Below the pieces are notes generated by a model. It had not been told where the DNA came from and did no database searches. It saw only the letters and a program-made list of their open reading frames with translations. 64,000 nucleotides of DNA. It comes from Paragordius varius (taxonomy: Eukaryota > Animalia > Nematomorpha). Every line of letters starts with the position of its first letter. Position 1 is the first letter of the stretch. The stretch spans positions 7,874,001 to 7,938,000 of the forward strand of contig OZ176050.1 of the NCBI GenBank assembly GCA_964247055.1, in the 5' to 3' direction. This document shows, in pieces, positions 1 through 64,000 of this stretch. Position numbers and translations under genes: made by a program.

Positions 1-94
1 CCACATATTTTGCAAATAACGAGTTTTTTTTATTCAAAAATGGAGTCAATGAAGCAATTTGTGTTGGACACCCCTGTTTTAATGTCACAAATTA

Positions 95-330
95 AGATAG
101 CTCCAAAACAGGATAAAAACGAACAACCGATATTAAATTCAATACCAAAAAATTTGTTTGTTTGTAATTTAAAGCTGTCCAATTATTTATATTTTGGAAC
201 AATGATATACATTTATTTGCCTGTTGCAACCACGATGTAAAAAAATCTAAAATGGCGTCGAAAAAGTTTGAGATGAGGATTTTCACACATTTTACATTAA
301 ATAAATTGTATCGTGCGCTTCTGGAAAACA
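95..330 (+). repeat. Fragment of interspersed foldback/piggyBac-like repeat family B
   Basis: Motifs 'agctccaaaaca' and 'atttatttgcctgttgc...aaaatggcgtcgaaaaagtttgagatgagg' recur near 25050-25200, 61990-62170 and 63040-63110, and inverted near 22300-22500. Confidence 0.65.
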
Positions 331-339
331 TATTTTAAC

Positions 340-710
340 ATACATTTATTTCAGTCCGATTCAAATTGGGGTCTTTGGGGACCCCAGGCCTGTTAAATCA
401 CATATTGATGAAAATATGGAACAAATGGAAACCATTGAGTTTGCACGCATATAACATTGGTGCACCTAAATATAAAAAAGATTCATTTAAAAAACTTAAT
501 CACATATTTTATGGATAACTCGAAGATAAAAATTTTGCCAAATGTGCATTATCTAAATATAAAAATAATACCAAATAAACCATTTTTTATATGAGTGCAA
601 ACTTTTGCCATGGTTTCAATTCATTCCATATTTTTTGAAGTATTTAACTTTAAACAGGCCTAATTTGGATCAAAGCACTGAAATGAATGTACTGTAACCA
701 AGTATTAAAT
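340..710. mobile_element. Palindromic derivative of piggyBac-like MITE family A
   Basis: Left arm 'atacatttatttcagtccgattcaaattggggtc...caggcctgttaaa...ggaaaccattg' is the inverse of the right arm 'ccatggtttcaattcattcc...aaacaggcctaatttggatcaaagcactgaaatgaatgt'. The same terminus occurs near 24700, 43070, 61200 and 61480. Confidence 0.6.
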
Positions 711-1064
711 CAGCTATTTAGAAACAGATTCGGAGCTATCCTAATTTACGACTGATATAAACTGTATAATATATAATTTTTAATCTTAAAAACACAGTGT
801 TAAACATTGTATGGCGCAATCGGCTTCATAGCTTTTATATGGGGGTTTTAAAAATATAAGACTTTTCCAGTCCATATAAATATTTTAAAATAAAAAGTTT
901 GATTATTACATAAAATTAATAATAAAATAGTGTTTTAAACATTTTCAACCTTGGTAGAGCAATTTTCTTATTTAAAAACTCTGAACTAGTATTAAATATC
1001 AAGACAAACCCAGAGCCTACTTTTCATTTATTTGATTGGTTGTATACAAGATTCTAAAATATAA

Positions 1065-1210
1065 TAATCCCCAGTTTCTGAGGTCATAGCAGGAACCGGT
1101 TTAGTTGGGTAGGAAACAACTCTGTTCCGGTTCCAAAATTTCAGGAACTGCTGCGGTTCCATTTTATAATACAGGAATGAGCCCGGATTCGGTTCCACCT
1201 TGGTTTCCAT
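1065..1210. repeat. Degenerate fragment of the GGAACC-rich hAT-like MITE
   Basis: Clustered ggaacc/ggttcc motifs resembling the subterminal region of the element at 16248-16929. Confidence 0.5.
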
Positions 1211-2209
1211 AAATTTTAATGTTTAAATTATTATCTAAGTGATTGTGTGATAACATTTTTTCCGTTTTCGCATCAAAATGGAATGACCATCGTCATTTAA
1301 AAATTTGTTTAAAAATATTGATCATTTTATAACATTTTTTTCTCGTATCCGACTGAAATAGATCATGATGGCATTTTTTTCTGAATGTATACCTTTAACA
1401 ATTGAAGAGAACGACAGACCTAATTCGTAGATTTTTTTAAATCATGATTAAGGAATATTTACCTTAAAAATTAATGAAATCAATTACTGGTAAAAAAACC
1501 ATAAATTGAGTCTCAAGTTTAGGAAAAGGTAAAATACGATAAATTATCTAGGTTGAGTCTTTTTATAGATTTTAAATGTTATATTTTAATATTCTTTAAA
1601 AGTTTCCTTAAATTAACAAAACCATAAACTATAGCAGCTATAATCAATTGACAATAACAGAAAATATCAGCCACATTATATATTAGTGGTATTTAAACCC
1701 GGGGCCATGAAGCCATCAATCTGATTTTCTGGCCACAGATTATGCCATTAAAATATTATTATTAAATTTACCCGAGCTTTTTTGATAGTTAATAGAAATG
1801 TAAATTAGCAACAAAAACGTTTTTATTCAATATTTAGCAAGTGGTGCTATACTAGAGTTTTCAAATTTCTAATAATTTAAAGCGTTTCGTTAAATATTTT
1901 AAATGTTATGGCCGAACACGGGCCTTTATATTGTTTTACAATGTTAATTTTATATGACAAATTTTTAAAAAAATGGATTCGTAAAGCACATGATCCACTT
2001 TGTTTAATATTTCAGTCTCTCAAAACAAAATTTTGATACACGATATATTTCAATAATTAATTCTTTATTTAGCTGCGAATAACTGGCCACAATAAATTTC
2101 CATTTTTTATACATCTACTTCTACTGATTTGTATATATAAAATCGCTTGCAAACTTAGCCATTTATCTTTTTCCCTTATGAAAAATGGGCACAATCTTAT
2201 AACTTAGAT

Positions 2210-2402
2210 CAGTGGACTCCCGCGACCTACGGGCCACATGCCGCCCTAAAAGTGTTTTTTATGGTCCTGAATTTATTAAACTTGGTGATATACTTATGTA
2301 GAGTAAATATATCCATGTTTCAACCATTATCAATATAATGGCCCTTAAAACAAAAAAAATATTTTTTTGGCCCTTCAAATTTTTCATTGCCTAATACCAT
2401 CG
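2210..2402. mobile_element. hAT-like MITE
   Basis: Perfect 8-bp target site duplication ACTTAGAT (2202-2209 and 2403-2410). Starts CAGTGG. Internal 'gcccttcaaattttt' is shared with the element at 43611-43790. Confidence 0.75.
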
Positions 2403-5400
2403 ACTTAGATACTCTGTGACACGAATCATTTTTATTGTCTCTTAATGTAAACAATGTTATGCGCATTCTTATAATATATTTGCGAATTATGATAAAGATA
2501 TAATAATATTGTTGAATTATAACCTTGGCCAATATTTATGCTCTACATATATATGTATATTTTATATATTATACTTAGTTGTTTTTGGCTATTATCTTTT
2601 TAGAAAGAGGATTTTTGTTTAATTTATAATATACACATGTCATATCCTACCTAATTAATTAGTATAATTTAAATTTAATGAAAAAAAAATAAAACAAGAT
2701 TTGCGTTCATTTATTTGTAAAATTTGAAGATATATTACTGGAAAATTGGATAGGAATTGGAATAGGGACTTTGTATGTTTATGTGGATTTTAATCTTAGC
2801 TTTGGTAACCTAGCTTTATGAAATTATTTTCTAATTTCCAATATATTGAAATTGTGTAAAAGTTAACACATCATACAGCTAGATAACCAAAGAGAAGTTT
2901 GAAACCAATCAAGTCGCTTATCTTGCAAAAATATGATTTCATCCAGGATATTTTGATATTTCCGGTTATAATAAAAACCGAATAAGCCGACGAGTAATGG
3001 CTTGTAGATTAAAAGTAAAATGGATGCATCGATATATATTTATATGGATAAAAATTTTTTTGAAGTGTAACAATAAAGTTGAAATTATTAATTTTAACTT
3101 ATAAGTAGTTAGTTAGTTAGTTATAGTTGCTATCCAAATAATTTTATGCATAAATTATTGCATGGTTAATCAGAGAGGGATGTAGATAAATATTTAATTA
3201 ATATGTTGTATATTGGATAAAAAATGGAATGATAAATAATTGAATTTGAATATTTTTTATATAGCAGTGTATTTTCATTATTTATATTCACCTGACATCT
3301 CCCCTACCCCTACCTCTTCGCTATATTGTAAACGAAAAAGGGAGGAGTTTTTTGATGGGAGCGTTATAATTTAAATATTTTTATAATCATAAAAAATGAA
3401 CGGAATAGAAGGGGTTAAAAGTTTGTCAATTTCCACATTTTTTATCATCAATGATAATAATTACTTTTATTACAAAGACAATAAAAATAACTCAAAATAT
3501 ATTGAGATAAATGTATATCTTTGAGTCAATGTGTGTTTAAAAACGAGCGCAAATCGATTCCCCTCCTATTTACGCGCGGTGATAGCGAAAAATAATATGA
3601 AAAAACGCCCAAATTTATATTATGAGCGTGGAAACAAAAATATTATTATCATAAACTTTTGAAATTATGCAATACATAGATAGTTGTTGTATGGATATAG
3701 TAGTGCATTCAACTTGTGCCCAAAAGGCAATGACAACACTTAACTTTGTTTTTTTTTTCATACACGCAATTTATTATTTATCTTTATTAACTTACTAACC
3801 TTAATTAATTAATATCTTTTGAAATTATACCATCTATTTCATTTTAGAAACTATAGGTTACTTCTTATTTTTTTTGTCACAAAACACCTTTTTTAACATA
3901 TAAATGCGCACACGGATGTTTGGTATAAACTAAATAAAAAAACATCACAGCATAATGAGTAGACTTTTAACATTTTTTCGAATATGTTTAATTTATTAGT
4001 CGGCCAATTAAGATTAATGCTGCTTGATAAATTAACATAGAAAACTATTTATCATACATTTCAATGGTAGTTGAAAAAAGTTACCTTATATAATAAAACA
4101 AAAACAAGTTTTTATACACAAAGGTGTAAATATTTTAAAAATTTGTCTTGTTTAACATAACAATCCCAAAATTTTAGCAAGGTAGAAAAATAGCTTTTAT
4201 GTATCAATAAATTAATGTGTTTAACTTGAATGAAATCTAGGCCCTCGAGCTATATGAAATTCTATTTTTGTATATATTTTGAAAATGGGTATTTAAAGTA
4301 TAATTTAATAAAACTTAATAAAAAAATATATTAACCCATTTTTCAATATGATATTAACTAGAATGATGCAAAAAACAACTTAAAAAATTGGGTTCTTTTC
4401 ATAGTTATTTGACCACAAAAATACCGTGTAACTGCCGTGTTTTATGACGAGGTTAGATAAATCTAATTAACTAATAAAAACTTTTTACTGACCATTCAAT
4501 TTAATTTTTTTTGTAGTATTAGGCATAAAAATGCAACAAGTTAAAATTCTCTTTTATATATATTACAATTACTATTCAAATTAAAGGGTCTTGTGGGCAT
4601 GTTTAATAAAATTCATATCCATATTTTATATTTATATTTTTAAAATTTAACTCTGGTTCACCCAGTGAATTTCAATAAATGTCCTGCTGATGTAGGTATT
4701 AATAAATATAATTTTTATAGTCTTTATTTCCTATTTACTTTAATGGGAAAAAAATGATTAATTATAAAACCTAAAAAATTTTAAGACTTGACTGTCTAGA
4801 TTGTGAATGAGGATAAAAAATCGTGAAGTTTCATCCGAATCCTCGAATTTGCGCAGGATTTAAGGTTAAATGCCTGAACACTTTTCAGCCTTTTTGAAAA
4901 TGAGTAATAACCTTTTTCCTTCCATATAAACTTAATATATACGATAATCTAATAATAAAGTAAAATACTTACATCTATTCAAATTTTTACTGTCATTTAA
5001 ATGATAAAATTATTAACTGTTTTGATCACTGATTGCTTTTAAAATTACAAAGTAATATATATTTATATATATATATATATGACATAACTCGATGCTTTCA
5101 ATTCGATGTTTTAAAATTTACCTCATAACACGGAATAAGTCAAAGTTTATTCAGATTTAAAACGCTACTGCTCTAGCCTATAGAACCGTTAAAATGTAAT
5201 GATGGCTTGATTTAAATTATTTTGAACAAAAAGTTAGGAATATATTAAGTTTTAACCTGAAACACTGTGGATTATTCAATATTATAGACGATTAAAACTA
5301 TCCGCTGAAAAATGAATATTGTGGAAAATATTATGATGACAAAATTGATATTTGGAACAGGAAACAGCTTTTAAAACATAAAAAATTAAAACAGTTTGGC

Positions 5401-6979
5401 TCATTATAAATGCCACTACTTTTATTTTTTTAAATAATAAATATAACCTATAAAAAAATGACAAAATTTTTTATATGAAAAAGTGTCGCTTTTTTGCCTC
5501 ATTCCCCATTTCAAATATATATATATATAAATATATAAACAATTGTATGAAACAATAAAAATAGTTTATATATCATTAAATATTTTATTTTAACATGTGT
5601 ATATTTATTATATCTCTAACGTATACTCTCACTCGTTAATGAATTTTTAGAATTTCAAATATTTTTTAGATAAAGGTAATGTCTCCCCTCTTACCTACAT
5701 CATTATTATGCATGCCTATTTCATTTTTGCCCTTCAAATTTTATCTAAAAAATCGAGATATTTTCAGAGTTGATACCTTAGTATTACTAAAATACTTATA
5801 TGTATTTGAAATAAAATTTAGAAATAAGTCTCACCCTCGAAGTCAAGGTCGTGTCATGCATTTTATTATCAAAAAATAAATTAATAATAATAATGTTATT
5901 AAAATCGAGATTTGTGACACCAATACTTCCCAAAGCCTAACGATACTAAAATAATTTTCTTATATACCCTGATTTTTAGGTACATTCTTGCCTTTAATGG
6001 TTTAATAAAATTAAATGTGAACTAAAATAAAACTTTAATGATTAAATACCTTAGATTGAGAAAAATAATCATTGTATGGGCATTTTATCTTTTTTTAAAT
6101 AACGCTTATCTAGAAATGCTGTATTTACATTAACATCACATTTAAAGAACTGTTAAGACGCACTTTCTTAAGAGCCACAAAATGTTTTTTCGTAATTTAT
6201 AGATGGTTAACTAATTGAAAGTTTATTGTCGATACCATTTCTAAAATAAGAATCGTCCGTCGTGAATGTTTTGCTGGAGTTACTCCATAGAACACGGTTG
6301 TATTAAATGTGAAACAACGAAATTGCCAATAAAAGAAATACATGTTAATTCAACGATGTATTCAAACAAAAATTCATTGTGAAGTACAACAAGAAAAATC
6401 GTTAAAAAATCCAATAATTACAGGTAAATTAATGGAAACAGATAAAAGAGGTTAAAAACATTAGTCGAATGGATATATTTCAACTTTTTCTGGAACTGCA
6501 TAGTAAAAATTAACCTTAATCACATATGATATATTAAATTAAATAAATTCTCTGATCGAATTGCTAACAGTCGTTTGCAATATGTATAATAATATGGCTT
6601 AGGGCTAATGACCAAATAACCAAATTAACTTTTAAATCAAACGCTAAAGAATTGTTAATTCTGGCCTTACCTAAATTATATCTTGGGAAAATTAAAAAAG
6701 CTAAAAGTCCAAACACTTGAACATGGTGTCATTATGCTGTAAAAAAGATTCGTGAAAAATTTAACATATCCATGTTCCCGTTCAAATTATTGTTATTCCA
6801 TTTTGTTTTTTACATCATTTATAGGATAATCGAAAACTTTGATTTTAAAAATGATAGTTTTTATTGAACAATTTAATGTTGAAAAATTGAAATAATATCA
6901 AGCTATAAAAACTGTTGGAACTAAATTTTTAGCGCGTTTGTGCGTGAATTTGAGTTATAACACTTGAAATGCATACGTT

Positions 6980-7800
6980 AAGCCGAATTTAATTGTTATT
7001 TAAACCAATCATCGATAAAAAATATATACGATCAAAGTAGATATCATTTTTTAATTTTCATATTTAAGAAGTATAGAATTTTGACTTAGATTTTCCGGAA
7101 AGTGTAATCCCATTGATATTAAGTGTCTGCCATTCACATTTCATTTATGATACGCAGACGGCAAAAATATGCATGGATTGCCTTTATATTCAGCTCCATC
7201 TTCCTGAAAATAGGTTTGTTTACAAAAAAGGGCCCAAAATAAGGTGTCTTTGATTTAAGTTGTTGAATACAATACTTATTTAAGTCTAATTGTTGTCTTT
7301 CATGTCATGAAATTGTAGTCGTACTTAATTTAAATATAGCCCGCCCAACCAACTACTTAACAGATGTCCAAATATGTTTTTATCCAAAAACCGGTGTAAT
7401 TTAAATACATTGTAGACATTTTATATATAAAGTGGTTCAGTCGATCTTTGATAATTTAGCCAATTGGTTTAGGTATAACTATAAAAATAAATATTTTTTC
7501 GAAAATATATATGCAAACTATCATCATTTGATATGCAGCTATTTAGATAATAATGACATATATCTTAATTTTATAATTTCGATTTCGCGACCCAATCTAT
7601 CGATGTAATAGCTTTAAAGGATTCTTTTCTAATCATTCATGGCAATTCATATTTGATTTAGGTTTACAAAGAATACAAAGGAGCAATATGCATCTGTTTT
7701 GGCCAGAAATTAGTATTAAAAAGTGGGAAAAAATTCTTTTTATACGTAAAGTTAAAGATTCATCATTTATCCTGCGTATGTACCAGATTGGCTAATACAA
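6980..7800 (+). pseudogene. Possible heavily decayed non-LTR retrotransposon ORF2 remnant
   Basis: Frameshifted plus-strand peptides (SIKNIYDQSRYHFLIFIFKKY / LDFPESVIPLI / HLFWPEISIKKWEKI) loosely resemble the LINE RT 'DxxKAFDxVxHxxL...GFP' region. Many stops; similarity judged by eye only. Confidence 0.3.
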
Positions 7801-8127
7801 TGCTATTAATTTTATATATATATATATATATATGAAATAAGTATTTTATCATATAATTTTAGTTTCCGTCTCACAACAAAAAAACGACGCAAAAGAAATA
7901 AATCAAAATATAATTCGTTTAAAAGTACTCATGTTTATCAACATTAAAAAATATAATAAGGTTGTATCATTTTATCTTAGTTTATAAATTTTGCAGTTTT
8001 TTAAGAAAAAAGTTATTTCAGTTATAAATTATATAATCAATAATCATTTTAACTACTCCGTCAATAAAATTAGCCTAAATTTACATATTTTGATTTATTA
8101 TATCAAGCAAATAAATTGATCGAATTT

Positions 8128-11100
8128 TTAAACTATTTGTTCAACATCTTTTGATTCATCGTTCTTCAATTGTTTCTCTTGTTCTAAAAGAGGGATTTTC
8201 CATTCTGTGAGATCAACTTCCAAAATTTCGGGACTCGGAGGCGCGCTGAGATAGAGTTTAAGTATGAAGTCATCTAACATGTTAACATCAGAAAAAATAT
8301 ATTATGTTGGTATATATTTTCATATTAGTAAAATTATATTATTCTGTCATAAAAGCATGTTAAAAATTAATAGACGGGAAATTTTTAAAAATGTACCAAA
8401 TCATACCGTCTATATATATATGACTTAATCTCTAAAACCTAAAAATCTGTGTTCCGTATTTTTTTAATAAGTGCCAGAAAATACAGATCCGGCACTAAGT
8501 TTTGATGTCTAATTATTTTGATATAATGATTCATATTCAAAATCTTAGAGAATGTATGCATGCTCTTTTATTTCTGAAAATTTTACATATATTATTATAA
8601 TTCTAAAAAATATTGTTAAGTTTTAAAACTGCGGTTCAGCCCACTTCGTAGCGAAACAGTTCCAACAAAACGTAATAGTTCCGATTCCAATTCATTATAT
8701 ATGTATTTAGGGGAAAAACCTGATTCAGTGTTTGATGGTTTATTCGTTTGAATCGTTTCAAAAAGATAGGCAAAATTTTGACATATAGCTTCCGTATCCA
8801 TCCCAATCTGTGATAAGAGGCATTCAATTTCAGCCAAGTGAGGATATTGCGTTTTGTTAATGTGTGCAGCCAAACTATTATCACACATTACTGTTTGATA
8901 GCTTATCGATTTGAGGTATTTGGTAACGAGTCCTTCAACATCGGTTCCGACATTACCTTTACTAGGATGCGGCATCATACCTTTGCCCAAAATGACACGT
9001 AAATTAGTAACTTCCCCATACATTTCAGGCGTACAAATGACATAATCGAAATCGCTTTTCTTCACGATACCCTTGATGATACGTTTAACCAAATCTTTCC
9101 CACCTATTATTATTATTATTATTATAAAAGATTTTATGAATAATAGGAATGTAAAAGATAATATTAAAATATCTAATCCCTCCTGTAGCAGGTATAATGT
9201 AACCGAATGGAGAATCACTTTTTTAAAAACCTTATATACTATTGATCCTTGAAATCTATATATTTATAAAAATAGAAAATGCTGGCTTTGTGATCTGGTA
9301 CAGGAAAACCGGTAGACCCATTCTAATCCAAACATCGAAAAAATATAAACATTAATGAATGCTCCGACAATAGCTTCGCCCTTTTTTTGAAATAGGCCCC
9401 CAGCTCGGGCCCACCCCGTGTGAAAAACGGGTTTTTTTTGAAAACAGAAGTCCACAAAAATCGTGTCTTTGAGACAATTTTCCGGAGAACGTGTTGGTCC
9501 ATTCTATTTAAATATGATTTTTATTTAGTTATTTTCGATTGCGCCAAACATAGTCGAGTCACTTTTTTAATTTAGGCCCTCTTTTTACCCGCTCCCCCCG
9601 TAAAATGCCATTTTTTTCAAAAAACAAAGTACACAAAAATATTTTTTTAAATCTCTTTTTCGACCAAGACATGAGACCGTAAAAATTCAATATGGATTCC
9701 ACGTATTCCCTGTTAAAAGGCAAAAATTTTAGCCAAGCGTTTATTTGATGATAGCTGCTGGGTAAGGAGCTACCCGCGAAAACTGACTCATGTAACTTTG
9801 TGATCTGTTTCCGGAAAACCGGTGAACCCATTCAAATCCAAATATCGAAAAAATATAATCATTAATGAATGCCCCGACAATAGCTTCGCCTTTTTTGGAA
9901 TTAGGTCCCCAGGTTGGGCCCACCTAGTGTGAAAAATGGGTTAAGTCAATTTTTTGGAGAACGTGTTGGACCATTCAATTTCAAATATGATTTTTGTTTA
10001 CTTATTTTTGGTCGCGCTGAAAACAGTCGATTTTTTGATTTAGGCCCTCTTTTTACCCGCTACCCCCGTAAAATGCCATTTTTTTCAAAAAAAAACAAAG
10101 TCCACAAAAATAATTTTTTAAATCTATTTTTCCCCCAAGTAAACAATAAATTAGTATGAATGCACCGTTTTAAGATTTCTATGAGATCATAGCTATTAAA
10201 TAATGTTTCGAAATAATCCACATATGTAGATCATTTTATTGTCCCTTTTTTCAAATAACCCCCCCCAGAAGTCCGAAGGACTTCCTCGGGCTGCGTAGCA
10301 GCACGAAATTTACGCTAGTATTAAATATAAATTTATTTTCTATTTTAAAGGTTAAATTATCAAGATAAAAAAAATTATATTTCGATAAAATGTTTATTTT
10401 TTTTTCTTTTACAAATAAATATATATTAATATATCTAAAATATTGCAAAAAAATATATTACACTAGACAACAAATTTTGACTTTTAAGTGCCATTCTTGT
10501 AAATTTTAAATTAATTCATGAAAGTATATATATAGTATATCTGAAAAAAATGGTCTAACATCTGAAATTTTTTTATTATTATATTAAAAACCGTGCTTTA
10601 ACCTTATCAGTAAACTCTACAACTTTCAAAATGAATTTAAACTATATCAAATCTTTATAATCCCTGACCTCGATTCCCGCATCAGAGCCAAACGGCTTAG
10701 ATGGGCAGGTCACATTCACCGACGCTCACCTGATAATTACCTACAAAAAATGCAATCTTTCCGCACTATAAGGTCGAGACCGGGACTGCCTTTGAAACCT
10801 GGTCTTCCACAATCTCCGATAATCTAGCCTTGCTGGACATAAAACTTGAAGATGTGGAATGTAGAACCTCTTGGAAACCCAAAATCAAATCCTACATTAA
10901 CTCAGCCACCTTCAATAAAGAAAGGCGTTGACGGATTAGGGTCTATCGAATATTTTTGGCCCAGGTTTAATATTAAAGTCAAATTTTCAAAATTAAAAGT
11001 TTTAGATATAGAGCCATGTATTTTTTTATCATTTGAAAGCCAAAAAACTGAATCGAACGGTGATTAGTCATTTAAATCCATCTGATTTAAAAGTTATTTG

Positions 11101-14100
11101 GCTTTATATGGTCAAAATTTTCAACCCTTAAAAAAATCAAATATTTTCACAGACGAACTAATTTAAAAATCATATATATTTTAATAAAATTAAAATTTAA
11201 TAAAAATCTTTGAAAAAGCCTTTGGTTTGCTTTTTTAATAAAAATTATTATTATCATAATTATTACCTAGTGGTATTAAAATGCATAGTATGACTGTAAA
11301 TTTATATAATGGTTATAAACGATGAAGAATACATCAAACTATATTTCTAGTCTTTAAAATCAAATTATAAGCTTTCTACAGGTAATAATTAATATTGATA
11401 TGATGGTAATTTTCTTAAAAAACAAAAAATCAAAATAGCTGTTTTGAATGACATAAAAACAATAAATAAGTGATTTCAAAAAAACTTTCATGTGTTAACT
11501 TTGACATTCATTGCCATCTACACAAAGTTTGGGTTATTTTCGTCCATTAGTTTAAAAAATTTGTTAATTAAGAAAAAGGCTCTCGCTTCGCGCGTTTGTG
11601 GCTTCCGTCCGATAATAACTATCGATGTGAAACATATCACTATGCACTTTATAGAGTTTTAATTACTCTTTCAAATGATATATTGCAAATAGGAATTCGT
11701 AATATATTTTCAAAGAAAAATATTTTTTAATAAAATTTTAATAAAGAAGGCGCATAATCATAAATAAATCAAATTACACTATTATTAGGTGGTATTATAT
11801 TTTTTATATTAACTTTACTGTTGAAATGAGATAGTTAATTTCAAAAACGCAAAAACTCGAGTGGCAGAAAAATTTATCTAGAGTTAAATTTTTTCTTGTG
11901 ATCTAACCTCCCATAAATTGGTGAAAGATACTAATTTATATATTTAGTCATAACAATTTATGTTATAGAGAAAACTTAAGGTTGATACAAATATTTGTCT
12001 TTTAGTTTTTACGTTTTGTCTTTATTTTAATTTTTGTTGTATGTATAAAAATACCTGCAATGACAGCCCCGGCATCACAGGCAGCCTCTTGTTCAGGCGC
12101 TTTAGCAGCAAACACCAATATTTTATTGTTGAGTTTTAGGGGAAAGGTAAAATGATTCGGATAATGTAATATACCATTGAAAGATGCAATGGGTTTGGAC
12201 TGAATATGAAATATTTATAAGACATGTGATAAGGTAAAAAACTTTTGACATACCCATTATTTAAAAATGTTCAAATCAATATTAACTTGTAACTGTTTTA
12301 AACTTTTAAAACCATTGTATATGTGGACTTAATTTATACACCATTTCAAATTCGAGCAAAAGAATTGAAATTATGATAATTTATTTTAATAAATGCTGGA
12401 AAAATCTATACTTCATTTCGAATTTACTACAAAATTACAATCAGTTATTATACGATGAAAACATATTGCCTATATTTATCTAGATGGGTATAAAAAGATT
12501 AAACATATAAAAAGAAAAGTGAAGATATAAAACGTCAAAAAAATTAAATTTAGAAAGCAAACGTGGGCCAAAAACAAATTTATCAATGAATGCTAAATTA
12601 GTTTTTTTCAGAGACCAGAGTTTCTATTTCATAAAAATCAAAAATTAATTATATTATTAACAAATAGATTACGTCTACGGACCTATTTAAACGAAAGGTG
12701 CAATCACTGCATCTACAACCATTATATAAATAATGGTTATATGAAGGAAAGCACCTTTTATCATTTTTATAAGAGAGAATTGATTCGAGGTATACGGAAT
12801 GCATAAACCAAAAATGGCGAAAACTATCCCATAAAAATACCACAGTAAAATACTACACTTAACAATAACACCAACCCCTAATGATTCTTTTAGCCAAATA
12901 TAAGCTGAATACATTAATAATTAATTTAATACACAAACTCTTTTATAAAATTCATATATATTAACAATAATCCGTGATTTTTTTCGAAAAAATAAAATTA
13001 AATTTTAATTGTCAATAATACAAAATATAGAACATACTTTTTTACTGGATGCCATGTTAATCAACATTTTAGCGTAAAAAAGACCATCCAAATTATCATA
13101 TATTTCGGGACTTGCCACTTCTTTATGCATTTCAATAGCTTCCCGTAAATTATAGATTTTTGGTGGAAATTTTTCCATCAAATAAACATCATCCATAGGG
13201 ACACGTTTCAGAAAATCTTGATATTCTTTGGATTCATAATTTACATTCGTGTGTATTATTCTAATATCACAAGAATATATATATCAGTAAAATACGCCAA
13301 AAAATATTATTTGGTTAAAACAAAATGTTCAACGTCAAAGTAAAAAATTAAGTTTTAAGACATATCAATCTTATTATGTAGGAATAAATAACGAGTTACC
13401 TTATTTGAATTATATATACAAAACTTAAGTATAAATAACATAGATTAATTAGAACAGGATGATATATATTTTTGCTTAAAATATAATGATAATACAGGTT
13501 TTAAAATTTAAGATAATGAATATAAAATGTATAAATAAGTAATTAAAGGTAATATGCAAAAATAATTTATAAAAATCCATGTCCTTAACCAAGCGTGTCG
13601 AACTCGCGGCCTAATGAAATATTAAGTAGACTGCGAGATTTAAATACAAAATAAAATTTAACGAAGATTTTCTAAAATAAATTTTCTGAATGATCCTTCT
13701 GAATTTTGGCAATGAGAAAAGTGATAAAATAAATAGTAGATTTTAAAGTCTTATGTTAAAAATCTTATAAAATATTTGTTGATGCCCATACATTTTGAGA
13801 TGGCGGCCGGCCGGATTTTCTAATAAAAATGCGGCCGCGAAACAATTTGTCTTGGACAACTCTGTTCATTTTTACAAATAAATTAGGCGTTTACTAATAA
13901 GAGTTTCTTTTTATAAATCCCGACAGTTATTAATCCTATATACGCTATAAATCATTTTTGCCTAGCTGCCATAAATGTAGAGAAAATAACTAAAATACAA
14001 CTATTATGGTCATTATTGAAAAAGAGGCCAGTTAAAATGGATATTTTATAATATATTCAATTATGCATACTTCTTCTTGGGAACAAATTCTTTTTCAACC

Positions 14101-14254
14101 TTAACAGGTTCTTCCTTTTTTCGTTTTTTCCCTTGCCTTCCTGGAAGTGTACGACCTCGATAACCTCTACGTGCATACCTGTTAAATTAATAATTTAAGA
14201 AAATAATTACCTTTTAATAATAAGATTATAGGATGAAAAGCATGCGTTCCACAT
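8128..14254 (-). CDS. MRPL1: Mitochondrial ribosomal protein L1 (uL1m)
   Basis: Phase-consistent GT-AG exons 14254-14211, 14178-~14070, 13260-13038, 12199-12055, 9103-8720, 8273-8128. Basic N-terminal presequence, 'VPMDDVYL...IYNLREAIEMHK', 'FDYVICTPEM', 'LGKGMMPHPSKGNVGTDV' and C-terminal 'FILKLYLSAPPSPE' are typical of metazoan MRPL1. Confidence 0.9.
9255..10318 (+). mobile_element. Non-autonomous Helitron with internal ~510-bp tandem duplication (MRPL1 intron)
   Basis: 5' end TC(TATATATTTATAAAA) after A9254. 3' end has the hairpin GAAGTCC-GAA-GGACTTC followed by CTAG at 10315-10318, then T10319. No TSD. Block 'ttgtgatctg...ggaaaaccgg' repeats at ~9288 and ~9798. Confidence 0.75.
10657..10870 (+). 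mobile_element. 5'-truncated RTE-like LINE fragment (ORF2 C-terminus)
   Basis: Translates IPDLDSRIRAKRLRWAGHIHRRSPD...RSRPGLPLK, then after a frameshift TWSSTISDNL. Matches the 'RLRWAGH...GRP..RW.D' tail of RTE-clade ORF2. Confidence 0.75.
10935..11885 (+). repeat. ~950-bp interspersed repeat, copy 1
   Basis: Collinear, diverged reverse complement of 36815-37790 (for example 'ctctcgcttcgcgcgtttg' and 'aaaactcgagtggcagaaaaattt'). Confidence 0.8.
13590..13864. mobile_element. Degenerate hAT (Charlie-like) MITE
   Basis: Ends caagcgtgtcgaac / ttggacaactctg. 3' part 'aaaaatgcggccgcgaaacaatttgtcttggacaac' resembles 50910-50951. TSD not preserved. Confidence 0.55.
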
Positions 14255-14419
14255 CTGATCTTTTGAATGCGCCCAGAGATAAACAATATTCGAAAAAAAT
14301 TACAGGTATATTTTATATAATGTTATTAGGAGCAAAATGATTTTTTAATACAACTTATCTTGAAAAAAAGAGAATATAAAATTAAAAAGAAGTTGAACAA
14401 ATTAAATAAAAATGGTAAA

Positions 14420-14752
14420 ATGTTAGAAAAACCTACTGATCGGATTGCAAAAACCGATAGTTTATGTGATCTTTTAAAGATTTTTGACTCTGATCACTTA
14501 AAACAGTACATTATTTATAAATATAGGGATAAATTTACTCAAACTAATTTAGAGCCAAAGATGGAAATAATTGACGGACCAATTAAACCTAAGCAACATG
14601 AAATAGAAATATTACCAAAAGTTACTAAAAATCCCATAGAATATAGCATATCAGATGAGGAATTCGAAAATCCGATAATCTCCATATCATCTTCGCTTAG
14701 CCTAAGTAATGTTTCAGGATCCCTTTCATCTGGGGAAATAATATTTGATTGA
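14420..14752 (+). CDS. Orphan ORF (110 aa), head-to-head with MRPL1
   Basis: ATG-initiated, with a more protein-like composition than the flanks and an acidic/Ser-rich C-terminus. No recognisable domain. May be an exon of a longer gene. Confidence 0.4.
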   Translation: MLEKPTDRIAKTDSLCDLLKIFDSDHLKQYIIYKYRDKFTQTNLEPKMEIIDGPIKPKQHEIEILPKVTKNPIEYSISDEEFENPIISISSSLSLSNVSGSLSSGEIIFD

Positions 14753-15705
14753 ATAATGTCTATTCTAAATATTTTATATAATTATTTATATGTTTAAATA
14801 TTATGTGGCAAATGATATAAATTATAAAACATTATTTATATTCAATTTAATTTATAACATGTAAATGATGCAATAAATCAAACCTTTTCAGCTATAATTC
14901 CATATATTTCTTTTTTGATGCAAGCCTTTTTGATTTATACTATTTTTAAAAAGTTAATTCCACTATTGTGTGCTTTTACAAAATATTTTTGTGTATAAAC
15001 CAATATTACAGTTTTTTAAATTCCAAAAGCATTTTAGGTATATTTTTTAATTTCCAATTTCCCGTAACATTTTTTGGGTTAATATTACAATAAAAATATT
15101 TTAATTGCATCTCTATTTACCCAAATACTTTTTCCATACAACTATATATGATAATAGCTGTCCAATTTTTTGATTGATTAAGTCAAAAAAACGGAAAAAG
15201 CCGTACTAGAAGTGGTTAGGATAATTTTTAGAGAAAGATATAAATAACACATAAATTTTGACTTAAATGGGTAAAATTAACCGAAAACGGTTTAAAAACA
15301 ATATGAATAAAGACAGTGCACTATTAGATATTAAAACTTTGAACAGTCATATATTATCATTTGGCGCTTCAAAGACTTAATATTATTAGATTATATAAAT
15401 TATACTTAGTCACGTATAATATTACAAAATTTTTATTTTATTGTTAAATTTAATTTTCACAACGTCTTTAATCTGTATCTTTTTTTTCGTTCGAGTCACC
15501 ACACTTATACTTAATGATGTGGACAAAAACAATCTGAAATTAGAGTACAATGCAAACAACGCTTTCAATTAATACATATATTTTCATCAAAGATAATAAG
15601 GATTTATTTTATACAAAATTTAAATATGCCACATTTTTGGCATTAAATATAAATATCCAATTAAAAATAAAATATTATCCATTTTAGTATACTCAAAATT
15701 AATAC

Positions 15706-21616
<5,911 letters not shown>

Positions 21617-22129
21617 AACGTCATTGAATCCACACATACTGCTCAATTTTTAGTTCTCTATTTCAATTTATTTGCGATACAATTTGACGGAAAAAACAAT
21701 GTTAATAAATATACCTTTAAATATGCCTAGTTTGATAGAGTAAAAAAATTTGATTTACACGTAAAGCTGTCAATAAAGATCTATTAATTAAATTTGCTGA
21801 AAGTTTCTTATGTACTCAAAATAGCGCAGCAATGTATTTTATATATTATTTGGGTGGTAAATTGCGAATAATGACAATATCAGGTATTAAGATTCATATT
21901 TTACAGTATGGACATTTATGCTGGCTTATTCACATTATTGTTGGCCACTCTACAACACAGTAAGATATGGGTAAAAACAACAAAATGGTGAAATTAAAAA
22001 TTTTTTTCCTTTTATTTATTTATATATGGAGCAAATTTGTTTTATAATACACGCTACTTTATACGAAATGGCCAAAAATAATGTGAAAATACCAGCATAA
22101 ATTTGCATACTGTAAACTATAAATCATAT

Positions 22130-22620
22130 TTTTTGTATTATAAATATGGTTAACACTCCATTATTTGGGGTAATTTTATATTCCAGAGCGAGTTGAAATT
22201 CGAATATTTTAAAAAGTGTATAAGGTATTAAGCCGAAAAATATGCTTGCTTTAGCTTTCGCATAATGCAAAAAAATTAAAAAAAATGTAAAATTGTAAAA
22301 AATCATCATCTCAAATTTTTATGCCGCTATATTTTTATTATAAATTTTTTTAAATCGCTATTGTAACAGGCAAATAATTGTATATTATGGTTAGAAAATT
22401 TAAAAAGCTTCTAGGCTACATTTTACCAGAAATATCTTGTTATATTTTGATTTTAATATCAGCTGTTCGTTTCAATCGTGTTATAGAGCTGTCCTAACTT
22501 TAGAAGTCACAATGTAAAAAATATTTTATCTAATACATGAGAACAGTGTTTAATAATTAAATTTTAACTAAAGCTATCAAAACTGTAGTTTATTTACATA
22601 ATTGAGCTCTGGGATATATA
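22130..22620 (-). repeat. Repeat family B, inverted copy
   Basis: Starts TTAACACTCCATTATTTGGGGTAA. Contains reverse complements of the 'aaatggcg..aaaaagtttgagatgag' and 'gacagctc..aacacgattgaa' motifs. Confidence 0.65.
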
Positions 22621-23645
22621 TCCACCTATAAATAAACGAGGAAAAAAATGATAAAATTGAATCACCAGACTATTTTAATTGATATTATTAAACTAATGAA
22701 AGAGACGGTCCAATTTGAATTTATGCTTTTATTCTATAATCATTTAATAAAAATTTAGTTTTAAATACCTCGCAATTTTTATTTTAAAACACTTTTGAAA
22801 AATATCGTTTCTTTAACGTTTTTTAAAATTTATAACATTGATTTCAATTTTGACTTTCAAGCTTATCCATAAACAATATATATCAATTTTTTTTAATCTT
22901 TTTTTATTTCCGAACAATGTTGTACAGTGCAAATTTTTGCCATGGTTTTAATATAATCCACATTATTTAAATCGAAGGCCTGAAATGAATGTGTTGTATC
23001 CAAGTGTTTAAAATCGTAAATAGGTTTTAGCCAAAAAGCATAAAGTGCGTAATTATTTTTCGCTAGAAATGCTATTTTTTTAGGCTTTATAAGCTAAACT
23101 GACTATCATTCTTTGAAAATTAATATATATCGGCGAATGTAGAACACGATCATTGAGAAGGTCACTATATTAAAAAGTAAAAATCTTTTACCAAACTTAC
23201 TTACCCAAGTGGGATTATAGTCCAACACTGATATCTATCTTATAGAAAAAATCTTAGAACTTTATTTAAATTTTATATAAAAATACTCTATAAATCTTAA
23301 AAATAGTAACGTTTATTTTATATTTGTTATGAATTTTCTTAATTAATATTCATTAATTTGATTGCGACGGTCAGAAGATTTCTGGGGTATTTTGAATTTT
23401 ATTTTAAAGTTTTGAGTTAGAATTTTTATAATGTCCAATAAAATATTTAAACTTAAACTAACCTTAATAGTGTTTTGGGGGTTTAATTAGAGAAATTATA
23501 TATGTCAATTAAAATAAGTTGAAATTTACTTATATAATAATTCGTAATTTGGTATGTAAAATATCAGTACACTGGTCAAAAAATTCTATAAAACAATTTT
23601 AAATTGCAAATAATAGGAATATACATTAAAACAATAGGGTAGATC

Positions 23646-24056
23646 CTATGAGTTTTCAGACTCTTGGAATCTATATATAAGGTTTTATTTAACTTGCACT
23701 TTGGGCATGTATAAAAAACAGTTTGTCCTTCGTCTATTGATCTTAATTGTTGCGTAGTGTAGGCCATTTTATCATTATTACATTTAATGCAAGTTCTATC
23801 AACCTAATATAAATTACATGAGATATACCAATGGACCTATTGAAACATCTTTGTTTTTAATAGGTTTTTTAATGGAGGAAGTATTGAAAACAATTTCATA
23901 GCGATTTTCAACATGATTTTCTAATATTAAATTTCACAAACCTTTTAATTGATATTTATATGGACAGTTCCAACATTTAATAATATTAGTGTTAATTGGC
24001 AATGGTAAAATAGACTCACAATGCGGGCAAAAATTTTTTGAATCGTCGGACTCCAT
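23646..24056 (-). CDS. POLR1H: RNA polymerase I subunit RPA12 (113 aa)
   Basis: Exons 24056-23942, 23920-23829, 23803-23694, 23670-23646 sum to 342 nt. Two zinc ribbons (CPHC..CWNC; CIKC..CPKC), TFIIS-like 'QLRSIDEGQTVFYTC' and terminal 'FQESENS'. Introns of 21, 25 and 23 nt. Confidence 0.95.
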
Positions 24057-24174
24057 AAAAAGACCCAGATGTGAAATTTGCGCAAATTTATGCAGAGCAA
24101 ATTTTTAATTCTGGCATCAACTTATTGTTCAATTAACTAAAATTTACTTCCAATTTCCATGTTTTCTCTAACAC

Positions 24175-24730
24175 TTTGATTTAATTTGGGGAATCTAATC
24201 AACCTAGACTAAATTAAAGTAAATTTTAAATCTACTGAAGGAAACGTTCCTAATTTAAATTTATGCTTCTATCCCAATAAAAATTATATAAATAACCTAA
24301 AATATCTTAATAAATTATTTTGAAAAAAATGCCAAACTACTTGGACGCCATTTATTTTGTAAAAAAATTTCAAAATATCGTGTTCATTTATTTTTTAAGG
24401 TATAATTGAAGCTTATTTTTTATTTAAATCTAACATTAAAACAAGTTAAAAAAAGTTGTTTTTTGTATTATTTTTTAATTTAGCCAATGACACATGTCGC
24501 GTTGACTAAATTTTTACCTTTGGGTTTTACCTTAAAATAAGTAATATCAAGTTTTTTGAAAAATGTTTTTTTATATATTCCGGTTTATTAATGTTTTATA
24601 AATGCAAAATTTTGCCATGGTTTCCATTCCTCCAATAATTTTTAGAGTATTTAATTTTAAACAGCCCTAGGGTATTTAACTACCCCAATTTGAATCGAAG
24701 GACTAAAATGAATGTGTTGTATCCAAAAAT
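24175..24730 (+). mobile_element. piggyBac-like MITE family A copy
   Basis: Collinear with 60655-61245 and, inverted, with 43060-43555. Subterminal inverted 'ttggggta/tacccca' motif. Confidence 0.7.
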
Positions 24731-24779
24731 TAAATTAAACTGTCATCTCATATATAAAGATATTTTGAAAGCAATTACA

Positions 24780-25350
24780 TATTTGTTTATCCCTGAATAA
24801 CTAACAAGAAAAGGGTGCAATACCGGAAATAATATTCCTATATAATTTTTTGTTAATTTTTAACAGATGGTCACCTTTTTATTTTTTGTCCGCGATAACA
24901 TATTGGGGCAGTATGTACCCCAGAGTTTAATCTTGTAAATAAATTACTGCTTTGAAAGATATTTTAGTTAAAATTTAAATTATCAAACGTAGTTCTACTG
25001 AGAAAATATAAAAGTATGTATTTTTTGAGTTTTCTAACCAGAGTCTAATATTAGGACAGCTCCAAAAAACGATTGAAGCGTAAAATTAAAACATACATTT
25101 AACCATAATATACATTTGATGGATATTTATTAGCCATTAAAAATATTTATCAAAAAAATATAGCGGGAAAAAAGTTTGAGATGAGAATTTTTTAAATTTA
25201 ACATTTTTATATTTTTGTATAATCTAATGCGCCTAATACGCTAAAGAAAGCATATTTTTAAATTCGGTTTACTTCAAACATTTGTAAAATATTCGAATTT
25301 CACATCGTTCTGGAACATAAAACTACGCCAAAAGCGAAGGGCTGTTAAGT
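24780..25350 (+). repeat. Repeat family B copy
   Basis: Collinear with 61800-62325. Ends '...aaaactacgccaaaagcgaagggctgTTAA'. Confidence 0.6.
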
Positions 25351-26504
25351 AGATATTTGAGAAATATAAAATTTATTTTAAAAAATATATTGAAACAGGA
25401 AACATCACAGATACCTCGTGGCTGCTTTCATAATTTTTGGTTTTTTGAGCCCATTTTTGGATCATTATCTTTCAAATAGTCGTAAAATTTTAATTAAAAT
25501 CCAATTTTTTATTTTTAACATTCAAAGCAATTTTTGCTTACGGAAAAAACGTGTTGGATATACATGAATTAGGCTAATAAACTTTTAAATCATAATATTT
25601 AAGTGACGAGATCTTCCAAAAAGTGTTTCATGCCCCAACATGCTTTAAGATACCTTGATGACACGCCTTCAACACAATTCTAAGGTATTTTAACAACATA
25701 TGCATTAGTAAATTTATTATAATATAGAATATATAAAAAACAATCTCGGTATTAACTAACTCATTTTAGCTTCAAAATACTTTAGTAGAACCCTACTAAT
25801 TTAAATTTTTTACCACAATGTTTTTTGTTTTAGCTTTGACCAAAAATAATTTGATTTGTGTTCTAAATTTTAGATTTGATATAGAGCAATTACAACAAAA
25901 ATGGAAATAACTTTGATGACTTATAAGCCCCATATTCAAGCAGTATTCCTGAACGTGAAACCCGTATATTGTGCTCTGCGTAATATTCATTAAGTAATTA
26001 ACATTATATATTTTTGCTGTTTGACATTTTTTATTTGCTTGGTGATTACAATTAATATGGGTGGATTTATATCTTTCGAAAACCCATGATGTTGTATATA
26101 ATTTCATTTCATAATTATACTAATCGAGGTTAAAGATTTTCTAATTTATGTGATATTAGAATAATAAAAGCCCCAACCTTGCACAAGATTATAGTGACCT
26201 TTTCATGGTAAATGCTGGTTAAAAATATAAACATAGGCCAAAACAAATTTCAATACTGTCAACTCAATAATTTAATACACTATTAAATCTCATATGTTTT
26301 TCTAATAATATTTAATGCATTTATATTATCATTATAATCCGATCTAGATTATTCATAATAGTTTTGTTTGTTTTTTATGATATTCTTTTTCGTCTGGGGA
26401 TGTTTATCTATTCTGGTAGTAAATTTAACTTTTTCAAATCAAAATAACTGATGAGTTTGCGGTCAAAATAAAAACTGATGATTAGGGATCGAGTTTCGGG
26501 GTAT

Positions 26505-26519
26505 TGATATATATATATA

Positions 26520-26552
<33 letters not shown>
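26505..26552. repeat. (TA)n microsatellite
   Basis: Directly visible run with one interruption. Shorter (TA)n runs near 5065 and 7815, and (TTA)n near 9105 and 20540. Confidence 0.95.
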
Positions 26553-26556
<4 letters not shown>

Positions 26557-26883
26557 AAAACGAAATCACAGTACCCATATGTAACACTCTATAACAGCTA
26601 ACAATAGAGCCCATCAATGTGCTTTTAATATAAACTGCAGCATCTATGAACTAAATGAGTCCTACATTCACGTCATAATTGTTTGTAATTAAGTTTACCA
26701 AAACTCACTCAATAGTTTTGGGTCCTTATAATAAGCCAAAACAATCAGAGTGTATTTATCATTTTAATCATCAATAAATTTCAAAAGGGTCATGATACGA
26801 TTGCGCTATATATTTTTCCACAATCAGGATAATATTGGGGGGATGAGGTCTACCATATTTTTTTACGTTTTTCTAATTTCTTG

Positions 26884-26968
26884 ACCAGCCTGAAACGTAT
26901 TAAACCCTAAAACTTTTAAATTTGTGGACCAGCTTGAAACGTATTAAACCCTAAAACTTTTAAATTTG
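26884..26968 (+). repeat. 44-bp direct tandem duplication
   Basis: accagc(c/t)tgaaacgtattaaaccctaaaacttttaaatttgt occurs twice in tandem. Confidence 0.9.
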
Positions 26969-27062
26969 TTACACAAATCGATGCCGCTTTAGATATTTTT
27001 CACCTAGTTATTAGATTATATGTTTATATTATTTTACATCATATTTATATGCCGTTTAACGG

Positions 27063-27355
27063 CACAGGTTCCCAACCTTTTTTCGTTCACACTAAAATAA
27101 AAATTCTTGAGCCCCCCTCTCAAAATCCAAAATAAAAATGTAAAATATATTATAATATTATAAAAATCTAAATCAATGAGATCCTAATATCTGCATTTTT
27201 TTGAAATTTTTCCCATATCGGTGACAAATGTTGATTCGCACCTTAAATTCAATATGTTTCTAGTTTCTTTTTAAAATAAATTCTCCAAATTTTTCGCGCC
27301 CTCCTCCTCCTCCCCCCCCCCCCTAGATTTTTCAATGTCTCCCTGAGAACCACTG
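27063..27355. mobile_element. hAT (Charlie/MER5-like) MITE
   Basis: Ends cacaggttcccaacc / tgagaaccactg. Flanks gtttaacg / gtctaacg (7/8, one extra G on the left). Confidence 0.7.
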
Positions 27356-27845
27356 GTCTAACGGAATGTAAAAACACATCATTTGGAAAAAAATAGATAC
27401 TATACCTAAATGACAATTGTTTTTTAAATTATAATATTCATTAATTTAAAATCAAAACTTAGTTTTAATAATTTTCGGTAACTATTATCGTTGCTAACCA
27501 ATAAATATAGATTTTATATTGATGGGATTCTTTAAAAAAAATACTCTTAACGAAGATATAACAGATTAATAAAGCAAAATCTGATATATTTTGAATTTCA
27601 TTTATTAATAATTTTTTATACCTTATAATAAATACTATCACAATCTCCAAATTACTTGACACACATCATGAAAAGTAATTGTTATATTATTAAAAAATCT
27701 ATTCATTATAAAAACTAGAAAATCAATAGCCCACACTTTAATAGATATTTAGTGATGGTTTTTTTTTCTTTTTTTAACTATATATTAATTATCACTTAAA
27801 AACCATATTTTTTATAATCCTGATGAAATTTAATTAAATTATCAA

Positions 27846-30800
27846 ATGAATCAACAACTTATGGCGTATTTTATGACTTTTTGGTTTTTTGGAGGACTGA
27901 TATATCCCCACCGTTTTGTAATGAGTTGCAACAATTTTTTATGCTCCAATAATCGGTGTATCGATAAAAAATTTGTTTGTGATGGAATTGATTCATGTGG
28001 CGACAATTCTGACGAAATGTCTTGTTATGGTAAAGTACTAATGTTTTTATTTTTAAATAATGTATAGAAAAAATAATTTTTCACTATATGCTTAAATAAT
28101 AGTAATTCGTAGTAGAAAGTTTTTCAAGTATGTAAGTCCAGAATATTTGTAGTTTTTATTTTAATGGTAATGGTTAATAATTTGAAATATAATTGGCCCA
28201 TTTATTTTTAATGACAAACCTTTAATAACTGAAAAAAACATTTTTTGAATTTATTATGATTCAAACATTCATTATAATAAAAGCATTTATAAAGGATTTC
28301 TACTTCAAATATTTTACCACTCTGGCATCTTTTAACTCTTTTTCAAGAGCCCAATTTCAATCTACAGAAAACGAATTAAACATTTATATTTTATAGTTTG
28401 TAATCAAACGATTGCAGTCACACAAGAATGGCAGGTGTTACAGAGCCCGTTTATGAAGCTAGGAAAATCGATTACATGCAGCTATACATTGAGAATAGAT
28501 TATACATCTTTACACGCTAACAAAATTAATGATCAACTAATTATTGATACTGATAATGATGATAATCAAAACAAAATTCACAAAGCGTTAGAAGAAAAAC
28601 CAATAAAATCTAATTCCCAAATGTATAATATAACAGTCATGTGGCTACCACAAAAGGAACTCATAAAAGCTATGTATGGACAAAGATATAAAATAAAATT
28701 AGTTGTGAAAGAGTTTGATTTTGGTGTTTATAAAGCAGAAAATGATTGTAATCAAGCATATCTCCAAATTATAGATGGCCCGTTGTATGCCCTCAACGTT
28801 AAAAAAATCAAAATAAATTATAAGAAGCGTTTCAAGATGGTGAATAATTTAATTAAATCGTTTAGGGTTAGGGTATTTAACAAAACTTTAACACCCAATC
28901 AAACTACACTATCAACTCTAATCAATGATTGTAAGATCGCCCTTCAAACTTTACCGACGTTATCAAACCCATATAATACTACATCACAAAAAGACCACCT
29001 GTTAAAGATGAGTTCATGTGATGAGCTTTCACACAATAAAGAAATTGAAACTTATTATTATTTAATAACGAAATATAAAGCACTTATACGATCAGCCGAA
29101 AAAAGTGCCTTATTAGATGCGACGAGTAAACCAAACACAAATGATGTTGGTCGTTTATGTGGTCAAATAAAATCAATGCACATATTTTCAGATGATAATG
29201 ATGTGGACGTGGACTATATGTCCAATTACAATGCAATGCCAAAAGATAAAAATTATGCTAAAAATATCATTTTTATATCCCAGGGATCATGGGTAAAACT
29301 CAATCTGGTAACACAGAATTATTATGCGCACCATCGATATTTTAGGATCCATTATAAAATTATGGACATATTTAAATTTTTGAATAATAATAAAAATAAC
29401 ACTACTCCAAAACATTATAGAGAGCTGCCAACAAAACATACAAAATTATTATTGGATTTTTTAGAAAAACTACCTCTACCAAATAAATATTCGCATATCG
29501 TTTTACGAAATTCTTTATTTAACCCATATAATGAATTTTCCATCCACGGGACGTATTGCGACAAAATTCTGATAAATTGCGAATGGCCTTATTGTAAATT
29601 AAATTCTCCAGGGTATCCCGGTACCATTCTACCTTCAATCAAATGTAATTGGTTAATAATTAACACGGATGGACATAGTCAAGTAAATTAAAATCACCCC
29701 TTTTTATTGAATACATTTTTTCTAATATCCAAGTACTTTTATTATAGAATCAAAATTGAAAATACTCCCGTTTCAACAAATATTTGATTTTTTCATTGAA
29801 TGGCTAAAAACAGAAAATTTTCACGATGTGAAATGATTAAACTTTTGTCGTTATAAAAATTCTATTATTATTAAAATAGATAAAGATTAGACAACACGGA
29901 AAGCAATTCAATCTTGGTAGCCGTATGTGTGAGGATGGTTTGGAATGTTTAAAAAAACATTACGTTCAAGATCGTGATACTGATGATACCTGTACAGAAA
30001 CTATCAATTTCTATGATTCTTATCAAGCTGATGATTCCAAGCTTATAGGATCATTTTGCGGGTATGGTGGCCAATCTTATCAACACAGAATGGTGTACAA
30101 CAAAAAAACGTTTTGGCGAAAATTCCCTAAAATTAAATCTAGCAGTAATATGCTGTACATTGAATACGTTAATGATAAAACAGCTTCGGCTCTTACATCA
30201 AATCGCTTTACCTTTATAATTTCGAGCAAAAAATATGATGATCTAAATCCTCCAAAACTTAGTATAAATCAAATCACGTATGGAAATAAATTTAACAAAA
30301 AATTAGCATATATAAAGCCAAGTTGTAATTTTACCATTAAAAGTTATTGGGGAAATAGTGTTTACCCTCGTAATCGCACTTTCCAAATTATTTACGGTAT
30401 AAAAATGGATAATATAACATTTGACAAAAATGTGATTCCATTTCCTAGACTAAGCCAAGAATCTACAAACTTAAACACAAAATTTTTTGACAATAAAGAG
30501 GGATACATTTCAAACCTTGAGCATTGGTATCCAGCAAACACCACATGTTACATAAAATTTAATGGTTTGGCCCACGAAAGGATTTGGATCTACTTTTCAA
30601 AATTTTCATATGCCTCAGATTTCAATTTAAGTCGGCCCATACAAGATTTATCAGGAAATGCTAATCCTTCCGATGTCAGGCTTACAATTTATGATTCAGA
30701 TTCCGTTATAAATGAAAAAATTATATCGGTATATGACAGATTAAATAGACCGAAAATGTGTGCACGTGAAACGAAATTAGTCAATCAAAAATTATATTTA

Positions 30801-32438
30801 CAATCGATGCCAGCTTGTAAAATATTTACTCATGGCTTATTCTCGTCAGGACCAAATATATTAATAACTTTCACATCTGTTACTAATACATATTACAGCA
30901 GTCCATTGCAATATAAAATCCATTACAAATTTTTGGATGGTAAACCCCAAGGTACACCCGTGCTTAATACCTTATGCGATGAAATAATGGATGAAACTGA
31001 GGGCAAAACAATCGGTACCATTGATTTCAATTATAAGCGCCTCCCATTATTGATGTATAAAAAGATGGCTGAAATTAAGCAAAACAAAAATAACTACATG
31101 TTCAATCAACGCAACGATAATGCTGCTATCGATAATGATTATATCCGTATCCAATGTAATTTCATTATACCAGAATCCAAAAGAGGCGATAAAAAATTGA
31201 TTATCCGTTTCGATGAGTTAACTATAAAAAATGCTCCAGCATATCTTCATGACTGCACTGATTGCTGTATTGATGGAATGTGTCCTCTAACCCTTACCCC
31301 TAATCCCTATATGAATTATATAAGGGTAACAGAAACATGGAATCAAGGTGTAAAAAGGCAAAATAAGACAGTAACATGTTTCTGTGACTCTGAACCACTG
31401 GAAAAGCCATTTATATATGTAACACAACGGGCATCATCCCTTAACATTGAACTAAATTTAATGATTATTTTGAATGAAAAACAAAACACGAATGATTACT
31501 CAAATTTACAATCTTTTACACTGAAATACAAATATGTATCCTTCAATTGTAGTCAATTGAGACAGCTTTCAAAACATAATATGATGCTTTCAACCATATC
31601 CAAGCGCCATTATCCGTTTAATTGTGCTTATGATGTACAAGCGCCTCCGTATTTTTGGTTAAAATTAAACGTTACCCCAGCCCTACAAATATTATCAACT
31701 TCACAATCATATTGTCCACATAATCTATTAATTATATCTACAGTGGCTCCAGAAAATTTGATAGAAGAAGGTTATACTAATCATTCAAAATCAATGGTTC
31801 GCTACACACCATATATACCTGAAAAACATGTAATCCTAAGTGCTTTATGCTATATCCCTTCATTTAGGAACGAAACAATTTCATCAAAATCGTTTGAAGT
31901 GTTCTCCTATGGTTTTACATCTTTGCATTATGCACATCCGCAATCACATTATATGAGTCTTACGTATGTTTCTCACGGCACTCTGACATCCACTCTCAAC
32001 ATAAGCGTTTCGCTTTTAACTCTACTCCGAATACTGGATGATAAACAGCAAATTAGTGAACACATCTCATCACCGGCAATGATTCCATTGTCACGCCGGT
32101 GGAGAAAATCGGTCAAGTGCGACTTTACATGTCCAGACAATCTTACGTGCATAGACAAGGGTCAAATGTGCAATCAGATTGTAGATTGTCCAATGAGTAG
32201 CACCATGTGGTTTAAGAATTACAGTAATTACAAATCTTTGAGCAATATATTAACGCATAATGTGGATTGGTGGAATTTGTACAAACAAGCACACAACGAT
32301 GAGTCCCCGCTAACATGTGATTGGCGGCACAAAAATAGTCGTATGCTTATACTTGCAACCTGTCTTACGCTTGGTGCAATCATATTTCTCCTTATTTTGT
32401 ACGTTCTCATTAAACGTAGCAATAAAATAATTGAATAA
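27846..32438 (+). CDS. LDLa + multiple CUB domain type I transmembrane protein (~1340 aa)
   Basis: Exons 27846-28029, 28397-29682, 29880-32438, phase-consistent. Hydrophobic N-terminus, LDLa ([27 protein letters not shown]), CUB motifs (YLQIIDG..GRLCG; LNSPGYPG; IGSFCG), second LDLa-like repeat, TM segment [21 protein letters not shown], short tail. Confidence 0.88.
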
Positions 32439-32475
32439 TTTTTGTATAATACTATATTTATTTAATAAATAATTT

Positions 32476-35400
32476 TTATGTACATATTGCATTACATTTC
32501 TTTATAATTTCACATGAAATTTTGTTTATGATTTTTTCGTGGGGAAGGATAATGTTAGGCAATATTGATCCAAATCTTGCTTTCATGGATAACATTGGTA
32601 AATATCCCTTTTTGTCTTGTCTAATATATTTGCAATCATTTTTGTCTCGAATTCCATCACGTATACATCGCAATATAAAAATTTTGATTTTGGCCTCCTA
32701 TAAAATAATTTTATAACAAAACTTGTAATATTAGTAATTCTATATTTATGGATAATTTTTGTTATAAAAAAATTAAGAAAACTTATTGAAGAAATACTAT
32801 AAAATTACGAGACAATGAGTGGAATAAAATAATTATTGTGTATTCCTAAAAGGGCTATTAACTTAAATCAACCAAATATTTATATTTTAAATTTTAATAA
32901 ACTTAAATTATTACAGTAATTCATTATGAAATAACAATTAATTTAATTTTATGAAGTTGAGTATAACAAAGTTACGGTATAAAAAATCTGAAATATTTAA
33001 AACAATTAATAATTGATGTAGAACTAATTAAAACCGTCATCGTTTAAAATTAGGGTTAAATAGCCCATTTCTTATAACTTTAACAAAAATATATAATAGA
33101 AACCTCTGGATTTGTACCAAACATATATCTATCAAATGAAGTTATATCTCTCGTAAGAAGAAACGGATTGATTACCAAAACTTTGATAGTTGGGTTGAAC
33201 AGCATATTAGCAGGATTTTGCAATACATTCAAAGTTTCTCGCCAAAATGAAACAATAAAATTCGGTACCCTAACATATATAAAAATATTTCAATGAAAAA
33301 AATATCTTTATGGAAGAATATAATAATATTTGTTTCGTTAGTTCCTATATATATATATACATATATATTTAAATATTAACAACCGTTTTTCCGGGGTAAT
33401 AGAATTTTGGAGAAGTTTTAAGAAGAAAAGCATTTGTTGCCTTGGTTTGAAATGGGAATCGTATGCAAAAAGTTGATTGTAAATGTTGTCACATATAGCA
33501 AGCGATAATTTTCTACAGTCTGTATCATAACTTGCTAGGGCAGATATGGTGTAATCCATACATCCACTCCAAATAAATTTTGTTATATTTAAAACGTTTC
33601 CTGGAATTTGTGAAAGAACAATTAATAAAATTTATTTTAAAAACTGCAATAATAATTAAACATGAGTGATTAATGTGATGAAACTAAAAATTTTGGATTA
33701 ACTAAACATATTTTACCCTGTGATGAGATATGATATAAGAGTGGTAAAATATATCGAGGATCATAACATGGTTGAACATTTTCTGAATGGCGTCCAAAAC
33801 TACCTTTATGTGAATAAGCAAAATTGAATAAAAAGACATTGATTGGATAATGTTTTGCACTGATTTTCATGGTTTCTGCATCGATAACGTCAAAAATTTC
33901 TTCTTGCAATTGATGGTGGTTCCAAAGGCTCGACATTTCACCCTTGTTTTCAAGGTGTTGAATAGCTTTAGGGCCCCAAAAGAATGGTGATCTTGGGGAA
34001 AAAAATTTATTACATTTAATCTAGAAATGAGCCATTAAGCCAATCAAATTCGCTAATGTGAAGAATTAAAATAAGCCAACTCAAGTGGCTAAATAAATTA
34101 CTCCTATTTTTCAAATTAGGGGGTTTTAAAATTTTCTTTATAATCAAATTATCTTATTAGTCATGATACAATTTAACTTAAGGCTCATTCAACGAAATGC
34201 TTGGCTTAAAATTCTCATAAATATAAATTGACTTTTAACATTTAAATTAAGGAGACTAACCCTACCCCAATAGTTCCATAAAAAATTAATAATATAACAA
34301 TCACTTACTTTAACACGTTCCCTGATCCCAGCATCGGGAATTGCGATAAGGTTTGAAGTAAATCCAAAACTATTTCGTTGTCAGGAGTCAACAGAGGAAC
34401 ATACATATTTATCAACAAAGGATACAGGTAAGATTGAAGATAGGAAACGGCATTTTTATACTCATCAGCAGCCATTTCACTATTTGTAAAGTTTAACGCA
34501 TTAAATTTGGTCAGGCATAAATGCTGAGAAACATTATTGTTTATAGTAGGACCATTCGTACTACAACCTGGACAATGCTTTGAATCATTCATATATTCTA
34601 TCAACAATTTTAACAATTTAATGTGGGCCAATCGTTTTTGGCATGCGGAAATAAGGTTTATGATTGCTTCCCTCCTATTTACTTTTTCATATTTAAAACA
34701 ATTGACAATGCTATCTGGCGAACAAATTTTACCAAAAGAGGAATGTAAGATGTATAGATTGGTGATTTGCGTTAAAAGGGAAAAATATTTAAACGAATTT
34801 TCCCAGCTATTGGGAGTATGATGGGGTAATAATTGGTAAACATATCGCAAATATGTGTACAGAAATGTAATATGAACTTCACTTTCGTACCTTAATTTAA
34901 GTGTGGACTTAAACACATGTATTATGGCATCTGGTTTGCATTCCTGATTTGATATCGCAATTAATCTGCTAAATGTTGTTTGCTTTGATGAATTGGCCAA
35001 AAATTCAACGAAAGGCCAAAGTCTAATGAATAACTGACAAAAATATTTTTCACCGTCTTTGAGAGTGGAATCGAGTAAGATATGATAAAATTTGATGATT
35101 AGTGATGATATTTTTGCAACATACAATTTTAAGATTTGATAAAAGCATTCATTGACCGATTGAAGAGGTTTGTAGTTGTTAGGTTTCTTATTTCTGTTTA
35201 TAAATGCTATATACGACGGTTTTATGCAATCGATAAATGGCATTATCCCGTAATATATGGATTCTATAATTGAAATTTTTATTGTGATTTCGCTATCAGA
35301 TTCCAAATATCCAAACAAATTTTGAAAAATTGTTTGTAGATCCACCCAAAATATATTATTTGTTTTTGGTAAATATTTTACACAATATGGATATATTGCT

Positions 35401-38400
35401 TGAAAAAATGTCTTTATTATTTTCACTTTGTCTATTATGAGAGAAGATTTTTCAGTTAACAGGTTTTTTATACTATAAGTAGCGTTCATTACCATTACAC
35501 TGCACTGTTTTGGATCCCCTATAAATTACACAAAAATATAATAATTACAGAAATATTTAAGCTTTTCAAAAATTAGATATAAATAAAAAATTAATTAATT
35601 TCAAAACAACTAGCTAAAATTTATTATCATCGTGGAAAAGGTGTATATTAAATTTGGCCCTGCATCTGATGTTATTAAAAGGTAAGTTTAAATTATATAA
35701 ATACCTATCTTATGTTCAGTTAATAATTTTAACAAATTTTCCATCTTTTTCAAATTTCCAATGCTAATTTCTGTGGAAGACTGAGTAATTAATGTATCCA
35801 CATAGTTGATTAATATAGACTTATACATACTAATACTTCTATGATAGTATTGCACAAATCTCAATATACAATTTTGAGCAAATGTTGGATTTTGTATAGA
35901 GGCGTATTCACTAGATGCCATTTGTAACCATAGGTTGAAAATAGTATGATCGTGGTTATTTTTATCAGTAATTTTATTAGCATAGGCTAATATATATCTC
36001 AAATGGTTAGAATTCAGTTGAGTATAATAAATTTCATCATTAAGCATTTTAGACAGCTTTTCAGTGATATTTGTGATAAATGGTGTCAGCATTTCATAAT
36101 TTTGCCATTGATTCAAAAAAATTGAAATGTATCTAAGGAGATTGATAAAATCATCAATATTAACTATATTAGTATTTTTATTTATATCATCAATCATTTT
36201 TTCAATTAGTTTAATGGTAGATTGTTGTAGCGAAATATGACTAGTCGATAAAAATGATTCAACGGTTGCCCGAATTTGCTGAAGTGTAATATCAGGAATA
36301 GTTTTTTGAAAGAAAAGTCCGAAAATTAAAATACAATGAATTTTTTCATACATTTCCATATCCATTATTTTGATGTAATTGTTTTTATCGTTGTTATCGT
36401 CGCCAAGATTTAGACAAAAAAGAGCGTAGGAACATAAGTTTGAATTGGTACATATTGATTTCCAATCATTTTCTTGCATAATTTTACAAAAATATGAATG
36501 TATTTCAGAACTGAGTAAAAGATATTCAAAAATAGTTTTTGACAAATTATTATTGGTAATTGCCTGTTTGATGCAAATTATCATGATGGAAATTACATGG
36601 TCTATGTTAGATGTGATCGTTACACCCTGTTAAAACACAATACATAAAATATGTATGAAATACAATACGGTAGACATTCCATCTTTTTAATAACCCAATT
36701 AGGGCAAAAAGACATGGGATATCCGCATCAAGACACCTTGAGAAATTATTTATTGATTTTTAAAATTAAACAATTAATAAGTGTTTTTTTCATGAGTATA
36801 TAATACTTTGTATTACACTAGACAACAAATTTTTCTGCCACTCGAGTTTTTTGCATATTTTGATATTTAATATCATTTTAACAGTAAATCTGAAATAAAA
36901 ATTATAACTCGTTGGAAGAATTTTGTATAATTTGATTTTTTTGATTATGCGCCCTCTTTATCAAAATTTGACTTTTCTTTGAAAATATACAAGTAATGCC
37001 CATTTGTAATATATCATTCGAAAGAGTATTAAAAACTCTATAAAATACTAATATGTATTACATCGATCGACAGTTAATATTGGACACAAAGAGCGACAAA
37101 CGCGCGAAGCGAGAGCATTTTTTTTAATTATTATATTTTTAAAACTAATGGATGAAAATAGCTCAAACTTTGTTAAGATGGAGATGAATGTCCAAAAAAG
37201 ATAACACAAGAAAGTTTTTTTTGATTAAAACATTTTTTATTGCTTTTATGTCACTCAAAACAGCCATTTTTAAGTTTTTTGTTTTTTAAAAATTATCATC
37301 TCATCAATTAATTTATTTTCTTTACAAGGCTGATAATTTCGAAAATTTAAAGATAAAAACAAAGTTTAAGGTATATTTGATCTTTTATGGCCATTATGTA
37401 ATAAATTTACAGTTATAACTATGCATTTTAGTATCGTAGGTAAAATATTTATGATAATAATAATTCTTATCAAAAAAGCAAACCAAAAGCTTTTCCAAAC
37501 AATTTTTTAAATTAAATACTAATATAACCCTAATAATTATATTAAAATAATTTATATGATTTTCAAATTAGTTTGTCTGTGAAAATTCTTTACTTATTTA
37601 AGGATTGAAAATTTTGACCATTTAAATCCCATTAACTTTCACATCCGATGGATTTAAATAACTTACTACCATTTAAAAATGCAGTTTTTTGCGCTCTTTT
37701 GAATGATATAAAATACATGGCTTCATATCTAAAACTTTAAATTTTCGATATTTCGAGTTTAATGTTAAATCGGGGCCAAAAATTATCGATATACTCTAAT
37801 ATAAAAAAATTCTTCCATGTAGGACCAATTTTCTTTTCAGATATACTTATTATGTACTTTAATGAAATAAATTTTAAATTTACAAGAATGGCAGTTAAAA
37901 AAGTTAAAATTTGTTGTCTAGTGTTATCTAATGAATATATTTAAGATATAAAATTATTTTTAAATTTTATTTTTTTCAAAATAGTTAGCTCATTAAAAAG
38001 AAAGTCATTACAGGAGAATCCAATATCAACAAATTAAAGGAAATTAAGTATATTTTACCTGTAAAGATTGATTAAAAAAGGTCAACATTTTGTATAATAG
38101 GGCATAGCACAGATATCCATCAACACTCTCCATATGTTCTTCCAATGTTGTGGAAAGCGCTGGTATATATGGTATCCAATCTTTGACATTTCCAACATCA
38201 AGCATAATTATTGAGTAGATATGATTAATAAACTCCTTATGATTTGTAATTTTGTTTATAGGTGTAGGATTAGACTTTATATCACAGCACAAGGTTTGCG
38301 TTTCATTTGTATTGCAAGAAAGTTTATCGCAAACACCTGTGAGTTTATTTTTATAATCGAGCGATGATATGAAGGATAAAATGGGCACTAAAAACACATT

Positions 38401-41400
38401 TGTCTTTATAGATATAGGTAGGAATATATACCATTCCGAGCTTATAATGGATTCAATTAATTGGGTTAAAACTTTATCAATCATTACATCATTTTTGTAA
38501 GGATCAATAATTATATGTAAAAGTAAAATGTTGACATGGAACGCAAATGAATCCATAAGGGTTATCATATTTTCTTTAAACTGAATACGATTTCTTTTGT
38601 GAACATATATTTTTGCGCAGCTATTTGTGTGTTTCAAGCTGGAAAAAATAAATTCCAAAATATTGCAATGACTATCCATTAACCCGTTTTGGAAAAAGTA
38701 CTTAAAACTCAAATGGTTGGTGGAAATTTTATCGGATAAGAGTATTTTTTGAAAAGAATTAATGTTAATAGAATGGAAATCGTAAAATTTGGCTTTCAAA
38801 AACAACTTTGTAAATTGTGTTAAATCTTTTGGCAAAGCTTTGTTAATTTGTTTCATGGTTGTTTCATCATTCAAACAATCCATTTTAATCATGTTGTCAT
38901 CACAAAATTCCGAATTTTTGGATAAAAAATGCACCAATACTCTATGGTTGTATGAGCAGGTAGTCAAAACATCCATAGTTAACAAACAAATTAATGATAA
39001 CTTTTGGGTGTGTTTCACACCCTTCCCCAAAGCAATCGTACATGGCTCTAAAATATTTGACAAAAAAGTGCGTTTTAGTACTTTATGTTTTTCAGCCAAA
39101 TCCACGTTGAATTGATATGGGCATAGAGAGTTCATCAAATATATTATTCGTAAACATTTTGCAAGACAAAGAAAGTCACTATTTGATATTGGGTCTTCAA
39201 GCGAAACGGGAAATTCAGATTTTTGACTCAAATACTCAATCAATGTTGTTATAGTATGGATTCCAACAAAAGCCTAAATATATAGAATGTAATTTTACAA
39301 TCTGGGTTAAATTACAGTCACATGTATCCTTTATTTTATCAAAAATTTATTTTCTTTCATTAAATGGGTATAAATATTTGGTAAAGAATGGTAAAAACAA
39401 GAGCTCTATGGTAATAACAAAATAATATTCATCAAAAAAAGTATAAGAATTACCATAGAACTCTTGTTTTTACCATTCTTTACCAAATATTAATACCCAA
39501 TTAACGAAAAAAAAAATTTTTAATAAAAGATACATGACGGTAGATATATATAAATTTATTCGGATCATAAAACTATTGTATAATTAAATGACGTTTATTA
39601 ATGTTATTTAAAATATTGCAAAATCTAATCAATTATTAATATATCCAAATTTATCCAAATTTGTATATTGTATTGAATAAAATTATTTAAAAAATCGATG
39701 TAAAATTTTAAAATTTTGACCATTTTTTAAAAAGGTACCTTAGAAAACTTCATGATTAATATAGTTTTTGGACTTATATTGGTGGAATGATCGCTATTTA
39801 AAGGCACTGATTTATTAGTGTCATCTTTCAAACTTGATAGGATAACTGAAGCTTTATGCAAAGCTTTTAACAGGAATTTAAGAACGGGCATAATGAAAAA
39901 TTCGATGGCTTCTTTGAAACTAAGATCGGGTAGATGTGTAATGGTTGTACCAATATACCGAGTAAAAAAGGGAAAGATGTGTTTAACAAACGATTGAGGA
40001 ATAATAATGTTAATTATTTCATCCATTTTTTGATCAGCCACATTTTGATTTGGGTTTTGATTAATGGTTACTACTGGAACGGCTTTATCATATATCTGCG
40101 TTATTAAATAAATAGTGTTATTTGTCAAATATGAAATGGGAATATAAAAGATAAACAAAAATTTTAGCTACAAATGGCATGTAAAAATTTAATTTTGATT
40201 TAATCTTAGGTAATTGTATTTATGAAAAAGACTTTAAATAACCCATAAATGTCAAAAATGCTATTTCAATTTCCAACATTCGCATTAAATTGGACGTATA
40301 AATCAACAATAAAACAAGATAATCAATATTCTTAATCTCAATCGGTATTATCAACTGTTTTAACTTATTTCATACGTAAAAATTATTGATTTGCCGATAT
40401 ATTTGTCCAAATAATGGATATTATTTAAATTGCAAAACCCCACATATTATCGACGATGGAATCAAATAATTGTCATATGCAAAGTACAAAATAATGAATA
40501 AGCAAACAATGAAAACACATACCTTAATTAGTATGGCGAAACATTTATACCAATCGTATGAGATTGGACATTTTGGTGAAAGGATATAATCTTGCTGGCA
40601 GTATTGAATGTACAACGGCATGTAATGTACAATATCCAAATTTATTAGGTGAACGGTTAAATTAAACATCCTTTGAAAAACTGGATTGGTGGAAGAATTA
40701 AGGCGTAGAAAATATGGACGTGGAAAATATTGCAAAAATTGAAGGATTCTATCGTGTTTTCTACAAAATATAATGGAAAAAAATTGTCATAATGAAAGTT
40801 TGGAAAATATTATAGTCTGTATAATTACCGTTCTGAATCGACAAAATTGGTGCGATATATTTTGGAAAAAAACGTTTTAATAATGTCAAATGCTGCCTGT
40901 CGAATTTCTTGTTCCTGGGCAGTTTCTGTCATAACATTCAAATTGTCGTCCAAAAAATATTCTTTTATCTGTAAAAATCAAAAATTATAACACTGGGGTA
41001 AAAGATTGTCTTTTTGTATAATTGAGTAGATAAAAAAAAACCCTTCATATAGTATATTAATCTAATAGGAATTATCAAAAGATGCATCACTATATGTTTT
41101 AAAAATAAACATTTTAAAGCATTTACAGTATGAGTAAGTATATAATGCTAGAAAGTTATTATTTATTGCCGGCTATTTCTTTAACTTTTCATTATTATTT
41201 GTCAATAATAAGTCCCTTTGTTACATATGCTATTTGGCAATAGTTAATAACTTTCTAGCAATATATACCTACTCATACTGTATCACCCTGCATCCAATAA
41301 TGTGCAACATCATGCTCACAATAACCGTTTAAAAATGCAAAACATAACCATTTTTAATAAAAAATCTGGATAACAAGTTAAAATCTATTTTTGTTAAAAA

Positions 41401-42640
41401 GTATTTTTATATATTTAAATTTTTTATCAAAACCTTAGTTTAATAAAGTATTTGTTTTGACTCTACATATATCCCTGTATTTAACATCAACTAACCCCAA
41501 CTTGAAATTTTTAATTGTAAAACATAAGAATATCCAATGACAAATAATTATTAATACTTATATTACCTATTTTTATCATGCTCTCATATAAATACTAATT
41601 AAAACTTTGATTGACATAATTATATAAGTTACTTTAAAAGGATAACTAGTGTATTCAATTTATATTTGAAAATATAATATATAGCAAAAATAGGAAGTTC
41701 AAACATTTTGAGCTTTTCAATCAAAAATATTTATAAAAATATATGAATTGGATAATTGATACCAGAGTTGGATTCCCTTCATAAGAATATATGTAAATGG
41801 ATGTATTTAAATTTTTTTCTTGCCAAAACAACAAAGTGCCCAAATGTAAAAGTGTTTTAAGGTCCATTAAACGAATAATATTATGTTTAAGTGGTTCAGG
41901 ACAGTTTTGTATGTCGTGAAATTTCGAAAAAAGATCGATGTGCAGACTTTTAAGCAACATTGAAATATGAGAAAATGAGTCAAAAAATAAACTAGGAAAA
42001 AATGTTTGAATAAATTCTAAAATAAAAATTATATTTGAACCAATTTTTCCGGTCACCAATTGTATTAGTGTCATATCATTGTGGTTATAGAAAGCTAACA
42101 AAAATTTTAAGAGATTATCTCGCAGTTGTTGATTTTTCTAAAAGGTTAAAATAGGTTTAACTTTAGTGAAATCCGAATAAATTATGTTCCCAAAGTTTTC
42201 CCCTTCAAAATCCCACGAGTAAAATGCTTCAAGTGACAAATATTTATTTTGAACGGAAATTATTACCCAAAATTCTATTATGGTATTAATATATTCCAAA
42301 GAATGTTGAGATTCCATCTTTAATAAATTATTTGCAATATAAGTCGAAAAATTGACATTTTTGATTAAAAGTTTTGAAACAGCTAATGCATAATCCAAAC
42401 TTTGGGATTTTATCATCAGAACAGATAAAGCTCTAATACAATCCGTAAGCTATAATAATCATAAAATAAACTTTTTCTTTTTGGTTTTCTTTGGTTAATT
42501 TAATAACCAATTCATAAAACTGATAAGGATTTGCAGTTTTCTTAAGCGCAATTACATTTGCATCTATATCTTCATATTTGGCAATTTCTAACATTTAACT
42601 AAACAATACTAAAAATAGGCAAGAAGGCGTCTGCTTCCAT
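32476..42640 (-). CDS. URB1: Nucleolar pre-ribosomal-associated protein 1 (URB1/Npa1)
   Basis: ATG at 42640, many exons. C-terminal domain motifs WGPKA..SSLW, YDPRYILPLL, ISALASYDTDCR, FLKLLQNSI, LNVLQNP and LRCIRDGIRDK match metazoan URB1. Several internal exon boundaries are unresolved. Confidence 0.85.
36815..37790 (-). repeat. ~950-bp interspersed repeat, copy 2 (URB1 intron)
   Basis: Reverse complement of 10935-11885. Its terminus 'tacactagacaacaaatttt' also occurs near 10460. Confidence 0.8.
39315..39540. mobile_element. Tc1/mariner-like palindromic MITE, copy 2
   Basis: TA-CAGTCA...TGACGG-TA ends, near-perfect ~95-bp inverted arms, homologous to 17056-17269. Confidence 0.85.
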
Positions 42641-43059
42641 GTGTTTTTAAAAATAGTGAATCAATGAATTACATGCATGCTAAATAATATCATAGGTGGA
42701 TACAATAATATAAAAAAATATTCATTTTTATCCTGATCATCAGGATTGCATGGTCGTATCAGTTTTGGCGTTTAGTAAATGTATTTTACTTCGTATCGAA
42801 AAATAGCAAAATTTGTATTTCTGCTAAATAAATTTTTTAAGAAAGGCAATCGCTTTTCCAAAAATTATAAAAAAATTAATCATAAAATATTATGAAAAAT
42901 AAAAGTGTTTTATTTAATAAATATGTTTGGATGCAACCAAGTCTGAAATGTTTATCCTTGTGGTATTTTAAAGTGGAAATAGTATAAAACACTTATAAAA
43001 ATTGGTTTTCAAAAAAAACTTTCGATTACGTTTAAACAAATAGCTATTCAAAAACAGAT

Positions 43060-43555
43060 AATTGGATACAACACATTCATTCCAGTTCTTAGATTCATAT
43101 TGGGGTAGTTAAATACTCCCGGCCTTTAAAATTAAATTCTTAAAAAAATATGGAACGAAATCATGGCAAAATTTTTCACTTATATACATTAATAAAATAT
43201 ATAAAAAAAATTATTCAAAAATACTCGATATTATTTATTTTAAGCTAAAATCGAAAGGTATAAATTTGATCAACATGACATGTGTGCAATGGTAAAATGG
43301 AAAAATGATACAAAAGAAACCGCTTTTTCTATTTCTATTAATGTTCGACGTAATTTAAATAAAAAATTAGCTTTAATTTTACCCTCAAAAATAAATAAAG
43401 ATGATATTTTGAAAAAATTTTGGGAAAAAAAATGGCGTCGAGGTAGTTTCACATGGAACTTTTTTTCAAAACAAAAATTTATTTAGATAAAACTAAATCA
43501 AATTTAGTCTGGGGTATTTTGATACCCAATTAGAATCGAAGTGTTAAATAATTAA
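43060..43555 (-). mobile_element. piggyBac-like MITE family A, inverted copy
   Basis: Reverse complement of 60655-61245. Ends '...agaatcgaagtgTTAA'. Confidence 0.75.
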
Positions 43556-43610
43556 CAATATTTAGCAAAATATTATTTTCTTTATTTTTTTAATTTAAAT
43601 GTTTTATCGG

Positions 43611-43790
43611 CAGTGGTACTCAAACTGCGATCATAATAGTGCATTTTTATGGCCCCATATTATTTAGAAAGATATTTTGAGTATAAATATCTGCAAATGT
43701 GTCAGCAGCTATAATATTTTTAGCGGTATTATATGGTGTATGGCCCATATATAAATATTGCCCTTCAAATTTTTATAGTGAGTACCACTG
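43611..43790. mobile_element. hAT-like MITE (180 bp)
   Basis: Perfect 12-bp TIRs cagtggtactca / tgagtaccactg. TSD not preserved. Confidence 0.75.
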
Positions 43791-45133
43791 CTCTAAAGCT
43801 TATTTAAAATTGTTTTCGCGCATATGCATTTCTGCATATAAAAAACTAAACCATTTTAAAGAGTCTAATAATTTAAAATTTTCCGAGCCAAAATTTATAT
43901 GATAATAATTATTTAATAATATATATATATATCATGATATATTATATATTTATAAGGTTTTTCCGATATATTATTGAGTTTTTACCAAAATATATTATGC
44001 ATGATCATTTGCCTTTTCGAAATCAGGCAAACAACACAAAAGTGTAAATATTTTCTCATTACTTCATCTATATTTTTATGTTTTCGTGCGCGATGACGCA
44101 TTGGATTTTTACCCGAGAGCTTAAAGTTGTAAACAAACTACTGTTATGTATGATTCGGTTAAATCTCAATCCAAAGCCCTATTTTTCTGCATTAAAAAAC
44201 TTAGTTTTTTAACAGAGTTCCAAATTCTGATAGGTTCACACGATTAAAAAACAGCTAATGTTGAAAAATTTGCTGGTGATTTGAAAGCTTTTTAGCCAAT
44301 TATATATATTTTTAACCTTAATATACATTATTTGCATGTTTTATTCTTGATAAAAATATAAAAAATGGCGGAATAATGAGATATGGAATTTTTTACAATT
44401 TTATCTTATACAAAAAAATTTATGAATCATGCGCCCAAAGGCTAAAAAACCATATATTTAAATTTGGCCCAATGCTAAAAATATCTTTTAAGATATTAGA
44501 ATTTTAAATGCGCCTGTTTAAAAGTCATGAAGTGTTAAATGACTCTCAAAAATTTTCAGGCTCTATTTTATCAATAAAAACTGATATTTAACTTTTAATA
44601 TCAGCTGCTAGTTTCAATCTATTTTTCGAGCAATATTAACTCTAGAAGTCACCAAATATAAAATAGGTTTTTTTATCTAATTTATGAGAACAATGATTGA
44701 TATTTAAATTATAACTAAGATAGATTCCATAATTGTAGTGCATTTACAGAATTTACCCGCATATAAATTACCTTAACAGTTAAACTAGGACAAAAATATG
44801 AAAAGGTAATGAAGTGTTAAGCCTGCAAATTAGATGTTTACAATCAAATTATAATCAAGGGTTTAGTGGCCCACCCCGATTCCGACTCGAAAGTTTGAAA
44901 ATACAAGTATTTATCTAATAATAGACGAGAACAATATTTAAATTTTAACCAAAACATTTCAGAACGTTTTACAAATTTTAGATAAATAATCCAAAAAATG
45001 TAATCGTCTAAAAATAAAAGGTTATAAAGTGATAAATATATATGTCACAGCAAATTTTGCGCTAAATTAATCCGAACCTAAATTTGTCACTAACATCAAC
45101 CCAAAAGGTTTTGCATGTGTTAATTTTGCCGTT

Positions 45134-48692
<3,559 letters not shown>

Positions 48693-49866
48693 CATTACTT
48701 TTTTGCATACACAAAATTGACATTACATTTATGTAGAATATATATTATCAACAAATTTTTATCTAGACAACAATAAATTATTGAGTAATTTTGTGCATAA
48801 TTAATTTATAATTTGGTCGATCCAAAACGTTATGAACAAATTTAAACATTAATACAAATGTTAAAAAATATTTGCATATTTCACTGATCAAAAAACTGAA
48901 TTGGTTATGAATGGGCAATATGTTTCTATAAGTTTTTATTAAGTATTTCGTAATGTAATACTCCATATTTATTAATATGTATGAGCGAAAAACTAAATAT
49001 GGATGTGACGGAATACCGCTTTAGACATTTAACCAAACCACTGATGAAATGGGTAGTCTCGATTAATCTAAATAAAGAGTTTTTGAAATACAATAAATAT
49101 TGAAATTACAGAAACAAAACATAAAAACAAAAGAACAAATAATTTTTAAAGACCTCTGTATTTTATTAAACTTGATTTTTTAAATATAGCTCATTTTTAA
49201 ATTGCAAAGTATGAAATAGAGATGTAAATTGGTAACATTATTATTCAATTGTAAATAATTGTTTATATAGGAAAAAAATAATGTTTAAAAAGTATGGTTC
49301 TCTTTTGACAAAAAATTTTTCTTAATATTTTTAGGTTGTCTCTATAATTCCAATTTTTATTCTATTTACATTACACTTTTGGACAAACATTTCCATCGAA
49401 ATTAAAACGTATAGAAAAAATTAATTTAATGTTTTTATTTTTTAATTATTAGTCAAAAATATTGATCAAAAACGACTGTCTCGATCGCAAATTATTTCGC
49501 TCAAAAATTTGGAAAATAAAAGCTGCTGGGGAGAAACAACTACCTGATGATGTTGATGAAATTTGAATTTCCTTATCTGATAAAAATAATAGTTTATGAT
49601 ATTGATGTGTTAAGTATGAAAAATTGTTCTTTTTTCCAGTTTCATTAGCGATAAAAAAAGGTTAAATGGCACCAAAAGGCATGAGATGCTTTTTAACAAT
49701 TTAAAACGCGTATCCATAGAGATGCTCACAAAGCAACAACTCTGGTAGTTTATTTATATTTTTAATTTACAATCCTAATAAGCATTATTTAAATAGGAAA
49801 AAATTCATTTATTATAAATAACCAGATTAAAATAATTTCTTGATTGTAATATAAAAATATTAAATA

Positions 49867-52800
49867 TTATTGCAAAATTTCTTGAGCCAACCATTTTGGA
49901 ATAGTTAAATGATTCTTTTGCAATAAATTGTACAAAAGTTGGTTTTTGTGTCTAAAGATTAGGTGGAAATAATATACTTGTATATTTGTTGTAAATATAT
50001 TCGGGTAGAATTATTCATTGATGGGTAGGGTGTCCCTTTGCTAATCCCTAAACAATGCAATCTTCCTTTGGAATAAGGGCAATAAAAGCGTTTTGTAGGT
50101 GAGTATCTGAAATATTATAAATAATTAATAATTTCTGGATCACAAATCCAAAAAATCATACTAGAATTAAGAAAAATATTATTCCCAAATAATATTCGAT
50201 CGGCGCATAAAAAAATGAGCTAGTATGGCTTTTTTCGTTTTTCTTAAAAAATGTAGATAAGTTTGTATATCCAATACTTTGCGCCACGGAAATATATAAA
50301 TTGGATGTCTTTAATGTATTTAACTTCAAAACATTTAGAAATTCGGTTTAATATTTTTATAATGAATATATATGTATATATATTTTTCACCTGATATATT
50401 TGGTGAAATCAAAAAACTTGGATAATTGGAGTGATTTCTGCAAATTGTTCATCAGGTTTATCGGATTGTGTATTAGGTCAAATTCATCTATTGCAATTAT
50501 CTGAAAACATAGATATTTATATAAACTAAAAAAAATATTTGTAAAATTAAACCCAACTTTAATTTGAGAGATGAAATTGATATTTTAAAAAACCAATTCA
50601 TTTTGAGCAAACAAATATTTTATACAAATAATAATTGGCAACAGAATATGTCACTTAAACCAGGGGTGTTAACCCGCGCTCGGCGGGCCGCATGCAGTCT
50701 TCCGAAACGCTTTGTGAGGTTGCAAAAATATGCTGACAAAATCAGAGTAAAATTAATTATTCTTAAACAATTTTTCCAAATAAGTCTATACAATTGGCAA
50801 CGTAAAGATAAAATTGTAATAATATGTTTGCATTTTACAGTCTTAGGTTAAAATCTAATTTATGAATGTCCATATATTTTACAAAGTCTGCCCGTCGTAC
50901 TTTCTAAGTTAAAAATGCGGCCCATAAAGCCATTTGTGTTGGACACCCCTGGCATAAACACATTGTATATTCAAAATCAAATTGTAAATAAAATCAAAAT
51001 TAATTTTATAACTCTTAAAAAGTTATTTCTTGTTTGTTTTACGGATATGCAATATTTTATTTATATAACAAAAAGGTTACAAATAATTTTATTAGAAATA
51101 AACCTGTGAAGCCGGATAATATCTTAGCCATTTAACCAAATGATCATAATAAAAGCCATCATTTATACACCTTTGTTTTAATCCAAGAATCTCCTTAGCC
51201 ATTTTTCTATCCTCACCAAAATATTGTGAACCACTTTCATTTATCATGCTATCCTCAAACGTAACTATGTGGTCAAAACTGAATGTTAAGGCAGCTTTGT
51301 TCCCATGTTTTTTCATGTGCTGTACATTATATATTGTTATTTATAAATAAAATGCACATTAGTAAGACTCAAACTACATGACTTTTGAAACAATATTTAA
51401 AAACAAGTTGTCTATTAAATTATTAACTTTTAATATAAATTTCACGAAATATTACAAAAAATAGATATAAATACTAAATTTTTATGATGCAAATTCCTTG
51501 GTGTTAATATGGAAAAATAATTAACCAATTTTTTTGAAATTTATAAAAAATGCAAAGCCAAACTTGACACTTTTTGCCAATACACTTATTAATTAACTAA
51601 AAATCTATTAAAAATAATTTTTAAACAATTAAATGTTTAGCATTTAAAATTATTTTTTTATTAATAAATCCATAAGTGTGGTTTTGTTAAAAAATACTTG
51701 CTTTATAATAAAACTATACCACTAGAGCAAATAAAGTTTATGAAATGCTTGATAATATTTGTAAAAATAAGTGTTGAGTTTTAATGAAAAAAAAAGGATT
51801 TTTTTTATTAGAAGGATATTTTTTAAATGAAAAAAGTGCATTTCATATGTATAGATCAATAAAAGCGATTAAAAATCATTTTAATATTCTTGTTATGCTA
51901 AAAATATATAGATTTGTTTGCATGAAACGTTTTTAATAAGCAATTATTATGGAAATAAAAACCTGATACCATGAGTAAGCACGGTCAACAGGGTTTTTAA
52001 GTATCACCACAATTTTCGCCATGGGAAGAAGGGAAAAGGCCCGCAAAGCAACACGTCTCTCAAGATTTGCAAAATAATTGGCAGATTTATCGACAAATGC
52101 TATATCACTAGCTTTTGTGTCCCAGAAAGGAAATTTGTTTTCCAATCGAAACAAATTTAAATACCTATAATGTGAAATTTATTTTATCAAAATTGCGTAA
52201 GTAGAGAATTATGCCGAATAAAATAGTGTATATAATTTAATAATTTTTATATCGTCTTCAGGGTTCATAAATATATTGGGAATTTTCTTCGGTAAGAATT
52301 TAAACTTATACAATATTTTTATAATTTTAGTATAATGTGTATCGAAAATCATTGTTAAAAATTACAAATATAGATAAACATTAGTTTTAAGGTGATAAAA
52401 ATTAAGTATTTTTCGATTTTATAAATATAATAAGTTAAAAACCATTCTAGTCCATAATTTTCATAGGCATTACTTGAGAAAAACTGCGTTTCCTCAAAAT
52501 TTTTTGTTAGTTGGCTCGTTCTTATTAAGGGGTGAATTTGGAGAAAATTGAGCAAAGCTGTTGTCCCTAAATTATAAATGAGTTATGTAAAAAACCTAAT
52601 AAAACTTTTATATCATACTGTTTATAGTAAACAAATGTTGTATGAAACATTTTTACATCAATAAATTTCTTTTCCTATTTAATCTGAAAAATTTCCTAAA
52701 TACGTTCGATAACATAGATACTTACGTTTTTTTACTTTGTTAAATTCATAACAAGTATTTTTAAGATTCTTTGTATTTTTAATACCCTTTATAATTATAA

Positions 52801-55800
52801 ATAAATTTTTGTGAAAAGGTAATTTTGTTATATAAATATATAGCTCACAATTTTTAGTAAAATAAAATTGTTACAAAATGTTAATTATATACCTGTTTTT
52901 TGGGGACCAATTATCAATATTTTGGGGAATCGATAGCAATCGCCTGTCCTATTCCATGCAAGAAACAATGAGCGTTGGAGACATGGGTTCTTTAAATTAT
53001 TAGAAATTAGAACTACTGAAATTGTATCAAGAAGTTAAATAAATTAATGCGTTATTGAAATATATTTATTTATACACCTATTCCAAATATACCATTTATC
53101 AAATTCACCCTTGAACAATTCAAATTCACCCTCGAAACGATTCATATTCACCCTAAAATAAATTATGTGTTTTTTTAGTTTAAATATTATCTATATTTTT
53201 TTAAATTTCGATGAAATGAAATTTTGTTTGTAACTAAAATAATACTGAAAAAACAATAAACTAAGCCAAGATATATTTCTTATTAATAATGAGCCCGAAA
53301 ACACATAATTTTTTGGGGTGAGTTTGAATTGAAGGGTGAATTTGAATTGTTCGAGGTTGAATTTGAATTGTTCAAGGGTGAAATTAAATTGTAAATGGTA
53401 TATATGAAGCTAATTTTCCTCAAAAAGACTATACAACAATTTTGATATAAAAAATAATATCTCTACCTGATATATTGGATTTGTGATTTCACCCGAACGA
53501 TGGCTGGTATAAAGTTTTGCAAATTCAACTGGTGGAACCGTTTTAAATTTCAAATTAGTATGGGTAGTCAAATGAATAAATAACTTTTTTAGCACATGTG
53601 AAGCGAGCCGATCATATCCATAATTGGGCTCATGTGTCATAATAATGTTAAACTAAAAAATAAAAAATTAAATAACCAACGTTTTTAGATGTAGAAACTA
53701 TTGTCTATAATAATCTTTCAAAATATATATATTAACATGTTAACCTTAATATTTAGATTGATAAAATATGTGTTAGAAATTAATCAAAAGGCAAGATGAC
53801 CGAATAAGACCAGCACAAAGGTTTTAAACAACGTAAAAACATTTATGACATGCTGATGTAAAATAGTTCTAAAGTTGCTATTAAAATGTTGCAAAATTAA
53901 TTAGATATGAACACAATCAGTTACACTTAAACATAGGACAATTTTCTTACAGCTAAAAAACAATTGCGTTTTACCTTATCATAAACCAATTGATTTGCTA
54001 TGCCGCTCTGATCCACCATAGTTTCCAATGTATTATTCGTTGTGAATTGGGAAAATCTTAGGGTATGGGTGTATACGCCACACGTTTTCCTTGGTAATAT
54101 CTATGCAATCAAAATTATTTAATCAAATTTTTCCAAAGATAAAACTGTTTTAAAATTATATAAAAGTTATCCAAAATTATACTGTTATATTTCGGTATTT
54201 AAATGCTCGCCTCAGAGACACTGGATTAATTAAAGGGTGTAAATAGGTACTAGATATTGAGATGTTATTTAAGGCCCAAGCCTCATAAAGTACATTTGCA
54301 ACCGGATATGTGCCAAAGTGTGCAGGTGAGACTGTATAGCCACGAGACATGTTTAATCCATATTTCTAAAATAATTAAAAGTTTGTAATGGTAAATAACG
54401 GATTGGTTATGTTTTGTAATAACAGTCGTTAAAATCCGTAAGATAACGATAAAGGAAAATTAAATAGAATTAAATGAAAGTAAAAATAGAAATTATAAAC
54501 GATATGTGAAACCCTTCGTCAATAGTTTTATCAAAATAGAGTGCTTCTTATTTATTAAATTCTATGAAATCCCTAAGTAGCTATACTCTAAATCTAGGCT
54601 CACCCCTAGAGTTAATTTTCAGTTTATTTTCAAATTTTCAGTTTAAATTTGATAAATTCCATTAAATTTAATTTAAATTCGTATAACCAACTGCATTTAT
54701 ACCAAAATTGCCAAGTTTGGATATATATACGAAATCGATATGTGAAAACCCCTAGTCAAATAGTTGTGTCGTACTGATGAGTGCTAACAAGCAAGAAACT
54801 AGTCTGCGATTACTATTGACGAAGGGTTTCAGATATCGCTTATAATTTCTATTTATACTTTCATATAATTCTAATTTTCCTTTATCGTTATCTTACGGAA
54901 TTTAACAACTGTAATAATAAAAAGTTTATTGTAGCATCGTAGTAAAATAAAATATTTTTTGTGCTAGTTATATTTACACATGCAAATTTATTTAAATTTT
55001 AAAACGTGTCAATATTGGCATATTTATGTCCAATTATATACCTGAGCAAATTCAAGGTTAAGTTTGTAATCTGTGTTTAGGAGATTTAAATCAACCTTTT
55101 CATGAAAAACTCTTCTATGATCCCACGAATGAGGAAACCACCAAAAATTTGAGGCATGTTCTATCATAAAAATTAGACATATGTCTTAACTAATACCGAT
55201 ATAAATATTAAAAATAAATAAAATTGTCCTTGAATAATTAATGGTACTTGATTTTTTTAAAAAAATCATAGAAATTTATTAAAATTCCTTTGATGAATCT
55301 CAAAAAACATATGTATAAGAAAAATTACTAATTAAAGATTTAAATCCCATTCCATCATGGATAACATTGTTCCAATAATTTGCGCCCGAAAATCCAATAT
55401 TAAACGTAAATCCCTGAATGTATTTTCGCAAAATATTTTGCGTTTGCACTAAATCCTGTATACGAAACAACATTTATATTTAAAGGACAAATACGATTTT
55501 TAGGGTCTTAAAATTTTAATTTTGTTGATTTTTATACAAGGAAACCAGGGGTGTCCGATACAAATGGCTTTGCGGGTCGGATTTTTAGCTCAAAAATTAC
55601 GACGGTCCGCATTCAAAATATATATATGGGCATTCATATATAATTTGTTAGATACCAAACACAAGACTTCAAAAAGTAAATAAAATGCAACAATATTTTT
55701 CGTTCTTGGCATTTGGATAGACTTATTTGGAAAAATTGTCTAAGGAATATCAAATTTATCAATATTTTGTGAACATTTTTTCGCAAATTATGGATTTCTT

Positions 55801-58800
55801 TTCGCGGGATGCGTGTTGGTTACCCCAGGATTAAACGCCTCTCCTTGGATAAAGTAATATTGATTATAATTTTAACAAAATTGTACAAGTCGCGCTTCAT
55901 CTAGGGCAACTCTTTCCAAATAAAATGCTAAGACGATATTCAAACTTTAAGATCACCAGTGATTAACTACATAATTTGCAGGACAATCGGGAAATTTGAT
56001 TGCAATGCAATTGCTGATCAATGAATCATAAATAAACAGCGATCATATTATTTTTGATTTTAACTTAATAATCTAACCAGCAACCTACTCATCCTCCATT
56101 TTATAGAATTCAAGAATGTTAAATAGATTTTGAGATATAGCACCTCAAACTTTCTTCAAGACAGCTTTTAATGTCTTGATCGTATTGTAAATGGCAAGCC
56201 TGACTAGTGGCTTGCACTCCAGTTAGTTAGAATCACATAGCCCAATGTATTTCTTTTTAAACCAAATACTTATAAACATATACCTTTTTACAAAATGTAT
56301 CTCCGTTTGAATCAAAAAATATTTTATGACATTTAATATTCCAAGCATGAAAACTTTAATAACTATTAATGTGAAACAAATAGTTGATACCATAATTTAT
56401 GGGCTAATAAAATATGGGAATTAGTATTAAAATTTGTGGAAAAGATTAAATAAGTAGACATTGCGCCTTTAAGCACAATCGCTTCACAAAGTTATTTAAT
56501 ATTTAATAATTTCGCCCGAATAAGGTAAAGATTGATGCAAATAATTAAGAGGTTTTTAATTAAACTGAGATTATTGATTTAGCAAAAATTCCAAATTTCA
56601 TTTCTTAAAAGTACATTTGAGAATTACTTGAACGTCCGACGGCCATAAAACCTGTTGACCAACGAATCCATCATCAATGTCAACTATTACATACCTGTCA
56701 AGATTCAATAAATATTCCAGAGTTTTGAAATTTGCATTGTCAGATGGTATTATATCACTTTTAAAGCTTGTGTTTAAATGCATAAACTTTTCCCTGTGCC
56801 TTTTACATTGCGACAGGAGAAACAAAATGGAATCAAGAAAGAGTAATCGAAACGGCCACATTGAGAGGCAACCCCCAAAAATAATTACCTCATGACTTAG
56901 AAAATTATTATCATTGTTTATTCCGTCCCGATCATTCGGAATTGCAGATAATAATTGAACGATAGGTACACTTGTGAGAGTTTTATTAGGTAATTGTGTG
57001 TTTGTACTTGCTATATTATTAACAACAATTCGAGGCGAGGAATTACAAAGTGCTAGACAAGTTTGTGGTATTTGTTTAAATTCTGCGTGGATAGAACCTT
57101 CTACTAATTTCCGGCCACTTTTTGTTATATGAGTAACGGGATTCTGACCGGGAATAAATATGTCGTGTGGCTGATTTAAAGCAAAGGATTGGTTAGGAGG
57201 TAGGAACTGATGGACATTTACCAAACTCTAAAAATAATTGAAAATCAACATTAAATTAAACTATTGTCAGAAAATTCGGTAATTTAATATACGATAAACA
57301 TAAGCAAATAAATGAATATATACCATTTACAATTCAAATTCACCCTTGAAAAATTAAAATTCACCCTTGAACAATTCAAATTCACCTTCGAACCATTCAA
57401 ATTCACCCTTGAATTCAAATTCACCCTAAAAATAAATTATGTGTTTTCGGGATAATATAAAACTCATCATAAATATGAAATATATTTTACGACATAGTTT
57501 ATTATTTTTTCAGCATTATATGAATTTTTACCAGAACTTCATATTTTAAAAATGTTATAAAATAAAGGTAATTTTTAATCTTAACATAATTTATTTTAGG
57601 GTGAATTTGAATCGTTCGAGGGTGAATTTAAATTGTTCAAGGGTGAATTTGAACTGTCGGTATATATTAATTAATGGTTATATAAAGGGATTTATAATAT
57701 TTTGCTGCAAACGTTATACAAGTAGTTAAGTCTAAAAACTGAAAATTTGAAATCAAAAAGTTATATAATTACAAAACATTGAGTCGCAAATTATATAGTG
57801 CAATGGTTTTTTAAAAGGCAAATGGAGGTTAGGTTATTTTATTTCAACTTATATTATGGAAAGTTTAAAGTGATAAAAGCTTAATCTATTGGTTAAATAT
57901 CAATCGAAAATTCAACGCCCATTTACGGAGTTGTTTTTAAAATATCCTTTTAAAGTAAAAAAATCCAAACATTTTTTGAAAAATATCTTATTTGAAAATA
58001 AAAAACGCCGATTTTTCCGAAACTTTCTATATTTAAAATTTAATGTATCTCTTTGATCTTTTTTATTACATCGAATAAACAAACTTATTTCATCGAAATT
58101 AGTCTACGATTACTATTGATGAAGGGTTTAACATATCACTTTATATCAGTTAATGTTTACATTTATATTTTAAATTGAGCAATTTTAGATTAATTTTCAT
58201 TTTTACGTGGAATTTCTACAGTATATCTACAAAACTTTTTTCATGAATCAGCGAATTTTCCTTTATTATTAAATGTCGGTCGGTGAAGATAAAAGAAATT
58301 TATATATTTATAACAAGGCTTGCTTCATATGTTGTTGTAAATTTTAATTTTTTTAAAAATTAAAAATCAAGTATGGGGCAAAGGGTAGTCAGATAATCGC
58401 CAAATAACTTAAAAATATTTACAATTGAAATATCTCTTAAAAAGTATTACATAAAAATTAATAATTTCGGGCTCTTTCTAAAAAAGTGTGGATAAATCCA
58501 TCAGTAATAAGTTAAAAAAGAAGAAGAAATAATTTGTTATATAATTAAAGCTCTATAAAATTTTTAGTTATTAAACAATTTTTTTCCAATTTTAAGTAGT
58601 ATCGACCAATTTTTTAGCAATTTTAAAAATGTAGACCAGGCGTGCCCAACAAAATTAACTTGGGGAGGCACATTTTCAAGTCAAATAATCTGGTGAGCCG
58701 CAATTCAAATATATAAAGTCAAAAGAACCGATAGTACTCTATCAGAATCAATTTATAATATATGTTTAATGGCCTATAAAACTAAATTTTATTACCAAAC

Positions 58801-59989
58801 AATCTTTGATATATTGTGGCAACAGATTTAATTTTACTAAATAGGAATACAAAAAAATATTTTTTTCAAGGAAAAATAATGATATTACTTTAATATTTTT
58901 ACCAAGATTTTATAAAATATACAGTTTTTTGCAAATTAGAGAAATTCGTATATATTAGGTATTTTATAATTTTTTCGCGCGGGCAATACAGCTGGAGGGG
59001 CATGTTGGACCCATCTAATTTAGACCAATGTAATTTTATAAAAGTCCGTATTAATTGAATTACCTGGTTTTACACAAAGGGGAAGTTAAATATTTAAAAA
59101 ATAAAAGAAAGTTTCGGCATAATGATTTGATTAACGGGATATAAAACTACAACATTGAGATAGAAACTTAATTTTTTATAAAAAAAAAACCCAATACCTT
59201 ATGTAAATTCAAGGGTGTCGCGCTTAAACAAAGTATTCTAGTTCCATGAGTATTAATGTGCCATTGCAAAATTTGCAGGGCACTGAGATTCGTACCACTT
59301 TTGTTAAAAGCTATAAAATGTTTGTACAAATATATATTTTCAAAAATGACCAAAGAATAAAATTGAAAAGGAAAGGGGTCAAAAAATGATTGTTGACTAG
59401 AGTATGATTGTTTCATCTGCAAAAATTTTGCATAGAGATCATTGACTTGTCTTCGGTCTTGGTAATGAGCGAATGGATAGGGAAATATTTCATAAGTTAA
59501 TCGCGTAGTTTGTAACAAATTTAATATTGGATTTCGAATATGTTGATCTAGTTGTTTCTGGTTTGTCATTTGAAATGTACCATCCAAAACATACAACACC
59601 GAGGCATTGGCTACGATTGGTGTACCATTTTCATTCAAATTTTTATAGCGTGAAAGTGAGATTTGAGAATCTGCTATAGGTAACGGTAAATTATATTTTG
59701 GATTAAGTAACATTTGTGTTTTTAAAGGATAAATGTTTGAATCGAATACGTATTTTATTTCATTTTCAGGCAGTTTAAATGGTATAATAGGGACAACTTT
59801 CCACGATCGTAGACTATCAGATATGTAGGAAAACTGTGAATCAATACAATATTGTAAAAACAATATCGTATACCATATGCTTATGCAAGGTAATAACCAT
59901 ATTAAATTATTTTGATACGATGATACATGAATAATTTTTTTCCATAATATAATTGATGATATTATGAATCGTAAAAATTTTTTCAACAT
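49867..59989 (-). CDS. NDST: Bifunctional heparan sulfate N-deacetylase/N-sulfotransferase
   Basis: N-terminal TM anchor. Deacetylase motifs [48 protein letters not shown]. Sulfotransferase motifs [40 protein letters not shown]. Exon phases are consistent where checked. Confidence 0.95.
50661..50951 (+). mobile_element. hAT (Charlie-like) MITE, copy 1
   Basis: Ends caggggtgtt / gttggacacccctg, partial 8-bp TSD (acttaaac / gcataaac). Inverted copy at 55546-55828; terminus also at 61-76. Confidence 0.8.
53081..53402. mobile_element. MITE with subterminal ~20-bp 'attcaaattcaccctt' repeats, copy 1
   Basis: Ends tataccattt / aaatggtata. Arrays of aattcaccc on the left and gggtgaatt on the right. 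Second copy at 57320-57665. Confidence 0.8.
54412..54922. mobile_element. Element with ~110-bp inverted arms enclosing a hammerhead motif (possible Penelope-like pLTR remnant)
   Basis: 54412-54525 is a close reverse complement of 54813-54922. A third partial arm copy lies at ~54735-54763. A related remnant lies at 58094-58138. Confidence 0.65.
54768..54810 (+). ncRNA. Minimal type I hammerhead ribozyme fold (one core-adjacent mismatch)
   Basis: gtcgta-CTGATGA-g-tgct(aaca)agca-a-GAAA-c-ta-GTC-tgcgat: stem I 6 bp, stem II 4 bp, palindromic mini stem III, GUC cleavage triplet at 54802-54804. Confidence 0.7.
55546..55828 (-). mobile_element. hAT (Charlie-like) MITE, copy 2
   Basis: Diverged reverse complement of 50661-50951. 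Confidence 0.75.
57320..57665. mobile_element. MITE with subterminal 'attcaaattcaccctt' repeats, copy 2
   Basis: Five left-side and three right-side inverted repeat units; homologous to 53081-53402. Confidence 0.8.
58637..59017. mobile_element. hAT (Charlie-like) MITE
   Basis: Ends caggcgtgcccaac / gttggacccatcta. 8-bp TSD atgtagac / atttagac (7/8). Confidence 0.75.
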
Positions 59990-60654
59990 AAAAATTTAAA
60001 AATAAATATTGTCTGTAATCGTAAAAATAGAAACAAAAAATTTGAATTTTGTTATGCTTAAATAGCTTGCCGACACAAAAAGCGTGTGTGAGAGAGCATA
60101 TGAAATCATAGCAACTAATTGTGTTTCATGTGTTAAATTCATAAAAATTAAATTATGTTTATTTTGCAGCCACCAATAAGCAGGGCCCAAATGATGTAAA
60201 AACAATTTACCATATTATTATCTTTAATATTATATTTAGAGCATCATTTAGCTTAATCAATTGTTTTTTTTTCATGATTGGGGGGTGTAGACGATATATG
60301 TAAATATTTTTGGGTATATGATTCTGGTGTGTTTTAATCAAGATTAATTTAACACCTATGACCTTTGAAGTAGTTTTGGAGCGATTTGCATATCTTAAAC
60401 AATATTTAAGGTGTTAACCCGAATCTTAATAAAAATGTGTTATTTAGTTGTTTGATTTAAATTGGGATGTTTAGATATCCCAGACAATATTTAAGCTGAT
60501 ATTATATTGAAAGAAACGGTTCAAATTTATGTTCTATCCTGATAAAAAATTATATATATAAGGCAAAATATCTAAATAAAATTTAGTTTTGGTAAAAAGT
60601 TTCATTTCAAACTACTTCAATGCCATTTTTTTCCAAAATTTTTGCAATCGGTAT

Positions 60655-61525
60655 TTAATTTTAACACTTCGATTCAAATTGGGTATCTAAATACCCCAGA
60701 CTATATTTAAGTTGAACGTTTATAAAAACTACTATAAACGGTCCCATTTTAAATTTATGCTTCTATCCTAATAAAAATTATATAAATATGCCAAAATATC
60801 TAAATAAAATTTTGGTTTGAAAAAAAAGTTTAATGTCACAAACTACTTCGACGCCATTTTTATTTTACAAAATTTTTACAAAATATCGTCTTCATTTAAG
60901 TTTAAGGGTAAAATTAGAGCTAATTTTTTATTTAAATTACATCTAACATTGATAGAAATAGAAAAAGCGGTTTATTTTGTATTATTCATCAATTTTTCCA
61001 TTGCACACATGTCATGTTGGCTAAATTTTTACCTTTCGGTTTTAGCATAAAATAAGCAATACCAATTATTTTTGAATAATATTTTTTATATATTTCGGTT
61101 TATTAAGGTTATATAAGTGCTAAATTTTGCCATGGTTTCGATTCCTTCTTTATTTTTTAAGGAATTTAATTTTAAACAGGCCTGGGGTACTTAACTACCC
61201 CAATTCGATCGAATGACTAAAATGAATGTGTATCCAAGTGCTAAAAAAATTAAAGTTAATTTATTTAAATCATGATGGAAACAGAAAAAGTGGTTTATTG
61301 TCATGCACACTATCATATTGGATAATTTTTTCCTTTTTACCTTAAAATAAGCAAATTAAGTTTTTTTTAATAATTTGTTTACGGTTCATTAATGTTACAT
61401 AATTGTAAACTTTTGCCATGGTATTAATACATTCCTATGAATTTGAAAGTATTTAATTTTAACCAGACCTGAGGTATCCAACAACCCCAATTGGAATCGA
61501 AGCACGGAAATGAATGTATTGTATT
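60655..61525 (+). mobile_element. piggyBac-like MITE family A: full copy (60655-61245) plus tandem partial copy
   Basis: Begins TTAACACTTCGATTC, ends ATCCAAGTG(C/T)TAA. The 3' ~270 bp is repeated at 61250-61525. Confidence 0.75.
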
Positions 61526-62325
61526 CAAGTGTTAGGCGCATTATAAAATTTTTTTAAAAAAAATATGAAATTGTTAAAATATCCATCATAATCTTTTTCG
61601 ACGACAATTTTTCCATAATTAAAATTTTTATATAGCTATTCGTTCCAGTTGTTTTTTAGAGCTTCCAACTTTAAACTCTAAAAGTCACACCGTTAAGCTT
61701 TTAAATCAAATATATGAGAACAATGTTAATAATTAAATTTTTGTAATAACTTTCGATGTAGTTTTTTATCCCATAGCTCAATTTTGTAAATACTACAATT
61801 TTGAAAGTTATTTTAGTTAAAATTTACTTGTTAACATAACCTTTTCATGTTTCTCCATAGTACATTTTGGGGTTTATATCTCAGAGTTCAATTTTGTAAA
61901 TGAACTGCGTTGAAAGTTATTTTGGTTGTATAATATTAATTATCAAAGCTTATATATTATACAGTTTTTTTTCTTAGAACCTGAAATTGGGACAGCTCCA
62001 AAACACGATTGAACGAACAGCATTTATATATCAATATATATCAAGTTTTTACTGGTAAGATGCAGCCTGAAAGCTTATTCAATTTTTTTCAAACCATTAT
62101 ATAGATTTATTTACTTGTTGCTTAGCGATTTAAAAAAATGGCCTCGAAAAAGTTTGAGATCAGGATTTTTTTTATATTTGATAATTTTTTAAAAAAAAGT
62201 TTTGTATAATGCGCGTAAAAAAGGCTAAAGAAAGCATATATTTAGATTCGGCTTCAAACCTTTAATATTATTTAAGATACTTAAATTTGATATACTACCC
62301 CAAAAAGTAATAGAGTGTTATTGTT
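61525..62325. mobile_element. Family B foldback-like element with long inverted arms
   Basis: 61525-61680 is a diverged inverse of 61975-62215. A further partial copy lies at 63030-63340. Confidence 0.6.
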
Positions 62326-62415
62326 TCGCGTATTAGATAAAAAAGCTTACATTTTTTTCTATAGTCTAAAATTGAGACACGAAAACATGATCAAAACAAC
62401 CCGCTGGTATTAAGA

Positions 62416-62975
62416 ATTTGCACTTCAAGAGTGTCCAACACCAAGTTGGTCCTTGAACATTAAAGTTGGTCCTAAAATTTTTTAAGAATTAATATAACCA
62501 TAAATTTTGCATTTATTTTTATTTTATTATTTTTAAACCTAATTTTCTTAATTATATATTTATTAATTTAAAAATAAAACTTTTTATTAAAGAACAACTT
62601 TTTTGTTTCAAACTAATTTTTTCCAATTCAACACTATTAACTTTTAAATGTTTTTAATGAAAAATTGTAGGTAATAACCCAGGAAACTTATATATTTTAA
62701 AATTAGGTGTTAAAATCTTTATCCAAAATATTTTTAAAAAATTAATAAAGATTTACGGTTTCTCAATGATATAAAGTTAATATTGATTTAAAATTTATTA
62801 AACAATAATAGAAAATAGGTTAAAAGCGAGAAAATAGATGAATGATTTACGATTTGATTGATAAAAGTTAAAAACAAAACAAAAAAAGAAGGGACCAACT
62901 TGAGGTGTTTAAGGATTAATTTGAAATGTTCAAGGACCGATTTGTAGTGTTTAAAGACACTCTTGAAGTGCAAAT
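62416..62975. mobile_element. MITE (560 bp) with perfect 20-bp TIRs
   Basis: atttgcacttcaagagtgtc / gacactcttgaagtgcaaat, with subterminal gttggtcc / ggaccaac repeats. Confidence 0.8.
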
Positions 62976-64000
62976 GGTATATCAAGTTTTAGCTGGTAAA
63001 AGCCTTTTAAAGTTAATATTAACATCTAACCATAATATACATTTATTTGCCTGTTGCATTAGGGATTTAAAATATAAAAAAATGGCGGCAAAAAAATTGA
63101 GATGAGGTTTTTTTACTTTTTTTAAAACAAAATTCGTAGCCTAATGGTTAAAGAAGGCATATTTTTAAATTCGGTTTATACCTCAAATACTTTTAAAATA
63201 CTAAATTACAACTCTGGGATAAAACCCCAAAAGGTAATATATTTTGTTATTTTAATTACCTTGAAAAGTTATAAAAATTGTCTAAAATATTTACAACAAA
63301 TGTAAATTATTATTCACACTTCATTGCCGTTTGGGGTAGTTTATAACCAAGAGTAATTAATTAGATTATCATCAAAATTATTTAAGTGGGACTTAGGAGA
63401 GCATGCGTCAAAAATACAGTGTTCACAAAAAAATAGGCTGATTATATATATATATTCTAATGTGACCAGATACTGTTTTTCGCAGTACTGTATTGGATTT
63501 TCAGAAACAAATGCTACTGTACTGCGCCCACTTTTGTACTGCCTTTTAAAATTAAAAAAATTAATTATTATAATTATATATTAATTACCTTTTATATATT
63601 CAAAAAAATTATTTTAAAATTGGACATAGTACTCACTGTAAAAATAAACCCATAATTTGTAAAGAAATGGGTCATTTTGCGGTAAAAAACTCAGATTGGC
63701 CTATTTTTAATTGTTTAATATTTTGTTTTCTGCTCGAATTATACATAAAATTGGATTTTGGATCGGTCAAACCGCTTATGATTCCGCTTTCGCACAGTGG
63801 TTAAACTATAAATCTCGGACACCACAGTAAGATTCAGGCTAATGGCTCTTTCACTCAGGGCTCCGCAAAAAGAAAATTTAAAATTAACAAAATATGATAT
63901 TTTAATAAATTTTTGATCTAGTTTAGAAAGTTCATTTTTTGTTAAAATTATTAAACGGAAAATTATATAGGAAATTGTTATTCCCGTAACATATTAGTTA

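Follow-up and report, generated by a model that had tools for sequence, protein, structure and literature searches.

Probable 21- to 29-nt spliceosomal introns at ancestral positions in an RPA12 gene and its neighbours in a repeat-rich hairworm genome

Can an animal gene be spliced at introns of little more than 20 nt when its neighbours, and even single genes among them, also carry introns of hundreds to thousands of nucleotides? The question is raised by a 64,000-nt stretch of the Paragordius varius genome (hereinafter the window: the whole stretch of DNA that was analyzed), an AT-rich and repeat-rich sequence with a GC content of 27.2%, in which an earlier note had picked out ten tiny GT-AG segments in five genes. 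Read on the strand of the gene, all ten are indeed bounded by GT and AG, at the positions and with the lengths given below. From sequence comparison, we consider it probable (roughly 0.85) that the three segments in the RPA12 gene, together with at least a 26-nt segment in an NDST-like gene and a 29-nt segment in a protease gene, are genuine U2-type GT-AG spliceosomal introns that lie at ancestral metazoan positions and have shrunk to about 21–32 nt. These five well-supported micro-introns measure 21, 25, 23, 26, and 29 nt; all are at most 30 nt long and thus fall within the length limit used for the introns of dicyemids and myxobolids.

The RPA12 gene, which encodes a small subunit of RNA polymerase I, occupies positions 23646-24056 on the minus strand, and its frame, which starts at the ATG at 24056-24054, is interrupted three times. 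Removal of three segments, each with GT at its 5′ end and TAG at its 3′ end, leaves a 342-nt coding sequence for a 113-aa protein with a TAG stop at 23648-23646, so that three micro-introns are packed within 411 bp:

23942-24056, minus strand: exon 1, with the start ATG (24056-24054) and the N-terminal CxxC...CxxC zinc ribbon, ending in phase 1
23921-23941, minus strand: intron 1, 21 nt, GT..TAG, phase 1, with an in-frame stop inside
23829-23920, minus strand: exon 2, the linker, with GPL as its last residues
23804-23828, minus strand: intron 2, 25 nt, GT..TAG, phase 0, at the GPL/VDRTC boundary
23694-23803, minus strand: exon 3, the TFIIS-type zinc ribbon with RSIDEG (PF01096, 1.2e-13)
23671-23693, minus strand: intron 3, 23 nt, GT..TAG, phase 2, immediately 3′ of CPKCK
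23646-23670, minus strand: exon 4, seven codons (FQESENS) and the TAG stop

Read without splicing, the frame runs into a stop inside the first segment, the second and third segments act as frameshifts, and stops occur in or after each of the three. Only by removing these 21 nt can a GT..AG pair keep the frame open at junction 1; junctions 2 and 3 offer alternative GT..AG solutions, at the cost of conserved residues, including the fourth zinc ligand. The identification of the gene as RPA12 (POLR1H) by the earlier note is borne out by the CPHC..CWNC motifs of exon 1 and by the TFIIS-type ribbon with the acidic loop RSIDEG of exon 3. Exon 3 alone recovers the Pfam family Zn_ribbon_TFIIS (PF01096) over profile positions 2–34 of 39, and the match ends exactly at intron 3. 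The zinc ligands of the predicted protein are all intact, as are the RSIDEG loop and the C-terminal motif.

A word-based search with RPA12 recovered only two distant proteins, and such a search was the source of P0001, a 115-aa RPA12 from marine metagenome contigs, with which the spliced 113-aa product aligns globally from end to end; a further protein, P0011, could also be aligned globally. Across junction 2, the GPL/VDRTC sequence is identical in P0001, and at junction 3 CPKCK/FQESENS-stop aligns opposite CPKCKYKENENS-stop of P0001, with CPKCK/..E.ENS-stop conserved across the junction. A HMMER scan with exon 3 retrieved 711 proteins at E ≤ 0.001. Among the 150 of these 711 matches that were listed there was no close relative, and C.KC.[FY][KQ]E.ENS-stop forms the C-terminus of many full-length proteins among them; since this ending recurs in homologues, the seven-codon last exon is real. 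The protein collections yielded no transcript-derived RPA12 of this organism.

The intron positions themselves could be compared in two unrelated genomic contigs, one from Logan (L006, 40% GC) and one a Tara scaffold (L007), both of which hold RPA12 ORF fragments that read into introns. In the Logan contig, the first intron (70 nt, phase 1) follows the second CxxC by seven residues, the second (78 nt, phase 0) immediately precedes VDRRC, and the third (162 nt, phase 2) comes right after CPKCG; the last exon, at eight codons, is as small as the one here. The introns of the Tara scaffold agree with these in position and phase throughout: the first two are of about 86 and about 85 nt, and the third is truncated where the contig ends. 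Exon 2 of this scaffold ends in ..GGA CCT TTG/gt, compared with ..GGT CCA TTG/gt in the window. Position and phase are thus shared with both contigs for 3/3 introns of this gene, which places the RPA12 micro-introns at ancestral sites and is the strongest argument for shrunken spliceosomal introns. On this comparison, we take the three to be ancestral introns that shrank, and not insertions or errors.

The earlier note had named assembly artefacts as one way in which its proposal could fail. We compared the region 18450-24400 with contigs from four sequencing runs: X3, which comes from another study and bears another organism label, X4, and X6 and X7, both guessed to be RNA. The X3 contig spans 23660-23869 and the X4 contig 23519-23878, with three and 10 differences, respectively, and no gaps in either; both contain RPA12 introns 2 and 3 in unspliced form and behave as DNA. 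Because both run gapless through these two introns, introns 2 and 3 are not assembly artefacts. Relative to X4, the RPA12 region differs by 2.8%, as against about 7–13% with 3–22 gaps per contig in the flanking non-coding DNA. The gapless block of low divergence is therefore conserved in both sequence and length, micro-introns included. The runs guessed to be RNA gave one 37-nt low-complexity match in 18450-24400 and nothing else. X4 shares its species label with the run that best represents this DNA and yet is about 7–13% divergent from the window, with many indels, in non-coding DNA, which points to a haplotype, population, or cryptic species that is very divergent. On either side of RPA12 lie very high-copy repeats (21833-23026 and 24221-24400), with many loose ends and joints and a summed contig depth in X4 of 1e5–1e6, as against about 300–600 elsewhere.

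These data bear on two readings in which the segments are not spliced. If the segments were kept in the transcript, RPA12 and the other genes would be decaying pseudogenes with small insertions, a reading to which a probable 1-nt frameshift in the protease gene at 21025 and the lone low-complexity match in the runs guessed to be RNA could be credited. We judge it highly improbable: it needs three independent insertions, each of the form GT..AG and each exactly at an ancestral position and phase, and base composition alone would supply the four end bases with a probability of about 0.0024 per segment; nor does decay agree with the intact zinc ligands, RSIDEG loop, and C-terminal motif of RPA12 or with its 2.8% divergence from X4 next to the far higher figure for the flanking non-coding DNA. 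The segments might instead be excised from DNA, in the manner of ciliate IESs or of programmed DNA elimination, and not from RNA. Their sizes resemble those of the shortest ciliate IESs, and the contigs seen are from bulk DNA only; however, their ends are GT..AG and not TA..TA, their positions match those of spliceosomal introns of other animals, and they are kept in DNA contigs of three runs or samples, with no DNA contig that skips them among those listed. We regard excision from DNA as extremely improbable.

The other seven segments differ in what speaks for them:

20174-20202, plus strand: 29-nt segment in the trypsin-like protease gene, between exons that match the Trypsin profile at 49–81 and then, across the junction, at 84–131
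49952-49977, minus strand: 26-nt segment in the NDST-like gene, the last intron seen in its sulfotransferase part
42450-42471, minus strand: 22-nt GT..AG segment in a large HEAT-like gene, connecting two abutting open frames
42138-42161, minus strand: 24-nt GT..AG segment in the same gene, with an in-frame TAG at its end
42588-42609, minus strand: 22-nt GT..AG segment in the same gene, for which an internal ATG at 42594 is an alternative start
15803-15827, plus strand: 25-nt GT..AG segment at the 5′ end of the protease gene, where translation from an alternative ATG at 15797 would require no intron
14179-14210, minus strand: 32-nt GT..AG segment at the 5′ end of MRPL1

The claim that frames are restored only by removing such segments holds on homology for the RPA12 trio, the 26-nt NDST segment, and the 29-nt protease segment. 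In the protease, whose catalytic triad (H, D, S) is present, the profile match resumes across the junction, and a 20-nt alternative (20174-20193) would also preserve the frame. In the NDST-like gene, the exon upstream of the 26-nt segment aligns with the sulfotransferase domain of NDST1 (chain 1NST, 325 residues) and stops precisely at residue 295, and reading through the segment meets a stop after five codons. The downstream exon of 27 aa, too short for a significant PDB match on its own, encodes what we take to resemble the NDST1 C-terminus. For two segments of the large HEAT-like gene, the claim rests on the reading frame: 42138-42161 has to be removed and offers a single open-frame solution, and 42450-42471 joins two frames, which makes both plausible introns. 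For the remaining three, the claim is not compelling, as they are dispensable or untestable: 42588-42609 and 15803-15827 can be bypassed by their alternative starts, although splicing of the latter would add a signal-peptide-like first exon to the protease, and 14179-14210 would supply an ATG to a basic N-terminal frame of MRPL1 that reads as an unconserved presequence and leaves the intron unproven. The name URB1, which the earlier note gave to the HEAT-like gene (about 33.6–42.6 kb), found no confirmation: this gene has no Pfam match even at E ≤ 5 and no PDB match, and an atlas search with it returned generic HEAT-repeat look-alikes only.

How readily can such segments arise by chance? At each claimed junction, there are one to four open-frame GT..AG solutions, and in an ab initio test on this AT-rich DNA, GT..AG pairs of 15–80 nt that join open frames showed no excess at any length over decoy dinucleotides. 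Since decoys join frames equally often, only homology and conserved intron positions count as evidence. A further candidate, a 22-nt GT..AG segment of the protease gene (21004-21025, plus strand), was rejected on such grounds, as it probably consists of seven in-frame trypsin codons (VLNELLL) plus one extra base. At this site, 13 positions of the Trypsin profile (132–144) are missing; reading through supplies 13 residues, followed by PVIDHQIC, and fits a core strand of the trypsin family, whereas splicing supplies six. From this fit, an extra base that is an assembly indel or a real frameshift is more likely than an intron; if the frameshift is real, splicing may rescue it. Together, this look-alike and the decoy test mean that repair of a frame by a GT..AG pair alone is not evidence. 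We give about an even chance to the view that some of the ten segments are artefacts of the method (assembly indels, chance GT..AG pairs, or introns made unneeded by an alternative start), in favor of which stand the decoys, the look-alike at 21004-21025, the alternative ATGs for 42588-42609 and 15803-15827, and the choice of solutions per junction. The RPA12 trio, the NDST intron, and the 29-nt protease intron fall outside this view, and for them we retain the reading as shrunken spliceosomal introns.

The signals carried by the segments are very weak. In all ten, the initial GT is followed by A or T at intron positions 3–4, eight of the ten end in TAG, and seven contain a yTnAy-like motif with its A 6–8 nt from the 3′ end, a count that hints at a branch site without being significant: a related motif count (TWAY within positions 12–19 from the 5′ end) was reached in 419 of 5,000 shuffles. 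No distinct pyrimidine tract is present in the ten beyond their general T-richness. In 10.3 kb of long exons, GTWW..TAG strings of 20–29 nt number 13 on the sense strand and 32 on the antisense strand, and codon shuffles give 19 ± 4; the deficit hints at a depletion of cryptic sites without reaching significance. Given these 13 cryptic strings in verified exons, length and these signals cannot define micro-introns alone.

The same genes also carry far longer introns, which set the micro-introns in context:

9104-12054, minus strand: MRPL1 long intron, 2,951 nt, GT..AG, phase 1, repeat-filled
19766-20057, plus strand: ordinary protease intron, 292 nt
20353-20986, plus strand: ordinary protease intron, 634 nt
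21131-21451, plus strand: ordinary protease intron, 321 nt

The first of these was described by the earlier note as the largest intron filled with transposable elements. The exons on its two sides (..AVIAG, ending at 12055, and GKDLVKRI.., starting at 9103) continue the L1 fold, the Pfam Ribosomal_L1 match begins at its acceptor, and bacterial L1 can be aligned with the last exon from residue ~96 onward; by this homology, we regard it as a real intron. The upstream piece, too short on its own, had no significant PDB match, and a word search with an MRPL1 exon found no homologue. About 1.7 kb of the intron consists of repeats that have other copies in the window. One dispersed repeat of about 0.9–1.1 kb is found both in this intron (10935-11875, 941 nt) and between exons of the HEAT-like gene (36827-37930), and 12% of the window has a further copy within it. 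That very short and long introns share genes is likewise upheld: MRPL1 has the 32-nt segment and the 2,951-nt intron, and in the protease the 29-nt intron lies beside those of 292, 634, and 321 nt. A DDX19-like gene has introns of about 140–350 nt, and across this gene, the protease, MRPL1, and the NDST-like gene, introns are mostly of about 90–650 nt, plus the one of 2,951 nt. The window's intron sample, which is not genome-wide, comprises about ten micro-introns and a few dozen longer, roughly placed ones. Within it, introns below 30 nt are a minority and not the dominant class, and no intron of 33 to about 90 nt was seen (a small sample with many approximate boundaries). On this sample, the strongly bimodal system proposed by the earlier note is a hypothesis. 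Elsewhere in the window, a gene for a large membrane protein (27846-32438, plus strand) combines an LDLa module and a CUB-like region with an 837-aa exon, at the end of which stand an LDLa-like motif and a TM helix; a word search with this 837-aa ORF found no homologue. An exact-match look-up of one ORF of the window found nothing, and a scan of the whole window against Rfam at the gathering threshold recovered no RNA family.

Our inferences on splicing itself, on the branch point, and on recognition are as follows. The micro-introns are most likely recognized as whole introns (intron definition), and the minimal signals for this would be a 5′ GT with A/T after it, a 3′ TAG (8/10), and probably a branch adenosine in the yTnAy-like motif 6–8 nt before the 3′ end. 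Other introns of the same genes would have stayed ordinary (about 90–650 nt) or been inflated to kilobases by repeat insertion. Canonical U2-type splicing by intron definition would be the most economical account. The modified spliceosome that the earlier note had considered would not be needed, because myxobolids splice equally short introns with canonical U2 snRNA and U2AF (PMC13644364).

Comparison with known systems shows which part of this picture is unusual. A 26-nt intron is also familiar from transcripts of the XBP1/HAC1 type, a single regulated case in which IRE1 cleaves at stem-loop sites that bound the intron in place of GT..AG ends. The length is similar, but the segments here are GT-AG, lie at ancestral spliceosomal positions, and occur in several unrelated genes. 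In Paramecium and in the nucleomorphs of chlorarachniophytes, the canonical spliceosome handles micro-introns within the range of 15–30 nt. Stentor, as cited in PMC13644364, has introns of 15–16 nt and a canonical spliceosome. Unlike the hairworm, such ciliate and nucleomorph systems are non-animal, have nearly all introns short, and are not known to have a kilobase class in the same genes.

Among animals, myxobolid myxozoans and Dicyema japonicum were the only ones in a survey of 51 genomes to show introns below 30 nt, which the survey tied to compact parasite genomes (PMC13644364, September 2026). The lineages that the earlier note had listed for introns of 20–30 nt included dicyemids and lacked the myxobolids. 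In the latter (Henneguya salminicola, Thelohanellus kitauei, and Myxobolus spp.), the median intron is 22–27 nt, genomes are of about 20–200 Mb with relatively few TEs, and introns below 30 nt are spliced with conserved canonical U2 snRNA and U2AF, for which intron definition has been argued (PMC13644364). The hairworm introns resemble these in being GT-AG introns of 20–30 nt at conserved positions between conserved exons, with longer introns also present, and in their reduced signals, roughly ‘GTa’ and an ‘AG’ that has A residues upstream. They differ in that, in contrast to the compact myxobolid genomes, micro-introns are a minority in the window and their neighbors are repeat-filled and reach 3 kb. 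For H. salminicola, the assembly consists of 93 contigs (N50 2.2 Mb) and lacks a mitochondrial genome (PMC13644364), whereas the sequence here continues for over 5.7 Mb past the window and has an intact MRPL1. D. japonicum, with 36.7% GC, a mean intron of 38 bp genome-wide, and a 67.5-Mb assembly with a scaffold N50 of 1 Mb and 49% repeats (PMC6736024, PMC13644364), is likewise an animal with introns below 30 nt, reduced splice motifs, and a repeat-rich genome; here, unlike in Dicyema, GC is 27.2% and micro-introns, ordinary introns, and kilobase introns are mixed. Ultra-short GT-AG introns are thus already known, and what is unusual is that they occur where the genome is rich in repeats and where the very same genes have long introns.

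Our literature search found no report on intron length in Nematomorpha. For another hairworm, Gordionus montsenyensis, a GC content of 26.93%, which matches that of the window, and a BUSCO completeness of 71.6% are recorded. Tentatively, and with the odds against it, one may see in the present case a third independent animal origin of introns below 30 nt, in a large TE-rich genome, with shrinkage decoupled from genome compaction and the low BUSCO values of hairworms being partly an annotation artefact. RPA12, with three micro-introns in its 411 bp, is a convenient test gene. The aligner STAR, for example, by default counts gaps shorter than 21 nt as deletions. If the reading is true, aligners and gene finders that impose a minimum intron length would break such genes and inflate apparent gene loss, and part of the low BUSCO of hairworm assemblies and of their ‘missing universal genes’ would be a product of annotation. 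Extreme intron shortening would then not need whole-genome compaction, and the hairworm would offer a natural system for studying how one spliceosome handles both extremes of intron length with almost no sequence signal.
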